Shown one piece after another: positions 1 through 64,000 of a stretch of DNA of 64,000 nucleotides (position 1 is its first letter; each line of letters starts with the position of its first letter). The notes under the pieces were generated by a model. It worked only from the letters and a program-made list of their open reading frames with translations, had not been told where the DNA came from and did not search any database. Origin of the DNA: an uncultured virus (IMG/VR IMGVR_UViG_3300009158_000043) (lineage: Duplodnaviria > Heunggongvirae > Uroviricota > Caudoviricetes); the IMG/VR virus record IMGVR_UViG_3300009158_000043. One strand, written 5' to 3'. A program made the translations under genes and the position numbers.

Positions 1-220
1 AAGTTATTAACAATTTCTAGCAGGGATTCCGTGTGTCTCAACTGATTTGCACTGAGCAGAGGTGCTTTGCACTGGGCGCATACTCAATTGAGACGCTTTG
101 CGCTGGGTGGATAAGCTAAAGAGACGCATAGCATTGGGCTAGCATTGGGAACATAATATGCTGAGACCCCTGCACAAGCAATGTCAACTGGTCACTACGG
201 AGTAAAGAAGTATTAACCCC

Positions 221-246
221 AAAAAGGCGAGCACTTAGACTCGCCT
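221..246 (-). terminator. Rho-independent terminator closing an early cassette
   Basis: Minus strand AGGCGAG-loop-CTCGCCT followed by a T run. Confidence 0.75.
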
Positions 247-267
247 CAATTGGAATAGTTGAATATT

Positions 268-378
268 CTATTTCTTCAACTTAGGTCGCGGCAGTGGCGG
301 GACTCCATCAATAAAGATAGTATATACTAAGGGTTGACCGACAATGTCTACTCTGATTACGAATTGAACTTTTTTCAT
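268..378 (-). CDS. 36-aa hypothetical early protein (MKKVQFVIRVD...)
   Basis: Translated by hand; abuts upstream ORF and ends just before the terminator. Confidence 0.55.
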   Translation of the reverse strand: MKKVQFVIRVDIVGQPLVYTIFIDGVPPLPRPKLKK

Positions 379-383
379 AGGAT

Positions 384-533
384 TTATTTGTTAAGTTTAG
401 TTGCGATGTTATTTCTAGTGACACTCTTCTTCATGACCGTGTGCCGCGCTCTGTAGGTTGTGTCACTAACCGAGTCCAGCGCGGCACAGCTCTGTAGTAG
501 GATAACTCCAAGTATGATGATTACTTTCTTCAT
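384..533 (-). CDS. 49-aa putative lipoprotein
   Basis: Translated by hand: MKKVIIILGVILLQSC, a signal peptide with lipobox-like Cys. Confidence 0.6.
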   Translation of the reverse strand: MKKVIIILGVILLQSCAALDSVSDTTYRARHTVMKKSVTRNNIATKLNK

Positions 534-537
534 CGGA

Positions 538-699
538 TTAGGCTTGAGGTCCAATTAAATCCCATGCAGTCTCTCCAATGGATTTCCCATTGCGAGTTAT
601 TTCATAGTTTGGGTCCATTCCGGAATCCATTACGTCTCTAAGCAACTCATCAATTGTTGCAAATTCTCTAGTGTAGTAATTACATTTTAATGAATACAT
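538..699 (-). CDS. 53-aa hypothetical early protein (MYSLKCNYYTREF...)
   Basis: Translated by hand; A-rich leader directly downstream of the repeated promoter motif. Confidence 0.65.
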   Translation of the reverse strand: MYSLKCNYYTREFATIDELLRDVMDSGMDPNYEITRNGKSIGETAWDLIGPQA

Positions 700-720
700 A
701 GTTTTAGTTTTTAAGTTATG

Positions 721-760
721 AGTAAAAGTAATACTATTAATCCACCGGAGAAAATCGTAG
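721..760 (-). promoter_or_regulatory. Repeated early promoter; copies near 1136-1183, 1421-1458, 3281-3322 and 3801-3841
   Basis: Minus strand CGATTTT..(C/A)GGT..N..TA(C/T)(T/A)TTTAC; resembles the Bacteroidota -7 element TAnnTTTG. Confidence 0.6.
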
Positions 761-937
761 AGTAGAAAGTTATGAACAATTATTTCTAGTAAATCAGTCG
801 GATTCCGCGCGTCTCAACTCGACTGAGGAGCTTTGCATCGGACACTTTCTTACATGAGACTCTTTGCACTGGGTGAATTGTGGCAAGAGACCCGTTCCGC
901 GTGACATCAAGCCAGCACAGGACTACGAAGTAAACCG

Positions 938-962
938 AAAAAAGGGAGCACCGCTCCCTTTC
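938..962 (-). terminator. Rho-independent terminator
   Basis: AAGGGAGC-loop-GCTCCCTT plus T run. Confidence 0.75.
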
Positions 963-991
963 TTGACCATGATAATGCCTAACCCCTTAAG

Positions 992-1114
992 TTACCATGG
1001 TGATGAGTTCATACTATGAACAATTGAATTATAGATTATTAATCCTACTAATCCAACCATCACACTAGTAATGAAGATTACTTCTATATTCTCTTTTTTC
1101 AAAATCTTTTTCAT
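992..1114 (-). CDS. 40-aa membrane peptide
   Basis: Translated by hand: MKKILKKENIEVIFITSVMVGLVGLIIYNS, one hydrophobic helix, downstream of a promoter copy. Confidence 0.6.
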   Translation of the reverse strand: MKKILKKENIEVIFITSVMVGLVGLIIYNSIVHSMNSSPW

Positions 1115-1178
1115 GTCTTTAAGTTTTTAAGTTTAAGTAAAAGTAACTAATTAATTCCACCTGATAAAATCGGGACAA

Positions 1179-1400
1179 TTATTTTTGTAGGATAACAAAA
1201 TCTCCAAAGTGTCGGTCGAACACCTCTACTGCATGGTCATAATCACTACTTATCATGTCCGCAGTAATCTCTCCGCCGTCTAGACCAAGTTGTCGAGCGA
1301 ATCTCTTAGCATAACCCATCAGACAAAACACATTGCCCTCTGGTCCAGACAAGTCAATCGTTATCGGTTGATCAGGTCTTTCTTCTTTTTCTCTTATCAT
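1179..1400 (-). CDS. Hypothetical phage early protein
   Basis: 73 aa, downstream of a promoter copy, IDLSGPEGN motif. Confidence 0.75.
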   Translation of the reverse strand: MIREKEERPDQPITIDLSGPEGNVFCLMGYAKRFARQLGLDGGEITADMISSDYDHAVEVFDRHFGDFVILQK

Positions 1401-1582
1401 AGTTATTTAGTTTTTAAGTTGAGTAAATATAAAACAAATATTTAACCGGAGAAAATTGAGAATCCTAAAGTTATGAACATCTTTAGGGTAGGAATCTTGG
1501 GATTACTTAGGTCTCTTGCCTAGTTGTACCAGACTGAGCGGGTCTCATGCTGTAAAATAGAGATGCACTCGTCTACAGGTTG

Positions 1583-1867
1583 TCAGGCAAGTGTCGGCAA
1601 GAGATCGCGCAACACCGCACACCGTTCCCATTCTTCAAGTGCAGAGAAGTGTAGAACAAGATTACTTATTTCTTCACGTAATATTGAGACTTCCAACGCC
1701 AGCTCATCGGGTGATTCGTCGAATAAGTCATGCGCGAGTCCAAGTTTCGCATGAAATTCTGACTCTACTGCTATAGTAAAGAGATCGATGCTTGCACGGT
1801 CTAGACCAAGTCCTGCTGAGAGTCGTTGCGCTTGCTCAATAATTTGATGTTCAAGCACGGTTACCAT
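1583..1867 (-). CDS. Hypothetical protein with UVR-like C-terminal motif
   Basis: 94 aa ending EEWERCAVLRD. Confidence 0.6.
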   Translation of the reverse strand: MVTVLEHQIIEQAQRLSAGLGLDRASIDLFTIAVESEFHAKLGLAHDLFDESPDELALEVSILREEISNLVLHFSALEEWERCAVLRDLLPTLA

Positions 1868-2070
1868 CCGGTAGAGAGGATTTTCCAGGTGGCACAGCCA
1901 GTTGTTGGTCGTAATGCTTTCGCTCGGAATTTCCGGTCACTCGCGTCGATCCATTCACAAGAGACTGTTACCCCGTCCGCCCACCGTGTTTTAATAAATT
2001 TTATTTCAGGTACAGAGCCTGCGCCATACAACTCAGTCATGATAGCTGTTTCGTCTGGACTCATATGCAT
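1861..2070 (-). CDS. Hypothetical protein
   Basis: 69-aa ORF overlapping the next gene start. Confidence 0.5.
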   Translation of the reverse strand: MHMSPDETAIMTELYGAGSVPEIKFIKTRWADGVTVSCEWIDASDRKFRAKALRPTTGCATWKILSTGW

Positions 2071-2213
2071 AAGAAGATTATAATTATTATATTTCTACTA
2101 TCGGGTTTGACCTAGGTTCTCTAGTAGGTGCATCTAATCAGAGGCGCTGTGGAAGGGAAAGGATTCCGATTTAACCGGATTTAAAAAGTAGGAGACTCCT
2201 CGTCAGGGCACAT

Positions 2214-2243
2214 AAAAAAAGAGCACACAGTTAGCATGCTCTT
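2214..2243 (-). terminator. Rho-independent terminator
   Basis: AAGAGCA-loop-TGCTCTT plus T run after ORF 2260-2571. Confidence 0.65.
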
Positions 2244-2259
2244 AATTTTTAAGAGAGAA

Positions 2260-2571
2260 TTAATCGTGGTGACAGTTAATTGCTTCAACTCCATCCCAGT
2301 CAGTGATGAATCGACTTCCGTCTACCATGTAGACTGTAAATACGTTGCGTGGGCAACCATATTCATCGAATCCACCGCCTGCAGTGTAGATACGAACTAC
2401 GTTTGCAGGAACAACTCTCATACCATGTCCAGTTCCAACGATACGACGAAGTGATCCGAATAAACTTGATCTGTACTCATTAACTCTTACTAGAGTTGAG
2501 TGACCTCCAGAAGTCATCGGAGCAGTTACTACTGGAGATACTACTTCAGGTGTTGTTTGTTCATTTGCCAT
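2260..2571 (-). CDS. Hypothetical protein
   Basis: 103 aa, AAAA-ATG start, terminator downstream. Confidence 0.7.
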   Translation of the reverse strand: MANEQTTPEVVSPVVTAPMTSGGHSTLVRVNEYRSSLFGSLRRIVGTGHGMRVVPANVVRIYTAGGGFDEYGCPRNVFTVYMVDGSRFITDWDGVEAINCHHD

Positions 2572-2757
2572 TTTTATGCGTGATTTTTTATTATTTATTC
2601 CAGACAGAGGAAGAAATAATAGAAATTAAATCCTATTTAAAACTATTTTGAATAGGCTGAGACCGCGACCAGTTGCTGATCACAACTTGTCTAAACAAGA
2701 ACAGAAATACACGACTAATAAAGAGGCACTCTACTCCGTGTCACTACGGAGTAAACC

Positions 2758-2785
2758 AAAAAAAGGAAGTCTAGCGACTTCCTTT
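2758..2785 (-). terminator. Rho-independent terminator
   Basis: AAAGGAAGTC-loop-GACTTCCTTT plus T run. Confidence 0.8.
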
Positions 2786-2808
2786 CCATTTTATTAGGGA
2801 GTTATTAT

Positions 2809-3096
2809 TTAATCTTCTTCACAATCATCTAAAATCGCGTCCTCTAAAGAAGACCAGTCAAAACCCGACGCGTCCAGTGCCTCTGTTATATCAACACCCG
2901 CAAATGTAACTTTATGTATTTCAAACTCGGCAGGTTCCGGCGGATCACCAGGATCTCCATTACTTCTATAAAACGAGCCGCCAACTTCGGGGTGATATTT
3001 CCCACTAACCGCAACTGTTATTTCAATACTACGCTCTACTGTCTTTATTGGATTAGCAGGCCATCGTTTTCTTCGGAACGACTCTTTCGTTTTCAT
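2809..3096 (-). CDS. Hypothetical protein (start moved to MKTKESF)
   Basis: ATG overlaps the stop of the upstream gene; GDPGDPPEP motif. Confidence 0.7.
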   Translation of the reverse strand: MKTKESFRRKRWPANPIKTVERSIEITVAVSGKYHPEVGGSFYRSNGDPGDPPEPAEFEIHKVTFAGVDITEALDASGFDWSSLEDAILDDCEED

Positions 3097-3266
3097 AGTA
3101 TTTGGTTTAGGACTCGTTGGACTTGCTCTGCATAGCTCATCAGCCATACTTTTATGTAATACTTTCCGTTTTCTTCACGACCCGCAACCACCCCTCCAAA
3201 TTCTTTCATCAGGTGGTGATACTGTTTTTCTGTTACGGTAATTGGTATATCATATCCTATTTTCAT
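3093..3266 (-). CDS. Hypothetical protein (start moved to MKIGYDIP)
   Basis: Directly downstream of a promoter copy. Confidence 0.65.
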   Translation of the reverse strand: MKIGYDIPITVTEKQYHHLMKEFGGVVAGREENGKYYIKVWLMSYAEQVQRVLNQIL

Positions 3267-3398
3267 AATGGCTTTATGTTTAAGTAAATATACAACAAAT
3301 CTTTCACCTGAAAAAATCGGGACCAAAATAATTTAGGGGAGAGACGTTTGCCTAGCCGGATTTACAATAAATAAAATTATTAAAATAACTGTTAAGCA

Positions 3399-3593
3399 AT
3401 GGAATTTAAGAAGTACACTCTGCGCAGCGGTGCAGAGATATTTATCAAGGCTGATGACAAGCTACGAGTCGGTTGCGATGTCTACACCAAACTTGCAGAT
3501 GGCACAATTGCTCCCCTCCAAGCACCAACCAACTTTACAGTTAATGTTACCTTGCGTGTAGAAGGCGGTAAGGTCTCTTCAATTACCAGCTGA
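3399..3593 (+). CDS. Hypothetical protein
   Basis: 64 aa, preceded by AATAAATAA, followed by a hairpin. Confidence 0.65.
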   Translation: MEFKKYTLRSGAEIFIKADDKLRVGCDVYTKLADGTIAPLQAPTNFTVNVTLRVEGGKVSSITS

Positions 3594-4010
3594 CTGTCAA
3601 GAGATATTTGCCAGCCTGACCTAAGCTGGTTAAACCCGAACTGAGACCCACTGAATCCAGCAAAGCTAGGGATAATCCGGAATTACCTGAAATGGTGCCA
3701 CCACGGCGAGTCTCAGCCATTCACTAGAGACCCAAACTATCCCTAATAACACCTAAACTTCTTCCTTCTTCCCCGTGGATTTCGTCCACCTCCGGCCGGT
3801 AAGTAAATATAATTCTTTTTTTTGTATTTAAAAAATCGGGAGCGTCTCAGCACCGGACGAGAGACACTGGATCAACAGATGTCCAGGTCAAAGTAGTATT
3901 AAGTGGACGAGAGACACGCCTTCCTTCCGTTCGACGGGGATTGCGCTTATCCTTTTTTTGATTGCAGAGAGTCTAGGACAAGACCAGATTCCAACTGATA
4001 TCTTTAGATC

Positions 4011-4119
4011 AAGTCCAATAGAGACTTATTGCGTAACTGGTTTACTCGGCAGCAGAAGTCCAACAGAGACTTATTGCGTAACTGGTTTACTCGGCAGCAG
4101 AAGTCCAACAGAGACTTAT
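4011..4119. repeat. 45-bp tandem repeat, about 2.4 copies
   Basis: AAGTCCAA(T/C)AGAGACTTATTGCGTAACTGGTTTACTCGGCAGCAG at 4011, 4056 and a partial copy at 4101. Confidence 0.95.
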
Positions 4120-4169
4120 CCCCAGCCAAGTATAAAAGATTCCATTTCAATAGGGCGTAAGGGAGTGCT

Positions 4170-4575
4170 CTCTGCTGGCCAGTCTGAGAGTTGACCGTAC
4201 TGCATGTATTGTAGCTTACCTGTCCGGCTGGCCAGTGAGAGACTCCTCGCCAGTCTGGCACGGCATCAGTACCTGTCCAGCCGGCCAGTAAGAGAGTCGT
4301 GGCCAGGCGCCTAGCAAATAGCTGCCAGGGGCTGCTGCCTGGCCGGCTGCTTGAGGTCACCTACCCAGGGGTACCCCTGGCCTGCCTGGCTGCCCCCGGT
4401 GGCCTCCTGGGGAGCGCCTGGCCGAGCGCCTGGATAGGCTAACCAGGAGACTATATAGGACAGGCTAGCAAAGACGAGCTAAATTTTGTGACTATAGGCC
4501 ACCTCCGCCCTGAAAACCCGTCCTCCCTCCGGGCGCAAAAAATCTCGGGAGCCGGGGACCACTCTCCAGGTCAAT
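4170..4575. other. GC-rich, probably non-coding block rich in CCAG/CTGG and CCWGG, at a gene-orientation switch
   Basis: Sharp GC rise against the AT-rich genome; repeated GGCCAG..GAGAG(A/T)C and GCCTGG words. Confidence 0.6.
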
Positions 4576-4715
4576 TCTCCAGTCCTATCTATGGCCACTC
4601 TCTACTTACTCTCTTTTTCTACTCCATCTTCTCTGAAATTAGTGCCTCTCTCCATACCAAAAAAATCCCCATGGCACTGAACTCCTGACCAGACTCTCAT
4701 GATATATAATCCTAT

Positions 4716-5213
4716 ATGAAATATATTAAATTATGGGAAGATCATTCAGAGGAACAGGGAGAATTCCTTAAGCGGATCGGTGCGGTTCTTGGTATTACTG
4801 GCCACTCGGATGAACTTGAGACTCTACTTAATTATGCTGCTCGTTCTCTTGGTACAGATACTGACTCTATTGAGTTGAAGGAGATTAGTGCGGATGAGCT
4901 GGCCCGGATTACTCAGGGTTGGCAGTGCCTTGGTTCAGTTGACTTGGCTGCCTTTGGTCACCTTGGCGGGGTCACTGGTCTAGAGTACGGGGAACGAATA
5001 ACTCCGGCAGAGTATGCGACTGTTCTGCAAAGGATCGAGACGGAGAGCCCAGAGTTATTTAAGAAGGACGGAGCATTTAAGTCTACCCGTGCATTTTGGC
5101 AGTGGATTGCTCGGAGACGGGAACTCACCAAGGAGTGGAGGTTTGTGATTGCAACTGGTCCGGCCGGTATATTTCTTATGTGGGAGAAGGGCACCTCACC
5201 AAGGATCCCCTAG
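4716..5213 (+). CDS. Hypothetical, putative head-internal protein
   Basis: 165 aa; N-terminus MKYIKLWED. Confidence 0.75.
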   Translation: MKYIKLWEDHSEEQGEFLKRIGAVLGITGHSDELETLLNYAARSLGTDTDSIELKEISADELARITQGWQCLGSVDLAAFGHLGGVTGLEYGERITPAEYATVLQRIETESPELFKKDGAFKSTRAFWQWIARRRELTKEWRFVIATGPAGIFLMWEKGTSPRIP

Positions 5214-5260
5214 CAGAGGGACAAAATAAATGAATAACTAACTAAAAAAGTAACATTGAC

Positions 5261-5362
5261 ATGAGCAATTATATTAAGAACTTTAACGCTTTCGTCAATG
5301 AAATGGCCAAAGGAGACTATTTTCACTCGACTGGACGTGACCGAACCATGTATGGTCAGTAG
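5261..5362 (+). CDS. 33-aa peptide with capsid-targeting-like N-terminus
   Basis: Translated by hand: MSNYIKNFNAFVNEMAKG... Confidence 0.45.
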   Translation: MSNYIKNFNAFVNEMAKGDYFHSTGRDRTMYGQ

Positions 5363-5447
5363 ACGAACATAATCTTATATTTAGACATAGTCGATAAAAC
5401 ATATTAAGAAATATCCTGGACTAGATACAAAATAAATTGAATACACC

Positions 5448-6059
5448 GTGCAGAGTAACTTATTAGATTTTAGTCAATGGATTCAGGAGGGTGTCGACAA
5501 CTCCTTTGATATTGGGGACGGGGCACCGGTACCTGGGTGGATCGCACCAACTCATGAGCAACTGGCCGATCTTTTCTGGTTCAAGACTCTTCGTCGAGTT
5601 TTGGAAACAGTCGGCGGCAGTTCCTCCTGGATAACCGGTGACCGAGCCTATGCCAATGGTACTCGGGTCATGAGTTGTCGAATAGACGATACTTATTCCT
5701 ATCACGATGAAAGGTTTGCTTTCTATCCAAAGAACGGTACGATCGTTAATCCTGACGGTGGACGTTCAGTTAAGAGCGGCCTACCATTTGCCACGCTAGA
5801 AGACTGGAACTTAGCACTGGCGTGGATCTATTTTAACACACTGGCACGATTTATCATGACTGCCAAGCCAAAGGAGATCAGCAAACTCGTCTTGGCCAAG
5901 GATTCAGATGCCTTGGAGCAGATGTTTAGTGACGCCAATCAATTTCGTGAAAGAAACCATATTGCTCTACTGCCGGAAGGTTTTCTCTTTGCGATACTTA
6001 CCCAATCTCCAGAAGAGGTCGAAGTGATGCAAGATCTACGTCGACTTGGACTACTCTAA
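5448..6059 (+). CDS. Hypothetical protein
   Basis: 203 aa, GTG start, DFSQWIQE motif. Confidence 0.75.
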   Translation: MQSNLLDFSQWIQEGVDNSFDIGDGAPVPGWIAPTHEQLADLFWFKTLRRVLETVGGSSSWITGDRAYANGTRVMSCRIDDTYSYHDERFAFYPKNGTIVNPDGGRSVKSGLPFATLEDWNLALAWIYFNTLARFIMTAKPKEISKLVLAKDSDALEQMFSDANQFRERNHIALLPEGFLFAILTQSPEEVEVMQDLRRLGLL

Positions 6060-6292
6060 AATAATTTGGAATGTGGAAACAAGTGGTATTTTCTCCGCCA
6101 AGCTAATTAAGTTAGGTCAAATAGCAGGACACACTCCTAACTCCGCACCTTTGTCTAGGGTCAAAGTGCCGGATCCTGTCGAGATGGTAGTTACCCGGTC
6201 ACTTGGTCGAGTTGCTTTTGAACCCAATGGAATAGTCACATGTGACCAGACAAAAATCCAATTCTTGGGTTCATAACAAATAAATAACAATA

Positions 6293-6649
6293 ATGAAGCA
6301 TATTCGAAAATTTATCCTAGAGTCAAAGTCAACTACTGAGACTGAATTTGAAGTACTTCAAAGTTTACACAAACTTGGACTAGTCGACGATTCTGAACTT
6401 ATCGCGTATCAATATATGATTTCAGGAAGCATTGGAGATCTCGATTTACGAGGTACTTCAATCCAGAGTCTGCCAGCTGGGCTACGAGTTGACGGAGATC
6501 TCGATTTACGAGGTACTCCAATCCAGAGTCTGCCAGCTGGGCTACGAGTTGGCGGAGATCTCTATTTAAGTGGTACTCCTATTGCAAAGAAGTATAGTCG
6601 TGTACAATTAAAAAAAATGTGTCCCGGAGTAAAAGGTAGTATAGTATAA
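6293..6649 (+). CDS. Small leucine-rich-repeat-like protein
   Basis: GDLDLRGTxIQSLPAGLRV repeats encoded by a 60-bp tandem repeat at about 6434-6580. Confidence 0.8.
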   Translation: MKHIRKFILESKSTTETEFEVLQSLHKLGLVDDSELIAYQYMISGSIGDLDLRGTSIQSLPAGLRVDGDLDLRGTPIQSLPAGLRVGGDLYLSGTPIAKKYSRVQLKKMCPGVKGSIV

Positions 6650-6678
6650 TTATATAAACAGTAAAATAACTAATAAAA

Positions 6679-7296
6679 ATGGAACTACTATCATTCAAAT
6701 TATACGAAGCCGTTATTGATTGGTGTAGCCAAGAACTCGAAGACTTTGAAGAGGCCGTGCTCTCTGCACGCTTGCCGATGTCAACTGAAGAACTTGCCGA
6801 GATTGGTGCACAATTTGGTGTCGAAGTAGTTGACTACGAAACATTCTATGCTGAATTATCTGACGCGCATAAAGCAACTGCTCCACCGAAGGGAGTACCA
6901 GCATTTGCCACAGTCAATGCAGACACAATGCGTCCACGAGTAATCATAAGTGCCCCTAGAGTAGACCATCGACTATTCGATTATATCTTTCACATGCTAA
7001 AACATGAAATGGTACACGTTGGCCAATGGTCACGACGTGCAGTTCACCGTGATGATGTGACTGACCCAACTGACCGTAAAGCTTATTTTTCAGACAAGGA
7101 CGAGATCATGGCATTTTCCCAATCAGTAGTCGATCAACTACTTAAGATGAGAATTAGTACACCTCAACAGGGTATCGAAAGGTTACCCGAACTTCGTCTC
7201 TACCAGGATATTCGTAAACATGTAGATCCGGAAGTCCTAAAGAGATATCATAAATACATTTATCTCTATTTAGAACAGGAACTAGCAGATAAATAA
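6679..7296 (+). CDS. Zincin-like (HEXXH) protein
   Basis: HEMVH plus downstream E in DEIMAF. Confidence 0.7.
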   Translation: MELLSFKLYEAVIDWCSQELEDFEEAVLSARLPMSTEELAEIGAQFGVEVVDYETFYAELSDAHKATAPPKGVPAFATVNADTMRPRVIISAPRVDHRLFDYIFHMLKHEMVHVGQWSRRAVHRDDVTDPTDRKAYFSDKDEIMAFSQSVVDQLLKMRISTPQQGIERLPELRLYQDIRKHVDPEVLKRYHKYIYLYLEQELADK

Positions 7297-7319
7297 TTAA
7301 AATTATCAGCTTAATTTTC

Positions 7320-9215
7320 ATGCGATACTTACTTAGAATAAATGAAGTAGTCGACACTTTGCCAGAAATGGAAGTAGAGACTGGACACAAATCACCGAAT
7401 TCCGCAGGTCTCAACCGAGATGAAATCTTAGCACTTATTGACTCAGCAATTGAAAACGATAATTTTGGGGAAGCAAAAGAGCTTTTAGCCCAATTGCATG
7501 GAGTTCAAGAAAGTGGACTATTTAATTATCTACAATATACTGCAATTAATGAAAGCGTACAGGATGGTAAAGCCATCGTGCAAAAACTAGCAGATGACGA
7601 AATCAGAAAGTCAATCGCTCGACTTACCCGCGAGACAATGGATCCTCTACCTGATGAAGCAAAAGCAGAACGTGTTGCTGAGATAAAGGAGAGAGTCACA
7701 ACTAAATATTTTGGACCAAAATCTGATTTTGAAGCAATTAAAATATTATTACGTAAAAATCCTAGTTGGGTTGGTGCATTTACTCGTTTTAAATTTGAAC
7801 AGGGAGCAACCATCGCACTTGATCCAACTAAACCCGGCGACTTGGATTCACTTCAAAAATCTTTAGTTGATCTTCGTGATTCAATCGAAGACACAATGGG
7901 ATTGTTAGATCAGTATTCCAAAATACAACCTGAAGAAGGAGAAGTTGAACCAGGATTTGAAAAGCTTGGAGATTATTTGAATAAATTATTTGAACTTCGT
8001 CGAGGTAAATGGATAGTTAAAGCACTTGTAACGAAGGCAGCAACTGCAATTGGGCAACAGGTTAATCTTCGTGAAGACTATAAAAACTCAGACAGGGATA
8101 TTCAGCTTGCTCTACTTAAAGCAGCGGCTGAACTTAGTGACTTAAATAAACCAGCGCTAATCAAATTAGTGACTGGACAAATTAGCGGAAAACCGTCAAT
8201 TGCAGCAGTATTAGAATTAGTTCAAAATACGATTAAAAATACAAGCACTGACCGTGGTAAACTTATTGAAGCGGCAATTGCTGCATATCCAAGTGTCGCT
8301 ATTCTCTATGCAGACGGAGACTATTTTGTATTTTCATTTCGTAATGATTCACAACTGCCTTTTCTTTGTGCAAAAGCCTCAGGCTGGTGTATTCAACCAA
8401 GCTGGTATAATAAAGGAATGGCAGATAGATTTTGGAATTATGCCTCAGGCTCACTACAATTAGGAATTATTGATTTTACAGTAGATCCAAGTAGTCCATA
8501 CCATACTCTCGGAGTAACTATTACTCCAGATAAGCGTGTTACAAATATGTGTAATCAACCAAATCACTGTACTTCAGGTTCAAGCTTCCTTACTCTATTT
8601 AAAGGATTTGACTGCAGCGATGGACAGCATAGTTATCCTCAAGAATTAATTGATGCCGTTGCTGAAAATTTCGATCGTGAAGTACAGCTTAAGACAAAAA
8701 CCGATACTATCTATAAACAAATTAAAGAGTACTCGACTGGTGAAACGTCATATGAGGAAGCACTTTCAAAAACTTTAATTGGTCTAGTTAGAGACATGGA
8801 AAAATTGACAAAAACTGCCAATTTAACTACTGACTCGCTTAAATCTAACAGTGAAGATAATATTGCAAATCAAGTTATTGCCTCAGAGATTAAAAATCTA
8901 CGTGGATCAAAGGCAATGGATAAAGTACAAGGAGACTTTGTTCATAAATACACTCAAGGAATGCAACCGCTTCCTTCAGCTGCCGATGTTAAAATTTTCG
9001 AAATAATTTTGGAAGGTTCACCACGACTAAACTCAGATATACTTAACACGATTATTCGAAATAATCAACAAGCGATTGGAGTATTAGATGCAGGCATTAA
9101 GAAAATTGGAGCATCAGTAGATAGTCCACTTGTTCGAAAAATTAAAATGCTACACGTTTCACTCGGCGAAGCGATGATTGCACTAGAAGTATTAAAAGAA
9201 AAATTAAAAAAATAA
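7320..9215 (+). CDS. Large hypothetical protein
   Basis: 631 aa, SGWCI motif; ATAAATAA upstream. Confidence 0.8.
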   Translation: MRYLLRINEVVDTLPEMEVETGHKSPNSAGLNRDEILALIDSAIENDNFGEAKELLAQLHGVQESGLFNYLQYTAINESVQDGKAIVQKLADDEIRKSIARLTRETMDPLPDEAKAERVAEIKERVTTKYFGPKSDFEAIKILLRKNPSWVGAFTRFKFEQGATIALDPTKPGDLDSLQKSLVDLRDSIEDTMGLLDQYSKIQPEEGEVEPGFEKLGDYLNKLFELRRGKWIVKALVTKAATAIGQQVNLREDYKNSDRDIQLALLKAAAELSDLNKPALIKLVTGQISGKPSIAAVLELVQNTIKNTSTDRGKLIEAAIAAYPSVAILYADGDYFVFSFRNDSQLPFLCAKASGWCIQPSWYNKGMADRFWNYASGSLQLGIIDFTVDPSSPYHTLGVTITPDKRVTNMCNQPNHCTSGSSFLTLFKGFDCSDGQHSYPQELIDAVAENFDREVQLKTKTDTIYKQIKEYSTGETSYEEALSKTLIGLVRDMEKLTKTANLTTDSLKSNSEDNIANQVIASEIKNLRGSKAMDKVQGDFVHKYTQGMQPLPSAADVKIFEIILEGSPRLNSDILNTIIRNNQQAIGVLDAGIKKIGASVDSPLVRKIKMLHVSLGEAMIALEVLKEKLKK

Positions 9216-9221
9216 GAGCAC

Positions 9222-9491
9222 ATGAAACGTATTAAACGTCTTAATGAATTTTTAGCAGCTGAACCTGCAATCAAACCAACAACTGCTCCTCCAGTAACGA
9301 CTCCGCAAACGCCGACTCGCCCACAGAGACCAGGACCGATGATTCGTCCTGGAGAAAAAGAGAAAGAGAAACCAATGGCTGTATTAAATACTGTGCTAGA
9401 TCAGTTTTTTGCAGAGCTTGAGGAAATCAAAGACACTCCACAAGGAGAAGAAATTATCAAAAAACTCTATAAGAAATATGCAAAAAATTAA
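9222..9491 (+). CDS. Proline-rich small protein
   Basis: 89 aa, RLNEFL N-terminus. Confidence 0.75.
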   Translation: MKRIKRLNEFLAAEPAIKPTTAPPVTTPQTPTRPQRPGPMIRPGEKEKEKPMAVLNTVLDQFFAELEEIKDTPQGEEIIKKLYKKYAKN

Positions 9492-10944
9492 TAGTTTCAG
9501 CGAGTTTATCAATGAAGCATCGCTTAGAGGAAATGCTGGAATTCCCGGCGAAGAGGGATCTGACCGCGAATCATGGTTAGATAAAATTACACAGCGCTCA
9601 AACCGAGCAGCTCAAGAATTTGCAATGGCAAATCGTGCAGATATTCAAGGTTTCATGGGATTAGTAATGAAATCATTAGAATTACAGCGTGGTCACGAAG
9701 AAGAATTATCTGAACTTACCGTAGACGCCTTTCGTAAATTATATGGTTCCCTAATTGAAGAGTTTGAGTTAGATTTTAAAATCGTGACCCGTGAAGAAGT
9801 TAAAGGAAGCATGGAAGAAACGCCAGGCGAACAAGAAGAAGAACCAGAATTGGATGCACTCGAAGATCAAGAAATAATCGATCATATTCAAGTACGCAAG
9901 ATTCAGCGTACTATTCAACAAGGTAAAGGACTTAGTGCAAAATCTATCCTAAATCTTTCTATTTTCAGAGATGGTCTAGTTCAAATTTTAGGACAAGCAG
10001 ATGCTGCTGAATATTTAAGAGTACTTAATAAAATCTCAAATGTTGCTCAATTCTTTGATTGGGACATGCCAGAAGAGATGCAAAAAGAAATGTGGCGCAC
10101 TAGACAGGGTTTTGCAGGAAGCTGTGATATTCAATTTGGTGAAGAAGAGGAAGGTAAAGAGGATATTGCTAAGAAAGTACTTGATGATTTAGAAAATGGC
10201 GAAGATATTGTAGATAACGAAAACGCAGAAGACTTAGTTTCTGGATTAAACGTTAAAATCATTTCTAGAGGAATTGATCTTTCTGTGTTGATTCATGAAT
10301 CTATCAAAGGAATCTATAAATTAATTACACAAGCAAGTCTTGAAGCGTTATATGGCGGAACTGCTGAAACTGTATTGATGAATACTGATACTCTATTTGA
10401 TGAATTACAAGAACTTAAATTTGGTCGCCAGATGCAAGATGTATTTTTCAAGCAAGTTTCACAACACCCACTAGTTGAAGAAAAGATTAGAGAAATGATG
10501 GACGAAGAAGATTGGGTTGTAGCTTCTTTCCAAGAGAGAATTAACTATTTATTCTTTAACGCAATTTCACAACTTGGTCAACTTGAACCGAGAGACATGT
10601 TAAAATTAGTAAATGCAATTCTTAGCGAATCTCCTGAAGCAACTGAGATGTGTGATCCTTTAATTAGAGGCGCAATCAAACACCTCGAACAAGAAGAAGA
10701 ATTCCAAAATTTTAAACGTAATCCCGGTCAAATTGATAACATGTCTGCTCCAGAAATTTCAGATGAACCTGAAACTACTGAAGACACTGAAGATCTTAGT
10801 GGATTAAGTAAAAACGAACTTAATGATATGATTATTGATGCATATTCTCGTAAAGATATGAAGGAAGTTGAACGTCTTCGTAAATTTTTAGGTGAGTCGT
10901 TAAATCTTAAACATTTTATTGGACGCATTCGCCTAAATAGTTAA
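9478..10944 (+). CDS. Acidic hypothetical protein (start moved to MQKINSF)
   Basis: SFSEFINE motif; LIHESIKG resembles a degenerate HEXXH. Confidence 0.8.
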   Translation: MQKINSFSEFINEASLRGNAGIPGEEGSDRESWLDKITQRSNRAAQEFAMANRADIQGFMGLVMKSLELQRGHEEELSELTVDAFRKLYGSLIEEFELDFKIVTREEVKGSMEETPGEQEEEPELDALEDQEIIDHIQVRKIQRTIQQGKGLSAKSILNLSIFRDGLVQILGQADAAEYLRVLNKISNVAQFFDWDMPEEMQKEMWRTRQGFAGSCDIQFGEEEEGKEDIAKKVLDDLENGEDIVDNENAEDLVSGLNVKIISRGIDLSVLIHESIKGIYKLITQASLEALYGGTAETVLMNTDTLFDELQELKFGRQMQDVFFKQVSQHPLVEEKIREMMDEEDWVVASFQERINYLFFNAISQLGQLEPRDMLKLVNAILSESPEATEMCDPLIRGAIKHLEQEEEFQNFKRNPGQIDNMSAPEISDEPETTEDTEDLSGLSKNELNDMIIDAYSRKDMKEVERLRKFLGESLNLKHFIGRIRLNS

Positions 10945-11368
10945 TAACATCGATTACAGTAGACTCAGTAAATGACTCTAATTGTAAATTATAGTCTAAC
11001 CGATCCCATTCATCGTCTATACCAATTTGGATAGTTGAGAATGGGATCGAATAGTTTTTGTAGACGTCGCTTATCATTTCCAATTCCTCTTTTGAAAATA
11101 CTGAAATACACCGAATTCCGACAGTATTTAATTGTATTTGACACTCGTATACAAATTGCAAATCTTCCAAATTTGCACAAATAAAAACAGTTTTATTTCG
11201 TTCACTAGGCTCAATATAATATTCTCTATTTGGAGAATCATCGCCAGTACGCATTGCATGACAAATAGCTGCTGCAATATCTCGGAAATCGCATTCGCAT
11301 AGTCGAGTAAGTTGAACAACTTTTCCAGTATCAGGATCAGTATCTTTAAGAAAAACTAAGTATTTCAT
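10916..11368 (-). CDS. Hypothetical protein
   Basis: 150 aa directly downstream of the sigma gene. Confidence 0.7.
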   Translation of the reverse strand: MKYLVFLKDTDPDTGKVVQLTRLCECDFRDIAAAICHAMRTGDDSPNREYYIEPSERNKTVFICANLEDLQFVYECQIQLNTVGIRCISVFSKEELEMISDVYKNYSIPFSTIQIGIDDEWDRLDYNLQLESFTESTVIDVINYLGECVQ

Positions 11369-11373
11369 ATTTA

Positions 11374-12255
11374 TTAATTATTTTCAGTTATTGAGAGTTT
11401 ACGCGCATTCATTTTTAGTCGACGTAATGCTTTATTATACACAAGTCTAGACCATTCAGCACTTCTATCAAATCTTGCCGAAATATCCTTAAATGCTTCA
11501 CCTTCGCCACCAGTGTAGAGTCCAATCCTGGCACAAACAACCGCTCGCTCAATTTCACGTAACGTATCAAGCAATCGCAATATTTTTGCCATTTTGTCGT
11601 CGTCCAATAAATTATTGTCTGGCGGGTTATTGTCAGACGTTAACCAATCAATTGGCGCAAGTACATCACCATCTTCTGATTCAAGAGCAGTGTGGCCATT
11701 CATGACACCTGTAATATGATCTAAATCATATGGTTCAATACTAATTCCCTGGTTTAATAATTCTTCGACAATTTCATAAGTTGTTGCATCTCGATCAAGA
11801 GTAACTCGTAAGTCAGCTTCAACTTTGCGTGCTTTGTTTATTTTAGTTTGAGCATTTCCTGGAATTCTAACTGTTCTGTGATTAGCATCAAAATATTTGA
11901 ATATTTCACTACGAATATGCCATACTGCATATGAAATAAATTTGAATCCTCGAGTTGGATCAAATGTCCTAGCTGCTTTAACTAGACCAATGTTTCCCTG
12001 ACAAATTAGATCAGACAATAGATCTGGTGATAGCCCGTACTGCTTGGCGACTGAAATCACAAATCGTAAATTATGTTTAACCAATAAGTCAACTGCTGCT
12101 TCATCGCCAGCAATTGCTCGAGTACTAAGTGCAAATTCTTCCTCTCCAGTAAGTAGAGATGTTGAATTTACATCAACAAAATACCTCGCCAAATTCGGTG
12201 AGCGCATCGTCATTCGGTCGGAGATCTGTAGATCGCGCATTCTATGTGTTTTCAT
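11374..12255 (-). CDS. RNA polymerase sigma70 factor, RpoD/SigA-like (start moved)
   Basis: NLRFVISVAKQY, DLICQGNIGLVKAARTFDPTRGFKFISYAVWHIR (region 2), region 4 HTH. Confidence 0.95.
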   Translation of the reverse strand: MKTHRMRDLQISDRMTMRSPNLARYFVDVNSTSLLTGEEEFALSTRAIAGDEAAVDLLVKHNLRFVISVAKQYGLSPDLLSDLICQGNIGLVKAARTFDPTRGFKFISYAVWHIRSEIFKYFDANHRTVRIPGNAQTKINKARKVEADLRVTLDRDATTYEIVEELLNQGISIEPYDLDHITGVMNGHTALESEDGDVLAPIDWLTSDNNPPDNNLLDDDKMAKILRLLDTLREIERAVVCARIGLYTGGEGEAFKDISARFDRSAEWSRLVYNKALRRLKMNARKLSITENN

Positions 12256-12340
12256 ATAGATAACGATACTACAAAAAAGATCGTCAATTAAATTAGATAA
12301 CGTGTACCGTGGCAGATAAATAATAAAAAGAAAATCGAAA

Positions 12341-12679
12341 ATGGCAACCCCAACTACTCCGGCTGGCAAGAAATATTTTTTTGGCTGGACTAATATTAAA
12401 TGGATAATTAGAGAATTTGTTGCAATGTACAGCAGCCAGCCATCCTATTTCAGTAAAAAGAGATTTGAATCATCGATTGCGTTTCTTTCAGCGATCGGAA
12501 CTATGCTGTTTTATGTATATGCACACTGGGCTACAATCACAAATGGAGAAATTTGGGCAGATGTTGCTCTTCTATTTACAATTGCCGGATATGCAGTCAA
12601 CCAGATCCAAAAGGAGAAAGTCGTAGTACACGATACTGGAGGGCAGGTCACGTCAGCTGATCAAGACACCCCGCAATAA
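12341..12679 (+). CDS. Two-TM membrane protein, holin-like
   Basis: Two hydrophobic helices after SKKRFES. Confidence 0.6.
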   Translation: MATPTTPAGKKYFFGWTNIKWIIREFVAMYSSQPSYFSKKRFESSIAFLSAIGTMLFYVYAHWATITNGEIWADVALLFTIAGYAVNQIQKEKVVVHDTGGQVTSADQDTPQ

Positions 12680-12693
12680 AATAATATAATACA

Positions 12694-13401
12694 ATGACTA
12701 GAGACCTAGATAAGTGGTTTGATCTCAATATTGATACTGACACCCGAACGATCTATATGGGCAGTACTGGATATCTTGGAGATGAATCAGAAACCGGAGT
12801 CGACCATTCGATGGCCGCGTATCTAATAAAAGGTATGCATACTCTTGAATCAAAGAATAAGAAACCTATAGTCATTATAATGAATAACCCAGGAGGTGAC
12901 TGGTATCACGGTATGGCAATCTATGATGCTATTAAATCATCAACATGCCACTGCACAATTAGAGTTTATGGCCATGCAATGAGCATGGGCAGTGTTATTT
13001 TACAGGCAGCGGATGTCCGAGTAATGATGCCAAGCTCAAGATTTATGATTCACTATGGAACCGATGGAAAATATTCACATGCTAAGATTGCATATAAATG
13101 GGCAGATGAAGGTAAGCGTATTAATTATGAGATGGAAAATATCTATCTAGAGCGTATGCTTGACTATGAAGAGGAACATGGAATTAAACTTGAATCGGCT
13201 CTCGAAAAGATCGTGAATCGTGATAATGACTTTGATTATCCAAAAAAGGCTCCAGTAAAATATAAATTTGCAGCTAAACGTGAAACTCGTAAAGAGGAGA
13301 TGCGACTGGTCCTTGTACAATTACTTAATTATGATACAATACTTAGGCCTGAAGAAACGATTAGTATCGGATTAGCCGATACTATCTATTCTGCAGAATA
13401 A
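12694..13401 (+). CDS. clpP: ClpP-family protease
   Basis: NNPGGD, GMAIYD, AMSMGS (catalytic Ser), FMIH (His), GLAD. Confidence 0.9.
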   Translation: MTRDLDKWFDLNIDTDTRTIYMGSTGYLGDESETGVDHSMAAYLIKGMHTLESKNKKPIVIIMNNPGGDWYHGMAIYDAIKSSTCHCTIRVYGHAMSMGSVILQAADVRVMMPSSRFMIHYGTDGKYSHAKIAYKWADEGKRINYEMENIYLERMLDYEEEHGIKLESALEKIVNRDNDFDYPKKAPVKYKFAAKRETRKEEMRLVLVQLLNYDTILRPEETISIGLADTIYSAE

Positions 13402-13421
13402 ATAATAAAAAAGTTTACGAT

Positions 13422-14867
13422 ATGCCAATTCTTTTAGATTACAGCAACTGGAAAAAAATATATGAGCAAGCCGAAGCAGACGCAGCTGGTGCAGATACTA
13501 AACCTGCAGAAAGCGGAGCAGCCGAAATAAAATCGATTGAAACTGATTTATATAATGGGATCGTTACAAAGATTAATACTGATACTGGTGAGAAGATCAA
13601 TATTATGGGTAAAATAACAGACGATAATACTAAGAAAGGTATTGTTGAATCATTTATCCATTCTAAAAATTTTCCAAAGAAATTTATCAGTAAGTTAGAA
13701 AAATATAAATTCGTTGCTGGTCATGTTGGAATCAGCGGACATATTGATTTTCCATCAATTTCTGGTGAACCTATAACACTTAAATATATTGATACTGTCG
13801 GTGCTGAAACGAGTGTCGACGATATTTCAGAAATACTTAATGATATTAATACAAAAAATATTGATCTTTTTGCAACTGGTGAAGATACTCAATTCAGTAT
13901 CTTAGTTGAATCATATTCAGAAGGTAAGAAAAGATTAAAACGATTTAAAGCAGTATCTAGCCCATTTCCTGACAAGCTAGTAACTATACTAGAAGGAAGA
14001 GTCCCAGTCTTTACAACAGCAACTGTTACTTCTCCCGGAACAGATTCAAAGTCTACACCTGGAAGTGAAGGTAAACCGATTGAGATTGTGGTTCCATTGC
14101 CAGTTAGTGATACTCAACCGAATACTACATTTGCAGTCGGTAAAGCAGATTTAACGAATTCTCAAGTGACTATTGATATAGTATGGAATGCTATCCAAGA
14201 GGCTCTTACGAAGAATAATATCAAAGTCGACACTCAAATTCAAATTACTAGTGTTAAAATTATATCATCTGCTAGTAATTATTGGGGCGGAATCGTTACA
14301 CCTACTTATAAAAATGACGGTACTCCAACTGGACAAGAGTATTCAGCAGTTCCGCCGACTCGTGCAAAAGATGCAAACTATGCAACCCAAGCAGACTCTA
14401 ATTATAAACTAGCGACAAATAGAGGACTTGCACTATCTACAGCAGTCGTTGCCGGCTTAAAGGAAAAAGGAATTGCTGAAATTGCTGAACCTTCTTTCGA
14501 TACTCGAGTTACTGATACTGGTGGTGTAAATGACGATAAGCGTGTAACTACAGCATATCCACAACCTGGACAGTTTGCTAAAATTATAATTACTGCAAAA
14601 ACAACAGATATTATACCACCACCATTTATACCTGGAAAAGAGATTAGAACCCTTCAATTAACTCAATTTACATTAGCACTAGTTGAAAGATCGGGAGGTT
14701 CAAATACGCTACTGGATAAAGTTAGAGGTTGGTCAATCGATCGTCCTAAATATTTAAAGAAATCTGGCGGATGGCAATCAGGAGGATATATTAAGAGACA
14801 CGCTGGAGCAAACCGACCATTTAATGGATTATCACATCTTTTAAGTAACGCATTAGGAACAAACTAA
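13422..14867 (+). CDS. Hypothetical, probable virion protein
   Basis: 481 aa; DYSNWKKIYE N-terminus; NYKLATNRG weakly OmpA-C-like. Confidence 0.75.
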   Translation: MPILLDYSNWKKIYEQAEADAAGADTKPAESGAAEIKSIETDLYNGIVTKINTDTGEKINIMGKITDDNTKKGIVESFIHSKNFPKKFISKLEKYKFVAGHVGISGHIDFPSISGEPITLKYIDTVGAETSVDDISEILNDINTKNIDLFATGEDTQFSILVESYSEGKKRLKRFKAVSSPFPDKLVTILEGRVPVFTTATVTSPGTDSKSTPGSEGKPIEIVVPLPVSDTQPNTTFAVGKADLTNSQVTIDIVWNAIQEALTKNNIKVDTQIQITSVKIISSASNYWGGIVTPTYKNDGTPTGQEYSAVPPTRAKDANYATQADSNYKLATNRGLALSTAVVAGLKEKGIAEIAEPSFDTRVTDTGGVNDDKRVTTAYPQPGQFAKIIITAKTTDIIPPPFIPGKEIRTLQLTQFTLALVERSGGSNTLLDKVRGWSIDRPKYLKKSGGWQSGGYIKRHAGANRPFNGLSHLLSNALGTN

Positions 14868-14901
14868 AAATAGTATTTAGTTTAACCTAAAATAGCGAAG
14901 A

Positions 14902-15546
14902 TTATATCTTCGCTATTTTTTTGCCAGTAACTACTGTTATCCAAAATTTACCGCTAGCTGAATCGACCATTAAATTTATTCCAATATTGGTATATCCACG
15001 ATTCATTAATATTTCATGATGGTCCTTTGACTTCATAAAGCCAATGAATGCCAATCGTGCAAGTCCTTGTGATGTAATATTTTTACAGTCTTTATATTCG
15101 GTATATGCTCCCCAAATACATTCTCCATACGTAATAAACTTCTTACCGCAAAAATAATTACACCGATCTATAAAAGAGTAAAGTAAAGTATCTGTGCCGG
15201 AGTATTGATATTTATCTATTTTAGATTTTTCAGTATGAGTTAGTATCAGGTCAATTCGTGCAAGACCTTTAACTAAAGAAAACATGTAATTATTATGATA
15301 TGCACATGCAAGAGAAGCAGCAGAATCAATTTGTGTATTAAATGGGTGTGATATGTTACCCCATTTGCGTGAAACTGTATTATATGTATTCGTTACTTGT
15401 AATCCAAACTCAGCAGATCTAGCAGAATCGACAAGTCTGACAAATTCTTTAGAGAATTCATCGGATTTTGGTAAAAACGTAGTAGTTTGAGAATAAGTAG
15501 ATTGGCCTATTGTGATTACAACTAATATAAAGATTAACTTTTTCAT
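14902..15546 (-). CDS. Secreted CAP/SCP-domain protein (start moved)
   Basis: Signal peptide MKKLIFILVV; HNNYM, GEC, SKDHHEILM..IGI motifs. Confidence 0.75.
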   Translation of the reverse strand: MKKLIFILVVITIGQSTYSQTTTFLPKSDEFSKEFVRLVDSARSAEFGLQVTNTYNTVSRKWGNISHPFNTQIDSAASLACAYHNNYMFSLVKGLARIDLILTHTEKSKIDKYQYSGTDTLLYSFIDRCNYFCGKKFITYGECIWGAYTEYKDCKNITSQGLARLAFIGFMKSKDHHEILMNRGYTNIGINLMVDSASGKFWITVVTGKKIAKI

Positions 15547-15714
15547 AATTATTAGTTTTAGATTGTTTGTATATAGATATAATACTACTAATCTAATAAT
15601 TAGTAAACATTCCACCCATGAATAATAATTGTTTCATGCGATATGTCAATAATTTCTTCTAGCTCAGTATCTACATCACTAATAACTTCTTCATATATCT
15701 TAATATACTTCACA

Positions 15715-16458
15715 TCATGCTAATATTTTTAAAACTACTTCTTCTACAAATTCTTCCATGTCACCTGGATCAATCGTTGAAATTGAATCGCGACCACTAT
15801 GACAATTAAATAACATATCGTGATCTAGATAATGCTTTCCAAATTTAATTGGAGATTTTTTGCCATTTGTGAGAATCGGCAATGGATTAATTACAACTGA
15901 GTCTATTCCATTACGCCTAAAGATTACTGAATCATTAAATGGAGTTCTGACGATTGGGCAATTAAATTGACTAACAATTAAATCACTTAGTGCTCCAGGA
16001 TATTTTCCTATAAAAAAAGTACGACCGCCCTTTCCGCTAAGTTCAAGATTAAGAACCCAGGAAATTGAACCAAATTTGCCATCTTTAATTTGATCTGAAA
16101 CTCGCTGTGCTCCACGCCCACCAAATTCTTCTCCATCTAATAATACTACTGGTACATCAGGTCGTCTTAATTTTATTGCTATTGCATTTATTACTGAGCA
16201 CGAATTATCATTTGCATTATCTATGTTTGCATTATTTACATCATGATGTGCAACTACCATTTTATTTGAAGACCCAGGTAAAATTAAATTATAACCGGTC
16301 GTTGTGTCGACTGGAAATGTGTCAAGTTCATACGGTACTCCATATGCCTTTAACAACATCATTAAGAATTTTACTCTAGGTGTAGGTTCAATTGGATCAT
16401 TTTTAAAAATGGTTCCAACATTTCTAATTTTACAAAAATTATATATTTGTCCATACAT
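15715..16458 (-). CDS. M28-family zinc peptidase
   Basis: AHHD, ANDNSCS, DGEE.G, NLEL, CHS..D motifs. Confidence 0.85.
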   Translation of the reverse strand: MYGQIYNFCKIRNVGTIFKNDPIEPTPRVKFLMMLLKAYGVPYELDTFPVDTTTGYNLILPGSSNKMVVAHHDVNNANIDNANDNSCSVINAIAIKLRRPDVPVVLLDGEEFGGRGAQRVSDQIKDGKFGSISWVLNLELSGKGGRTFFIGKYPGALSDLIVSQFNCPIVRTPFNDSVIFRRNGIDSVVINPLPILTNGKKSPIKFGKHYLDHDMLFNCHSGRDSISTIDPGDMEEFVEEVVLKILA

Positions 16459-16465
16459 ATTATAT

Positions 16466-17083
16466 TTATTTTAGCCTACCATTTTTATATCGTGTTTCGT
16501 ATGAGTCTAAATAAAACGCAAACTTATTACGAATCTCTTTTACTTTAATCGCATATCCTGGGACAGCGTATCTCTCTTCTAAATAATTAAAATATGCGTC
16601 TTCTGTTTTTAACTTCCAAACACCTGTGCTTGCCTGCCAAATGGCATAATCTATAACACTCATCTTCCAATTGTCATATGTTGCATGGCCGGCATTTACA
16701 CCAGTCTGCACATTCGGTCGACATGCGGCACGCTTCATTCCAAAGAAATTATGATTTTCTGCGCTAATTGAACTTGAGAACCCAGTTTCGACAACTACCT
16801 GTGACCATACAATTTCAGGATATTTAATACCCAATTCTTTCATATACTCATAGATTGCCTTTGGGCTCATCATTGCATTTTCTTGCTCATTCACAAGAAC
16901 CACAAGTTCTTCATACTCCGGTTCAGCTATCTTTTTTTCATGTTTTGAGTATATCATATATCCAATGCCTCCACCGAAACCTAAGCCAATACATAATATC
17001 CACGGCATAAGTATTCTGATCTTTGAAATACCTACGAGTTTCAACTGATGGCTATCAAACTTATATGTTTTTGAAAATATCAT
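16466..17083 (-). CDS. Membrane-anchored glucosaminidase (GH73-like)
   Basis: N-terminal TM; QVVVETG, NHNFFGMK, YA..GY. Confidence 0.8.
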   Translation of the reverse strand: MIFSKTYKFDSHQLKLVGISKIRILMPWILCIGLGFGGGIGYMIYSKHEKKIAEPEYEELVVLVNEQENAMMSPKAIYEYMKELGIKYPEIVWSQVVVETGFSSSISAENHNFFGMKRAACRPNVQTGVNAGHATYDNWKMSVIDYAIWQASTGVWKLKTEDAYFNYLEERYAVPGYAIKVKEIRNKFAFYLDSYETRYKNGRLK

Positions 17084-17156
17084 AAAATCAAATGTTATAG
17101 GTTAGAGTATAATTAGACTATTAAGCGCAGATAAATAAAAAAAAGAATCATAAAAA

Positions 17157-18986
17157 ATGCATATCATTTCAAATTTTGCAAAATGGAAACAGATTAACGA
17201 AGGACTTTTTTGGGACGTTGTTGAAAAGGAGCCTATCTCGGGTACCAATCATAAAATTAAAGTTAAATATCTTGATGGAAACAGCTTTAAGGTAAAGGCA
17301 GTAAACGACAGAGACATGGTCAATTCAGACGGTACGGTCGATCCTACCCTAATGGATGGAATCGTTGCTTTCTTAAAAGGTCATGATGTGACTGATTTTA
17401 GTCGCCAATATCCAGCTTTACAAGATTTAGCTACTTTTTACAAAGATAGCTTTTTTACATACAACGTAAAAAAAGAAACAGATAATAAACAAGTTATCGT
17501 TTTCTCAATTCAAAAGAGAGCAAGTTTCAAAGGAGTTACTCCAGAAACAAAAATATTATCTGATGATGCTGCTGCAAAACTTGCACAATCACCAGACGCA
17601 AAAGCTGTGCTTGCAAACTCAGATAAGAGTCTTTTAAATAGCACAGTAGAAAAACCAGCAGCTGCTCCTGCAGTCGGGCCGGTTAAATTAGACAGTCCAG
17701 TATTAATTGCAGATCTTTCTAAACTTACTGCTGAGACTCCAATGTTTAAAGCAATTGACGGTCTAGTCGCTGGATTAGCGACATCTAAAATATTTACTGA
17801 CAAAAAGGCACTCGAGCTTATTAATAAATCAGCGGATGAACTTGAAGCATCTAAAATTGGTGATAGTACAGTTTCACTTATTAAAGGTATTATTGCCGGT
17901 TTAGGATTAAATAAATTCACTGACAAATACGGCAGAGCAAAAGATCGTACTCAAATTACACAAGAAGTAGCAGATAAGATTTTAGCACTTGTACCCGCTC
18001 CCAAAGCTGATGCAACTGCGCAAAACTCTTCACGTAACTACAAAGTTGCTGGAAAACGTGTTAATGAGCAAGCTGCAGACAAGACAGCAGCACCTGCTGC
18101 TCCGACAACTGCCACTCCAGCTCTTCCTGCAAATTTTAAAATGGAAGAATTTCTTAAAGCGATTGGAGGCGGTGAAGTAACCACTGGAGATATTAAACTT
18201 CCAGAAGGTGGACTTAAAAAAGCTACTGCGGCTAAGGGTGATGCTGTACTTAAATTAGTACAACAATTAATTATTGATAAACTTGGAGCGGTTCTTGCAG
18301 ATGATGCAACATTCACCAAATTTAAAAAATATGGCGCTGATGGAAATTACGGGCCAACTACAGAACTTGTTATTTCAATGGCAAAGTCTGGTTTTGAATT
18401 AAAGGATCAAGACGGTTCAGTTATTACACCGGAATTAGTAAATAAATTACAGACTGAAAAAATTACAGAAAGTTATTTAGGATTACGCGGACAATTGGTT
18501 GAAACATTTAATGTTGGAGCTGCAAAGAAAGTATCTTCCGGACACGCGACATCAGATAAGCCTGCTGCAAAAGCTGAAGGCGATTCAGCTAAACCCGCAG
18601 CACCTGCCGGAGATGCAAAAACTGTTGAAAAATATATGTTAGATGCATCTGATGCACTAGTTAAATTATTTAACGATACTACATTCTGGGAAGAATTTAA
18701 AGGAACAATTAATGATGATGAAGCTGCCGCTAGTAAGGAATTTACACGCTGGTTTAAAAATACATTGATTCCAACATATCTTACACCAGCAGAAAAATTA
18801 ATTGTTACTCTTCCTGAAGGTAAAGAGAAACAATTAATGACTAATAATTATACTTCATTTACAACTAAGATGCTAACTGAATTGGCTGCTAAACTTAGCG
18901 GAGTAACGAATGATGATATATTCCATTGGAAAATCTATTTATTGGATGGAAATGTTAAATCATATAAAGTAGATACTGATTTCTAA
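17157..18986 (+). CDS. Probable virion protein with peptidoglycan-binding-like motif
   Basis: 609 aa; VQQLI..GADGNYGPTT. Confidence 0.75.
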   Translation: MHIISNFAKWKQINEGLFWDVVEKEPISGTNHKIKVKYLDGNSFKVKAVNDRDMVNSDGTVDPTLMDGIVAFLKGHDVTDFSRQYPALQDLATFYKDSFFTYNVKKETDNKQVIVFSIQKRASFKGVTPETKILSDDAAAKLAQSPDAKAVLANSDKSLLNSTVEKPAAAPAVGPVKLDSPVLIADLSKLTAETPMFKAIDGLVAGLATSKIFTDKKALELINKSADELEASKIGDSTVSLIKGIIAGLGLNKFTDKYGRAKDRTQITQEVADKILALVPAPKADATAQNSSRNYKVAGKRVNEQAADKTAAPAAPTTATPALPANFKMEEFLKAIGGGEVTTGDIKLPEGGLKKATAAKGDAVLKLVQQLIIDKLGAVLADDATFTKFKKYGADGNYGPTTELVISMAKSGFELKDQDGSVITPELVNKLQTEKITESYLGLRGQLVETFNVGAAKKVSSGHATSDKPAAKAEGDSAKPAAPAGDAKTVEKYMLDASDALVKLFNDTTFWEEFKGTINDDEAAASKEFTRWFKNTLIPTYLTPAEKLIVTLPEGKEKQLMTNNYTSFTTKMLTELAAKLSGVTNDDIFHWKIYLLDGNVKSYKVDTDF

Positions 18987-18991
18987 ACGAT

Positions 18992-19486
18992 ATGCCAGCT
19001 AAATCACAAAAACAACAAAAACTTTTCGGAATGGCCCTTGCTCAAGCAAAAGGAAAGATGAAAGGTGCAAGTAAGAAAGAAATAACTAAATTTGCAAAAA
19101 CGAAACGCAAAGGACTTACCGAGTCTTTTGTGTTATCGTTTGGCGAATTCATCAATGAAGCATATGTTGATGAGTTTGGCGAATTAAAAGATTTTGAACT
19201 TACACCAGAAGAAGAATTCAGAGTTAATACTCATGATAATATTGTGTCTATTGGTAATTTTTTAGAAGATGCAGGTGCAGATGAACTATCGCACAACATA
19301 GATGACGCATTTTTAACATTTGAATTTAGCTATCATGGCAAACCATTTGCAATGCGACTAGATTTAGATAACGACACAACTGAAGTCATTTCACAATCCA
19401 CAGATATTCCTATTTATTCCGGAGATACTGACTCTCTGTTTGACCTAATCAAAGCAAATGGTCTTTCTTTTTTATTCGGTATATAA
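18992..19486 (+). CDS. Hypothetical protein with DUF3008-like N-terminus
   Basis: MPAKSQKQQKLFGMALA...FAKTKRKGL; internal SFGEFINE. Confidence 0.7.
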   Translation: MPAKSQKQQKLFGMALAQAKGKMKGASKKEITKFAKTKRKGLTESFVLSFGEFINEAYVDEFGELKDFELTPEEEFRVNTHDNIVSIGNFLEDAGADELSHNIDDAFLTFEFSYHGKPFAMRLDLDNDTTEVISQSTDIPIYSGDTDSLFDLIKANGLSFLFGI

Positions 19487-19574
19487 TTATTAGTGTCTGC
19501 TTGTATTGCTTCATTGCCAATTGCTGCACGACTGCAGTGTATTCTGGAGCTAAACAAGGTACAAAATGTTGAGC

Positions 19575-19648
19575 GGGTGAAAGACGGGACTCGAACCCGC
19601 AACCCTCGGTACCACAAACCGATGCTCTACCATTGAGCTACAATCACC
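19575..19648 (-). tRNA. tRNA-His(GTG)
   Basis: Cloverleaf; anticodon loop TTGTGGT. Confidence 0.9.
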
Positions 19649-19724
19649 ATAAAACTCTACCCCGTAAGTAGAGAGCGCAAATAAGGCTCTGCGTGGCCAG
19701 CGATAATACCATTTTGGCATCTCA

Positions 19725-19811
19725 GCGGAAGGTGTGGGGATCGAACCCACGCAACTTTTACATCCTACTTGTTTAGCAAACAAGCCTCTTATGCCTCTTG
19801 AGTAACCTTCC
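19725..19811 (-). tRNA. tRNA-Ser(GCT)
   Basis: Long variable arm; loop TTGCTAA. Confidence 0.9.
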
Positions 19812-19816
19812 GTATT

Positions 19817-20260
19817 CTATTCAGCATTTCTTTCGAACTGATCTTCTGTTGCTTCATATATTGGAACAAATAATGCATATCCATCATCATCTTCAAAATG
19901 ATTACACTCATCAATATATCTTGAAGAAAATTTAGTTCTCCAGTATTCAAATTTATTTTTTGCAGCACACCATCTGGCAACCGTTGCATTTCGATGATCT
20001 CCGATATACCATCCTCCATCCTTTAGGAGGCCTTTGGAGATAGCTCCAGCTTCGATAAGTTTCACCACATAAAAGCTTTTCCATTCCTCTGGGTCTTCCG
20101 CATAAGGCAACTGAGGGATATCAGATACCTTCGCAATCTTTGGTAGGTTATTCCAATATGCTCGACGATTCTCTTCGCGTTCTTTTCTAAGACGAATCTT
20201 TTCAGATTCCATCCAAAGTTTAGCGGCGTCTTTAGTCATGTCTTTCACACGTTTTTCCAT
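19817..20260 (-). CDS. Hypothetical protein inside the tRNA array (start moved)
   Basis: 147 aa; YIGDHRNATVARW. Confidence 0.75.
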   Translation of the reverse strand: MEKRVKDMTKDAAKLWMESEKIRLRKEREENRRAYWNNLPKIAKVSDIPQLPYAEDPEEWKSFYVVKLIEAGAISKGLLKDGGWYIGDHRNATVARWCAAKNKFEYWRTKFSSRYIDECNHFEDDDGYALFVPIYEATEDQFERNAE

Positions 20261-20274
20261 GTTTTTTGTTTTTA

Positions 20275-20358
20275 GCGGAAGATGAGGGAATCGAACCCCC
20301 AAGGCTTTAACACCCAGCTGTTTTCAAGACAGTGTCCTCGTCCATTCGGGCACCTTCC
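20275..20358 (-). tRNA. tRNA-Ser(TGA)
   Basis: Loop CTTGAAA; long variable arm. Confidence 0.9.
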
Positions 20359-20363
20359 AATTG

Positions 20364-20437
20364 TTGTCACCCCGAGAGTCGAACTCGGCACCTTCACGGT
20401 ATCAGCGTGACGCTCTAACCAAATGAGCTAGGTGACA
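20364..20437 (-). tRNA. tRNA-Ile(GAT)
   Basis: Loop CTGATAC. Confidence 0.85.
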
Positions 20438-20447
20438 ATATATTAAG

Positions 20448-20521
20448 TGGAGAATAACGGATTCGAACCGTTGACCCCCTGCGTGCAAGGCAGGTGCTCT
20501 AGCCAGCTGAGCTAATTCCCC
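20448..20521 (-). tRNA. tRNA-Ala(TGC)
   Basis: GGGGAAT acceptor with G3:U70; loop TTTGCAC-type with TGC. Confidence 0.95.
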
Positions 20522-20568
20522 ATTTTTCTTCCTAATCTCCATCCTTCTGGTATTATATCTCCTTTATG

Positions 20569-20641
20569 TTGTCCCTCTAGGGCTCGAACCTAGACTCTTG
20601 TGGACCAAAACCACACGTGTTGCCAGTTACACCAAAGGACA
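20569..20641 (-). tRNA. tRNA-Gln(TTG)
   Basis: Loop TTTTGGT. Confidence 0.9.
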
Positions 20642-20648
20642 ATAAAAG

Positions 20649-20722
20649 CGGACTAAGTAGGGATCGAACCTACGACCTATTGATTAACAGTCAATTGCTA
20701 CTACCTGCTGAGCTATTAGTCC
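20649..20722 (-). tRNA. tRNA-Asn(GTT)
   Basis: Loop CTGTTAA. Confidence 0.9.
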
Positions 20723-20736
20723 ATTTTATTTTTTTG

Positions 20737-20807
20737 CACGTCCACCAGGATTTGAACCTGGATCGTCGGTTTTGGAGACCAGTATGCTACCATTGCACCA
20801 TAGACGC
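20737..20807 (-). tRNA. tRNA-Trp(CCA)
   Basis: Loop CTCCAAA. Confidence 0.85.
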
Positions 20808-20817
20808 GTATAAAAAG

Positions 20818-20888
20818 AGGTTCCTACTGGATTTGAACCAGTGTAAAAGCTTTTGCAGAGCTTCACCTCGCCTCTCGGTCAAGGAACC
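20818..20888 (-). tRNA. tRNA-Cys(GCA)
   Basis: Loop CTGCAAA. Confidence 0.9.
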
Positions 20889-20894
20889 TTAATA

Positions 20895-21015
20895 TGGTGG
20901 GGAAGGGTAGATTTGAACTACCAATTTTTCAATTTACTGTTGATTGCGATGTATCTCTATTCATTGCTATCATTACTGAAGAATATCGAAAGAGCTTTCT
21001 TTTTGCTTCTTCCCC
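20895..21015 (-). ncRNA. tRNA-ended RNA with an internal Y-like stem motif
   Basis: GGGGAAG/CTTCCCC acceptor, ACCA end, T arm GGTAG-TTCAAAT-CTACC; internal TAGCAATGAATAGAGATACATC. Confidence 0.7.
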
Positions 21016-21029
21016 CTATATTTTTACTG

Positions 21030-21104
21030 TACTCCGCCCGAGACTCGAACTCGGACAATTCCTGATCCTAAATCAGGCGCCTTTACCAATTTGGCCAGCA
21101 GAGC
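21030..21104 (-). tRNA. tRNA-Leu(TAG) with short variable loop
   Basis: Loop TTTAGGA; no long variable arm. Confidence 0.85.
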
Positions 21105-21106
21105 AT

Positions 21107-21517
21107 TTATTTACTTTTTCTTCCTCTAAATGTCGGCGTTTGAGAATGACAATTAGGACATAAAATTCTTAAATTTTCAAGTCGATTATCCATATTATTT
21201 CCATTAATATGATCTAATTCTAAAATTAAATTTTTTCCATTCCATATTTCACAAATACCGCATTCTTCACATTTAGGAGTTTTATATCCATCTATGAATA
21301 ATCTTTCTTTTAAGAATGGAGTACGTACTTTTTTATTATTTGCAAAAATCTCAGTTAAATCATAATCTGCTACTCCTTTTCCTCCTTGATTAGGTTTCCA
21401 TATTCCTAATTTAATTGCTTTTCTTTTAAATGTAGAATACGGGATTCCTAATTCAATTGCAGCTTTTGCCATCGTCGAATTATTTTTACATGCATTAATT
21501 ATTTTTTCATCATTCAT
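21107..21517 (-). CDS. HNH homing endonuclease
   Basis: CEECG..LELDHINGNNMDNRLENLRILCPNCHSQT. Confidence 0.9.
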   Translation of the reverse strand: MNDEKIINACKNNSTMAKAAIELGIPYSTFKRKAIKLGIWKPNQGGKGVADYDLTEIFANNKKVRTPFLKERLFIDGYKTPKCEECGICEIWNGKNLILELDHINGNNMDNRLENLRILCPNCHSQTPTFRGRKSK

Positions 21518-21547
21518 GGTAGACGCTTTATTATTATTTATACGACT

Positions 21548-22207
21548 TTACCAAAATAATGTTTCCGTCGCTCCCATAGCATTTTTGGAATTAATGAATC
21601 GTCTTACTGTAGTATGACTAACTTTCCATTTTTTAGAAAGTCTTCCAATATAACCAAATTTTTCTTTTTCATTTTTAATATCTATAATTCTATTATTAAT
21701 TTCCTCAACAGATAATAAATTTCCATTATTTTTAGACATTAATTTTTTTGAACGATCAGTATGCTTTTTATTTTTAAATCCACTAGATTTTCCATTTTTA
21801 GTTACTTTTCCATTAGAACTCCAACCTTTAATTTTTCCAGAAGCATATGAATTTTTTAATGTTTTAGAGACCTTTAAATACATTTTTTTCTTAAATTCAA
21901 TATCTTCTTTTATTCTTTTTAATATATGATCCCAACCTCCTTCTCCTCCAATTTTTGAATTATATGTTGACCTATCATTTACTATATCTTCATTAACTAA
22001 TTCTTTTTCTTTAAGAAGAGCTTCTTCTTTTGTTGGAAAAATGTATAAAATTTCTTTAATAAAAGATTCCTTTCCGTATTTTTTTATTGCAGATATTATT
22101 AATTTTCCTGATCCTAAATATTCATCATTTATATTAGTTGTAGAATGATATCCAATATACCATTTTTTATTAATAGTATTTGTTGTTTTATAGATAATAT
22201 GATACAT
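21548..22207 (-). CDS. GIY-YIG (Seg-like) homing endonuclease
   Basis: IIYKTTN..WYIG..YLGSG..E..YN; NUMOD3-like KKHT. Confidence 0.9.
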   Translation of the reverse strand: MYHIIYKTTNTINKKWYIGYHSTTNINDEYLGSGKLIISAIKKYGKESFIKEILYIFPTKEEALLKEKELVNEDIVNDRSTYNSKIGGEGGWDHILKRIKEDIEFKKKMYLKVSKTLKNSYASGKIKGWSSNGKVTKNGKSSGFKNKKHTDRSKKLMSKNNGNLLSVEEINNRIIDIKNEKEKFGYIGRLSKKWKVSHTTVRRFINSKNAMGATETLFW

Positions 22208-22252
22208 GAACCTACGTGTTTTAATTATTTATTTGAACCGGTAGGTTCAAAG

Positions 22253-22324
22253 TCGAGAAGACAAGGATCGAACTTGCGTGGTCTAGTTCCCAAAACTAGT
22301 GCCTGGCCTCTAGGCTACTTCTCG
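22253..22324 (-). tRNA. tRNA-Pro(TGG)
   Basis: Loop TTTGGGA. Confidence 0.9.
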
Positions 22325-22391
22325 ATAATAGTGAAGACTAATTTATTTTCTTCACTAATTAACTTTCCAATATGTCAAATAACTATTACTG

Positions 22392-22465
22392 TGATCCTGG
22401 CGCGATTCGAACGCACGACCTACTGCTTAGAAGGCAGTTGCTCTATCCAGCTGAGCTACAAGATC
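22392..22465 (-). tRNA. tRNA-Arg(TCT)
   Basis: Loop CTTCTAA. Confidence 0.9.
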
Positions 22466-22470
22466 ATTAG

Positions 22471-22551
22471 TACTCGGGAAGGGACTCGAACCCTCACGCA
22501 AAAAGCATTCGATTTTAAGCCGAACGTGTCTACCAGTTTCACCACCCAAGC
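22471..22551 (-). tRNA. tRNA-Leu(TAA)
   Basis: Loop CTTAAAA; variable arm present. Confidence 0.9.
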
Positions 22552-22573
22552 ATTTTTATTCAAAGAACGTCAG

Positions 22574-22647
<74 letters not shown>

Positions 22648-22648
22648 A

Positions 22649-22726
22649 TGGTGGAAGCGATCGGACTCGAACCAATATCTCTGGATTTTCAGTCCAGTGC
22701 GAGCTGACCATCTGCGCTACGCTTCC
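22649..22726 (-). tRNA. tRNA-Phe(GAA), CCA encoded
   Basis: Loop CTGAAAA; ACCA end. Confidence 0.9.
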
Positions 22727-22730
22727 AAAG

Positions 22731-22811
22731 TGGGAGTAAAAGGACTCGAACCTTTGAACTCTAAGAGGGCGGATTTACAGTCCGCTGTAATTGCCGCTAT
22801 ACGATACTCCC
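22731..22811 (-). tRNA. tRNA-Tyr(GTA)
   Basis: Loop CTGTAAA; variable arm. Confidence 0.9.
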
Positions 22812-22895
22812 ATTATTTGTGGATCAAATTTATACTATTTTAGGCTCACATTATAAACTATTTGATCCACATCGATAGTTTACATGATCCATATG

Positions 22896-22969
22896 TGGAC
22901 CTTACAGGATTTGAACCTGTGACCTTCAGATTATGAGTCTGTTGCTCTAACCAGCTGAGCTAAGGGTCC
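22896..22969 (-). tRNA. tRNA with CAT anticodon, probably Ile2
   Basis: Loop CTCATAA; GGACCCT acceptor resembles Ile2. Confidence 0.85.
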
Positions 22970-23073
22970 AATTCAAAGAACAATGACTAAGTCGTCCTTC
23001 TAGAGGCCAGTGATTTCAGGAAACCTTTTATTTGAAATAATTATGGTGTTTGAATATTCACTGGGCAGCAGAA

Positions 23074-23175
23074 TTAGAATCGGCTCAGTGAACTATTATA
23101 ATTCGACAAGCCTAACTGCCACGCTAGATGCTGCGCGCACGGTCTATAAATTCGTATGTTAGCTTGTTTTAACAT
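23074..23175 (-). CDS. 33-aa putative leader peptide
   Basis: MLKQANIRIYRPCAQHLAWQLGLSNYNSSLSRF, between a promoter and the tRNA block. Confidence 0.5.
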   Translation of the reverse strand: MLKQANIRIYRPCAQHLAWQLGLSNYNSSLSRF

Positions 23176-23263
23176 TTTGTTTGTTTGTGAATTATTGTTA
23201 TTCTTAGTTATTTATACACAAAAAAGCGACTAAGTTTCACAATTTTGTAAATTATTTATTTTA

Positions 23264-23337
23264 GATCCTTAAAGCAGAATTGAACTGCTGACCTCTTCGA
23301 TACCAACGAAGTGCTCTGCCATCTGAGCTATTAAGGA
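23264..23337 (-). tRNA. tRNA-Thr(GGT), atypical acceptor
   Basis: Loop TTGGTAT; TCCTTAA/TTAAGGA acceptor. Confidence 0.75.
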
Positions 23338-23342
23338 ATTTG

Positions 23343-23415
23343 AGCCTTCGACAGGGATCGAACCTGCGACCTAATGATTACAAATCATTTGCTCTACCAG
23401 CTGAGCTACAAAGGC
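23343..23415 (-). tRNA. tRNA-Thr(TGT)
   Basis: Loop TTTGTAA. Confidence 0.9.
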
Positions 23416-23420
23416 TTATG

Positions 23421-23495
23421 TGACCCTAACTGGATTCGAACCAGTGACCTCTACCTTGTCGAAGTAGCGCTCTAAACCAACTGAGCTATGTGGCC
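23421..23495 (-). tRNA. tRNA-Val(GAC), degenerate
   Basis: Loop TCGACAA (C33); two acceptor mismatches. Confidence 0.65.
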
Positions 23496-23496
23496 A

Positions 23497-23600
23497 TGGC
23501 GGCAAAGCGAAAACCTGCTAGATTTATCCTCTCAACCATAGATGCATCTACAGGGAAACCCTTGTTTGCACTAAGCTCGGACTGACTACCGGCATTTGCC
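23497..23600 (-). ncRNA. Unidentified structured RNA with acceptor-like stem and GCCA end
   Basis: GGCAAA...TTTGCC-GCCA; internal hairpins; sits between tRNAs. Confidence 0.5.
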
Positions 23601-23623
23601 AAAATTTCTCCTGACCGATATTG

Positions 23624-23696
23624 AGCGAAAGGCGAGGTTCAAACTCGCGACCTCAACCTTGGCAAGGTTGCGCTCTATCAACTGAGCTACTTTCGC
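23624..23696 (-). tRNA. tRNA-Gly(GCC)
   Basis: Loop TTGCCAA. Confidence 0.9.
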
Positions 23697-23782
23697 AGTT
23701 CGAGTGACATCAAACTTGCGTTTGAGCTAGAAGTGGAAACACTGTTGAACTACTATTATTCGCTCAATCAGTGCCGCGGCAC

Positions 23783-24280
23783 TCACTCTACTAGGGCAAC
23801 GCCAAATATTTCTTCCTTAGAAATATTCAATAGTTTTGAAAAAGATGGCATTGTAGGTATTGCCTTCAATCGCATACCAGCTTCGTCTGGAGTCTTGTTG
23901 TCCTTTCTGCTATTACATCGAGTACAACAAGTTACAAGGTTTTCCCAAGTATTTTTTCCACCTCTTGATCGTGGTAAAACGTGGTCAAGTGTCAAATTTT
24001 CTCGAGAATCACAATACACACATTGATGACCATCTCTCTTGTAAATATTCGGTTTACTTAAGTTTATCTTTCTATATGGCAAGTAGATATATTTCAACAA
24101 TCTAATTACCTTTGGTGCAGCAATTTGTTCAGTCACCAATGAAAATTTTCTAGTCTTATCGGTAGTGATAACTTCTGCCTTTCCCTTATAGAGCAACTTA
24201 TAACCCTTTACAAAAGAGGTTGTGTTGATCGGCTGGTAATCTGCATTCAATACTAATATTTTAAAGTCAGTCATCATCAT
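23783..24280 (-). CDS. HNH endonuclease, McrA-like (start moved)
   Basis: LVLNADYQP, RDGHQCVYC, TLDHVLPRSRGG..WENLVTCCTRCN. Confidence 0.9.
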   Translation of the reverse strand: MMMTDFKILVLNADYQPINTTSFVKGYKLLYKGKAEVITTDKTRKFSLVTEQIAAPKVIRLLKYIYLPYRKINLSKPNIYKRDGHQCVYCDSRENLTLDHVLPRSRGGKNTWENLVTCCTRCNSRKDNKTPDEAGMRLKAIPTMPSFSKLLNISKEEIFGVALVE

Positions 24281-24294
24281 TGTTAAATTATTTG

Positions 24295-24360
24295 TGCACA
24301 CAGTAGGACTCGAACCTACAACCTCACCATTAAGAGTGGCGAGCTCTACCAATTAAGCTA
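24295..24360 (-). pseudogene. tRNA-Lys(CTT) lacking its 5' acceptor strand
   Basis: D arm, loop CTCTTAA and T arm present; the upstream 7 nt are the end of the endonuclease ORF and do not pair with TGTGTGC. Confidence 0.7.
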
Positions 24361-25003
24361 CCAAATCAATCACTTTTTTAATTACTGTGTTAAAATCTGT
24401 TAAAAGATCTTTAGCATTTATTCTGTAAACAGTCCATCCTAATGATTGCAATGCGTTGTCTCGTTCTTCATCTTTAATTTTAACAGAATCTTGAGAATGT
24501 GTAGCACCATCTATTTCAATGTTTATCTTTAAATCTATAAAAGCAAAATCTAAACTATAACGTTTTATTGGATATTCTTGAACCCAACCACAAATTTTAT
24601 ATGTTTCTAATGCTTCTCTAAAAATCTTTTCAGGATAGCTTTCTTTAGATGAATGATTTAGCAAATATGGAATATTTCCAGGGTTTTCATCTAAATACCG
24701 TTTTCTTGATACAGATATTTTTTGTTTATGTTCTTCAGATAAACTTATGTCTTTACGAATTTTGCTAATTTTTTCTTTTGAACTTTCTGTATTTGGGTTT
24801 TGCTTACACCATGTTTGATGGCCGGCTAAACTTTTGCCTAACGAAAATTCTTTATTACAATACTTACATTTTAATTCTTTATCTACGGATTCAGTTTTCT
24901 TTCTTCCTACTTTATATTGCTCATTTCTGTTATGAACTGAACAATGTCCTATATAAGAATGTCTTTTTTCAAACTCTTTATTACAAATCTTACAAGTATA
25001 CAT
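24353..25003 (-). CDS. Zinc-finger/NUMOD3 plus DUF559 (Vsr-like) endonuclease (start moved)
   Basis: CxxC..H fingers, SEEHKQKIS, YSLDFAF..IEIDGATH..D.ERD..L...GWTVYRI. Confidence 0.85.
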   Translation of the reverse strand: MYTCKICNKEFEKRHSYIGHCSVHNRNEQYKVGRKKTESVDKELKCKYCNKEFSLGKSLAGHQTWCKQNPNTESSKEKISKIRKDISLSEEHKQKISVSRKRYLDENPGNIPYLLNHSSKESYPEKIFREALETYKICGWVQEYPIKRYSLDFAFIDLKINIEIDGATHSQDSVKIKDEERDNALQSLGWTVYRINAKDLLTDFNTVIKKVIDLVA

Positions 25004-25025
25004 GTGATATTTTATTTTATATATC

Positions 25026-25061
25026 AAAGTATAGTGCTCTAGCCAACTGAGCTACGAAGTC
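25026..25061 (-). pseudogene. 5' half of a tRNA, probably Lys(TTT)
   Basis: GACTTCG-TAGCTCAGTTGGCTAGAGC-A-CTATA-CTTT, then breaks off at the anticodon. Confidence 0.65.
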
Positions 25062-25144
25062 ATTACTACGTAACTCATGGTGAAGTTACGTGTGTTTACC
25101 GTTTATATTTGTGCTTTCGTTTCATTTTTATTTTTTTCTTTTTT

Positions 25145-25220
25145 TGGTTGAAGCAGTGAGACTCGAACTCACGATAACTAGTTTGTAATACTAGGACTTT
25201 TGCCACTAAGCTATGCTTCA
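25145..25220 (-). tRNA. tRNA-Val(TAC), CCA encoded, atypical acceptor
   Basis: Loop ATTACAA; TGAAGCA/TGCTTCA. Confidence 0.8.
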
Positions 25221-25233
25221 ATATGTACTAAAT

Positions 25234-25264
25234 AAAAAACCTCGAATTTTTTAGGTTCGAGGTT
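25234..25264 (-). terminator. Attenuator terminator upstream of tRNA-Val
   Basis: AACCTCGAA-loop-TTCGAGGTT plus T run. Confidence 0.8.
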
Positions 25265-25291
25265 CTTTGTAAAACAATATTATATGTTTAA

Positions 25292-25399
25292 TTACTCGAA
25301 CCTCTTTATACTAGCGCCTTTTAGCGTTTGCACAAACTTCACTCCTGTTGGAATATGATTCCAATTGCGAGATAACGATATGTTTGAATAATTTTTCAT
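25292..25399 (-). CDS. 35-aa putative leader peptide
   Basis: MKNYSNISLSRNWNHIPTGVKFVQTLKGASIKRFE; its last codons are complementary to the terminator 5' arm and loop. Confidence 0.65.
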   Translation of the reverse strand: MKNYSNISLSRNWNHIPTGVKFVQTLKGASIKRFE

Positions 25400-25447
25400 T
25401 TTATACTATTATTTATACTTAAACCGATTGAACAGTTTCACTTTTTG

Positions 25448-25960
25448 TTAATTTCTTCCATTTAATTGTTCATGAATGTAATTATATGCATCAATTACGC
25501 TCACACGAAGATCGTCAATTGTACCAGTATTTGCAATTATCACATCTGAATATTTTTCAACATCGATATTCATAGACTCTTGTGATTCACGTGGCAATCT
25601 TGGATTTATAACACCAATGATCGCATCAAATACGTGTTGTTTAATACATGCAGTCAATTCCACTTGACTTCGCATGCCGACATACACATCTGCACGTTTC
25701 ACAATATCTTTTGCTAATCGCGCTTGATCCGCAGAATTATATGCACAAATTAAGTCATACCATTCAGCTCGGTGATTTGCGCGATCATTAAAACATTCTT
25801 CGATATCGCGATATCCATATTTTTCTTTTAGAACATCAAATACAAAAATTGATGAAGATGCTTCTGAACTTGCTAGATGCGTTAATCCAAATTCTTCTTC
25901 TAATATTGCAGCGACTGTATCTTTACCGTGCCTTCCGTGACCTAAGATTAATAACTTCAT
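25448..25960 (-). CDS. dNMP kinase-like P-loop protein
   Basis: LGHGRHGKDT Walker A; GMR. Confidence 0.8.
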   Translation of the reverse strand: MKLLILGHGRHGKDTVAAILEEEFGLTHLASSEASSSIFVFDVLKEKYGYRDIEECFNDRANHRAEWYDLICAYNSADQARLAKDIVKRADVYVGMRSQVELTACIKQHVFDAIIGVINPRLPRESQESMNIDVEKYSDVIIANTGTIDDLRVSVIDAYNYIHEQLNGRN

Positions 25961-25969
25961 TTAATTTAG

Positions 25970-26041
25970 TAGTCCCAACGAGAATCGAACTCGTGTTTCT
26001 AGGATGAAAACCTAACGTCCTTACCCCTAGACGATGGGACC
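25970..26041 (-). tRNA. tRNA-Glu(TTC)
   Basis: Loop TTTTCAT. Confidence 0.9.
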
Positions 26042-26046
26042 AAGTA

Positions 26047-26180
26047 AACCAGAGAAAATTGTGAGAGTGTTATCTAGTGCTACCGTTACACCATACATCG
26101 TTTCCGATGCACTGGGATTCGAACCCAGACTTCTTTTGTTTAGAAAAAAATTGAAGTAACTCTCAACATTACTACTGATT
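26047..26180 (-). ncRNA. Y-RNA-like RNA 1 (permuted tRNA module)
   Basis: Paired ends; TAGTAA..GAGAGTTACTTC; T arm, GAAA-capped acceptor-like stem, then D arm. Confidence 0.8.
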
Positions 26181-26190
26181 TATATTTTTG

Positions 26191-26263
26191 AGCGAAAGAC
26201 CGGGTTCGAACCGGCCACCCTCAGCTTGGAAGGCTGACGCTCTACCAAATGAGCTACTTTCGC
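26191..26263 (-). tRNA. tRNA-Gly(TCC)
   Basis: Loop CTTCCAA. Confidence 0.9.
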
Positions 26264-26335
26264 GGTTAGATCGAACGAATTGCTGGTCCCGGCACTATAT
26301 CCAGCATTTGGCGGGATATTCGATCTATTATAATT

Positions 26336-26474
26336 TAAGACGAGAAATTGAATAGAGGTTGTTTTTCTAAAACAAGTTATGAGCTTGTCGACTGACCATT
26401 TGTCTAATCTGCCATGGGGCAAATATTGGATTCGAACCAATAAATTGAAGTAACTCTAATCTTGCTACGTCTTA
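26336..26474 (-). ncRNA. Y-RNA-like RNA 2
   Basis: TAAGACG/CGTCTTA ends; TAGCAA..TAGAGTTACTTC; T arm before D arm. Confidence 0.8.
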
Positions 26475-26482
26475 TTAATGTT

Positions 26483-26620
26483 TAGGTAAAGAAAGTTTCC
26501 GATCGTATGTTTAGCGCTCTATCCACTGAGCTACAGACGGCCTCTCAGCCATCCGACGGGATTTGAACCCGCGACCTCTCGTTTACAAGACGAAGTAACG
26601 ATCATGATTACTATTACCTA
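26483..26620 (-). ncRNA. Y-RNA-like RNA 3
   Basis: TAGGTAA/TTACCTA ends; GATCGTTACTTC; anticodon-like arm, T arm, closed acceptor, D arm. Confidence 0.8.
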
Positions 26621-26628
26621 TAATAAGT

Positions 26629-26757
26629 TTATCAGGAGAAAATTGCAAAGGTGTACGGCTTGCGCCGCTTCGGGGGAGTTGAACCCCCAACCCATTTTTT
26701 TGCAGAAAATTGCTCAACCATTGAGCTAGAAGTAACCTTTACGTTGCTACCTGATAA
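26629..26757 (-). ncRNA. Y-RNA-like RNA 4
   Basis: TTATCAGG/CCTGATAA ends; AAAGGTTACTTC; D, anticodon and T arms in normal order plus a GCAA hairpin. Confidence 0.8.
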
Positions 26758-26784
26758 TAATATTTTTCAAAGAACTAATATTTT

Positions 26785-26875
26785 AAATTATTGAGGTAAA
26801 GTTGCCTAGAGTGTCGTTTTTGGTTTTTTCCTATAAAAGTTAGAAGTAACTCTTTAGCTTGCCACTCAATAATTT
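26785..26875 (-). ncRNA. Y-RNA-like RNA 5 (minimal, no tRNA module)
   Basis: AAATTATTGAG/CTCAATAATTT ends; TGGCAA..AGAGTTACTTC; A-rich loop. Confidence 0.75.
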
Positions 26876-26882
26876 ATTTTTG

Positions 26883-26985
26883 TTACCGAAGCAGGATTCG
26901 AACCTGCGGTCATTGGAGTATTGGTGTTAGGTCACCACTCCTCAGACTATTCCTAATTAGCATTAAGCCGCTCTGCCATTCAGCA
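26883..26985 (-). ncRNA. tRNA-like RNA without a canonical anticodon arm
   Basis: Acceptor TGCTGAA/TTCGGTA, D arm, T arm GCAGG-TTCGAAT-CCTGC; about 53-nt atypical middle. Confidence 0.6.
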
Positions 26986-26998
26986 ATCTTGTGATTGA

Positions 26999-28624
26999 TT
27001 AGATCACAATTTTCTTCACCTTATCTAGGTGGTAATTTGGATTGAACTCGCTTTTCGCGATATCATCGAACATTGAATATCCGTAACCGTAGTAGAAGCG
27101 AACTTTATCTCCTGCGAGTTGAGTTGTTCCATATGCAGCTAAGTCTACTGAGTACACATATGGGCTACCACATGCTTTTACGTAACTCATATAAGAGCTA
27201 TAACTTGATCCGCGATTACATTCGTTATCAGAAAGGATGAAAATACGATCATACTTACGTCCTGATCTTTGTGCTTCCATCCAAGCTGAAGCTAAACTTG
27301 TACCACCCATGCTTGATTTCATCGCTGATGCGATTGAGAATACGTCAGAATTTGCATTCCATTTTACATATTCAGCATGTGAACCGAAACGGATTATATC
27401 TCCATTTGTTGCCTTTGCAATGGTTGCTGCGATTAACGCTGCTTTATCCATACAGGTGCTAGTATAGTTTGTCTTACGCATTGGGTCCAATACTCGAGTA
27501 GTCATAGATCCTGAGAAATCGACCATCACCAATGTTCTACCTGGAAGCATCTCGGCCAAATTTGGAACAGCCGATTCATAACCTGCAAGTAATGCTTTCG
27601 CAACCTTACGGCTATCTACCGTGCTGAACTCAGCATTAGTTACTTCGTGTGCTAAATCTAATTGGTATGGCATAACCTTACCTTTTCGGATCGATTCCGC
27701 ATCTGAAAGTAGAGCACATAGTTTATCAACAGTTGTTGCTTTGCTTACAGTTTTCAACACGTTTCTGATGTTTCGGATAGCTGCAAGAATTCCAAGTTTG
27801 TTCTCAGTTAAGAGGGCATCCCAGTTTTCTGCCTTTGCTTCTTTCAACACTTCTGCGGCTTTTGCTTCATCGAGCTTTCCTTCTTTGACAGCTTTTGCAA
27901 CTTCTTGACCAGCATCAGATTGAGCAACTTCCCATGTATCTGCTGAAACGTTTTCACCTTTCATGATGGCAGAAAGAACTGCTACTTTTTCTCCGTTCAC
28001 ATCTGCAAGAGCTTTAGACTCCTTTGGATTTGGGTGAACTAGGTTGATGACGTCGACTAGTGAACTTTTATATTTCAATAGTGAGTAAGAATCTAATTTT
28101 TCAAGTGCTTCTTTGAAACCTTTCTTCATTGCATTGGTCACGGCAGTCTTGTTCATTGCTGAGAAGCATGCGATAATTTCTGACATGTCGTCTGGTCTGA
28201 AAAGAGTTCCGCCTGACTGTGTTTTCTTATTCCACAATGAGTAGAATCGTTTTGCCCAATCTTGTCCAGCACAGTGTGGTGCTAAGTAGCTTGCAGCTAA
28301 ATGGTTTACTGAGCGCATTCCTTCGCCAACGCAACGTGAATACACGATACATTGTGCAGTGAAGTACGCATCTTCTTTTGCACAGTCATCAATTAGAGTT
28401 TTAATCTCCTTCATCGTTTCAGTTTCTGAACGATAGAATTGGTTCTCTAATTTTAGAGTGTTTAACATAGTCAAGAGCTTCAACCACTTATCAAGTGAGT
28501 AAGCATCATTTCCTTGACGGTTCTTAGCGTCTGGTTTTGGCAGGTTTACAGCCTCAACTAGCTTCACATCAGGTTGCATAGTAGCAAGTGTGTTGCGAAG
28601 ATTCTTGTTTCTGAATTTTGTCAT
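26999..28624 (-). CDS. Ro60/TROVE-domain RNA-binding protein with C-terminal vWA domain
   Basis: NRQG..AY, ENQFY, GMRS, RPDDMSE, LVHPNP, TWE, AIRNIRN, DFSGSM (MIDAS), ILSDNE. Confidence 0.92.
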   Translation of the reverse strand: MTKFRNKNLRNTLATMQPDVKLVEAVNLPKPDAKNRQGNDAYSLDKWLKLLTMLNTLKLENQFYRSETETMKEIKTLIDDCAKEDAYFTAQCIVYSRCVGEGMRSVNHLAASYLAPHCAGQDWAKRFYSLWNKKTQSGGTLFRPDDMSEIIACFSAMNKTAVTNAMKKGFKEALEKLDSYSLLKYKSSLVDVINLVHPNPKESKALADVNGEKVAVLSAIMKGENVSADTWEVAQSDAGQEVAKAVKEGKLDEAKAAEVLKEAKAENWDALLTENKLGILAAIRNIRNVLKTVSKATTVDKLCALLSDAESIRKGKVMPYQLDLAHEVTNAEFSTVDSRKVAKALLAGYESAVPNLAEMLPGRTLVMVDFSGSMTTRVLDPMRKTNYTSTCMDKAALIAATIAKATNGDIIRFGSHAEYVKWNANSDVFSIASAMKSSMGGTSLASAWMEAQRSGRKYDRIFILSDNECNRGSSYSSYMSYVKACGSPYVYSVDLAAYGTTQLAGDKVRFYYGYGYSMFDDIAKSEFNPNYHLDKVKKIVI

Positions 28625-28656
28625 ACTTTTAGTACAAGGTTTTACTTTTTTTGTTT

Positions 28657-29046
28657 TTATTCTTGCTCACTCGAGTTTGCAAAGAAGTGTAATAGTGAAC
28701 GGATATTTCTCTGTTCGCTAGTTAGGCGATCATAGTCGATTCTTCGTTCTTGAATCTCTTTTTGTATTGCAGCATTTTTATCTCTTAATTCAATAAGATC
28801 TAAATCGCTACTTGTAATCTCAATAAATGCTGCTTCTCTTGCATCTGCATTCGAATAGACTTTCTTTCCAGCGTCATCAACTTTTGAATTGATTTCACTT
28901 TTAAGTGTTGTCTCAGTATTTGAAATCTCGGTGGAGACTTCTTGAGATTTTTGAGTTTTTCCAAGAATCTGTAATTGCACATCGGCAATTTCTTGCGGTA
29001 AACTCAATAACCTATTGCTTAATTCTGATAGTTTTTCGTTATTCAT
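28657..29046 (-). CDS. Coiled-coil hypothetical protein upstream of Ro60
   Basis: 129 aa; KKVYSNADAREA. Confidence 0.75.
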   Translation of the reverse strand: MNNEKLSELSNRLLSLPQEIADVQLQILGKTQKSQEVSTEISNTETTLKSEINSKVDDAGKKVYSNADAREAAFIEITSSDLDLIELRDKNAAIQKEIQERRIDYDRLTSEQRNIRSLLHFFANSSEQE

Positions 29047-29084
29047 AAAGTTATTATACTATGAATTTGAGCAATATTAAATTT

Positions 29085-29243
29085 TTTGTCAGAGAAAATT
29101 GCAAAAGCCGTTTTTCTTGTAAGCGAGCTACCACTGCTCTACCACGGCAAGTAATTTTTTAGTTGTGCCGTGGGATGGATTCGAACCACCGACCTCTTCC
29201 TTATAATGGATTTCGAAGTAACTTTTACGTTGCTACTGACAAA
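29085..29243 (-). ncRNA. Y-RNA-like RNA 6
   Basis: TTTGTCAG/CTGACAAA ends; TAGCAA..AAAAGTTACTTC; T arm, closed acceptor CCACGGCA/TGCCGTGG, D arm. Confidence 0.8.
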
Positions 29244-29244
29244 G

Positions 29245-29318
29245 TTGCGATGGAGTGGATTCGAACCACTGATTTCAAGCTTATGAGGCTTGTGAGATGA
29301 CCGCTTCTCTACCCCGCA
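29245..29318 (-). tRNA. tRNA(CAT), initiator-like but atypical
   Basis: TGCGGGG start; loop CTCATAA; lacks the three G-C pairs in the anticodon stem. Confidence 0.7.
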
Positions 29319-29332
29319 ATATATTTTTTTCG

Positions 29333-29406
29333 TAGCGAAATCGGGAATTGAACCCGAGACCTCAGGGTTATGAATCCTGCGCTCTACCGACTGAGCTACC
29401 TCGCCA
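29333..29406 (-). tRNA. tRNA-Met(CAT), elongator
   Basis: Loop TTCATAA. Confidence 0.9.
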
Positions 29407-29456
29407 TTTTTCTACCTAATCTCCAGCCTTCTGGTATAAGTACAAAATATTCCCGG

Positions 29457-29530
29457 CGGTCCGTACGGGGCTCGAACCCGTGATCTCCTACGTGACAGGC
29501 AGGCGTCCACTCCATCTGGACTGACAGACC
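29457..29530 (-). tRNA. tRNA-Asp(GTC)
   Basis: Loop CTGTCAC. Confidence 0.9.
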
Positions 29531-29538
29531 AATAAAAC

Positions 29539-29569
29539 AAAAAACCTCAACTTTATGGGTTGAGGTTTT
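29539..29569 (-). terminator. Attenuator terminator upstream of tRNA-Asp
   Basis: AAAACCTCAAC-loop-GTTGAGGTTTT plus further T. Confidence 0.8.
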
Positions 29570-29593
29570 CAGATTTGAAATATCTTATAAAAC

Positions 29594-29680
29594 TCAACTT
29601 CGATGCACACAATCACGATCTGTCCCTACCTCTAATGAAGGTATGAAACTGCGTTCGATCATATTTTTGAAGATTTGCAT
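29594..29680 (-). CDS. 28-aa putative leader peptide
   Basis: MQIFKNMIERSFIPSLEVGTDRDCVHRS; stop lies within GTTGAG, complementary to the terminator 5' arm. Confidence 0.6.
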   Translation of the reverse strand: MQIFKNMIERSFIPSLEVGTDRDCVHRS

Positions 29681-29980
29681 CTGCCGGTTGTTTATTTTTT
29701 ATTATTTATACTCAAAAACTAAAAAGATTTTAAGTTTATGTTAAACTTTTTTCTGGGTGTAAATATACTACTTATTTTTGAATCTAACAATTGAAGCAAA
29801 AATTAATGTGAACCAGTAAAATATTTGTCACGTAAATATTGATTCCAGGCCTCGCGTTTATTACCATTGATAAAAAACCAGCCGATGTGTAATTCAAAAA
29901 ATTTTACTATTTCATATTTCATAAAGTAATAATACTATTTAATCTATAACAATAAAACTTTTTTGTTAAATTTTTATTAT

Positions 29981-30436
29981 TTATTGAGAGATTAGCTTTT
30001 CTTGCTGTCTTTCTTCAAAACTTAAGAGACCCTTACCGTATGTTTTGAATCGCGCGGAATATCTCTTCTTGACTCTTTCTGACACAGGTATCGGATTTCC
30101 CTCTTCATCAATTCTAACAAATTTCATGTTAGTATGTAGACCAACGTCTTGTTCTCCGGTGTAAACGTTATGCTTTCTGACCTCAATATAGAGAGTAACT
30201 GAGGTTGTTCCAAATTCTTTTACTGCAGCGTAGACTTTAATAATATTTCCGAGCTTAATTGGCATTTTAAAAATAAGTTCATCAATTTTAATAGTGACCA
30301 TTCTTGGAGTATCACAGATCTGTGACGCATATGCTCCAGCACTCTGATCGATTATTCCAAGAAGAGTTCCACCAAACATGTTTGAATGAACGCCGATGTC
30401 TGACGCTTTACAGATATATGTAGTTACTAATTCCAT
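29981..30436 (-). CDS. Acyl-CoA thioesterase (HotDog fold)
   Basis: DIGVHSNMFGG..D, VT..ID...FK.PI, FVRIDEEG.PIP. Confidence 0.85.
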   Translation of the reverse strand: MELVTTYICKASDIGVHSNMFGGTLLGIIDQSAGAYASQICDTPRMVTIKIDELIFKMPIKLGNIIKVYAAVKEFGTTSVTLYIEVRKHNVYTGEQDVGLHTNMKFVRIDEEGNPIPVSERVKKRYSARFKTYGKGLLSFEERQQEKLISQ

Positions 30437-30439
30437 TTA

Positions 30440-30589
30440 TTATGCAAGTAGATGATGAAGTATGACAATCTGTATTCCTAAAACGACAATACCAATTACT
30501 GTACGCACAAGCTCCATTCGATTCTTGTACATATCTAATTTTTCTTCTAGTGAAAGTTTACGACAATTATATAAATGGTTATTCTTCAT
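30440..30589 (-). CDS. 49-aa membrane peptide
   Basis: Translated by hand; C-terminal hydrophobic helix. Confidence 0.55.
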   Translation of the reverse strand: MKNNHLYNCRKLSLEEKLDMYKNRMELVRTVIGIVVLGIQIVILHHLLA

Positions 30590-30590
30590 A

Positions 30591-30785
30591 TTAATTTGAT
30601 AAAGGTGCCTTAATTTGTGGGTGAGATTGATGATTTTCTAATACAAAATCCGTATTATTTAAGTGCGTTACTAATGAAATATCTTCTGATAAAGATTTGA
30701 AGAATGCTTCAGTTTTCATATGTTTTAGAGTTGGTAATGGATATGGTTCTCTTGTTCGTTTAGGTAATTTAGATATATATTCCAT
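30591..30785 (-). pseudogene. C-terminal remnant of thymidylate synthase ThyA
   Basis: REPYPLPTL...DFVLENHQSHPQIKAPLSN matches ThyA C-termini; catalytic core absent. Confidence 0.7.
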
Positions 30786-30809
30786 TCTTCATTAAGTTCA
30801 TCTAATTTA

Positions 30810-31187
30810 TTAGCAATCAATCTTAATGAATGAGACGCCATGGATGCCTCTACCTTTAATGCAAGCATATGTATTACTTGTAAAGGTAGACACAAAGATA
30901 GGCTCCAATACGTTCATAATCGCATGGTGAACTATCCTGTCTGGATAATAAGGCAAGCTAGATATTACTCTTTCCTTACCTTCGAAAATTTTAAATGTCT
31001 TGTATTGAGAAGTGGTAAAAGTTTTAAACAAAAGAGCTTCATTCAATTTAAGAATGTTTATGTCTTTTTCGTTATCATGTGATATAACACCACTCTTCTT
31101 TGTTTTACTTTTCCTAGCAATAACATCTGCTAATTCTAAATTGTCAATTGAACAAACATCATTAAATAGATTCCCAACTCGCTTCAC
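30810..31187 (-). pseudogene. DGR reverse transcriptase, N-terminal fragment
   Basis: MKRVGNLF, EGKERVISSLPYYPDRIVHHAIMNVLEP, TYACIKGRGIH; stops before the YxDD motif. Confidence 0.9.
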
Positions 31188-31205
31188 AAAACTTTCTCAA
31201 TCACA

Positions 31206-31649
31206 TTATAATTCTTCTGTTATATAATCTTTAAATAAATCTAGGAAATTATTACCTAAATATTGCGCTTCTGCATCAGTACCAACATAAAGGGCCGATG
31301 GAACATACGTAATAGTATTGCCATAATGAGTACGATAATACGAAAAACCTTTCTCTAAATCAAACCAGATTCTCCATTTCCTTTGATTTGAATCAGACCA
31401 ATTAGGTATCCAATTGGTGAATGACCTCATAGCCTTAACGATTACTTTAAGCTTAATAAAAGCGATTTCTCCTTTGGTTAAGTTAATAAACTTGTTATTG
31501 AAGTTGGTTATATTTAACCCCAAGTATTCACAAGCAATTTCAAAAGACTTGATGTCTTTATACGATTTGGGTTTGCTTGTCTGTCTAGCTATTTCAGCTA
31601 ATTGGTCATCAGTTAAGGTGATTGACATACCATTGATATCGATTTTCAT
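31206..31649 (-). CDS. DGR target protein 2
   Basis: Contains VR2; paralogous to target 1 (KSF..AC, KLKVI.KA, W.P.W). Confidence 0.88.
   Translation of the reverse strand: MKIDINGMSITLTDDQLAEIARQTSKPKSYKDIKSFEIACEYLGLNITNFNNKFINLTKGEIAFIKLKVIVKAMRSFTNWIPNWSDSNQRKWRIWFDLEKGFSYYRTHYGNTITYVPSALYVGTDAEAQYLGNNFLDLFKDYITEEL
31293..31349 (-). repeat. DGR variable repeat VR2
   Basis: 57 nt; 9 mismatches to TR, all at TR adenines. Confidence 0.93.
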
Positions 31650-31775
31650 TTATTTTTATTTTATTGATTTAACCTTTGCTTTAATAGTTGCGTTCTCCGA
31701 AGATACTAACACCTAACTAAATTATGTAATTTTTTACCATGCTGGTAAGGTCTGTGCCGTTATGTTTTAGCAAGT

Positions 31776-31834
31776 TGCTGATGGAACATTCGTATTAGTA
31801 TTGTTATAATTAGTATTATAATACGAAAAACCGC
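31776..31834 (-). repeat. DGR template repeat TR
   Basis: Intergenic and AAT/AAC-rich: GGT TTT TCG TAT TAT AAT ACT AAT TAT AAC AAT ACT AAT ACG AAT GTT CCA TCA GCA. Confidence 0.93.
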
Positions 31835-31857
31835 ATCGTGTTTGACACACAACCTTT

Positions 31858-32406
31858 TTATATGTAATATGCTTTATATTCTTCCAAAGCTATCTTAGCG
31901 CAATGTACCGCTAAATCGTTAGATTTTAGGCAAAGGGCTGATGGAACATCCGTAGCAGCATGGCGATAATCAGTAACATAAGACGAAAAACCGCCCTTCA
32001 TTCTCCACCAATTCCAATACTTGTATTCATTGGAGTTTTCCCAATCTGGATACCACCCTTCATTTAGTGCTTTTATTATTACCTTAAGCTTTTTAAATGC
32101 TACCTCATCCTTTGTATCACTTGATGTGAAGACACTCTTAGAATCGATATTAAGGACACTGCAAGCATCCAAAAACGATTTAACCTTACTTCTGATATCC
32201 AGAGGTTGTTTGAAAAACTTTTCAAGTACTGATTTTTGGTCATTATCTGATGCTTTAAACATTTCATCCACTTCTGATTGAGTTAACTCAATTTCGGTTG
32301 AAAATGGATTCCGTTTAGCATATTCCTATATTTTAGATTTCCAACCAGAGCAAGCAACATTATAAATTTGTTTAAGATTGTCTCTGGTAATAATTTGTTT
32401 TGACAT
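31858..32406 (-). pseudogene. DGR target protein 1 with in-frame TAG at codon 27
   Basis: ATG at 32406 is in frame; TAG at 32326-32328; contains VR1. Confidence 0.75.
31936..31994 (-). repeat. DGR variable repeat VR1
   Basis: 12 mismatches to TR, all at TR adenines. Confidence 0.93.
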
Positions 32407-32502
32407 GGTATATTTATTAAAATTTATACAAAGGTACTAAAGATTTTTGAATCTACCAAATATTATGATAAATAATCTGATGGTCTATCTGATGTTGTTT
32501 TT

Positions 32503-32649
32503 TCAATTGTTATCATTGATAATTTCTTTTAATCGTTTAATCTCAGCGATTACATCATCACCTAATTCAATTTTAGACATCATTGATAAGTCTACTACTT
32601 GAGATTCTAATACTTTGATTAGCTCGTCTTTTGCTTGTTCTTTACTCAT
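32503..32649 (-). CDS. 48-aa hypothetical protein
   Basis: Translated by hand: MSKEQAKDELIKVLESQVVDL... Confidence 0.55.
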   Translation of the reverse strand: MSKEQAKDELIKVLESQVVDLSMMSKIELGDDVIAEIKRLKEIINDNN

Positions 32650-32796
32650 AACTTTCTATTTTATTTTCTTTATATGTTATTGTGATTAGTTTGGTTGGGA
32701 TATTCCATTTATCATAATATTACAAATTTAAAATTAATATTTTTATTTAATACAGAATCTCGTTTCAATACTAATAAGCCATGTCCATCTAATTCG

Positions 32797-33021
32797 CTAT
32801 CCATGGTCAGTTAATTTTTTATATTCCTGAACGCCGCGTTCCCATCCGACATAAGCATAGAAAAGAGTCATTAATTCAGTTTTACTTAAGATTACAACAC
32901 GTTCATCTCCGGCCTTATCTTCATTAATAATATAGATATTGCTGCTTGCTTCAAATTCAACGGTCGCATCAGTTGTCGATCCGTCTTCAAAAATAATTTT
33001 TCCAATTTTAAATCTCGGCAT
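32797..33021 (-). CDS. Hypothetical protein
   Basis: 74 aa in a tightly packed operon. Confidence 0.7.
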   Translation of the reverse strand: MPRFKIGKIIFEDGSTTDATVEFEASSNIYIINEDKAGDERVVILSKTELMTLFYAYVGWERGVQEYKKLTDHG

Positions 33022-33023
33022 GG

Positions 33024-33455
33024 TTATCTAGGTCTAGTTAGTAATATTTCGATTTTTGGTCGAATTGTACGTTCTATCTTAAACGCTGGGGCAGAGTATG
33101 CTCCAATAATTTTCTGTACTGTGTCTGGCCCAGGAATACCATTCATTTGACGATTGTTAAAACCTTCGTCAAACATTGTGGCACCTCGATCCTCAATCTG
33201 AGTTAGCGGTTTTGAAAAATCAAAAATTATTTTATCGGCACCTGCACCATTTGTGGTAGTTGGGTTAAACGTTTTGAAATCCCAGCCTTTTTCTACAATA
33301 AACATATATACCTCATGACCCAATCTTCCAGTAAAAGTTATTCTATTTGGCCATTTACCGGCTTCTTCTCGTAACTCAGAAAGATATTCTGACATGACTT
33401 GAAATACGTCCTGCGTGAATTGCGCATCTTTTATTATAGGAACATTAAACCGCAT
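33024..33455 (-). CDS. Hypothetical protein
   Basis: 143 aa in the same operon. Confidence 0.75.
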   Translation of the reverse strand: MRFNVPIIKDAQFTQDVFQVMSEYLSELREEAGKWPNRITFTGRLGHEVYMFIVEKGWDFKTFNPTTTNGAGADKIIFDFSKPLTQIEDRGATMFDEGFNNRQMNGIPGPDTVQKIIGAYSAPAFKIERTIRPKIEILLTRPR

Positions 33456-33756
33456 TTGTAGTTATTGTAAATTCACCAAGTTGCTTTTTAGGATGCAACT
33501 CGCTACTAATTTTTCGAAGAATCGCATTTACACGATCACTACATTTACCGTCAAGCCACATTGTTCCATTATTTCTGCAAGTAAATGTGCGTTGCGCATC
33601 ATCCATGCATTCAAATTTAAAAGAATCTGAAGTATCATGAATTACACCAAAATGGAAAATGAATACTTCTCTCGAATAATAGTCTGGCTTTGCTTCTGCA
33701 AATTTTGTCAGAACATCGTAAACTTTCTCAGCAATATTGGTTGGTAACTTTTGCAT
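33445..33756 (-). CDS. Hypothetical protein
   Basis: 103 aa in the same operon. Confidence 0.75.
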   Translation of the reverse strand: MQKLPTNIAEKVYDVLTKFAEAKPDYYSREVFIFHFGVIHDTSDSFKFECMDDAQRTFTCRNNGTMWLDGKCSDRVNAILRKISSELHPKKQLGEFTITTNAV

Positions 33757-33762
33757 TATTTC

Positions 33763-33963
33763 TTATTTAAGAACATCCATGATTTTCGATTCCTGAACGC
33801 TGGCTACTGCAAATTCTGCAATAGAATCTTTAAATCGAGCAGTCAATTTAGTTTCAGCTTCTGAGATTGACTCAGCTGCGACTAGATACTGTTCTTTAAT
33901 TGTTTTTGTGCGACCTGAACGGTCATCGATTGTTTCAAATTTTACAGTTGCTATGTAATACAT
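33763..33963 (-). CDS. DUF4494-like protein
   Basis: VKFE....G..K.IKEQYLV.AESISEAE...ESKIMDV. Confidence 0.7.
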   Translation of the reverse strand: MYYIATVKFETIDDRSGRTKTIKEQYLVAAESISEAETKLTARFKDSIAEFAVASVQESKIMDVLK

Positions 33964-33966
33964 AAT

Positions 33967-34140
33967 CTATTTTGTTTTTTTGTTTGTTTTTCTTATTTTA
34001 TCAATATATGCATGACACTCGCTTGGACCAAGAAGAGCATCATATTTGTCTAGTCGACGAAAAAATTCATCGTGCCCGGCTTCTTTATATTCCTGCTTAA
34101 GAGTTTTAAGATCAGGTAAATATCTTTTTTCGAATCCCAT
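33967..34140 (-). CDS. 57-aa hypothetical protein
   Basis: Translated by hand: MGFEKRYLPDL...; fills the gap in the operon. Confidence 0.6.
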   Translation of the reverse strand: MGFEKRYLPDLKTLKQEYKEAGHDEFFRRLDKYDALLGPSECHAYIDKIRKTNKKTK

Positions 34141-34144
34141 GTTA

Positions 34145-35428
34145 TTATATACTCCGAGTTTTTCCGTGGTTTATCTTGAAGACTGGAAAACGTAAAGAAT
34201 TGTTACCATGCTGATCAGTAGTCTCCTCAAAATAAGTAACTGTTATGATTGCATCAACTATTTTTTCAGGATGGTCATAATATTCACGGCGTTCATTTAT
34301 TGAAAATCCACTGCCTACTTGAACTCGATTTCCTTTATGCTCAATAATAACTGCACTTAGCATTGTCTCCTCGACTTCACGTTCATTTACGATAACTCGC
34401 TGTGGACCCATAATCGTTTCAACTACTCTATATTCGGCATCAAAAAATTCTTTAAGCTTTAGCATATTTTTTGTGCGATCGCCTTCATAACCAACGTCAC
34501 GACGTGCAATCAATCCTTCCCATCCACGTTCTTTTGCAGTCTGTCTAAAATCAAGTACATTCTGTTCAGTGTAGACTCTAGTTTGAGGTAATGTTGCAAG
34601 AATAGGTGAATCAGTAAAGATATGACGATGTCTTCTGTACTGTAATTTTTCTTCTCCGTGACCATTATCGAATTCTTCAAGTGTTAGGCAATCAAATACC
34701 CAATATCTAGGTTTTTGAATAGTATGATCTTTACGCTGAATCTGTTTCAGGATTCCCTGGAAGTCATCTGTGCCATCTTCATTCATCATGCATATTTCAC
34801 CATCCAACACACAATCGTTTAACCCCAGGCGTTCTATTTCCTCTCTGACTTTTCCAAGAGTTTCAAATTCTTTACCGTTTCTTGAAAAGAACTTAACACT
34901 ACCATTTCTAATTATTACGATACACCGAACTCCATCTAATTTACGCGAAATATACCAAGTACCATCGGCCAGGTTGACCTTTTTAGCTTTGGTAAAATCA
35001 TATGCAAGTGCGACATCAAATGTAGGAATTAATCCGGGAACAACTCGATTAATCAGACTAGTTGTTGCTCTGGTTTCAAGGTTACGATCGATTATTTGGT
35101 AGATTAGATAATCGAATTTTGAATATTGTGCAATAAAATTATTAACAGCTTCAATTGCATTGTGACCAGTAAGATGACGATCATTTAAGTCGTCCAGTAA
35201 ATAGAAAAGATTGTCATATACATCAACTGCTGCCGTAAGATCTGATCTCTTTTTAAGATTAGCAGAAGTTACACCATATTGTTTATATGGGTGATATGTG
35301 TATTTCAACACATTGCAGATGAATTCGTCACCTGAATACTTTTTAAGAATTTCGATTTTGTGATTTGTCGAATTTGAGGAGTTCATCTCAGCGATGAAAT
35401 TTGCAAGATTCTCGAAACGATCAGTCAT
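34145..35428 (-). CDS. ATP-dependent DNA ligase
   Basis: KLDGVR, LDGE, EGLIAR, LKLK, VGSGFS, LRFPVF. Confidence 0.95.
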   Translation of the reverse strand: MTDRFENLANFIAEMNSSNSTNHKIEILKKYSGDEFICNVLKYTYHPYKQYGVTSANLKKRSDLTAAVDVYDNLFYLLDDLNDRHLTGHNAIEAVNNFIAQYSKFDYLIYQIIDRNLETRATTSLINRVVPGLIPTFDVALAYDFTKAKKVNLADGTWYISRKLDGVRCIVIIRNGSVKFFSRNGKEFETLGKVREEIERLGLNDCVLDGEICMMNEDGTDDFQGILKQIQRKDHTIQKPRYWVFDCLTLEEFDNGHGEEKLQYRRHRHIFTDSPILATLPQTRVYTEQNVLDFRQTAKERGWEGLIARRDVGYEGDRTKNMLKLKEFFDAEYRVVETIMGPQRVIVNEREVEETMLSAVIIEHKGNRVQVGSGFSINERREYYDHPEKIVDAIITVTYFEETTDQHGNNSLRFPVFKINHGKTRSI

Positions 35429-35477
35429 AATAGTATAATATTGGTGTATTACTATTATACTAAATTATTGTAGTTAA

Positions 35478-35918
35478 TTAAATAGTAAGGTCACAATTAT
35501 CACTTCCATGTTTATCAAACCAACCGGCAGTAAGCTCGACTGCAAATCTGGCAGGTTTTTTACTAAAATATCTTGGCAGTTTATGATCAGCTTCGCCAGT
35601 AGTCGGCACCATTGTTTCGTGACCAACATATCGCATTGCAGAATCAAAGAAGATTATATCTAATGGAAAGCGTACGTCCTTCATCCAAAAAGACAGAGGT
35701 TGATTTCCATCATATATAAAGATAATTCCTTCACCTTCTTCCGGCTCAGATGTCGCTCCCATAAATCCTTTTGCTTGACTCTGAGCAGTTGCTGCAACTT
35801 TTAATCGCAAGGTTTTACCAGCAATTTTTGCGTCAATCTCTTTACCATCTACCTGATTCTTTTTGCAGAATTCTTCAAATAGTGGCACTGTTTTATTATG
35901 TCGATACTCGCTCATCAT
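35478..35918 (-). CDS. DUF192 family protein
   Basis: GFM, FWMKDVRFPLDIIFFD, AVEL.AG. Confidence 0.85.
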   Translation of the reverse strand: MMSEYRHNKTVPLFEEFCKKNQVDGKEIDAKIAGKTLRLKVAATAQSQAKGFMGATSEPEEGEGIIFIYDGNQPLSFWMKDVRFPLDIIFFDSAMRYVGHETMVPTTGEADHKLPRYFSKKPARFAVELTAGWFDKHGSDNCDLTI

Positions 35919-35944
35919 AATTATTTATTTCAGTTCTGTGAAAA

Positions 35945-35978
35945 TAAAAAACGAGTGATCGCATATGCGCCCACTCGC
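35945..35978 (-). terminator. Rho-independent terminator
   Basis: CGAGTGGGCGC-ATAT-GCGATCACTCG plus T run. Confidence 0.7.
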
Positions 35979-36004
35979 TTGTGTTTAATTATATTAGTTG
36001 TGAA

Positions 36005-36391
36005 TTACTTTGCAGGTTCTTCTTCAGGTGCTTCTTCTCCTTCTGGAGCTTCTTCGCCTTCTGGAGCTTCTTCGCCTTCTTTTCCTTCTTCCTCTTCGCC
36101 TTCTTCACCACCTTCAAGTTTTTCAACTCTTTCAGTTAAGTCTTCAATCATAGCTTTTAAACTATCAAGAGTTACAGGTTCAGTTTCTTCTCCTTCTGGA
36201 GCTTCTTCTCCTTCTGGAGCTTCTTCTTCCTCTGGATTAGCTCCAAATTTAGCGTCAGTATTCCAATCATCGAGTGATTCAATTTTATTGTTTACGATTC
36301 CGGCAGGGTTACTGTTTTTTGGGCTATAATCACCCATATCTTGTTCATTTACACAGGTTTTCATAAAGCCTGCAAAGTTCTTTACTCTCAT
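36005..36391 (-). CDS. Acidic low-complexity protein, possible head scaffold/core component
   Basis: EEAPEG repeats; NFAGF..VNE N-terminus. Confidence 0.75.
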   Translation of the reverse strand: MRVKNFAGFMKTCVNEQDMGDYSPKNSNPAGIVNNKIESLDDWNTDAKFGANPEEEEAPEGEEAPEGEETEPVTLDSLKAMIEDLTERVEKLEGGEEGEEEEGKEGEEAPEGEEAPEGEEAPEEEPAK

Positions 36392-36425
36392 TGTTAATTC
36401 AATTTTTTATTATTTATCTGATAAA

Positions 36426-36929
36426 TTAACTCGTTTTCTCAGTTTGTAACTCAGCTTTAAGCAAATTGATCTTTTCATCGATTTTACGAATTGCCTCCAT
36501 TGATTGACGAAACATCATCGATACTGAAAATAATCGTTGTGCAGACTCGATACCCTTTCCGCTAATCTTCGTTAAGAAGAAATTAATTGGTTCAATAGTA
36601 GATGCAGGTAATTGAATTTTAATAGGTGTGGAGTCTTTTGGGTCCATTGCTTGTAACGTATTGTCAAGTGTTAAGACTGACATGATTATCAAGTATGCTT
36701 CATTTGGGCCTTTCCATTCAACTTTCTGATTGATTGTATTTTTAAGGAATTTTAAATCAGCATGATTGATTCGAACTTCGAATTCACCAGTACGGCGATT
36801 AATCAATTGATTTAATTGGTCTTGCGGAGTTACCGGTTCAGCGATTGCGTCGTCTTGAACTGGTGTAACAGCCGGTGTAGCAACTAGAGTTTCTTCTGCG
36901 CTTACTGTTGTGTTTTCGGTATTTTCCAT
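36426..36929 (-). CDS. Hypothetical protein
   Basis: 167-aa ORF. Confidence 0.75.
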   Translation of the reverse strand: MENTENTTVSAEETLVATPAVTPVQDDAIAEPVTPQDQLNQLINRRTGEFEVRINHADLKFLKNTINQKVEWKGPNEAYLIIMSVLTLDNTLQAMDPKDSTPIKIQLPASTIEPINFFLTKISGKGIESAQRLFSVSMMFRQSMEAIRKIDEKINLLKAELQTEKTS

Positions 36930-36974
36930 TTTTAGAATATTTTAATCTATTCTACTTAGGACAAGTAAATGGTT

Positions 36975-38663
36975 TTATGCCAGAGCAGCAGGTTCGACGT
37001 CTATTGTAAAATTTTTCTCAATTTGCTTGGCATTTGCATAAGTTTCAGTACCTTTAACTTCTTTGCCGCCTGCGTTCGCTTTAACAAATGCGTATGTCGC
37101 ATCTTCTTGATTAGTAAAGCTATTTGGGTCTAAATTTAATCTCTTTACTCCATTAATAAGTAAGGAAACTGCAACCTTTGCTGCAGTAGCTTTATCATTT
37201 AATAGATCGGGGTTATTTACAAGATCAAGACCAACTTCTTTACCATATTTGTCATATAAATACTTAAACGTTACTCCATTAAATCCGCGACCACGATATT
37301 TATATCCATCGCCAGGTGAAGTGTTTCCAGTTTCCCAACCAAGAAAAGATTTTGCTTCAGGTCCATAAATTACATCATAGAATTTTACATTGTCTTTTTT
37401 CAATTCTTCCAATTGAGGATCCGTGAATCGGGTAAGTCGTGCACCAAATATTCCTCGTAGTCTGGAATTATCAGTTCCGCTATAACTATATTCTGATTTT
37501 GGGATAAATCCGCTTTCTTTACCAATAACTGAAAGTATTCCAACTTGTGAATATGGATTTGTTAAATTTTCTTTTTCCATCTCACCAATTAAAATATTGA
37601 TATTTGCTGCTTTATCTCCAGTATATGTCGATTTAATTTTTCCACCAGCTACACTAATTGTATTTGGTACAGTCTTATTTGGAGTACTTCCAAATAGCGC
37701 AGAATATGTCTGCGGCCCAACTATTCCATCAACTCCAATATTACTTGCAGTTTGAAATGCTTTTACCGCATTATATGTATCTTTATCAAATTCTCCATTT
37801 GGCTCCTTAGTAAGAAGCCCTTTTTCTTTTAACTTCTTCTGAAGCTCAGTGACTGCATCACCAGTTGATCCAGACTTAAGTAATTTTGCGCCAGATTGAA
37901 TTTGTGCCATTGTGATATCTTGTTTATTTTTACTGTTTACTGTGGTAATCATCGTTGCGACAAACTCGCGATCCGTCATCTTGCCTGAAGACCAGTCAGT
38001 AAGCGCAGCCAATGGCATGCCAGCCGAATCTGATAACTCTTTCTTATTTTCAGGCGATAGTGCATTAATTTGATCTTTATTTTTAAGATATTGAATCGTA
38101 TTTGGTTTAGCCATTGCTGCATCAATTTGTGCATCACTTGGAGAATTAGCTGAATATGCAGTAGACTGAGTTTGTCCTTTTATGTCTTGTACACTAGCCG
38201 TATGTTCCCAATGCCATGGTTCTCTAGGAATATTTGAAAATCCATATGTTGCGGCATTCGCTTTTAACCAATTTAATGATTTATCGTAATTTGCTTGTTG
38301 TTCTTGTGATAGCGGACGTTGTGCTCCAGGACCTGCAAGATTTAGATCGACTGCGCTACCCCAACCATGATTAGATGTGCCAGGTGTTGCGGCTAGTCCG
38401 CCTTTTGAATATAATCCTTTTTCATCAGCAAGTTTTTGTTGTATTGCAAGAGTTCGATACGAATCTGTAATTCCCCAAGTAACACCATCTTTTTTTGCAG
38501 CATCCACCATTTTTGAGTAAGCGTCAGCTGCTGTTGGGTTTAACTTATGATTTGATGAATCTCCAGGTAAAGTTGGAATAATATCTAGAGTATCTGCCGA
38601 GAGTTGTCCGTTCGACGCTTCATGTATTGCCTTCCATTTATTATAATTTACAAGATATGTCAT
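36975..38663 (-). CDS. Modular peptidoglycan hydrolase: M15/VanY peptidase, PG-binding domain, GH19-like domain
   Basis: SYR, SNHGWG.AVD, EPWHW; LQKKL..FQ....VDGIVGPQT; KESGF, DGYKYRGRG, DLVNNPDLL. Confidence 0.88.
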   Translation of the reverse strand: MTYLVNYNKWKAIHEASNGQLSADTLDIIPTLPGDSSNHKLNPTAADAYSKMVDAAKKDGVTWGITDSYRTLAIQQKLADEKGLYSKGGLAATPGTSNHGWGSAVDLNLAGPGAQRPLSQEQQANYDKSLNWLKANAATYGFSNIPREPWHWEHTASVQDIKGQTQSTAYSANSPSDAQIDAAMAKPNTIQYLKNKDQINALSPENKKELSDSAGMPLAALTDWSSGKMTDREFVATMITTVNSKNKQDITMAQIQSGAKLLKSGSTGDAVTELQKKLKEKGLLTKEPNGEFDKDTYNAVKAFQTASNIGVDGIVGPQTYSALFGSTPNKTVPNTISVAGGKIKSTYTGDKAANINILIGEMEKENLTNPYSQVGILSVIGKESGFIPKSEYSYSGTDNSRLRGIFGARLTRFTDPQLEELKKDNVKFYDVIYGPEAKSFLGWETGNTSPGDGYKYRGRGFNGVTFKYLYDKYGKEVGLDLVNNPDLLNDKATAAKVAVSLLINGVKRLNLDPNSFTNQEDATYAFVKANAGGKEVKGTETYANAKQIEKNFTIDVEPAALA

Positions 38664-38682
38664 CGACTAATATTCTTTTCTT

Positions 38683-39192
38683 TTATTTATTTCCGCCTAA
38701 CACAAGAAGTCGGTCTAATATAATTAGTTGTGATCGTGTGATAATTGGATACGCTTCTTCTGGAGTAACAAATTTTGCCCAATCGACCTCTTCAATTTGG
38801 AGTTGGCTTATTGGCACACGTTCTGTTTCTAAGCCGATTTCAGAAAGATCATTTATTTTACAGATAAAATAGATGAGTTGTCGTTCAACTTTACGCGTTT
38901 TACTATAAAAATTAACTAGCTCTGGACTGGGATCGAGCTGTCCAGCATCTAATATTATTCCAGTTTCTTCGCGTAATTCACGAAGAGCAGCAGTAATCGG
39001 TTCTTCACCAGCTTCCATGCTTCCTTTTGGGATCCCGCAAATTCCACGTTGCCATGTACCACCAGTTGGGTGTACTAATAATATTTTATTTTGATAGATT
39101 ATCGCGACGCCGGCTGCCATTCTCTTTTTCAAGTTAGGATTAATGTCTTCGTAACCTTCACTGATATAGTCGTTAAAGTTCAGAATTACCAT
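38683..39192 (-). CDS. NUDIX hydrolase
   Basis: PKGSMEAGEEPITAALRELREETG. Confidence 0.92.
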   Translation of the reverse strand: MVILNFNDYISEGYEDINPNLKKRMAAGVAIIYQNKILLVHPTGGTWQRGICGIPKGSMEAGEEPITAALRELREETGIILDAGQLDPSPELVNFYSKTRKVERQLIYFICKINDLSEIGLETERVPISQLQIEEVDWAKFVTPEEAYPIITRSQLIILDRLLVLGGNK

Positions 39193-39364
39193 ACTTTATA
39201 TTCTTATATTTTGCTAATTGTAATGCTTCTCTCTTTTTAACAGATGGTTTCTTAAAAGTCTTGCGATCTCGAAGCTCACGAATAGTACCTACCTGATCGC
39301 TCTTCTGTCGATATAACTTAAGACATGCCTCTATTTTTTTATTATTACAATTTATGATAATCAC
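39173..39364 (-). CDS. rpsU: Ribosomal protein bS21
   Basis: IE..LK.Y..K......RELRDRK.F.KPSVKKR......KY. Confidence 0.85.
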   Translation of the reverse strand: MIIINCNNKKIEACLKLYRQKSDQVGTIRELRDRKTFKKPSVKKREALQLAKYKNIKYGNSEL

Positions 39365-40212
39365 TAGTCTGCGTATTTTTTAAAATCAATTGAATGTTTT
39401 GGTTTAAGTAAAGCAGAGTCATAATATCTCTTCTTGTAATACGGTTTTATGTATGTTTCAAATAATTGGGTTTTAAACCAATTTGGTAATTTGGCAACAT
39501 AAAAATCTTCGTACGCGTTTTCGTACATTTTTATACTTTGTGATGGACTTAGGTTTAGAGAAGTTGAAATTGCATCTAAGTATAAATTATCACCAGACTC
39601 AACTAGTCCAAGATGATAGAAATCTAGTGGGTATTCTGAGGCGATTGATTCAATTATTGTATTTACTTGATCTAAGTATTTGAATCTTGAAGGATTAATA
39701 TCAAACCCTAGAGTATTTGTTTTTTCTTGAACATGAATCGGTCTGTCTTTAAATGCCAGCACATCGAATCGCGTATTAGGTATCTTCTTTTCTCTAAATA
39801 TTGGGAAGTGTCTTTCTGATTTTCTAAATTTTCCAAATGTTTTGAAGATCTCGGAATTATCACCATCAACTCCGGTGACAGGAAATTTTAAACCTTTGAC
39901 TTTTGATCGGTCAATTGTTGATTTAGGGATAAATTGATTGCCGCCAAGCTTTTCACAAAGTTCTTCGTATGTTGGAATCGGTTTAGTATTGAATATATAA
40001 CTTTCATTTACAGTATCTGTAGGATATTTAAAATTATTCCATAAAATGACTGGTGCAGTTGAACTCAATGCTCGAGTTTCTGAAGACTCTGTGATATGGT
40101 TAAATACGTCTACTCCATAATTCTCAGAGCAAGCTAGAACTACGCGTTTTTCAAAATTCTTTGGATCTTTTGAATAATATGCTGCATAATCTGTAAAATT
40201 CTTTAGTTTCAC
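39364..40212 (-). CDS. Hypothetical protein, possibly a degenerate ATP-grasp fold
   Basis: 282 aa; IPKS..LKFPV, DFY.L.L.E. Confidence 0.7.
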   Translation of the reverse strand: MKLKNFTDYAAYYSKDPKNFEKRVVLACSENYGVDVFNHITESSETRALSSTAPVILWNNFKYPTDTVNESYIFNTKPIPTYEELCEKLGGNQFIPKSTIDRSKVKGLKFPVTGVDGDNSEIFKTFGKFRKSERHFPIFREKKIPNTRFDVLAFKDRPIHVQEKTNTLGFDINPSRFKYLDQVNTIIESIASEYPLDFYHLGLVESGDNLYLDAISTSLNLSPSQSIKMYENAYEDFYVAKLPNWFKTQLFETYIKPYYKKRYYDSALLKPKHSIDFKKYAD

Positions 40213-40266
40213 GAGAATAGTCTTTTTATTATTTATCGCGAGGATAAATAAAATAAAGTATTTTTC

Positions 40267-41361
40267 ATGATTAAGTCATTCAATAATTGGTCCTCGTTAA
40301 CCGAAGCTATCGCCAAAGGTAAAGATACAATGACCGACCCTACATCTGGCAAGACACATAAGATTACATATAAGGTTCAATCCAATACTAAATTTGTTAT
40401 GAAAATAATTAACGATTTAGATGTAATTGACGCATCAAATAAATTAACTGCAACTGGAATAGAGGCAATTAAAAACTATCTTAATGATGAAGATCAATTT
40501 ACGATGACACTCGGTCAATTGACTCCTTCTTTCTTTACTAAAAAATTCATCGTTTATACTATTTTAAAAGATGGTGAGTTATTTGGGAGAACTAAACAGA
40601 AGATTCAATTTGAAATTATTGATAGAAATGATGCCTCTGGAGCACCAGTACACCCAAACATTACTGCAGGTATTCAATTTATTGACGATGTGAGTTTCAA
40701 AGCACTTTCAACTCTTGCACCAGCAATTGTTACTGATCTACTAAATACTGCAAATCAAGCGCAACTTCCCGATCCAGCAGCAGACGATGCTAAAGCAAAG
40801 GATGCCGGAAATAACGAAACAAAGAAAGAACAGGGTAAGAAATTCCTGTATACTATGCGAACAAATAGTAAACTTTATAAAATGGAGTTTATTGAAAATG
40901 GTTCAATTACTGCAAAGACGCAAGACGGGTCTGATCCAAACGGAACAGTATCATATGATACACAAAACAAGAAAGTAATGTGGACAACTACATTAGATGA
41001 TGCTGAATCAAAAGACAGTAAATTATCTAAGAGTACATCAACTCCATTATTTAGTGATTCTGAAATAACAAATACTCAAGATAAAACATTTTTGGAGAAA
41101 ATGTTCACAGATGCTGCATTTAGAAAGAAAACAATTGATGACTACGAAAAAGACTATGCATCGACTGAATTAACACCAGAAAATCTTCGTAAAATGTTAT
41201 TTTATAAAGATGGAAAATCAATTTTTGGTACAAATGCTCCTGCTGAAACTCCAGGAGCAGCAACTGCTGGACTAAGTAAAGATAAAGAGAATGCAATTAT
41301 TAAAGGATTAGCAGATCTTAAAACATCATTTAATACTCCTGCCCCTGCAAAAACTGCTTAA
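40267..41361 (+). CDS. Probable virion protein, N-terminus paralogous to 17157-18986
   Basis: 364 aa; SFNNWSSLTE. Confidence 0.75.
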   Translation: MIKSFNNWSSLTEAIAKGKDTMTDPTSGKTHKITYKVQSNTKFVMKIINDLDVIDASNKLTATGIEAIKNYLNDEDQFTMTLGQLTPSFFTKKFIVYTILKDGELFGRTKQKIQFEIIDRNDASGAPVHPNITAGIQFIDDVSFKALSTLAPAIVTDLLNTANQAQLPDPAADDAKAKDAGNNETKKEQGKKFLYTMRTNSKLYKMEFIENGSITAKTQDGSDPNGTVSYDTQNKKVMWTTTLDDAESKDSKLSKSTSTPLFSDSEITNTQDKTFLEKMFTDAAFRKKTIDDYEKDYASTELTPENLRKMLFYKDGKSIFGTNAPAETPGAATAGLSKDKENAIIKGLADLKTSFNTPAPAKTA

Positions 41362-41377
41362 AAATAACATATATTAC

Positions 41378-42982
41378 ATGTTTTTAGATAAACGACAATA
41401 CACACAAATCTATGAAAATTACTTAAATCCAGTTCTTGAACAGGGACCTGCTGTAATTTCAGACGATTTAAACACTCGACTTAAAGGGTATTTAGATAAT
41501 GACCAACTTCTTACGAAGCTCGGAGAAATCCTAACTGCTCACGACAAAGGAGAATATGAATTAACTGATCTTGATAAAAAGACATTTGGTATATCTGACG
41601 AAGATAGACTATTTGTAAAGGTTGATAAATCAGAAAAGGGTGATCCTAAGTTTTTTATGTGGATCATGAATGATCAGTTTCTATGGGGCGATCTAGATAT
41701 GGAAACAGCAGCAGCTATCTTAAAAGCCGGCGGTGAAGGAACTGACTGGACAGAACGCGGAGTAATTGGTTCAATTGGAAGTTTCTTTGGAGGAAATGGT
41801 TCTGGTGATGCTGGAACAGATGAAGGAACAATTGCATCTCTTGCTGGAGCATTCGCACAGATTGCTGCAGAAAAGAGTGTCGATCCACAAATCTATTTTG
41901 ATAAACTTGATGCTGTTTTCAAAGATAAGTATAACAAGTCAATTAAAGATTTTATGGAAGAGGAATTTAGCGGGTATGGAGAAGTAGTTTCATGTAATCT
42001 ATATCGTCGTAAAATTGAAGCATCAGTATTACGGGGATTGAATATTTGGAGTATACTCGGAGATGTAGCATTAACTATTGTTACCTTTGGAGGATCTGCA
42101 TCATTTACTGCAGGTTTAAAAGGTGCAGAAATTGCAAACGCTACATCAAAGGCAAGTAAATTAGCAAAAGCAACTGGCATGGCACAGGCAAGTGCAACAC
42201 TCGGTAGAGGAATTGGAGCGTTAGCTGATATTACAAGATTAAGTGCAGTATTTGCAAAATTAGAAAAAGCACGTCAAATTGCAGCTTTAGAAAAAATTGG
42301 AGTATCTGCAGGAAAAACGATTGAATATAATCGTGGTGGAAAAATGATAGCGCATGAAGTTGTTTCAGTAGGCGAAGGCGAAGTTAAATTAATGGTAAAA
42401 GGAACGAAACAGACTTTCTCTACACCATTTGAAAGAGTACCTGGATATCTTACTCCGGAAAAAGCAACCGAGTTATTTACCGTTGCTGGAGTTAATTTAA
42501 CTCCAATGGGAGTTCTAGCAGCTAAAAAGGCAGGAGATATTGGAACATCTGGTTCAACTCCAGCTGGCGCTGAAGAGCCTGGAATAGCAACAAAGGGTGC
42601 AGAAGCTATGGGATGGTATGATACAATGGCGGCAGATCCGAGTGCATATATTGCAAATGCAAAACAGCAAGGAGCATCAGATATTGCATCAATGTTACTT
42701 GATCTTAAAAACGGTAGCGGATTATTTGGAAACACTACTGACCAAGAAGAGTGTTCAATTGCTTTACTTATTACTGGATTAACTCCAGAAATGGCAAAAG
42801 AAGTTAGTATCGCATACGGAAAGATTGATGCTAAAATGAATGTCTATGCAGTATTAGATGATGAACTTGGTGGAGATATTGCAACCCTAGCAAAAGCATA
42901 CTGGACAGGTTGTACCGGCGAAGGTGATGAATATAAAGAATCAATCACAAATTTACTTGAAAAGATTAAGAAGAAAGATTAA
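41378..42982 (+). CDS. Probable virion protein with annexin-like GTDE motif
   Basis: 534 aa; AGTDEGTI; Gly/Ala-rich hydrophobic middle. Confidence 0.75.
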   Translation: MFLDKRQYTQIYENYLNPVLEQGPAVISDDLNTRLKGYLDNDQLLTKLGEILTAHDKGEYELTDLDKKTFGISDEDRLFVKVDKSEKGDPKFFMWIMNDQFLWGDLDMETAAAILKAGGEGTDWTERGVIGSIGSFFGGNGSGDAGTDEGTIASLAGAFAQIAAEKSVDPQIYFDKLDAVFKDKYNKSIKDFMEEEFSGYGEVVSCNLYRRKIEASVLRGLNIWSILGDVALTIVTFGGSASFTAGLKGAEIANATSKASKLAKATGMAQASATLGRGIGALADITRLSAVFAKLEKARQIAALEKIGVSAGKTIEYNRGGKMIAHEVVSVGEGEVKLMVKGTKQTFSTPFERVPGYLTPEKATELFTVAGVNLTPMGVLAAKKAGDIGTSGSTPAGAEEPGIATKGAEAMGWYDTMAADPSAYIANAKQQGASDIASMLLDLKNGSGLFGNTTDQEECSIALLITGLTPEMAKEVSIAYGKIDAKMNVYAVLDDELGGDIATLAKAYWTGCTGEGDEYKESITNLLEKIKKKD

Positions 42983-44880
42983 AACCTAGAATAAGGGATA
43001 ATATAACGAAGGTGTGAAAGTGATTCTTTTACACCTTTTTCTTTTTCTGAATGAGTCGTCGCATTTGCAAGTTCTGGAGTATCTACTGTTCCTTTACGAA
43101 CACTATTCCAAAAATCTTCAAACTGATCATCAGTATCACCATATTTTTTATAGATTACTGGAATAATACTTGGCTGACCAAATAATTTGGCATAATTGTT
43201 TTGATAATTTGTAATTCTATCAAATGTTTCTTTTTCACTAGAATCAAAATTTGCTGCAGGCAGATATGTTGCGCCAGCCTCTTCTTTTTGTTTGTGAATA
43301 TCTTGTGCAATCCATGTCTGCATAGCCGAATTTCCCCAATATTTAATTTCTTCTTCCTTATATCCAGCCTTCTGTGCGTCGACTCCAGTAATTAATTTAA
43401 TAATCTGTTTTCCAATGAATAGTGAAAGTTGACCTGCAGATTTTGTGACTCTCCAGCCTTTCTTTAAGAAATATTTACCGACTCCTTCAAGCATCTTAGT
43501 ATTAGATGATGCAACGCTTGAATAATATTTAGCAATTGCTTTTTCTTCGCCAACTGCAAATAAACCAGTTGCTTTTTTATCAAATACTTTGACTAGGTGC
43601 TCTGCTGGAAATTCTTTAGTTAGAAGCTTGCCGTCTGATCCGATAATTTTTGCAGTTTGTGTAACTGGATCGATTTCCATTGCGATTTTGCTATCCTTTA
43701 GCATAGCCTCAACTGCAACATCTGCGTCCTTTGCTGCAAGATCAAGAGCGACTTTTTCAGCTTCACCAAATTCTTTTGAAAAGTTACCAAGTTTTTCTCC
43801 ATACTTTGAGAAAGCTTTGCCCATTGTTTCAAAGAAACCTTTCAACGGCTTACCGATAAATGGAATCCAGCCAACCACTTTTCCAACAAATGCTTCAAAG
43901 AATTTTCCAAGCATGCCAGTAGCTTTGCCTAAAGCCTCAGTAACATTTTTTGCAATAAATCTTAATAATTTAATAGCTGGGCCACTCTCTTTTGCTGGTA
44001 ATTTAGCTAGCATTTCGCCGCCTTCTTTACTTCCGCCTTTCATCATTGCCATAATTACTGGCTCTGCGGCGTTTGCTCCAGGTTTAAGAAGCTTTATCAT
44101 ATCTCCTGCACCAAATACCAATGCTCCGATTAATGAAATACAGCCTAATAGCCATTTACCTCTAATGAAATAGATGATTGCGTTAATAATATCGGCAATG
44201 GCACCGACTCCGGGAATAATAAAATCACCAAATGCTCCAATAATATCAAGTAACAGATGCAGAATACCGATCGGCGATCCGCCTTCAGTAATTCCATCGT
44301 ATAAACTATTTAGAAAGCCTAAAACTCCACCTTTACTATGTTGAGTTGCAGCTCCTCCAGCAAGGGCTGCATCAAACTCTTCTGGAGTTCCTGCAATTTG
44401 ACCTGCTGGTGCAGGTGGAGTAGTAGATGCAGTTGCCGGTTTTGCGCCGCCAATTAGAGCAGCTTTTAATTGATCTCCAAATTGAGTAGTTGGAATCGCG
44501 GCTGCTGCCTGTTCAGTAAGTAGAGTAGTAAGTTTATCTTTTACACGAAGTCTAAAAATTTCAGCGGCTTCGTTTATTTTAGTTGAATTTGGAACTTTTA
44601 GCTTAATTTTAGCCTGTTCAAGTATCTCATTCTTTCCTGAGATAAGTTCCTTATAGTAATTAGTAACTGCTTTTGCACCCTGATTTAAAATCATATCTAG
44701 GTGTAGGTCAAACGCAAGATTCTCCGGAATCGACATTTCAGCAAGATTTAGCATCTTTGCTTCCCATTCAATGTTTTCAAAGGTTATTACTGGCGCAAAG
44801 ATATGCTCATTTCCTTTGAAATATTCATTTATTAGTTTGGTTGACTCCGGTTGAGAGCCGTATGCTGAAACATATTTCAT
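42979..44880 (-). CDS. Probable virion protein with hydrophobic pre-toxin-TG-like segment
   Basis: LHLLLDIIG..IPGVGAIADIINAIIY..G.W. Confidence 0.75.
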   Translation of the reverse strand: MKYVSAYGSQPESTKLINEYFKGNEHIFAPVITFENIEWEAKMLNLAEMSIPENLAFDLHLDMILNQGAKAVTNYYKELISGKNEILEQAKIKLKVPNSTKINEAAEIFRLRVKDKLTTLLTEQAAAAIPTTQFGDQLKAALIGGAKPATASTTPPAPAGQIAGTPEEFDAALAGGAATQHSKGGVLGFLNSLYDGITEGGSPIGILHLLLDIIGAFGDFIIPGVGAIADIINAIIYFIRGKWLLGCISLIGALVFGAGDMIKLLKPGANAAEPVIMAMMKGGSKEGGEMLAKLPAKESGPAIKLLRFIAKNVTEALGKATGMLGKFFEAFVGKVVGWIPFIGKPLKGFFETMGKAFSKYGEKLGNFSKEFGEAEKVALDLAAKDADVAVEAMLKDSKIAMEIDPVTQTAKIIGSDGKLLTKEFPAEHLVKVFDKKATGLFAVGEEKAIAKYYSSVASSNTKMLEGVGKYFLKKGWRVTKSAGQLSLFIGKQIIKLITGVDAQKAGYKEEEIKYWGNSAMQTWIAQDIHKQKEEAGATYLPAANFDSSEKETFDRITNYQNNYAKLFGQPSIIPVIYKKYGDTDDQFEDFWNSVRKGTVDTPELANATTHSEKEKGVKESLSHLRYIIPYSRF

Positions 44881-45000
44881 TAATACAGAATCTTTCTTAT
44901 TATTTATCTAGACTACACAGGTTAGTTTTTAATTATCTTTTCAAAAAGAGAACTGCAGTTTCTTAAATAGCGGTTGTAATATTTATCTAAACGCTTGAAA

Positions 45001-45189
45001 TCAATAGAATTGGGAGGATTGTGCATTTAAACGACCAATTAGTTCTCTAAATAGAGACACGTCATTTGTGCGGTTAAAAAATAGCACAACATATTTTGTC
45101 GCGGCTTCAATATGATCGACTGTTGTACAGCTTTCGATTACTCGAATTACTTTCTGTTCTATTTCTTGATTAGTCATATGTGTTTTCAC
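45001..45189 (-). CDS. Hypothetical protein
   Basis: 62 aa, operon tail. Confidence 0.65.
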   Translation of the reverse strand: MKTHMTNQEIEQKVIRVIESCTTVDHIEAATKYVVLFFNRTNDVSLFRELIGRLNAQSSQFY

Positions 45190-46240
45190 AATAGTTAAGG
45201 TAAGAATTAATAAAGGTTAAGTATGCCTTTTTCAAGTCGTCTTGGTCGCACTCATTTAAGTAAATAATGATTTCACGCAAATCATCCGGAGTATTAAACG
45301 AAAAAGTTTCACTTAAGAATGAAAATTTATATGAAACTGGGATCATTCCAAAAATCATCGCTTCATATATTCTGGCTGGAATAAATCGACGCTCGTCATA
45401 TTTTTCTTTAGTAACATTAATCATTACTAAATATTTTTCAAGCGTTGACCATACTGCTTGCCGCATATTTCGATAGGTCAATAGAATATTTGGTTGTAAA
45501 TTTTCAAGGTCTTTTTGCTTTCCAATGAGTATTAATTTTACGACATTTGGATTTCGAATACTTGTTGTTGATAATAAACCTAACACGTCCATTAGAATTG
45601 AACTTTTTGAGTTTCCGCTCTTATAATTTGAAGTATCAATATTTCCATAAAATACAGAAGCTTTCTCTTTTGTATAATTCTCTTTATGTACTGCGACACA
45701 CTCTAATAAGAACCGATTAGATATTCCTGGAAAATCAATAGATGGAATACTAATAGTTACTACGTCTCCATATATTTTATAAAATGATGTAGGCAATGAA
45801 AGATCAGTATCAAGTATTATGATATTTTCCTTAGTATAACCCGACGCAACTGCAGTATCAATAATCTCTTCGAAATCATGAGCATCTTTCCATTTTTTAG
45901 TAAGTGTTGAGATGTTTCTAAATCTAGCTTTAAGATATAGTTGTGAATATTTTTTAGTACGAATATTATCCAATACTGTACTTAAATATAACCCATATTC
46001 ATCAAACACATCGGTTCGATATTTAGCAAATACTTTTCCAAGATCAGTGTCTGGAAATTGAATACCCTTTGGGATTTCACCAGCCTGCAATTCCTTTGGG
46101 TAATACGAATAGAAATCAAATTTTTCGACTCCATACGATACTCTAATTGAGTCGATCAACCCTAGTTGATATAATGAATGTCCTGGCGAGTCAATTGTGT
46201 GTAGGTCGATTAGACCAAAATATGCATATAGTGCTTTCAT
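45170..46240 (-). CDS. Putative GT-B glycosyltransferase
   Basis: VFYGN, INVTK...RFIPARIYEAMIFGMIPV. Confidence 0.6.
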   Translation of the reverse strand: MKALYAYFGLIDLHTIDSPGHSLYQLGLIDSIRVSYGVEKFDFYSYYPKELQAGEIPKGIQFPDTDLGKVFAKYRTDVFDEYGLYLSTVLDNIRTKKYSQLYLKARFRNISTLTKKWKDAHDFEEIIDTAVASGYTKENIIILDTDLSLPTSFYKIYGDVVTISIPSIDFPGISNRFLLECVAVHKENYTKEKASVFYGNIDTSNYKSGNSKSSILMDVLGLLSTTSIRNPNVVKLILIGKQKDLENLQPNILLTYRNMRQAVWSTLEKYLVMINVTKEKYDERRFIPARIYEAMIFGMIPVSYKFSFLSETFSFNTPDDLREIIIYLNECDQDDLKKAYLTFINSYLNYCENTYD

Positions 46241-46246
46241 ATTCTG

Positions 46247-46684
46247 TTATATTGATTTTAAGTTAACTGGTTTTATTAGATTTTCAGGTCGCTTGGCCCA
46301 AGCCAAATACGTATTTAATACTCCATCAGTCGGCATAACGGTCAAATTTCCTTTCTGGAATATCTCCCAGGAATCTTGTGTATACTTACCTATTCCATAT
46401 AATTCACTAGGTTCGGACCAATCTAGGGTCATCCAGTCTATCGAGAATCGCCGAATAGTATTTGTTCGCCTATTCTTAAAGCCCAATGACGCAAGCAGAT
46501 CTGCCATCTCAAATGGATCAGCACAGGCTGCTTCAAGAGCATTTGGATATCTTCTAAAAAATTCTTCGCGAATCACATCTACCTGTTTTCTAGAAGTACA
46601 GTTTAACATGATACAACAAACGAGCATCCTCCACGGATGCTCGTTGTATATTTCTTGTAGTAAATTATATGGACTATTTCTCAT
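46247..46684 (-). CDS. MBD4-like HhH-GPD DNA glycosylase
   Basis: LLQE....PWRMLVCCIMLNCTS, LG...RR, ELYGIGKY..DS..IF, PTD..L..Y. Confidence 0.88.
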   Translation of the reverse strand: MRNSPYNLLQEIYNEHPWRMLVCCIMLNCTSRKQVDVIREEFFRRYPNALEAACADPFEMADLLASLGFKNRRTNTIRRFSIDWMTLDWSEPSELYGIGKYTQDSWEIFQKGNLTVMPTDGVLNTYLAWAKRPENLIKPVNLKSI

Positions 46685-47495
46685 CCGATTTCATCGCTAC
46701 AAAGTGAGTGATAAAATTCTTACCATATTCAACATTTGGTAATCCTCGGATGATATCGAAACCTGCATTTTTGAAGATGCTCATGATTTCTTGGTATAGG
46801 GTGACACGATAGTTTTTATCTTTAGTTATCGTACGCATTGCATTAAAATGCCATTCAACAATTACTAATCGAATATTTGACCAGTCTTTAACTGATTTGA
46901 TTAATTCGTATTCGGCACCTTCAACATCCATTTTTATGGCAGTTGCACCAGAGCTTGTAATTGCATCATTGATATTGATTGCCGGAACAGTAATTACGTC
47001 GCGACCTTTTACTGGAAGGATTGAGTGTTTGCCGGAGTCAGATGAAATAAAGAAATCGATTGATGTTTCGTTATTTGGAACAATTGCTTTTTGTACAAAT
47101 TCACAAGTTCCTTCAACATTATTTACTTTCACATTCTCTAATGCAAAACTTACGTTATGTGGAAGAGCCTCATATGAAATAATCTTTTTGATCTTTGGAA
47201 ACTGTTTTGCCATACGAATTGCAAAGAATCCTAAGTGACCACCAACATCTAACCACGTATCTTCACGATTAAGTGAATGGTTTACATTTAACGGTGCTCC
47301 CATTCTTTCTGAAACGAATGGTTTAATATACTCGCCACTGTTTGGGCTTTTTGAAACGTTTGTTCCTACATTATACTTGACTTCATTAAGTCCTTTTCTA
47401 ACATAAAATTTAAAATCAGAGTATTGGGTTTTCCAATCAACTAATTCAAGTTGGTCAAATTTTTTGGCAGTTGTAAAATCTATTCTAGTGTCCAT
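46674..47495 (-). CDS. FkbM-family SAM methyltransferase
   Basis: WLDVGGHLGFF, YEA, IKMDVEGAE, VEWH. Confidence 0.88.
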   Translation of the reverse strand: MDTRIDFTTAKKFDQLELVDWKTQYSDFKFYVRKGLNEVKYNVGTNVSKSPNSGEYIKPFVSERMGAPLNVNHSLNREDTWLDVGGHLGFFAIRMAKQFPKIKKIISYEALPHNVSFALENVKVNNVEGTCEFVQKAIVPNNETSIDFFISSDSGKHSILPVKGRDVITVPAININDAITSSGATAIKMDVEGAEYELIKSVKDWSNIRLVIVEWHFNAMRTITKDKNYRVTLYQEIMSIFKNAGFDIIRGLPNVEYGKNFITHFVAMKSDEK

Positions 47496-47610
47496 ATTAA
47501 AAATTAAGTGTTTACTTATTGTACTGTGCAGCTCAAATCGGTTTTGATTAGTTTACATATTTATGCTGTTTTACTTTACATATTATACTATTTTTCTGGC
47601 TAATCTAAAA

Positions 47611-47637
47611 TAAAAAAGGAGCATTTGCTCCTTTTTA
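47611..47637. terminator. Bidirectional terminator-like hairpin
   Basis: AAAAAGGAGCA-TT-TGCTCCTTTTT. Confidence 0.75.
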
Positions 47638-47884
47638 CTTTATAGTACGTTAAGTGATTTTTCTTTAGGTCTTTTCTTTCGAGTTATATCTTCTGCTTTT
47701 GAGCTTTTCTTTTTGATGGGCGCGATCTTATGTACTTCTGATGTTGGATATCGTTCACTTTTTGAGCCACACATTACTATGTATTCACCACTTAGTCCAT
47801 TTACTCCAATTACTTTACCGATTTTTCCTTTTACTTCGACTGGATCGCCAATTTTAAATTTGATCTCTTTAGCTTTACCTTCGT

Positions 47885-49483
47885 TTACGCTAGTTCCTTT
47901 TTTTTTAATAGATCAAGACGAATAAATTCTTCTTTTAAATTATTGATTGTTTTTTCAACAGATTCTCTAATGTCTTCAAGTTTGTTGATACTTTGAGCAT
48001 CAAGATCAGTATTTGCACAAGACTCAGTTAATTTCTTAGCTGCTCCTTCTAATTTTTCGATATCTGCTAGGATAACCTTTTTTTGTTCTTCGATCTTCAT
48101 AATCTCAGCAACTTCTTTGTTGATTTCAGTTCCGAAAATAGGGCTAATATCGTAATTAAATTTAGTTTTAAAGAACTCAAACATTTCAAGTTCATTTACT
48201 TCATTCCATACTCTATCAGAAGTATTTACTTTTTCACAGATGAAGTATTTGTCATTTAATTTAACAAGTACAGCTTCTGCCAGTGTTCTATCATTTGAAA
48301 TTTCTTTAATAAAATCAAAATTGAATAGACAATTTGTATTTTCAATAATCTTTGAAACTTTTGTTTTAACGACATTGTTCTCTAGTGCTAGAGCTTCAGA
48401 TACATTTACTGCATTTGGAGTTCCGATTTTTGAACCATTTACATACAAGTCAACTCCTTTTTCTTCGTTTACTTTGAAACCAAGTTTAAAGTTTCTGATT
48501 GATTTTGATTCGACACCAAGACCATCGTCAGATTTAGCAAAACCTAGAGTTGCATATGCTTCACAAAGATCGTAGAAATTACCATACGTTGTTTTTACAT
48601 AATTTGGGTCAACATCCGCAATTTTGAATGCTCCGTCTAAATGAATTTTTGATTCATTTCCAGCTAATCCTTTAGCTTCACGAATTGATAAAAAACGATT
48701 GTCAGTATAAACAATTAATCCGTCAGCTGTTTGCACGGCTGGAGAAACTAGGTTGTTTATTTTAGTATCGAAGTTGCCTTCACCTAGAGTAAAATTTCCA
48801 GTTTGAGCGGATTCGATAATTGAAAGGTCATTAATTAATGCAGAAACTGCAGGAACAGATGTTCCGTATTTGACCTTAAGAATATCTGCTGTATAACTTT
48901 CGTCAATCAGCATACGTTTTAAGTCCGAACTTACACCTGCATAAATTGCAGAGTTTAATGAATCCATTTGATAGATTGTATTTAGTACTGCAAGTTTTGA
49001 TTGGTTTTCGTTTACATATTGTTTTACAGAAGCAACGCATTTTTTAATAGTTACATCGTAATTGTATTGTTCAAACATGTTAATAAATGATGCACAGACT
49101 GCAAAATCTACTGCACCTTTGTTTAAATATGATTCAAATGAATCAATTTTAGTCTTAACTAATGGATTACAGTATGCGTTAGATTCTTTAAGTAAATTGA
49201 TTTTAGCTAAAAGATTTACTTCTTTTGCAATAGTTGTAACTTTTGCGTCCGGTGTGTTTGCACTTTCGTCAAATTTAGTTAGTAGGGTACTTAACTCAGG
49301 ATTTTTAATCGTTTCGTTAATATATGCTAGTCCAGTTTTAAGATTTGCACTAACCAACGCAACGTTTTCTCCTAATGCAATCGATTTATTTGCGGATTCG
49401 ACTATCATCTTTACTAATGGCTCAGAGCTCACAGACTTATTAGAATTGAGGTCGGCTAGCATTTTTTGCAAGAATTCGTTCAT
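47885..49483 (-). CDS. Hypothetical structural protein with coiled-coil C-terminus
   Basis: 532 aa; ATAAATAA upstream. Confidence 0.8.
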   Translation of the reverse strand: MNEFLQKMLADLNSNKSVSSEPLVKMIVESANKSIALGENVALVSANLKTGLAYINETIKNPELSTLLTKFDESANTPDAKVTTIAKEVNLLAKINLLKESNAYCNPLVKTKIDSFESYLNKGAVDFAVCASFINMFEQYNYDVTIKKCVASVKQYVNENQSKLAVLNTIYQMDSLNSAIYAGVSSDLKRMLIDESYTADILKVKYGTSVPAVSALINDLSIIESAQTGNFTLGEGNFDTKINNLVSPAVQTADGLIVYTDNRFLSIREAKGLAGNESKIHLDGAFKIADVDPNYVKTTYGNFYDLCEAYATLGFAKSDDGLGVESKSIRNFKLGFKVNEEKGVDLYVNGSKIGTPNAVNVSEALALENNVVKTKVSKIIENTNCLFNFDFIKEISNDRTLAEAVLVKLNDKYFICEKVNTSDRVWNEVNELEMFEFFKTKFNYDISPIFGTEINKEVAEIMKIEEQKKVILADIEKLEGAAKKLTESCANTDLDAQSINKLEDIRESVEKTINNLKEEFIRLDLLKKKELA

Positions 49484-49549
49484 TGTGGTAATGATTTATT
49501 TTAGTTTATTTATCTGACTTTTAGAGCAGATATTCATAATTTCCGGGAT

Positions 49550-51526
49550 CTATTTAAGACCCTTTCCAGCATTTGTTGAATTTGGGGAAACACTTTGTGG
49601 CAAAGATACTCCGAATTTATTAACTACTGGTGAGACTGCAGTCTTCTTAATAGCAGTATGTGGAACAACTGCAGTTGCTGTATCTTTAACTAATGTATTT
49701 GCTTTAATCTCATTTAGAGTAGATTGAAGCTGAGACATGGCATTTCCTTCTTCTTTCGCAGTAGCGATTGCAAGGTCAATATCTGATTGTTCAGTTGCTT
49801 TTCTCCATTCTCCAGTATAAATTAAAGTCTCTGTTCCATCCTGCCCAACTGATATTAAATAGGCAGTTCTATTTTGTGCCTGTAAGATAGCTTCACTATC
49901 CTTTTTTGAAACAGTAAATGCAATTACACCAGTTGAAAGATTTTCAATTTTGGAATTATTCATGTTTGTGATAGGAATTTTACCACTATCTGTTTCAAAT
50001 ACAAGTCGATATTTTGCAGAATTTATATTTAAGTCCAACGGAACTTGTGTAACTTTGCTGCTTGATGTATTTGTTGTGTATACCTTTAATTTGATGATAT
50101 TATCGAATGGTGAAAGAATAAATCGAAGTTTTCCTTGGGAGAAGATTACTTCTTCTAGGGAGTCTTTTGTTTTAATTAGGGAACTTACATTCGATATAGA
50201 TATGCTACTATTATTGAAAAAGATCGGCACATATTCAGTCTGAACAACTTTGCTTACTGCAGTGATTTGTGCAGGAATATTCGTATTAAGTTTAGGCTCG
50301 CTAAATAATTTACTTGCCTCAAAGCTCTTCTTGATAATTTTATTGTACACCTTTTGAGATTGTGGCTTATCCTGTAATGGCAGAGTGATTAACTTCTTAC
50401 CATATTTCTTTGGAGAAATTAATGAGAATGATGCTTCACGGATAATTTGCTCACCATTTGAACGGTTAGTTAAACGTGCAAGATAATCAATCGACATACT
50501 TACTGCTTCATTTGCATTTCGCAATACTGGTCTAAATGTATTTGGTTCATCAAATCTTTCCTCTTGGAAGAAGACAAACCGTGCAGTATTATTGAAACGT
50601 GTGCCGACTTGTTCAAATACGCTAATTTGATGAATGATTATCCAGTCATTTGCTGGATTTCGTTGATTTAAAATGCTAATTAAATCTGATGGGAAACCGG
50701 CATTGAATGTCATATAGAATTCAATAAAATCTCCGTCTATCGCTTCACTGATATATGCACCAACATTGTCAAATTCATTGCTTTGTGAAAGCGGTGCTTC
50801 GAAATATTCAGTTACCTCAAAAGTATCGTATGTCACACCGGCATTTGTGTATAGAGTTTTACGTCTTCCGCATTCTCCTAGACCAATTGAGAGTTGATTG
50901 TTGTATATGAATCCAGTTGACCCGAGTGCATTTGGCGTAATTGCGGCAACAAAGGTTGATGCTGGGACAAGTGCTGTTTTATAATCCTCGTTAATATTCT
51001 TAATGGATGGAACCATAAGATCAATATATCGATCATACGTTGCATTCGCTAAGAATAGTGGCTTTGGATTGAAACTAATTAATTGAGCAATTGTTTCTGG
51101 TGCAAGTAGAATATTTGCAAACAGGTTTGACTTGCCGTCATTTTCTGAGTGTTTAATACTTAGAATTAGAGCTTTGAAATTATCAAAATCAAAACCTGCA
51201 ACAAAATGGAATCTAACTTGATCCATTACAACATTATATCCAGTGATTGGAGTCTGTGTGATTTCAGCATCATATGCTAAATAGTTCGGTATCTTCTCGC
51301 TATCTAAATAAGCGAACGTATTATTGCCAATAGGAACGACTGTTAAATCTTGGATATTCTTAGTAGATGAAAATGAACTATCACTATTTAAGATCTGATG
51401 TGAGTCAGTATGATTATTTTGGAGTAATACAAATGAATCTGTATAAAAATCCAATGACCCTAATTGGTCAAACATGTATTCGACAACACAATATGATGTT
51501 AAATTTACGAATCTACTTTTTCTCAT
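49550..51526 (-). CDS. Hypothetical structural protein
   Basis: 658 aa, beta-rich, in the morphogenesis block. Confidence 0.8.
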   Translation of the reverse strand: MRKSRFVNLTSYCVVEYMFDQLGSLDFYTDSFVLLQNNHTDSHQILNSDSSFSSTKNIQDLTVVPIGNNTFAYLDSEKIPNYLAYDAEITQTPITGYNVVMDQVRFHFVAGFDFDNFKALILSIKHSENDGKSNLFANILLAPETIAQLISFNPKPLFLANATYDRYIDLMVPSIKNINEDYKTALVPASTFVAAITPNALGSTGFIYNNQLSIGLGECGRRKTLYTNAGVTYDTFEVTEYFEAPLSQSNEFDNVGAYISEAIDGDFIEFYMTFNAGFPSDLISILNQRNPANDWIIIHQISVFEQVGTRFNNTARFVFFQEERFDEPNTFRPVLRNANEAVSMSIDYLARLTNRSNGEQIIREASFSLISPKKYGKKLITLPLQDKPQSQKVYNKIIKKSFEASKLFSEPKLNTNIPAQITAVSKVVQTEYVPIFFNNSSISISNVSSLIKTKDSLEEVIFSQGKLRFILSPFDNIIKLKVYTTNTSSSKVTQVPLDLNINSAKYRLVFETDSGKIPITNMNNSKIENLSTGVIAFTVSKKDSEAILQAQNRTAYLISVGQDGTETLIYTGEWRKATEQSDIDLAIATAKEEGNAMSQLQSTLNEIKANTLVKDTATAVVPHTAIKKTAVSPVVNKFGVSLPQSVSPNSTNAGKGLK

Positions 51527-51529
51527 TTC

Positions 51530-52321
51530 TTATTTGTTTCTTTTGAGTGCTTTAAATTTATAGTAATATCCAACTCCAACTTCCTGGTTAGTATTTGCAC
51601 TAAATATGATATTATGTTGACTTGCAATACTGATTCCTACTCCAATTCCGATGCAACCAAATGTTGAGGATTTTAGCGGTTTCATATAATTACCACCAAC
51701 AATGAGTTGAAAAGTTCGATCAACCGTCGGTACATATTTGTCTGGCGGTAAACTATTTACTTGAAGTGAATCTATGAGTAACCATTCAGGACCGACAATT
51801 CTGTGTTTCCATAATCCAGTCTTTTCTTCGGTAACAACTATCTGAATTGGCAGTTTACCAAATGACCAATTACCGCGATACGCAGCGGTCTTTTTATTTA
51901 CAAATCCATCCCATTTAATAAATGGGTCCTTTTCTGCAGGATATTTGAGTGCAATATCAATTTGATTAGAATCTGTTGGATTAAATTTACCGAATCCTTC
52001 TTCAACCGATCCTTTGAGTGAAATAACAGTCGATGTTAAGCTTAATATTTTTTCTCCCTGTGACTTAACTACTTTATACAGATCAGTATTTGAATTTTTT
52101 AATTCGGTATTTAGATCTTTTTCACTCTTATAATAATCGACTAATTTAGAATAATTACCATCAGATTCTTTTATTAAAATATTTGATGCAAGAATTGAAC
52201 GTTTTAATTCATCTGCTTGCCCGATTGAATTCTGACGAATTCCTTCTATTCTCCATGCCATAAAAATTAATAATAGGATAAGAATTCCTATAGAAATTAA
52301 GTAAAATTTGTCTTTATTCAT
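51530..52321 (-). CDS. Membrane-anchored protein
   Basis: N-terminal TM, coiled coil, C-terminal beta strands. Confidence 0.75.
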   Translation of the reverse strand: MNKDKFYLISIGILILLLIFMAWRIEGIRQNSIGQADELKRSILASNILIKESDGNYSKLVDYYKSEKDLNTELKNSNTDLYKVVKSQGEKILSLTSTVISLKGSVEEGFGKFNPTDSNQIDIALKYPAEKDPFIKWDGFVNKKTAAYRGNWSFGKLPIQIVVTEEKTGLWKHRIVGPEWLLIDSLQVNSLPPDKYVPTVDRTFQLIVGGNYMKPLKSSTFGCIGIGVGISIASQHNIIFSANTNQEVGVGYYYKFKALKRNK

Positions 52322-52553
52322 TTGTTTGTATTATTTCTAGAAGATCGTCTTGAGTAAGAGGTCGATCTAACTCTGCTTCTATCTTATTTATTACGATTTT
52401 TTCAGCCTTTCGAGTATACTCTAATTCTTGGCTAAGCATGGATTGACTATTTGCAAGATCCTGGGCAAGACGGTTAAGCTCAGCCATGTCTTCATGTATT
52501 CGACTGTATGTTGAATATACACGTTTTAATTCTTTATTGTATTGCGTTATCAT
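52314..52553 (-). CDS. Hypothetical coiled-coil protein
   Basis: 79 aa, coupled to its neighbours. Confidence 0.7.
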   Translation of the reverse strand: MITQYNKELKRVYSTYSRIHEDMAELNRLAQDLANSQSMLSQELEYTRKAEKIVINKIEAELDRPLTQDDLLEIIQTNE

Positions 52554-54178
52554 TATTCGACTATTTTTACGTCAAGTGTTCCACTTAACAAGTATTCTAT
52601 TCTAGCAAGACGTGATTCGATATCGCCAGTATTCATTGAACCTGAGGTAGCTGCTTGTCCAGCAGATTCAGTCGGTGCACTTGTCGCTTTTGCAGGACTT
52701 TCTGCCTCAGGCGATTCAGATTTTACTTCCTTCGCAGTAACAGGTTCAGTCTTTTTATCAATCGGTTCTGCAGGTAACTGAGCTTTTACTTCTGGTGCTT
52801 TTGCTGCAGGTAATGCCGGTTTTGTTTTTACAACCTCAGTTGATCCAGTCTTATCTGCTGCGCCTTTCTTAGAGGCAGATACATCAAATCCTGCATACTT
52901 CTTAAGTAACATTGCATCACTTGAACTAATATTATTTGTAGTAGATTCAGCAGATTTAGATTCGCTGCTTTTTTCAATATTTTGTTCTTCCTTATTAGTT
53001 ATCTCATTAACTGATGAATTAGTAGAAGAAGTTGATGTTTTTGAATCAGCTGAACTCTTGTTATTTTCAGTATTCTTTGAAGTTGAGATATTATTAATTG
53101 TTGAACTTGCGGCACCTCCGACAGCTGTCGGCACATTGACTGAAACACCAGTATATTTTTTAAGTAGGGCTGCATCGTTTGTACTAAATGAGCTGGTTGT
53201 CTTTTCAGCAGAGATATTATTAGTAGTTACGTTATTTGTTACCGTTTCCTTTGATGAATTTACTGGGCTTGGCGCTGCTGCTGGTTTCGATTGTGTAGCA
53301 GGCGGTGCAGCAGTCGGAGTAGTCGGCTTCTCAGCTGGTGCAGGAGAAGCTGGTAATTTAGATGCAGCAGATTCAACATTTACTACAACTGCAGGCGCAC
53401 CTGTTTCTGGACCCTTTCCGACTTCCTTTGGCAATTCTGATTTGCCTGCAGTAACAGTACCAGTAGTTGTTTCTAATGGAGTTTGTGCTGATTTTTCCGG
53501 ATTTAAAGCTGATGCAGGTTTAGACTTCTCAGATTTTGTAGTGTCATTAATTGGTGCAGAGCCAGCAGGTTTTGGTGTTTCTGTAGCATTTACTGGAGAG
53601 CTTGGAGTTTCAGGAGTAGCATTACCGGATTCAATAAATGCATCGTATAGTGGAGCAACTAATCCGCCAGGTAAATTATATAAAATAATTCCTTCGCTCA
53701 GATCATCAAGTACAGTCTCAAAATCACTAAATATTTTATAGTCAGATATTTTTTGTTTGACTTGGGCCATCTTAGCCAGAGCAGATGACATAAATAACTT
53801 GAGCCATCCTTCTCCGCCAAGTTCCTTTAATCGTATGTACTTGGTCTTATTTACTGGCTCATAAAAATTCTTGTGTAATATTTTATATTCTGCTTTTCCT
53901 GGACTGTCCTTTCCGGCAAGATTTTCAAGAATTACTGGAGCAAATCCTTCAGGCATAACTTCAGATCCGCCAGCTTCTGGATATACCCATGCAAATAATT
54001 CACCAATCGTTGAGAACGATACCTGTGGCTTAGAAAAACTTAGTGAAATCGGGTCAGTTAATTTGATCGCTTTTTGTCGAGCTGCAGTATACTGTGCAAT
54101 CTTTTCATCTGATTGTTTAATCAGGTCATCTGCCTTTTTATTAAAGGCGTCGACAAATATTTTTTTCTTTTCTAACAC
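52553..54178 (-). CDS. Ser/Thr/Pro/Ala-rich protein, possible tail hub or tape component
   Basis: 541 aa low complexity; follows baseplate-hub-like genes. Confidence 0.7.
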   Translation of the reverse strand: MLEKKKIFVDAFNKKADDLIKQSDEKIAQYTAARQKAIKLTDPISLSFSKPQVSFSTIGELFAWVYPEAGGSEVMPEGFAPVILENLAGKDSPGKAEYKILHKNFYEPVNKTKYIRLKELGGEGWLKLFMSSALAKMAQVKQKISDYKIFSDFETVLDDLSEGIILYNLPGGLVAPLYDAFIESGNATPETPSSPVNATETPKPAGSAPINDTTKSEKSKPASALNPEKSAQTPLETTTGTVTAGKSELPKEVGKGPETGAPAVVVNVESAASKLPASPAPAEKPTTPTAAPPATQSKPAAAPSPVNSSKETVTNNVTTNNISAEKTTSSFSTNDAALLKKYTGVSVNVPTAVGGAASSTINNISTSKNTENNKSSADSKTSTSSTNSSVNEITNKEEQNIEKSSESKSAESTTNNISSSDAMLLKKYAGFDVSASKKGAADKTGSTEVVKTKPALPAAKAPEVKAQLPAEPIDKKTEPVTAKEVKSESPEAESPAKATSAPTESAGQAATSGSMNTGDIESRLARIEYLLSGTLDVKIVE

Positions 54179-54200
54179 AGACAGTTATTCTTTTTATTAT

Positions 54201-54410
54201 TTATTTTAGAGATAGCCCTTCTGGTAAATTAACACGAAGTGGTTGCGCAGCGACTTGCGTTTCCTGTGAGATAGTATCGTTTGCGGCCTCAATATCTTTT
54301 TTAAGTATATTTAACAGCAATGAATATTCCAAGTATTCTAAATTATAAAGTGTATCTAGGGATTGACCCAGCCGCACCGCCAACCGAGCATTAAGCTCCA
54401 ATAAGTTCAT
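54201..54410 (-). CDS. Small baseplate/tail assembly protein (start uncertain)
   Basis: Overlaps the end of the upstream hub-like gene. Confidence 0.55.
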   Translation of the reverse strand: MNLLELNARLAVRLGQSLDTLYNLEYLEYSLLLNILKKDIEAANDTISQETQVAAQPLRVNLPEGLSLK

Positions 54411-55398
54411 CAAGTCCAGTTGAAATAATGAAAATATCTTTGACAGTGAAGCTTCCTCCCAAAAAAATATGGCTCTCCGTTTGTGTTTTACATTTTTCGC
54501 AAACACTAGCCGCTTTATTTAGGCTGTTTTTTTCAAGTAGATCCGTGAACTTATGGATAACTACAAATTTTGTTTCATTCCAGTCAAGTGAACTCATTTT
54601 TAATTCACTTAATACAGAAAGGTCGATTTTTCTCCAATCACGAAGTAGGTATGGACCATGCGCATAAAATGAATCATCGATTGCAATTCCACGTTCTTGT
54701 TCATCACGACGTTTCTGTTTAAATTTAGCAGACATTCCAATAGTCGGCAAATGAAGTCGAATTGTATCTCCGAGTTTTTCAGATGATATAGAAAAGCATC
54801 TCTCTTCTGACGAGTACCATTTCATTACTTCGTCTGGAAAATGGAAACCCAATAGATTTTTACTTGTGACTTGTGTTTGATTTACATGACCACATTGATC
54901 GTTTGAACATTTAATATATGCCCAAAGCTTATTCTCCTGATTAGGAAAAGTTAATTCATAGATTCTAAATAGAATATGATATTTGTCGACTTCAAGATAA
55001 TCATTGAAGTTCATCGGCATCATCTGGCCTTTAATTTTAAATTTAGTACAGGCATTAAGCACAAAATTTATCTTTTCACGAATATCAATCGGATCAGTTT
55101 CATCGATCGTAGACCAGTGACGAATCTCTTTGGTTTTTGCAGACCTGATTAATAATTCTGCCTTTTCTGGATAGAACAGTCCTCGAGATGGTAGATTTTC
55201 AAGATTTAATATTTTCCATGGAGATTCTTCAGCTGCCGACATTTCAATCATGTTCTGATGACTGGATGCTTTACCTAAGCTGGTCACCTTTGCTGGTTCC
55301 TCTGACTTAACTTCAATCTGCGCGATATTATTTACTCCATACTTAAGATCTTGTTCATTCAGGAAACGTTCTGCTTCTTCTGGATTGACTGTGCTCAT
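54391..55398 (-). CDS. Baseplate hub assembly protein, T4 gp26-like (start moved)
   Basis: LPSRGLFYP, D...ILFRI..LT, CxxxxC and CxxC pairs. Confidence 0.65.
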   Translation of the reverse strand: MSTVNPEEAERFLNEQDLKYGVNNIAQIEVKSEEPAKVTSLGKASSHQNMIEMSAAEESPWKILNLENLPSRGLFYPEKAELLIRSAKTKEIRHWSTIDETDPIDIREKINFVLNACTKFKIKGQMMPMNFNDYLEVDKYHILFRIYELTFPNQENKLWAYIKCSNDQCGHVNQTQVTSKNLLGFHFPDEVMKWYSSEERCFSISSEKLGDTIRLHLPTIGMSAKFKQKRRDEQERGIAIDDSFYAHGPYLLRDWRKIDLSVLSELKMSSLDWNETKFVVIHKFTDLLEKNSLNKAASVCEKCKTQTESHIFLGGSFTVKDIFIISTGLDELIGA

Positions 55399-55482
55399 TA
55401 TATGATATTTTTTTATCTTATATATGCAAAAAAGCAACTGGTTCTAAAATCAGTTGCTTTTGCTAATTAAAATATGATAAAC

Positions 55483-55956
55483 TTATGAATTGATAAATTG
55501 TGAGAATGACATTACATGAGTAGATGTAGATTCGTAGACTCGTTCAATTGTCTCAGGATAAACTTCCTGTATTTCTAACGTTTTTGGATTCTTTATATAG
55601 ACTTGGATCGAATTGTTTGTATAATCAGGAACAATTTTATGTAATTTGCCAACTACCGATACTCCATTTTCATGGTCAAGCATCGAGTTTACGATAACAC
55701 CTCTAATTCTGTCACCCGGTTTATAAAATAACTTTAATTTACTAACTGCAATATCAAAATCTGTATATCCCTTGTCTCCCTTAATTGATAAGTCAACGAA
55801 TGCTTTTTGAGATATTGAAATACCTGGTGTAAATTTACTACGACCTACTGTGAAGTTAAAATCTCCCTTGGTTCCATAAAATGGAATTCCTCGAGTAAAA
55901 TCTCCTCGAGAAACAAGTGGTGATATATTATTTTCGTTAACGTTTTCCATTACCAA
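55483..55956 (-). CDS. Hypothetical protein
   Basis: 157-aa ORF. Confidence 0.75.
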   Translation of the reverse strand: MVMENVNENNISPLVSRGDFTRGIPFYGTKGDFNFTVGRSKFTPGISISQKAFVDLSIKGDKGYTDFDIAVSKLKLFYKPGDRIRGVIVNSMLDHENGVSVVGKLHKIVPDYTNNSIQVYIKNPKTLEIQEVYPETIERVYESTSTHVMSFSQFINS

Positions 55957-56351
55957 GCAAGTGGAATTCCTCTCTTTTTATAACCAACAATTGTATATTC
56001 TCCGCCCGGGTCAGCCGATGTTCCATCAGATTCACAGAAGTCAAATTTCTTTAAGTATACGTTAATTACTGGAAATTTCAGAAGATATGCAACTGGATAA
56101 ATTGGTGCATCTGCATCCTTATTATCGATTCCCCAGATTTTAACATATTCAGCTGAGACACTTGATAGATCTACAAATTCAACTTTAAATACTGGACCTT
56201 TTGCAAAGCCATATTGTTGAAGTTCTCCAATTTGTTGATAACCTAGAGTGGTTGGTGCGCCGGCTGGAGCACGTTTATCTGTACTAATAAAAGTTGGTTC
56301 GTAATTTAATTGATTTACCAGAGTAATTAGCTCTGCTCCAGTGTGCATCAT
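55950..56351 (-). CDS. Hypothetical protein
   Basis: 133-aa ORF. Confidence 0.75.
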   Translation of the reverse strand: MMHTGAELITLVNQLNYEPTFISTDKRAPAGAPTTLGYQQIGELQQYGFAKGPVFKVEFVDLSSVSAEYVKIWGIDNKDADAPIYPVAYLLKFPVINVYLKKFDFCESDGTSADPGGEYTIVGYKKRGIPLAW

Positions 56352-56366
56352 GTGCGTTTTATTTTT

Positions 56367-56909
56367 TTATATCGACTGTCCAAATATTACTAGAGCAGAT
56401 ACTCTAACATTATATAGCAAGTTAGTATTAATGATCTTTATCTTATTTATTAAGTCTTCTGCCTTATTTGACTTCGGATTTGTAAAGATCGTAAAAAGAT
56501 CATATAATGGATATTCAGTAGCAGTTAGAGTGTCAGTATTCTCCAGAGATATTTTTACTGATTTGTTTACTAATTCAATCGTTTCACCATTCGTGTCATA
56601 TGTTGGATAAATGATACGAAGCATTACTCCTCTAGCATATAATTTACCGCTTTCTAATTCGCTACTAGGCGAAAGTATACTCGTTTGATTATCAAAGATT
56701 GTAATATCTCCGCCATTCATTTCAGCAGTAAGACCGATACATGTGTACCCGTCCACTGGAAAAGCAAAATCGCCAATGCAGAACTCACCATGTGTAGCTT
56801 TACCATCGACTACCCGAAAGCATTTATCGTCGAATAGTTGCAAGATTGGCTGGTTTTCATAGCCGCCACAATCGTCGCATACATCATTTAAGTTACCAAG
56901 TGTCATCAT
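56367..56909 (-). CDS. Hypothetical protein
   Basis: 180-aa ORF. Confidence 0.75.
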   Translation of the reverse strand: MMTLGNLNDVCDDCGGYENQPILQLFDDKCFRVVDGKATHGEFCIGDFAFPVDGYTCIGLTAEMNGGDITIFDNQTSILSPSSELESGKLYARGVMLRIIYPTYDTNGETIELVNKSVKISLENTDTLTATEYPLYDLFTIFTNPKSNKAEDLINKIKIINTNLLYNVRVSALVIFGQSI

Positions 56910-57589
56910 TTTCCAAGTATTTTTTTCATCTTATTGCTAAGGCCCATCTTCTGACGTTGATTGGGCGCCAGGTGAGGATTTTGAGTAGGTGTACTCGGTA
57001 AAACTGGTGGCTCAACAGGGTGGATTGGAGTTTCAACTTTTACTTCTTCAATTTTTTCTGGAGCAACAATTTGTTCAGATACTGGTTCTTCAATTTCTTC
57101 TGGTTTAGCTGGCTCAATATTATCTATTCCATCATACTTAATAAAAAAATGCAAACACGTAAGTGAAATTATTGGAAGTAATCCACCTTCGATTAATGCT
57201 AACCATCGGCGCTGAGCTATTGCATTTGATACGTCTGCGCCAATCATATCAAATGCTGGAGCAGTAAGATCTGACCAGTCTTTAAAACTCTTGGTTGTAA
57301 CATCAATATCCGAATAACAGAAGTAGATATTGCCTATAAATTGTATAAATGTTACTAAAATGAATACAAACCATACTGAGAAACCTTTAATTCGAACAGA
57401 GGCTGCAGAAATTGCAGACATTGCCGCTATTTCAATCGCAACAGAAAGATATATTGCCCAGCTGGTTGGATTTGCTAGATCATACCAGCTAATAACATGG
57501 GAAATAGAAACAATCATCACTAGGATGATTGGAACCAAGAACATTCCACGGATAACTCCGCGCTTATTTAATTTGATCCACTCTATCAT
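56906..57589 (-). CDS. Multi-pass membrane protein
   Basis: Four hydrophobic helices; SISHVISWY. Confidence 0.75.
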   Translation of the reverse strand: MIEWIKLNKRGVIRGMFLVPIILVMIVSISHVISWYDLANPTSWAIYLSVAIEIAAMSAISAASVRIKGFSVWFVFILVTFIQFIGNIYFCYSDIDVTTKSFKDWSDLTAPAFDMIGADVSNAIAQRRWLALIEGGLLPIISLTCLHFFIKYDGIDNIEPAKPEEIEEPVSEQIVAPEKIEEVKVETPIHPVEPPVLPSTPTQNPHLAPNQRQKMGLSNKMKKILGK

Positions 57590-57900
57590 TATTTCTCTAA
57601 ATTTTGAATCTCTTTATCAATCTCAGATTGTCGATTAACATCAAGTATTTTACGGTCAGTTGATTGAATCATTCTTTTTTCAGTCTTTAACCCTTCAATA
57701 GTCAGCATTTTTTGAATATCGGTCTTTGGCACAATATTCGAAATAATAATTGAATCGTTTGATTTAATAGTATTTGTTAACTCTGCATTTGTTTTATCAA
57801 GTCTACTATTTGTTGAGCAGGTTTTGAAAAAAATAATTATTACAAGTGGTAACATTATACGATGTGCCCAAGTGTCTAAAAAGGTGAAAATTTTATTCAT
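57589..57900 (-). CDS. Membrane-anchored coiled-coil protein, spanin-like
   Basis: Hydrophobic segment ending FKTC, then coiled coil. Confidence 0.6.
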   Translation of the reverse strand: MNKIFTFLDTWAHRIMLPLVIIIFFKTCSTNSRLDKTNAELTNTIKSNDSIIISNIVPKTDIQKMLTIEGLKTEKRMIQSTDRKILDVNRQSEIDKEIQNLEK

Positions 57901-57936
57901 CTTGTTTCTTTTTATTATTTATTTAACTGGAAGGTA

Positions 57937-58398
57937 CTAAAATAGCCAGAGTGCTAGGCCAATTAAAATTAGTGCAAGGGTTGAAAAGTATGAAACTGCA
58001 TATACTAGGACAGGGCGTTTATACTTTTTGTAGTCGAATGTGATTTGTAGAATATATCCATAATACTCTTCATTTTTAATCCTGTCATACTCAACTTTAA
58101 CTGAATCAAGTATTCCCTCCTTAGTTAGGAATTCAGTATATTTTTTCATTCGATCACTAATCATTTTAAGCTCAACTGATTCAGATGATGTTTCTGAATA
58201 CATTAATATCTCAGGATTAAGATTTACACCAATATATAAATTGGAATCAGCATCTACTAAAAGACCGATTGCATCTAACTTGCCATCTTTTTGTAGTTCA
58301 GCAATTATTGATTTGTACTTTGCAAATCGGGCTAAGTCTTCAAGACAGCCTTGAAGACTTTTAAAAATTTTTACTGGGTTGATTTTGTCTAAGATCAT
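57937..58398 (-). CDS. Hypothetical protein with C-terminal TM
   Basis: 153-aa ORF. Confidence 0.7.
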
Positions 58399-59021
58399 AT
58401 TATTGTTCGTATTTTTTCTTCGAGATCAGGATTGTCTTTAATTACTGCTTCTCGAATATCTACTCGAATTTTGCGAAGTTTGGTCTTCACAGTATTTTCA
58501 TTCATTTTATAGTCGGTCGCAATTTGTCTAACCTTTTTATTTTTTATCATCTTATCGATTGCGATGTTTTTCATCGTCTCATCGTTAATATTATAAATTT
58601 CAGCAAGGGTCTTTGCATATATCTCTTCCACGTCAAGGTGGTATGATTGTGTTATTTCAAAATCATCGGCTTTATCTACTTTCTGATAAAGATCATCAAT
58701 ATCAAGATGGGTATGCTTTTTCTTATGGTAGAGGTAATATAGGGTCTCATTTCTAGCGATCGTGTAGATCCATGTAGTAAATCTGCCTTTTTCGAATTTA
58801 AACTGTGCGACATTTTTAAAGATACGTTTAAGACTATATTGTAGTGCTTCTTCTGTATCAAATTCATTTTTACAGAATTTCCACACGAAAAATTTTAATT
58901 TTGGATAAATTAGAGAAGCTAGCTCATTTCGCTCAACTTCAGTAATTGCATCTGTTAATAATTTTTCAGAAATTTCTTTTATTCTTAGATTGACTCGTTC
59001 ATTGATTTCGTCGTATCCCAT
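58395..59021 (-). CDS. ECF-type sigma factor
   Basis: [25 protein letters not shown]...[14 protein letters not shown]. Confidence 0.88.
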
Positions 59022-59022
59022 A

Positions 59023-59334
59023 TTATTTTATTACTACCTCGGCGTTATTTTTTAACTCGTTAATTACATTTAAGCACAACTGACATTTTTCATAGGCTTC
59101 TGACTTTTCATAGAAGGAGATCGCGTTCTCAAGACCACTAATAAATTTATCACGACTCAAGTTGACAGTATAGTCAACCGCATTGATTGTAATATTGATT
59201 ACCGTGATCTCATGAATTGCAGGATCTCGATAGTTTGCACAAATAGATTCTACAACTTTATCATAAATTGTAATTCGATGAAGATTAAAAACTTCTTCAA
59301 GCGTAATATCACCATTGAATTTGAGGGATGTCAT
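59023..59334 (-). CDS. Hypothetical protein
   Basis: 103 aa ending with EAYEKC motif. Confidence 0.7.
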
Positions 59335-59388
59335 ACTCTGTTTTTTTTTATATTTGTGTTGGTTCTATCCTATAATACTATAAAATAG

Positions 59389-61365
59389 TTAATCTTTAAA
59401 AAATCTATCCTTTATTTTTTTCATATGTTCCATGGATTCCATATCAAACACATTAGATTGAACTTTAGGTCCGTCGCCAGATGCAGGTGCAGTACTGTTT
59501 AATCGACGTAGCTCATCAAAATTATACAAACTCTTTTTATTATTTTCACGATAGACGTTAAATATTTTTTCTTCGAGTTCTTTTCGATATTCAGCTGGAG
59601 CATTCTCAAACGTCTCAATTCCTATATCCCAGAACTGTGTCGAGTCGAAAAATGGTGCAATATTTATGCAGGTCATAGCTAAATCATCATTTCCATTTTG
59701 ACCACGATATGCGCCGCCTTTAGTTTTACCAAATGACATAAGTTCCATGAAAGTTAAATATTCGTTTGGAATAATCTTATTAATTGTAACTAGATGTTTA
59801 AATCGTTCGCAATATTTAATTTTATTTGTTGGCCCAAGTCGTAATCCGATCTTTGGAACAACTGCCATTTCAGTATGTTTAGTATGAACAAATTGTCCCG
59901 TCCAGTATTCAGAATTATCTGCACATCTTGAGTGAACGATCTCACCTTTATGATTCATCTCCAGGACTATTCTAACTTTGCTAGGATTAAATATTCGATA
60001 GATGATAAATTCAGCAGCAGCTGCAAATTGAGTAACATCAAGTTCATTTGTTCTAAATGTTCCAATTTGAACTAGTGAAATTGCATCTAATTCGTTTCGA
60101 ACAGCATCCTTCTTCTTTAAGAGTTCAGAAACTGGCATCGCAACTACTTTGTAAATATTTAAAACTGAATAGTCGCCGCCAACTCCATCTGCAGTATCAA
60201 TACTGAATAGGTAATTTGCAGCATCATTCTTAAAGTCTGATAATTGACGCTTTACGTATCTAGGATGCAATTTTAAGTGATCGTTAATATACATACGATC
60301 TTCATCTAGTGCAAAATTGGAGTTTTTATAGTCTACTCGGATATTATTTAATTTCTTAAGCTCATTTGAGCCAAGTAATAATTGATCTGACGAGAAGAAC
60401 TGAAGTCCATATTCCTGGTTAAAATCATCAATTGAACCGATATCAGCAATTGCGTCTTCTTTCCATTTTTCATCACGACCAGGTACTTGCCACCAGTCGA
60501 CTCGAAGGGCAACATAATTACTTCTATTTTCAATTGCATCAACCCAAATATCATGGAACTTGTTTTTACCATTTGGTGTAGATGTAATTATAATCTTTGA
60601 ATTAGGATCGGCAGAAATCGTTGGGAATATTGTACGATAAAACTCATCTAATTTTGCTTGGTCAATATGCGCAAACTCATCAATATACAATAAGTTAACG
60701 GTTAAACCGATACCTGATTTTTTAGTGGTTGTTCTACCAACAACACGACTATCATTATCAAATTTTATATTACCGGTATTGACATGTTTAATACCAGGTT
60801 TCATAAAGAATGGAAGATTGTCTAATGAAATTCTGAACTTATCTAATAATTCTCGAGTAGTTGTAAAATTATCTGCAACAAGTAGTGCAGTTTTTTCTGC
60901 ATGGAATAGAGTAAACCATAAGATAAAGATAGCAGAAGTCACAGATTTACCAATCTGACGACTTGCCATTAAGATACTATATTTGTTTCCTTGGAATGAA
61001 AGTAGAATTTGTTCTTGAAAATCGCGTAACCCGCCGGCTTCTTTAATTAGTTTGACTCCATCATGCGTTTGAATAAAACAGTAATTATATGCGAAGTAAA
61101 TAATATCTTCTTTACATTTGGAAAGTTCTTGCCATTCATCTGGAGTATATTCAAACGGTAGATTTGCACGCTTGAGATTAATATCATTATCTCTGAATGG
61201 AGAATTATGTAATCCCTTAACATCTAACCCATTATCAATTTGATCTAATAATTTAGCGATGCGAACAGTCGTCCATATAGAACTATTTGTATCATCGTCG
61301 TCTCCGCTCATTCTGGAAATCTTACGTGATGTGAATGCACCCCTATTTGACATTATATCCTTCAT
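59389..61365 (-). CDS. terL: Terminase large subunit (T4 gp17-like)
   Basis: LRDFQ, SRQIGKS (Walker A), LLYIDEFAH (Walker B), ITSTPNG, IDTADGVGGDYS, NDDLAM. Confidence 0.95.
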   Translation of the reverse strand: MKDIMSNRGAFTSRKISRMSGDDDDTNSSIWTTVRIAKLLDQIDNGLDVKGLHNSPFRDNDINLKRANLPFEYTPDEWQELSKCKEDIIYFAYNYCFIQTHDGVKLIKEAGGLRDFQEQILLSFQGNKYSILMASRQIGKSVTSAIFILWFTLFHAEKTALLVADNFTTTRELLDKFRISLDNLPFFMKPGIKHVNTGNIKFDNDSRVVGRTTTKKSGIGLTVNLLYIDEFAHIDQAKLDEFYRTIFPTISADPNSKIIITSTPNGKNKFHDIWVDAIENRSNYVALRVDWWQVPGRDEKWKEDAIADIGSIDDFNQEYGLQFFSSDQLLLGSNELKKLNNIRVDYKNSNFALDEDRMYINDHLKLHPRYVKRQLSDFKNDAANYLFSIDTADGVGGDYSVLNIYKVVAMPVSELLKKKDAVRNELDAISLVQIGTFRTNELDVTQFAAAAEFIIYRIFNPSKVRIVLEMNHKGEIVHSRCADNSEYWTGQFVHTKHTEMAVVPKIGLRLGPTNKIKYCERFKHLVTINKIIPNEYLTFMELMSFGKTKGGAYRGQNGNDDLAMTCINIAPFFDSTQFWDIGIETFENAPAEYRKELEEKIFNVYRENNKKSLYNFDELRRLNSTAPASGDGPKVQSNVFDMESMEHMKKIKDRFFKD

Positions 61366-61370
61366 GGTCC

Positions 61371-62102
61371 TTAAATTATTTCAGTAAGATCGATGAAATC
61401 GTCAGTGTCGTCTTGTTCGATCTCAATATTGTGTTCTTTCATGAGATCCGATTTATTATTAGGATTAATTAGATTACCCGATACTTTCCCTTTCTGACGA
61501 TCTTGGGAAGCGACAGGTAAACTTTTTGTAACGTTTTTAGTTCCTACTGTAATAAAGAACTGGCCTTCCTCTGGACTTGAGCCGACCTTTTGTGTATCTT
61601 CGTTTACTGGTTTATCGCGGTTTAATTTTTGATATGTGTCTTCTAAGAAGATGATGTAATTTGCCTGCATCTTAGTTACTGCAGCCATTTTATCTTGTAA
61701 TTGCCCCATGACCTCGATTAGTCGAGGATGAGTATTACCTGAAGTTATTTCTTCCATCACTTTAATGATGGTGATTTTAATAGTCTTCAGCTGAAAGAAT
61801 AAGTTCGAAATGTTAATAGTATCGAGTTCTTTCTTGTGTTTTGCGTAGTCACTCTCTTCAAAAATTCCAATATCTACGTAATTTTTAAATAGCGAATTAG
61901 TTATTTCGCGAGCTTTTTTCGTGAACTGACTGCTCATTTCCTCAAAGTCATATGGACTTTCCGTCTTAGTCTCATTGGAAATCTCAGAATCTATAACTAA
62001 ATCATTTTGATTTTCATTACCTATTGAACCCAATAGTGCCTGTATTTCGTCTTTTAAATGTCTTCTATTCTCTTTGTCGATTCCGCCTTGTTTATTTGAC
62101 AT
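61371..62102 (-). CDS. Hypothetical protein, terminase small subunit candidate
   Basis: Directly upstream of terL; HPRLIEVMGQL resembles the T4 gp16 motif. Confidence 0.55.
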   Translation of the reverse strand: MSNKQGGIDKENRRHLKDEIQALLGSIGNENQNDLVIDSEISNETKTESPYDFEEMSSQFTKKAREITNSLFKNYVDIGIFEESDYAKHKKELDTINISNLFFQLKTIKITIIKVMEEITSGNTHPRLIEVMGQLQDKMAAVTKMQANYIIFLEDTYQKLNRDKPVNEDTQKVGSSPEEGQFFITVGTKNVTKSLPVASQDRQKGKVSGNLINPNNKSDLMKEHNIEIEQDDTDDFIDLTEII

Positions 62103-62106
62103 GAAA

Positions 62107-62352
62107 TTACTTTATTTTATTTTCATACTTGTCTAATGCTGGATTTGCGTGTATTTTAATCTGTTTTACTGCTTCGACCCATTCATAAACGATGCTATCG
62201 ATACTTGACAAGTATGAAGTTAACGTGGCATTCACGTTAAACATTTGTGAGGATAACGTACGCTTAAGTATTTGGCCTTTGTAATTGAACCCAGTGTGAA
62301 GACGTTTTTCACGTCTTTCAAGAATAGGTCTAAATATGCTGTTTTTTACCAT
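62107..62352 (-). CDS. Hypothetical protein
   Basis: 81-aa ORF. Confidence 0.65.
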   Translation of the reverse strand: MVKNSIFRPILERREKRLHTGFNYKGQILKRTLSSQMFNVNATLTSYLSSIDSIVYEWVEAVKQIKIHANPALDKYENKIK

Positions 62353-62353
62353 T

Positions 62354-64000
62354 TTAGTATGATGTTTTTGGTCGAGGTACTATTGATTTTATTTGAATAT
62401 TTACTGAGCCTAGACCTTCTTCTGAAAGTCCAGCAGAGTATGCATTTCCAAAACGATCTGAGAATCCTCCTCGAATTAATGGAAGTTCAGCGTCGATTGT
62501 CACAATATCATTAAATTCATCAAGTCCTGTGTCTACTGCATTTGGATTTGCAATTTTTGCAAGTTCATTCTTCTGTGAAACGAGGTTGACTGATACTGAA
62601 TCGACTCCATTTACCCCTTCGATAATTTTAATTAAATCACTCTTTGGAACACGATTTCTACGAGTATTTTGAATAAAGAACGTGCCTAATGCATTTAATA
62701 TATCGCGTTTAATAATATCAGTGTCAATATCGTCAAATACGATAACTGACGTATTAATAACATAATTACTAGGAATCGGATCAAGTATCTTAATATCAGT
62801 TGAAATAAGTTTTGATCCAGATTTTTCAATATATCTAAGAAGTTCGTTCTTTTGATAGTCAGTTAGGATAAATCGGGCAAGGTCAGCATTAAAGTAATCT
62901 TGGCCAGTACTAAAGGTTTTTCTAATATCTGGAATCAAGAATAGATTAAGTACACGGTTATCGACTGCATCAAGAAATACAGTGATAACTGAGAATAGTT
63001 TAAGTTTTCGAAGTAAGACTTCATAATGATCAGCATTAACTAGAGCAAAGCTTTTTGACATTCTTGGAGCAATAAGTCGAGTTAAGTTAGAATCTTCAGG
63101 ATTTGACCCAAAAAATGGCGGATGTGTTGTTATAACATCAATATAGTCATTTAGATTAATTTCATCGCCTAAAATACTAAAACCGGTATCGATGAATTCA
63201 AATTGAACTTTACCTGGATCATTTGTTCTAATATTTCCATTTGCTCCCTCAGTAACAAGATATTCTACTGAGATATCTGAACCGAAACTTGGAATTTTGC
63301 CATAATTGCCGTTTCCAAAATAAAGATCGATTCCGCTAGTTATTCCAGTTTTAACCATGTATGCATTATCGCCCCTAGGCATGTCTAACATAGAATCATA
63401 TTTGGTCCATTTTTCACCATTTACATAAACATTTACATAGAAATTATCTACATAGAAATTTTGTGGGCTACCGATTGAGAAACTATCGATTGCGACACCC
63501 TTTGCGGTAACTGTCTGAGTTTCAACGACTCCTTGACGAATTTGTAATTTCGTACCATTATCCTTGCCGCTAAATGAAAATTTAACTTCATCTTGTGGAA
63601 GATCTAAGATATATGTTAGTCCATTATTTAGACAGCGCAGCCTGGTTAAATTTGGAACAATTACAAAATCATATTGTGCGTCAACTGCAGCTACGTTCGT
63701 AGAAAGCTTTATCTCACCGATTGCTGAGACTGCACGACTTGCATTGTGGCCAGTAAGACTGGCTAATGAATAAACTGAGGTTAATCGAGTTGCTTCATTT
63801 ATATTAAGTTCAGTAATTGCATCTTCAATATAGTAGAAAACCAGCTGAGTTAAATTCTCTACAACTAAGAGTAATTGTCCGAAAGGTGACGCTGCCGTGA
63901 AAACTACACGGTTCTGATCAAATTTACTGGTTAAGTAATTTATTGACTGACCGAGTATATCCTCGACATAAATGCTAAGTCGTGTAAAGACTTTAAAATT
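62354..64000 (-). CDS. Baseplate wedge protein (T4 gp6-like), 5' end beyond the window
   Basis: Frame appears open to the window edge; LYFGNGNYGKIP..VEYLVTEGANGN; ASPFGQLL. Confidence 0.75.
   Translation of the reverse strand, partial: NFKVFTRLSIYVEDILGQSINYLTSKFDQNRVVFTAASPFGQLLLVVENLTQLVFYYIEDAITELNINEATRLTSVYSLASLTGHNASRAVSAIGEIKLSTNVAAVDAQYDFVIVPNLTRLRCLNNGLTYILDLPQDEVKFSFSGKDNGTKLQIRQGVVETQTVTAKGVAIDSFSIGSPQNFYVDNFYVNVYVNGEKWTKYDSMLDMPRGDNAYMVKTGITSGIDLYFGNGNYGKIPSFGSDISVEYLVTEGANGNIRTNDPGKVQFEFIDTGFSILGDEINLNDYIDVITTHPPFFGSNPEDSNLTRLIAPRMSKSFALVNADHYEVLLRKLKLFSVITVFLDAVDNRVLNLFLIPDIRKTFSTGQDYFNADLARFILTDYQKNELLRYIEKSGSKLISTDIKILDPIPSNYVINTSVIVFDDIDTDIIKRDILNALGTFFIQNTRRNRVPKSDLIKIIEGVNGVDSVSVNLVSQKNELAKIANPNAVDTGLDEFNDIVTIDAELPLIRGGFSDRFGNAYSAGLSEEGLGSVNIQIKSIVPRPKTSY

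What the first reader, a model, noticed from the sequence alone, without database searches (positions are those of the whole stretch)
25234..25417. Leader-peptide attenuator in front of a tRNA block
Seen: promoter-like TATAAATA (25410-25417), a 35-codon ORF whose last codons read GAGGTTCGAG-TAA, then an intrinsic terminator whose 5' arm and loop read CTCGAACCT, then tRNA-Val. The leader end can pair with the terminator arm as an antiterminator. Known: in ribosome-mediated attenuation, a ribosome reaching the stop masks the antiterminator and allows termination. Inference: tRNA genes are read through when translation stalls. The leader has mixed codons, so it may sense general translation failure such as host tRNA cleavage.
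Basis: partly seen in the sequence, partly recalled or inferred. Interest (0 to 1): 0.8.

Follow-up and report, generated by a model that had tools for sequence, protein, structure and literature searches.

The report
Leader-peptide attenuator before phage tRNAs
A tiny translated reading frame and a switchable transcription stop sit directly in front of a lake phage's tRNA genes, so the phage probably lets transcription run into these tRNAs only when ribosomes are slow to finish the tiny frame; this control is textbook for amino-acid genes, and I found no paper describing it for tRNA genes.

Summary
The parts in order are a GTATAAATAATA box, a 35-codon ORF, a 9-base copy of the terminator's 3' arm ending at the stop codon, a 13-pair hairpin with a T-run, and tRNA-Val 13 bases later.

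The unit is not a one-off. A second unit of the same build precedes tRNA-Asp (29711-29540). Related uncultured jumbo phages carry three unrelated leader families, all with the stop codon 24-27 bases before the hairpin.

The bases GAGGTTC at the end of the window's leader family are invariant in 13 variants but are read in three different reading frames. The antiterminator helix shows one compensatory change in this family and two in the relatives' Cys-block family.

That Cys-block leader is half made of codons read by its own downstream tRNAs (Cys, His, Leu, Arg; P about 1e-6 to 3e-4). The window's two leaders show no such codon match, so what they sense is open. No expression data exist.

Most likely this is a ribosome-mediated transcription attenuator gating phage tRNA genes. 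That would be a new variant of a known kind.

Earlier notes of this scan describe the same idea on other DNA. My literature searches found no paper on it.

The parts
25407..25418 (-). promoter-like box GTATAAATAATA (contains TATAAATA)
   Evidence: exact 12-mer 3 times in the window, all on the minus strand in the tRNA region; the core ATAAATA lies 0-45 nt upstream of 18 of 77 long ORFs, against 1.4% of random positions. The transcription start is not mapped.
25292..25399 (-). leader ORF, 35 codons plus TAA
   Evidence: Homologous ORFs of 35-43 codons are open in 13 of 13 distinct variants, while the other frames carry 0-5 stops. There is no excess of third-position change: 14, 16 and 18 of 42 columns vary.
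25295..25303 (-). region 2: antiterminator 5' strand, ending at the stop codon
   Evidence: 9-nt perfect complement, reached in 3 of 1000 shuffles. GAGGTT is invariant in 13 variants; it is read in three different frames.
25234..25268 (-). intrinsic terminator: 5' arm 25268-25256, loop 25255-25247, 3' arm and T-run 25246-25234. The 5' arm is shared with the antiterminator.
   Evidence: hairpin -13.5 kcal/mol against alternative antiterminator fold -14.3. The exact 27-base core is found in 15 IMG/VR contigs. 95.8% of cells are paired in 13 variants.
25145..25220 (-). tRNA-Val(UAC), first gene downstream, 13 nt after the T-run
29700..29711 (-). second unit: the same GTATAAATAATA box
29594..29680 (-). 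second unit: leader ORF, 28 codons plus TGA. The stop lies inside the strand GTTGAG(TTTT) at 29598-29589, which is complementary to the terminator arm.
   Evidence: A diverged relative (L033/L044) has the same length and a similar peptide. The complement alone is weak: a 6-nt run, reached in 337 of 1000 shuffles.
29540..29570 (-). second unit: terminator hairpin (12 pairs, loop 7) with T-run, 9 nt before tRNA-Asp
29455..29530 (-). tRNA-Asp(GUC), followed by two CAU-anticodon tRNAs

Best explanation
This is a ribosome-mediated (leader-peptide) transcription attenuator that gates read-through from a phage promoter into tRNA genes.

Proposed sequence of events:
1. RNA polymerase starts near the GTATAAATAATA box and transcribes a 35-codon leader.
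2. The last 9 bases of the leader ORF can pair with the 5' arm of the terminator that follows.
3. If no ribosome covers the ORF end when the polymerase makes the terminator, this antiterminator helix holds the arm. The terminator hairpin then cannot form, and transcription runs on into tRNA-Val and beyond.
4. If a ribosome has reached the last codons or the stop, it masks that strand. The terminator forms and the transcript ends 13 bases before the tRNA.

Slow or stalled translation of the leader therefore turns the tRNA genes on.

Shown here: the sequence anatomy, its recurrence, its conservation and some covariation.
Inferred: translation of the ORF, termination at the hairpin, the direction of the switch, and the signal.

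In a relatives' unit the signal is probably supply of the very tRNAs encoded downstream. For the window's two units the signal is unknown, and may be overall decoding speed.
For: 1. Anatomy is at the stated coordinates. The 9-nt complement ending at the stop was reached in 3 of 1000 shuffles.

2. Recurrence. In the tRNA regions of the window and of five related phage records, 11 of 13 hairpin-plus-T-run sites lie 7-31 nt upstream of the first tRNA of a block. These 11 are orthologues of three unit families, not 11 independent cases. Ten of the 11 are preceded by a small ORF whose stop lies 24-27 nt before the hairpin. The ORFs belong to three unrelated peptide families. The window's minus strand has no terminator after any tRNA block.

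3. RNA-level constraint. GAGGTT is invariant in 13 distinct variants of the window's family, amid variable flanks. It is read in three different frames.

4. The antiterminator helix.
- Window's family: 100% of 103 cells paired, with 7 invariant pairs and 1 compensatory pair (C-G in 12 variants, U-A in 1).
- Relatives' Cys-block family: 96.3% paired, 2 of 9 pairs compensatory, 0 of 500 shuffles reach the covariation score, and slid controls give 56% or less.

5. In all 10 units, the minimum-energy fold of the transcript cut before the 3' arm pairs the 5' arm with the ORF end. The antiterminator and terminator folds are of like stability: -14.3 against -13.5 kcal/mol in the window, and for the other unit types folded (Phe, Cys, L044 Val) -15.6 to -17.7 against -11.8 to -21.0; the two Asp units are the exception (see evidence against).

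6. Ribosome-mask model. For the window's unit the arm is sequestered at 0.67-0.72 with the A site anywhere in codons 2-29 or with no ribosome. It falls to 0.12-0.28 over the last seven positions, stop codon included.

7. Translation. The ORF frame is open in 13 of 13 and 6 of 6 variants, although indels shift the frame locally.

8. Codon logic elsewhere.
- The relatives' 23-codon leader before tRNA Cys-His-Leu-(Leu)-Arg-Arg has 9-11 of 22 codons read by those tRNAs, against a background of 7-13% (P 1e-6 to 3e-4).
- In cultured Cellulophaga phage phi4:1_13, a 22-codon ORF before Pro-Glu-Gln-His-Leu-Leu-Arg has 11 of 21 cognate codons (P 0.0015).
- In the same phage, a 27-codon ORF before an 11-tRNA block has 23 of 26 residues of that block's amino acids (P 0.0005).
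- Each of these two ORFs is followed by a terminator just before the tRNA.
Against: - Nothing here shows a transcript end, a start site or translation.
- For the window's Val unit alone, the ensemble pairing measure is not beyond chance (35 of 200 shuffles).
- For the window's Asp unit, the complement is only 6 WC bases (337 of 1000 shuffles). Its antiterminator fold is weaker than the terminator (-8.5 against -13.7).
- Covariation in the window's own family rests on one pair in one lineage (37 of 500 shuffles). The other seven pairs never vary, which says nothing either way.
- The window's leaders are not enriched in codons of their downstream tRNAs: 2 of 34 (P 0.2) and 4 of 27 (P 0.27).
- There is no Shine-Dalgarno sequence. 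If the box is a -10 element, the mRNA would be nearly leaderless.
- In the Phe-type relatives, a ribosome parked at the stop leaves the strand largely exposed. The strand lies 21 to 14 nt before the stop, and the model gives 0.66.
- The equilibrium model also predicts read-through for untranslated RNA. The role of the 1:2 pairing is therefore unclear in the window's family, where it is a 4-bp helix.
- In the window only one intact tRNA follows before two endonuclease genes.
Confidence: 0.6

Rival explanations
1. This is an ordinary small phage gene with its own promoter and an ordinary terminator. The tRNAs are made by constitutive leak through the terminator, and the complementarity between ORF end and arm has no function.
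For: - Small ORFs and terminators are common in phage genomes.
- The window's units show no codon match.
- The ensemble pairing test was not significant for this unit (35 of 200) or for the Asp unit by the WC-run measure (337 of 1000).
- The core residues NWN(Q/H)xPxG are conserved in all 13 variants. That could mean a working peptide.
Against: - The stop-to-hairpin spacing is fixed at 24-27 nt in three unrelated families.
- GAGGTT is invariant in three reading frames.
- There are compensatory changes in the ORF-end/arm helix.
- The leader shows no third-position excess of change (14, 16 and 18 of 42 columns).
- Terminators sit before, and never after, the tRNA blocks of the window.
Confidence: 0.2
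2. The hairpin and T-run are not a regulated stop. They could be a 3' end or stability element of a small RNA made from the leader. They could be an insulator against upstream transcription, with the tRNA having its own start overlapping the T-run. Or they could be a processing landmark for the tRNA 5' end.
For: - The hairpin core is more conserved than anything around it: the exact 27-mer is found in 15 contigs.
- One relative (L045) keeps promoter-like DNA plus the hairpin without the ORF.
- Five of seven unit types read TTTTTTG after the stem. This faintly recalls the Bacteroidota -7 box, a motif I recalled and did not test.
Against: - Only 7-16 nt separate the T-run from the tRNA in the 10 units with a leader ORF, too few for a separate promoter.
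- The three hairpin families share no sequence that could be a common promoter.
- The reading frame is maintained in every variant, which a non-coding RNA would not need.
- L045 also carries a truncated tRNA remnant, so it looks like a deletion product.
Confidence: 0.1
3. The switch has the opposite polarity, as in pyrBI. A ribosome following the polymerase closely reaches the stop and sterically blocks the terminator hairpin, so efficient translation gives read-through and slow translation gives termination.
For: Terminator efficiency depends on the distance between stop codon and hairpin, and is still sequence-dependent around 17-18 nt (PMC4824070, passages read). Here the spacer after the stop is 21-24 nt, near that boundary.
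Against: - In that paper efficiency is near its maximum beyond about 27-30 nt and was already about 0.8 at 18 nt in one series.
- This model gives no role to the conserved and covarying complement between ORF end and arm.
- Making tRNAs only when translation is already fast has no evident use.
Confidence: 0.05

Closest known systems
Leader-peptide transcription attenuators of amino-acid operons (trp, his, leu, pheA type; recalled from textbooks)
   Same: Promoter, short translated leader, intrinsic terminator, and an alternative helix that uses the terminator's 5' arm and is masked by a ribosome finishing the leader. In the relatives' Cys-block unit there are also regulatory codons and a 1:2 helix.
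   Different: The regulated genes are tRNAs, not biosynthetic enzymes. The element is in a phage. The window's leaders carry no run of one codon. No Rfam leader family matches: Thr_leader scored 26.6 bits against a threshold of 55.
Multivalent attenuators (thr, ilvGMEDA, ilvBN leaders; recalled)
   Same: The leader mixes codons for several amino acids, and the switch answers to any of them. The Cys-His-Leu-Arg leader of relatives and the phi4:1 leaders fit this pattern.
   Different: The codons match the anticodons of tRNA genes downstream, not the products of a pathway. The feedback would be on tRNA supply itself.
Translation-stall sensors with non-specific leaders (ermC- and cat-type leaders; antibiotic-responsive attenuators found by Term-seq; recalled). 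PMC2965389 mentions ermC as sensing global slowdown (passage read).
   Same: A leader without amino-acid specificity that reports general ribosome slowdown.
   Different: Those leaders control resistance genes and often act on translation. Here the output is transcription into tRNA genes, and no stall-inducing ligand is known.
T-box riboswitches
   Same: They couple the tRNA state to an antiterminator/terminator choice.
   Different: T-boxes bind uncharged tRNA directly, need no ORF and precede aminoacyl-tRNA synthetase or amino-acid genes. The Rfam search listed no T-box match.
pyrBI attenuator
   Same: The position of the leader's stop codon relative to a terminator matters.
   Different: There the ribosome itself blocks the hairpin and there is no antiterminator helix. 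Here the stop lies 21-24 nt upstream and a complementary strand is conserved.

Membership tests
Leader-peptide (ribosome-mediated) transcription attenuator | Short ORF between a promoter and the regulated genes | tested here: met
   ORF 25399..25292 lies behind a recurrent upstream box. It is open in 13 of 13 variants. Translation itself is not shown.
Leader-peptide (ribosome-mediated) transcription attenuator | Intrinsic terminator between the leader ORF and the regulated gene | tested here: met
   A 13-pair hairpin with T6 sits 13 nt before tRNA-Val. It is conserved, with 95.8% of cells paired. Termination is not shown.
Leader-peptide (ribosome-mediated) transcription attenuator | Antiterminator helix, mutually exclusive with the terminator, whose 5' strand a terminating ribosome can cover | tested here: met
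   The 9-nt complement ends at the stop (3 of 1000 shuffles). It forms in the truncated-transcript fold of all 10 units. 100% of cells are paired with 1 compensatory pair. The Cys family has 2 compensatory pairs. The mask model agrees.
Leader-peptide (ribosome-mediated) transcription attenuator | Anti-antiterminator (1:2) pairing inside the leader | tested here: inconclusive
   In the window's family RNAalifold finds only a 4-bp GAAC:GTTC helix. In the Cys family two helices are 91.7% and 100% paired with 1 compensatory pair. The equilibrium model lets 2:3 win even without a ribosome.
Leader-peptide (ribosome-mediated) transcription attenuator | Regulatory codons cognate to what the operon supplies | tested here: not met
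   Window units: 2 of 34 (P 0.2) and 4 of 27 (P 0.27). The feature is met in the relatives' Cys-block leader (P 1e-6 to 3e-4) and in two phi4:1 units.
Leader-peptide (ribosome-mediated) transcription attenuator | Read-through depends on translation of the leader | not testable with these tools
   No RNA data are available. This needs reporters or 3'-end mapping.
Rfam leader and riboswitch families (Thr_leader, T-box and others) | Score at or above the family's gathering threshold | tested here: not met
   only tRNAs pass. Thr_leader scored 26.6 bits against 55 on the terminator alone. No T-box match is listed.
pyrBI-type ribosome-occlusion attenuator | Leader stop codon within reach of the terminator hairpin, and no antiterminator | tested here: not met
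   The stop lies 24-27 nt before the hairpin base in all 10 units. An antiterminator strand is present.

The most novel reading that the evidence does not exclude
Large phages of freshwater and marine bacteria run their tRNA arrays under feedback control by decoding capacity. Each tRNA block sits behind a short test frame and a switchable terminator.

Some test frames are written in exactly the codons that the block's tRNAs read. Examples are Cys-His-Leu-Arg in the window's relatives and Pro-Glu-Gln-His-Leu-Arg in cultured Cellulophaga phage phi4:1.

Others, like the two in this window, are broad-spectrum frames that report any slowdown. Such a slowdown could come from codon-usage mismatch, or from host shut-off or cleavage of tRNAs.

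The phage would then make spare tRNAs only when and where the host pool fails.
Probability: 0.4. Interest if true: 0.85.

Novelty: new variant of a known kind. Interest (0 to 1): 0.75.

Why it matters
Why phages carry tRNA genes has been argued for decades. The proposed reasons include codon compensation, host tRNA decay, and escape from anticodon nucleases (PMC10264068, passages read).

A leader-peptide switch in front of tRNA blocks would show that their expression is conditional on how well ribosomes decode. That makes the question directly testable.

It would also extend classical attenuation to a new class of regulated gene: the decoding machinery sensing itself.

Two further points follow.
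- Many 'hypothetical' mini-genes inside phage tRNA arrays could be re-annotated as leaders.
- The same build in a cultured phage-host pair (Cellulophaga phage phi4:1) offers a bench system.

Tried and rejected
- **Own assembly.** It is not held. The nearest record, G001, gave no match to the 1.2-kb query, although L032 from that record carries the Asp unit unchanged.
- **Cultured phages by DNA.** Only tRNA-Glu matched.
- **Rfam.** No family covers the leader.
- **RNA data.** No RNA holder is listed among 16 runs. DNA contigs of 4 runs laid on 25100-29800 showed no variant inside 25234-25417, so they gave no extra covariation.
- **Pattern scans.**
  - The back-translated WN(Q/H)xPxG pattern gave 14 true relatives and 2 chance hits inside large genes.
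  - The metagenome scan listed 24 loci. By my reading of the printed flanks, about ten carry the leader with its hairpin (L068, L069, L071 with duplicates L074 and L080, L075 with duplicate L082, L077, L078, L079 with duplicate L085). The rest lie inside larger genes and look like chance hits.
  - The generic architecture pattern found nothing in 5 records.
  - L066 was a chance hit.
- **Codon match.** It was not significant for the Val/Phe and Asp families, nor for phi4:1 unit C.
- **Split tRNA.** A search for the missing 3' half of the broken tRNA-Lys found none. An intron-split tRNA was therefore rejected in favour of disruption by an inserted gene.
- One search aligned the wrong strand and length and was not used. 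One search used a terminator register off by one. One search had the wrong length. One search is the correct count.
- **Amino-acid diversity test.** It stays open.
- **Literature.** Searches on tRNA genes with leader peptide, attenuation, antiterminator, pheU/pheV, phage tRNA clusters and the T5 tRNA region found no paper describing attenuators before tRNA genes. I saw only listings and abstracts, apart from passages of PMC2965389, PMC4824070 and PMC10264068. Older subscription papers are not in that library.

Full report
**Setting**

The window is AT-rich phage DNA.
- It carries 28 tRNA genes, all on the minus strand, between 19575 and 29530.
- Homing-endonuclease genes lie among them.
- There is a T4-type large terminase. 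Its nearest relatives are uncultured huge phages (33-36% identity), Flavobacterium phage MaF61 and the Lak phages.
- The window's own assembly is not held.
- The runs that share half or more of the sampled words are labelled freshwater and lake-water metagenomes (X1 0.98, X2 0.58; smaller shares were not used to name a habitat).
- The host is unknown.

**The observation**

Read on the minus strand, the finding region holds these parts in order:
- GTATAAATAATA at 25418-25407.
- An ATG at 25399 opening a 35-codon frame that ends AGGTTCGAG-TAA at 25303-25292.
- A 23-base spacer.
- A hairpin: 5' arm 25268-25256, nine-base loop, 3' arm running into six T's at 25246-25234.
- tRNA-Val(UAC) from 25220.

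The nine bases before the stop are the exact complement of 25261-25253, which is the arm plus the first loop bases. A complement that long arose in 3 of 1000 dinucleotide shuffles of the leader.

The box is not an isolated match.
- The exact 12-mer occurs three times, always on this strand in the tRNA region.
- Its core ends 0-45 bases (mostly 15-24) before the start of 18 of 77 long ORFs. Only 1.4% of random positions have this.
- It is therefore this phage's common upstream signal. TATAAATA is also the T4 late-promoter consensus, which I recall and did not test.

**It recurs**

A second unit of the same build lies 4.3 kb upstream:
- The same box at 29711-29700.
- A 28-codon ORF at 29680-29594 whose TGA lies inside GTTGAG.
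- A hairpin at 29570-29540 whose 3' arm begins GTTGAGG.
- tRNA-Asp nine bases later.

I fetched the tRNA regions of five related phage records of 180-270 kb and scanned them together with the window.
- 11 of 13 hairpin-plus-T-run sites outside tRNAs lie 7-31 bases before the first tRNA of a block. These are orthologues of three unit families, so they are not 11 independent cases.
- In 10 of them a small ORF ends 24-27 bases before the hairpin.
- The ORFs fall into three unrelated families: the window's family (35-43 codons, before tRNA-Val or tRNA-Phe), the Asp family (28 codons) and a Cys family (23 codons).
- The window's minus strand has about eight good terminators. The only two in the tRNA region both stand before a tRNA, and none stands after one.

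**The leader end is conserved as RNA, not as peptide**

I collected 13 distinct variants of the window's family from viral and metagenome contigs.
- GAGGTT is invariant while its flanks vary.
- It is read as AAG-AGG-TTC in the window, as CGA-GGT-TCn in the Phe-type phages and as GAG-GTT-CGA in a third lineage.
- Its pairing with the terminator's 5' arm holds in 100% of 103 cells. Seven pairs never vary and one is compensatory: C-G in 12 variants and U-A in one lineage. 37 of 500 shuffles did as well.
- The terminator itself is invariant.

So in the finding's own family there is strong conservation but only thin covariation.

The frame is nevertheless kept. It is open in 13 of 13 variants, while the other frames hold 0-5 stops. 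The stop keeps its distance from the hairpin although local indels shift the frame. Change is spread evenly over codon positions, with 14, 16 and 18 of 42 columns varying. That fits a frame that must be translated but whose amino acids mostly do not matter. An invariant core, NWN(Q/H)xPxG, is unexplained. It overlaps a small conserved hairpin.

**The relatives' Cys-block leader is a textbook attenuator**

I compared six variants.
- The ORF-end/arm helix is 96.3% paired, with two adjacent compensatory pairs. No shuffle of 500 reaches its covariation score, and slid controls give 56% or less.
- The terminator is 97.4% paired with three compensatory pairs.
- RNAalifold independently finds a 1:2 structure that pairs codons 5-11 with the ORF end. 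The whole consensus structure (1:2, inner hairpin and terminator) has seven compensatory pairs.
- Its 22 sense codons after the start include 9-11 that are read by the downstream tRNAs Cys, His, Leu, (Leu), Arg, Arg. The background is 7-13%, giving P from 1e-6 to 3e-4 for three variants that are related, not independent.

**How it would work**

- In every one of the 10 units, the minimum-energy fold of the nascent RNA cut just before the 3' arm pairs the 5' arm with the ORF end.
- With the small hairpin that the spacer forms, this antiterminator is as stable as the terminator: -14.3 against -13.5 kcal/mol in the window's Val unit, and -15.6 to -17.7 against -11.8 to -21.0 in the other unit types folded (Phe, Cys, L044 Val).
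- The two Asp units are weaker: the window's is -8.5 against -13.7 and the relative's -7.2 against -13.7.
- I forbade pairing of the 30 bases around a ribosome's A site. For the window's Val unit the arm stays sequestered at 0.67-0.72 while the ribosome is absent or on codons 2-29. It is freed, at 0.12-0.28, over the last seven positions, stop codon included. The other units behave alike.

Finishing the leader in step with the polymerase gives termination, and lagging or stalling gives read-through into the tRNAs.

These are equilibrium folds. The real choice is kinetic, and nothing here measures it.

**What speaks against, or is missing**

- The ensemble pairing measure for the window's Val unit is within chance (35 of 200 shuffles).
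- The Asp unit's complement is short (337 of 1000).
- Neither window leader is enriched in codons of its own tRNAs (P 0.2 and 0.27). 'What is sensed' is therefore open for this window.
- In the Phe-type relatives, a ribosome parked at the stop would leave the strand largely exposed.
- There is no Shine-Dalgarno sequence and the start site is unmapped.
- Only one intact tRNA follows the Val leader before two endonuclease genes.

**Rivals**

- *Plain small gene plus leaky terminator.* It does not explain the fixed spacing, the frame-independent conservation or the compensatory pairs.
- *pyrBI-like occlusion switch.* It fits the spacing poorly. In E. coli, termination is near its maximum beyond about 27-30 nt and was already about 0.8 at 18 nt in one construct series (PMC4824070, passages). 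It also gives the complement no role.
- *Small RNA, insulator or processing landmark.* It would not need a maintained frame.

**Outside support**

Cultured Cellulophaga phage phi4:1_13 was reached through a tRNA-Glu match. It has the same build.
- A 22-codon ORF before tRNA Pro-Glu-Gln-His-Leu-Leu-Arg has 11 of 21 cognate codons (P 0.0015).
- A 27-codon ORF before an 11-tRNA block has 23 of 26 residues of that block's amino acids (P 0.0005 by amino acid, 0.068 by strict wobble).
- Each is followed by a terminator just before the tRNA.
- A third small ORF there shows no match.

After I had reached my reading (note), a look-up showed that earlier notes of this scan describe the same idea on other phage and bacterial DNA. 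These are unchecked AI notes, not independent evidence.

**Known or new**

The mechanism class is the classical leader-peptide attenuator.

I found no description of it in front of tRNA genes, in phage or otherwise, in six full-text searches. That library lacks most older subscription papers, including the 1980s work on the phage T5 and E. coli tRNA-Phe loci. I recall that work only vaguely and could not check it.

I rate the finding a new variant of a known kind.

Noticed in passing
window 25125-25066 (- strand): A 9-codon mini-ORF with 4 Lys codons of 8 (P 0.003 against a Lys background of 8.9%) lies after tRNA-Val, followed 2-4 nt later by a hairpin without a T-run. It stands before what was tRNA-Lys(UUU). 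The mini-ORF and a covarying hairpin are kept before tRNA-Lys in relatives L044, L035 and L038. It may be a second kind of translation-coupled element.
   Followed up: partly
window 25061-25026 and about 24363-24294 (- strand): Only the 5' half of tRNA-Lys(UUU) and the 3' two-thirds of tRNA-Lys(CUU) remain. The DNA between them is the 224-aa ORF 25027-24353, which has a weak HNH-endonuclease match. This phage has no intact tRNA-Lys among its 28 tRNAs, whereas relative L044 has both.
   Followed up: partly
window 26999-28624, 26513-26579 and 26883-26985 (- strand): A 541-aa ORF matches the phage RNA-binding protein family phrog_850; I read it as Ro/TROVE-like, which is my impression and was not tested. 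Near it are a weak Y-RNA-like (YrlA) match at 28.1 bits (E 0.008, below threshold) and an odd 103-nt tRNA-like match. Together they look like a phage Ro-Y RNA module.
   Followed up: no
whole window, e.g. 40242-40253 (+), 44898-44909 (-), 36408-36419 (-): A recurrent box, RATAAATAATAAAAA, ends 15-24 nt before the start codons of many long ORFs: 18 of 77 ORFs against 1.4% of random positions. It is probably the phage's main promoter or 5' signal.
   Followed up: partly
window 19673-19655 (- strand): An 8-pair hairpin followed by TTTTAT lies 7 nt before tRNA-His, inside the gap after tRNA-Ser(GCU). I saw no clear leader ORF.
   Followed up: no
L045 (record G006) 5039-5114: A natural variant keeps the upstream promoter-like DNA and the same hairpin but lacks the leader ORF and carries a truncated tRNA-Phe remnant. 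It looks like a deletion product.
   Followed up: no
alignment A3 columns 39-55 (window about 25362-25345): A small hairpin (CTGGA...TCCGG type) overlaps the invariant W-N-Q/H-x-P codons of the leader, with one compensatory pair in the window's sequence. It could be a polymerase pause hairpin, or the reason the peptide core looks conserved.
   Followed up: no
L104 (Cellulophaga phage phi4:1_13) 11700-11851 and 12620-12825: Two units in a cultured phage share a 40-base upstream stretch, a codon-matched mini-ORF and a terminator 6 nt before the tRNA. One mini-ORF is unannotated and the other is annotated with a different start.
   Followed up: partly

Follow-up and report, generated by a model that had tools for sequence, protein, structure and literature searches.

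The Ro60 locus

The window analyzed here is a whole stretch of 64,000 nucleotides from an uncultured virus of the Caudoviricetes (IMG/VR record IMGVR_UViG_3300009158_000043). It contains a gene for a Ro60 (Rsr-like) protein whose ORF is flanked by six Y-like RNAs, all on the minus strand, with RNA6 upstream and RNA5 to RNA1 downstream. RNA3, RNA4 and RNA5 are found within 26483..26875, RNA1 and RNA2 just downstream of it, and RNA6 outside it. The genes and RNAs are as follows:

26047..26180, minus strand: RNA1, with handle, A/U-rich hairpin with a 7-nt loop, T arm, GAAA-closed acceptor and D arm (sequence and an alignment of 8 homologs)
26337..26473, minus strand: RNA2, with handle, T arm, CCAU-closed acceptor, D arm and anticodon arm (sequence and fold)
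26485..26618, minus strand: RNA3, with handle and circularly permuted tRNA body (sequence, fold and Rfam YrlA)
26629..26757, minus strand: RNA4, with handle, tRNA body in normal order and GNRA hairpin (Rfam tRNA and ARAGORN)
26790..26870, minus strand: RNA5, with handle only (GUGGCAAG variant) and an A-rich unstructured stretch (sequence)
26999..28624, minus strand: Ro60 (Rsr-like) gene, 541 aa (Pfam TROVE 1.5e-8, vWA_Ro60 2.5e-6)
29088..29240, minus strand: RNA6, with handle, 3-bp hairpin, T arm, 8-bp closed acceptor and D arm (sequence and fold)

The Ro60 product also matches phrog_850, annotated as 'RNA-binding protein' (7e-38), and its closest solved structure is the Ro60 of Thermus phage phiLo (9KOP/9L5Y; E 1.8e-9, residues 33-514). 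A tblastn search with Ro60 against isolated phages gave no match above ~30% identity. The nearest record, G001, was not counted as independent, as it is identical (100%) from window position 26747 on and represents the same phage.

The phage has a large array of 28 tRNA genes, and its own tRNAs include those with UGU, GUU and CAU anticodons. The 3' end of RNA1 abuts tRNA-Glu, and the six RNAs and the tRNAs look like one tRNA transcription unit. An acceptor-less tRNA-like sequence is also present at 24303-24360 in the window. In a search of sequencing runs, several studies of lake and freshwater metagenomes were found to contain DNA of this phage. One RNA library contained three exact contigs of low depth, at 26795-26945 (151 nt, covering most of RNA5), 27401-27561 and 28516-28746, which are weak evidence of transcription as DNA carry-over is possible; the uncovered stretches are uninformative.

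A conserved handle

The RNAs share a handle formed by pairing of the 5' and 3' ends, with two short helices that flank a conserved internal loop. On the 5' side the sequence is RUAGYAA...GUUACUUC, on the 3' side CAAYUUUCUC. For the RNA3, RNA4 and RNA6 types, compensatory changes are found in both stem 1 and stem 2. Within the window, GAAGTAAC occurs in 9 copies compared to 2.13 expected (0 of 100 shuffles reached 9), while the handle pattern has 5 occurrences compared to 0.27 expected. A handle-like remnant is located near 25040-25075. We also considered a pairing of GUAG with UUAC in the handle, resembling a D stem, which was dropped since it would form a knot with the covarying stem 2 and both words are invariant.

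The initial annotation regarded these elements as Y-like RNAs, and they do constitute a real conserved family beside Ro60, with ~100 distinct copies across 34 related phage loci. At least one handle is found on the Ro60 strand in 33 of the 34 related Ro60 loci, and the order RNA6-Ro60-RNA5-RNA4-RNA3-RNA2 is common to relatives. A handle-only RNA is found directly beside Ro60 in relatives spanning 36-81% Ro60 identity. The related loci hold 108 distinct GTTACTTC sites, with only 6 sites on the opposite strand, and 100 of the sites have an upstream RTRGYDW, a pattern present in 4.9% of random 20-mers. As the related loci were retrieved via Ro60, they show the linkage between handle and Ro60 in one direction only. 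Scanning viral contigs for the handle pattern gave at least 125 loci, mostly chance matches that are uninformative on linkage; among the matches listed, 75 were single hits without a 3' handle, 13 loci had Ro60 within 4 kb, and some handle clusters (e.g., L080/L081) had no Ro60 within 4 kb. The corresponding scan of genome contigs, likewise dominated by chance matches, gave at least 120 loci, with 0 Ro60 hits and two plausible Y-like RNAs, L215 (Saprospiraceae MAG) and L187, among the matches listed.

The handle can be compared with YrlA (Rfam RF02553), a bacterial and phage Y RNA which mimics tRNA and has a closed acceptor (Chen 2014; Wang 2018). The published 5' Ro60 motif GNCGAAN0-1G (Chen 2014) is absent from the handle, and no GNCGAA was found in any of the six RNAs. 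The GUUAC of the handle contains UUAC, which corresponds to the conserved YUAY of YrlA, and when the Xanthomonas phage element is aligned to the Rfam model, its handle falls on the 5' Ro60-motif region. The handle is likely where the Ro60 ring encoded by the phage itself docks.

tRNA bodies in different arrangements

The initial annotation described the RNAs as carrying different tRNA modules, and both sequence and fold agree that these modules are tRNA bodies in different arrangements. The individual elements discussed below are:

26578..26594, minus strand: RNA3 anticodon-like arm UUCGU-CUUGUAA-ACGAG, 5 pairs, at the 'V' position of YrlA
26556-26572, minus strand: RNA3 T arm (sequence)
26534..26555, minus strand: RNA3 acceptor-like helix of 7 bp, with a closing loop of 2 more pairs and GAGA (sequence)
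26516-26531, minus strand: RNA3 D arm (sequence)
26694..26710, minus strand: RNA4 anticodon-like arm AUUUU-CUGCAAA-AAAAU, with compensatory changes in 5/5 pairs and 100% pairing (14 homologs)
26372-26388, minus strand: RNA2 full anticodon arm ACAAG-CUCAUAA-CUUGU, downstream of the D arm
29198-29210, minus strand: RNA6 hairpin UCC-AUUAUAA-GGA, with 1/3 pairs covarying

The body of RNA3 consists of the anticodon-like arm, AGGUC, the T arm, the loop-closed acceptor, UA and the D arm, so that every element of the near-whole circularly permuted tRNA claimed initially is present on the minus strand at 26485-26618. RNA3 is the only RNA matched by the Rfam YrlA model, at 26513-26579 with 28.1 bits (E 0.0013) compared to a gathering score of 69 bits, and its T and D arm sequences agree with the model. 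The Ro60-adjacent elements of Xanthomonas phage Tenjo and mycobacteriophage Nappy, with 38.8 and 36.1 bits, respectively, also score below 69. The RNA3 hairpin occupies the site of the 'V' (variable) stem-loop in the YrlA literature. It is a regular anticodon arm, and the RNA3 module is therefore a whole circularly permuted tRNA. Pairing extends to 97.6% of cells in 9 homologs of the RNA3 type, with compensatory changes in 16 of 32 pairs; in the acceptor-like helix, 7/7 pairs have such changes. The 5 pairs of the arm are formed in 100% of the 9 sequences, and the pair closing the loop is GC in 5, UA in 3 and AU in 1. Two loops occur among the 9, CUGUUAA in 8 and CUUGUAA in the window. Compared to the near relative L015, the window RNA3 has an almost identical acceptor but a different triplet (UGU vs. 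GUU). The YrlA of Xanthomonas phage Tenjo, found beside a Ro60 gene, reads CAGUUACUUC-GA-CUGUUAA-UCGAG-AGGUC and thus has the RNA3-type motif and arm, and a mycobacteriophage element carries GGUUACCUC-AUUGUAA-GAG. The Chen 2014 supplement, which lists phage YrlAs and V arms, may bear on the extent to which the RNA3-type arm has already been drawn.

RNA4 has its parts in normal order, as initially described, with a D arm, a perfect anticodon-like arm (GCA) and a T arm, followed by a CGGC-GCAA-GCCG hairpin (26656-26667). The short acceptor-like helix borrows CUUC from the handle and is 4-5 bp long. RNA4 matches Rfam tRNA (RF00005) with 47.5 bits over model positions 4-67 only, is called as tRNA-Cys by ARAGORN, and gives a weak match to the Tymo_tRNA-like model (23 bits); it lacks the 7-bp acceptor and free ends of a tRNA cloverleaf. 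Among 14 RNA4-type homologs, pairing is seen in 94.2-96.7% of cells and compensatory changes in 25 of 37 pairs, and there are 10 different loops in which U33 alone is fixed. RNA5, on the other side of RNA4, consists of the handle and the A-rich stretch only, as was claimed, and its fold is no better than that of shuffles (z -1.0).

The arm of RNA2 is 100% paired in 14 homologs of this type and has compensatory changes in 5/5 pairs. Its 14 sequences have 7 loops, with CAU in 6/14 and A35-U36 retained in 10/14. The RNA6 type has 97.1% of cells paired and 17 of 31 pairs compensatory in 9 homologs, and 4 loop forms in the 9 sequences. The RNA6 hairpin noted initially is real, but lies outside the interval 26483..26875 in which it had been placed. 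For RNA1 we have the alignment of 8 homologs, and the covariation pair counts cover the RNA3, RNA4 and RNA6 types and the RNA2 arm.

Overall, covariation supports the helices, including the anticodon-like arms (RNA3, RNA4 and RNA6 types, and the RNA2 arm), while slid controls of the helix alignments were 17-52% paired. Anticodon-like arms do form, being 100% paired in 9, 14 and 14 homologs of the RNA3, RNA4 and RNA2 types, respectively. Whether the loops are conserved among homologs, which the initial annotation had posed as a check, depends on the type; conservation is seen for the RNA3 type (CUGUUAA in 8/9) and partly for RNA2 (CAU in 6/14), but the loop of RNA4 varies freely (10 in 14) and that of RNA6 has 4 forms in 9. 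Hence, the anticodon is not fixed among orthologs (10 loops in 14 for RNA4, 7 in 14 for RNA2 and 2 in 9 for RNA3), and triplets differ between close orthologs without matching changes in the acceptor.

At the DNA level, no CCA is encoded after the acceptor 3' strand in any of the RNAs and the acceptors have no free end, in agreement with the earlier statement that none has a free CCA end. The loops closing the acceptors are often stable tetraloops (GAGA, GAAA, UUCG). In their native order, 0/23 of the RNA3 and RNA2 modules were called as tRNA by ARAGORN, whereas re-permutation gave full tRNAs for 9/9 and 14/14 (23/23), a lenient result since shuffled-arm controls were still called in 151/180 and 188/280 cases. 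As the calls persist after arm shuffling, ARAGORN was rejected as a test of the anticodon arm. When the RNA1 and RNA6 types were re-permuted by brute force, the triplets called by ARAGORN were mostly those expected; this search was given no weight, as it had ~90,000 cut combinations per RNA and no control.

Interpretation of the RNA family

We consider it probable that the six RNAs belong to a multi-copy family of YrlA-type phage Y RNAs, which would dock on Ro60 and serve as tRNA look-alikes. The tRNA body is held between the handle strands with its parts in at least four orders. RNA3, RNA1 and RNA6 have the known YrlA order of hairpin, T arm, loop-closed acceptor and D arm. RNA2 has this core too, but places its anticodon arm downstream of the D arm, while RNA4 has a normal tRNA order with a shortened acceptor and RNA5 is a form with no module. 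With an acceptor that is closed or absent, the RNAs would not be chargeable as made. Most likely they are L-shaped tRNA look-alikes that either tether Ro60 to tRNA-recognizing proteins or compete with tRNA for them.

The initial annotation went further and proposed that the RNAs are baits, i.e., that the anticodon-like loops make them putative Ro60-held decoys or competitive inhibitors of host anticodon nucleases, synthetases or modification enzymes. The loops copy those of the phage's own tRNAs (CUGUUAA that of tRNA-Asn and CUCAUAA that of tRNA-Met), the RNA3-type loop stays the same even as the pair closing it varies, A35-U36 is kept in 10/14 RNA2-type sequences, and the phage carries a large tRNA array of 28 genes. 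Large phage tRNA arrays are tied to tRNA-directed defense. A decoy role is nevertheless doubtful, as the RNA4-type loops are free to vary, the RNA6 type has 4 forms in 9, RNA5 has no module, and the window RNA3 and L015 differ in triplet (UGU vs. GUU) with nearly the same acceptor; in addition, a catalytic nuclease is not obviously titrated out by a substrate mimic. The same role, as competitive inhibitor of an anticodon nuclease, has already been proposed for YrlA (Hughes 2020, PMC7790460). An extended version is equally tentative; the phage group would carry a Ro60 kit of five to seven Y RNAs, each displaying a different whole or partial tRNA (with Asn/Thr-, Met/Ile- and Cys-like loops) as uncleavable or sacrificial blockers of host anticodon-loop enzymes, particularly defense nucleases, which would amount to an RNA-based counter-defense built on Ro60. 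RNA2 and RNA3 could then also represent intermediates that have survived from the proposed origin of Y RNAs in tRNA dimers, where RNA3 keeps the anticodon arm of the first tRNA and RNA2 that of the second.

Alternatively, the handle might serve in processing or stability, or bind some other protein, with the proximity to Ro60 merely reflecting a tRNA-rich region. This would fit the absence of the published GNCGAA motif, the viral-contig clusters L080/L081 without Ro60 within 4 kb, and the apparent single tRNA transcription unit. We find it improbable, however, given the YrlA-like YUAY within GUUAC, the Rfam alignment of the Xanthomonas phage handle with the 5' Ro60-motif region, and a handle-only RNA that stays beside Ro60 across 36-81% protein identity. 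Even less probable is that RNA2 and RNA3 are circularly permuted tRNA genes, where the handle is cut, the ends are ligated, RNase P and 3' trimming open the acceptor loop, and addition of CCA gives a working tRNA. All tRNA parts are indeed present in both RNAs with correct spacing, the 3' half preceding the 5' half and a linker joining the acceptor ends; such genes are known in algae, and the YrlA of M. smegmatis is cut by RNase P and gains CCA (Chen 2014). But the handle is also found on the module-less RNA5 and the normal-order RNA4, acceptor loops are often stable tetraloops, triplets shift between close orthologs without acceptor changes, and the phage already has UGU, GUU and CAU tRNAs. 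Moreover, bacteria are not known to have a bulge-helix-bulge splicing system, and the ARAGORN calls after re-permutation (23/23 compared to 0/23 native), which would favor such genes, come with a lenient control. Finally, tRNA arrays generate pseudo-tRNAs, and the window does contain an acceptor-less tRNA-like sequence and a handle-like remnant, but functionless decaying tRNA duplicates are hardly credible as an explanation of the six RNAs, considering the compensatory changes in every helix, the gene order common to relatives, and the ~100 distinct copies at 34 loci.

A family of YrlA-like phage Y RNAs, as preferred here, bears on the question of which partners the tRNA-like domain of bacterial Y RNAs has, which has been open since 2014. 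The locus provides a natural series on one handle, in which the anticodon arm precedes the core, follows it or takes its normal place, or the module is missing altogether. All of these forms are conserved in many genomes, and the binding question can therefore be tested by comparing the proteins pulled down by each form. A published proposal derives YrlA from a pair of neighboring tRNAs, and the series is consistent with it. It also reveals that the 'V' stem-loop in canonical phage YrlA is shaped like an anticodon arm and that its loop is conserved even between distant phages. Should anticodon nucleases indeed be engaged by the loops, Ro60 would be linked to the arms race over tRNA.

Comparison with known systems

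The L-shaped tRNA-like core that we infer here resembles the tRNA-like domain of tmRNA and the tRNA-like structure of TYMV, but these have free CCA ends and are aminoacylated, while the acceptors of the present RNAs are closed or shortened. The permuted tRNA genes of red and green algae similarly have the 3' half before the 5' half, with the acceptor ends joined by a short linker. They mature via a circular intermediate to working tRNAs, whereas the handle described here also occurs on RNAs that are non-permuted or without a module.

Among Y RNAs, Yrn1 of Deinococcus radiodurans combines a T arm with what may be an 'anticodon arm', whose stem is 5 bp long (Chen 2014), and is in this respect similar to the RNAs of the window. 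Yrn1 tethers Ro60 to PNPase. However, its arm, with a loop of 6 nt, is flanked by the T and D elements, while the arms described here have 7-nt loops and are outside the T-acceptor-D core. Thermus phage phiLo likewise has a phage Ro60 with adjacent Y-like RNAs, Yrl1 and Yrl2, and this Ro60 binds the phage Y-like RNAs and the host PNPase (PMC12135203). A CGAA motif and a stem-bulge-stem are the features given for the Yrl RNAs, with no mention of a tRNA-like module in the consulted portion of that report (PMC12135203).

The closest likeness is to YrlA, which is also adjacent to Ro60, has ends that pair and a YUAY motif, and shares the order of V arm, T arm, closed acceptor and D arm with RNA1, RNA3 and RNA6; the YrlA of a Xanthomonas phage even carries the RNA3-type arm. 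In contrast to YrlA, the handle in the window lacks GNCGAAN0-1G and the match to the model is at 28.1 bits, below the gathering score of 69. Each phage has five to seven paralogues, compared to one or two for YrlA; RNA2 carries an extra anticodon arm downstream of the D arm, the order in RNA4 is that of a normal tRNA, and RNA5 is without a module. YrlA is furthermore described as having no anticodon loop, so RNA2 and RNA3, with their anticodon arms, do not fit that description as written. While the pairing of Ro60 with Y RNAs and the existence of phage copies were already known, the present locus adds rearranged tRNA bodies, some of which have a complete anticodon arm.

The Ro60 locus and its Y-like RNAs

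The window is a partial tailed phage genome with genes for a T4-type large terminase, a Clp protease, sigma factors and cell-wall hydrolases, and its DNA recurs in lake and freshwater metagenomes from several studies. Between 19.5 and 29.5 kb, ARAGORN calls a minus-strand array of 28 tRNA genes, and the Ro60 gene lies within it. Its product matches phrog_850 (7e-38) and, over residues 33-514, the solved Ro60 of Thermus phage phiLo (9KOP/9L5Y; E 1.8e-9); among the isolated phages searched, no Ro60 exceeds about 30% identity to it. Elsewhere in the window, a 125-aa ORF (30810-31187, minus) matches positions 96-212 of the 1040 in phrog_1423 ("Reverse transcriptase", 2e-35) and gives no Pfam match at 1e-5.

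Six small minus-strand RNAs around the Ro60 gene, numbered by position, have a common two-part handle formed by both RNA ends, between which the tRNA-like body, or module, is held. In the 5' part, a short helix strand leads into RUAGYAA and, after a few bases, a second helix strand precedes the word GUUACUUC; in the 3' part, the partners of the second and then the first helix enclose CAAYUUUCUC.

Handle-bearing RNAs and the Ro60 gene, by window position
26047-26180, minus: RNA1, handle-bearing
26337-26473, minus: RNA2, handle-bearing
26485-26618, minus: RNA3, handle-bearing
26629-26757, minus: RNA4, handle-bearing
26790-26870, minus: RNA5, handle-bearing, module-less
26999-28624, minus: Ro60 ORF, 541 aa, TROVE and Ro60-vWA domains
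29088-29240, minus: RNA6, handle-bearing, UCC-AUUAUAA-GGA hairpin at 29198-29210

The window contains the motif GAAGTAAC 9 times versus 2.13 expected, a count reached in 0/100 shuffles, and six of these occurrences are RNA1-RNA6. A longer handle pattern is found 5 times versus 0.27 expected, four of these being RNA1, RNA2, RNA4 and RNA6. The initial annotation had placed RNA3 to RNA6 in one interval, which does cover RNA3, RNA4 and RNA5, whereas RNA6 and its hairpin are located 2.3 kb from it, on the upstream side of Ro60. The arms it listed are all present in the sequence and are recovered by single-sequence folds; folding z-scores are just -1.0 to -3.8, and folding energy alone is little proof. 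RNA4 is called as tRNA-Cys by ARAGORN and matches the Rfam tRNA model at 47.5 bits (model positions 4-67). The Rfam model of YrlA, a Y RNA with a tRNA-like domain, matches RNA3 at 26513-26579 with 28.1 bits, below the gathering score of 69. Three exact low-depth contigs from one metatranscriptome library map to the locus, and the contig at 26795-26945 spans RNA5; being contigs with possible DNA carry-over, they give only a hint of transcription.

Several further elements were seen on the minus strand. Between Ro60 and RNA5, a tRNA-like RNA (26883-26985; Rfam tRNA 32 bits, no ARAGORN call) combines a T arm and a D-like arm with a free-ended 8-bp acceptor, and a 47-nt insert including a long extra hairpin replaces its anticodon arm; two related loci, L004 and L005, carry a tRNA-like element in the equivalent position. 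Another element, at 24303-24360 (Rfam tRNA 44.8 bits, model positions 8-63), has a D arm, an anticodon arm (loop CUCUUAA) and a T arm with no pairing acceptor, and is found where two homing-endonuclease ORFs (DUF559 and HNH) meet. None of the 28 ARAGORN-called tRNAs reads Lys codons. Just upstream of the DUF559 ORF, at about 25040-25075, a handle-like remnant GUAGUAAUGACUUCG is followed by a D arm (UAGCUCAGUUGGCUAGAGCA) and may represent a Y-like RNA broken up when the endonuclease inserted. The stretch between RNA2 and a tRNA-Gly (26266-26336) is structured and closed by a 10-bp hairpin (MFE -17.5, z -2.2), with no handle or tRNA features seen.

Conservation in related loci

A search of viral contigs with the Ro60 protein gave 35 loci at 36-81% identity, one of which is the same phage and was set aside, so that the site and handle counts rest on the other 34. 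In these, GTTACTTC has 108 distinct sites on the Ro60 strand versus only 6 on the opposite strand, and RTRGYDW lies within 20 nt upstream of 100 of the 108, versus 4.9% of random 20-mers. At least one handle is present in 33/34 loci, with a maximum of seven per locus; as the loci were fetched via Ro60, this count shows in one direction only that Ro60 comes with the RNAs. The orthologous classes, named after their window members, hold their order around the gene (RNA6 type, Ro60, RNA5 type, RNA4 type, RNA3 type, RNA2 type), and handle-only RNAs of the RNA5 kind adjoin Ro60 even at 36-37% Ro60 identity. An extra class without a window member (14 distinct sequences: L003:6229-6357, L004:6746-6882, L012:6398-6535 and 11 more) combines the same handle with a normal-order tRNA body, a 7-bp acceptor (e.g., GCGUGAA...UUUAUGC) and no CCA, and its anticodon loop differs between phages (UGG, UAG, CAG, GUG, UCA, GCU and others).

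Other variants were also observed. In two of the more distant loci, L025:7631-7850 and L026:7770-7995 (56-58% Ro60 identity), the Ro60-adjacent handle surrounds a non-tRNA-like module of about 170 nt. On the same handle, the Y-like RNAs of L004:6029-6193, L011:1948-2109 and L017 (about 1540-1700) carry tRNA bodies that are type II-like: their D arm is of the tRNA-Leu kind (GGCGGAAyUGGUAGACGC), and the stretch before the T arm is longer. A plausible Y-like RNA with this handle is also seen at L215 3001-3140, on a contig of a Saprospiraceae MAG binned to Bacteroidota, which could be a phage contig or a clue to the host.

Helices and loops of the modules

Each class was aligned, and pairs were counted against the structure written down from the window sequence. 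Drawing structures from one of the aligned sequences biases the paired fractions over slid versions; the compensatory counts are independent of that bias.

Helix support in homologs (shuffles: number reaching the observed value)
RNA3 type: 9 distinct sequences; 97.6% of cells paired; 16/32 pairs compensatory; shuffles 0/500; slid controls 31-50%
RNA4 type: 14 sequences; 94.2% paired, 96.7% in a second register of the short acceptor-like helix; 25/37 compensatory; shuffles 0/500; slid 42-52%
RNA6 type: 9 sequences; 97.1% paired; 17/31 compensatory; shuffles 0/500; slid 38-47%
RNA2-type arm: 14 sequences; 100% paired; 5/5 compensatory; shuffles 216/500 (pairs), 0/500 (covariation score); slid 17-49%

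The anticodon-like arm is paired in 9/9 RNA3-type sequences, with a varying loop-closing pair (GC 5, UA 3, AU 1), and all five pairs of the RNA4-type arm are compensatory. The RNA6-type hairpin has three pairs only, one of which covaries (CG 6, GC 3).

The initial annotation had read anticodon-like triplets in these loops, and their conservation depends on the class. The RNA3-type loop is CUGUUAA in 8/9 sequences, the window RNA3 having CUUGUAA. RNA2-type loops (n=14) are CUCAUAA (5), CUUAUAA (3), CUAAAAA (2, from near-identical phages) and CUCAUAC, CUAAUAA, CUGCAAA and UUAACAC (1 each), giving the triplet CAU in 6/14 and A35-U36 in 10/14. RNA6-type loops (n=9) are AUUGAAA (4), AUUAUAA (2), AUCAUAA (2) and AUAGGGA (1), and the 14 RNA4-type sequences have 10 distinct loops with the second position (U) as sole invariant. 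Therefore, the anticodon-loop architecture is kept everywhere, while the triplet is kept in the RNA3 type, half-kept in the RNA2 type and free in the RNA4 type.

Read from its sequence, RNA3 is a whole permuted tRNA: a stem of 5 bp carries a 7-nt loop (U second, A sixth) and is followed by AGGUC, the T arm, a 7-bp loop-closed acceptor, UA, a D arm whose loop contains GG, and G. RNA2 is as complete, but its break lies in the variable region, with the anticodon arm ACAAG-CUCAUAA-CUUGU after the D arm. When the acceptor loop was cut and the parts rejoined by script, ARAGORN called a full-length tRNA in 9/9 RNA3-type and 14/14 RNA2-type sequences, versus 0/23 in native order. This test is weakened because calls persisted with a shuffled 17-nt arm (151/180 and 188/280), and it thus shows just the correct spacing of the acceptor, D and T parts. 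The case for the anticodon-like arm rests on sequence and covariation.

Proposed mechanism

The RNAs have a conserved handle closed by their ends, four arrangements of the tRNA body and closed or shortened acceptors, and they are tightly associated with the Ro60 gene. From this we infer four steps, with confidence falling from the first to the last. The RNAs would be released from the tRNA transcript; the 3' end of RNA1 meets the start of a tRNA-Glu, and RNA6 begins directly after a tRNA-Met. The handle would then be bound by Ro60, the module would fold into a tRNA L-shape, and the module may engage tRNA-recognising proteins, either tethering them to Ro60 or competing with tRNA for them. In the published text available, Yrn1 and the phiLo RNAs are described as tethering PNPase to Ro60. 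Taken jointly, the identity of the RNAs and this general mechanism are probable.

The initial annotation went further and proposed non-chargeable mimics that could bait anticodon nucleases, synthetases or modification enzymes while tethered to Ro60. Modules serving as bait for a nuclease or enzyme are plausible, and the available text of Hughes 2020 (PMC7790460) proposes that YrlA, uncut by their anticodon nuclease, could inhibit that nuclease competitively. However, RNA4 loops vary freely and RNA5 has no module, so that bait cannot be the whole story, and we regard it as an unlikely function. The observation of tRNA modules on these RNAs is confirmed and its interpretation partly supported. 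These RNAs should interest researchers studying Ro60 and Y RNAs, tRNA mimicry or the tRNA biology of phages.

Comparison with known Y RNAs

YrlA, as defined in the accessible text of Chen 2014 (PMC4201824), is present in bacteria and phages. It combines the 5' motif GNCGAAN0-1G and a conserved YUAY with a 'V' stem-loop, which is less well conserved, and with T and D arms on either side of a closed acceptor-like stem. Two phage elements found as BLAST matches to RNA3, each beside a Ro60-like gene, were fetched for comparison. That of Xanthomonas phage Tenjo (CAGUUACUUC-GA-CUGUUAA-UCGAG-AGGUC) aligns with the YrlA model over its full length (38.8 bits) and has a word and an arm identical to those of the RNA3 type; that of mycobacteriophage Nappy (GGUUACCUC-AUUGUAA-GAG) scores 36.1 bits. 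RNA3 is therefore the local form of canonical YrlA, and since both known-type elements fall below the Rfam gathering score, this threshold excludes phage members. The YUAY of YrlA is contained in GUUAC of the handle, and the published 'V' stem-loop is what the initial annotation called an anticodon-like arm; its loop is kept from lake phages to Xanthomonas phages. No description of its regular anticodon-arm geometry with a loop so conserved was found in the accessible parts of the literature searched. Nor did a search mostly outside subscription journals return, in the text available, Y RNAs bearing a true anticodon stem-loop, a single handle shared by several permutation classes or genomes with five to seven Y RNAs in an array, and these three features appear to be new.

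The solved YrlA domain structure lacks an anticodon loop and a free CCA, according to the available text of Wang 2018 (bioRxiv 10.1101/312249), which also discusses a dimer origin of YrlA in which the first of two tRNAs supplied the T arm and the second the D arm. By our own inference this model fits well, as RNA3 would retain the anticodon arm of the first tRNA and RNA2 that of the second.
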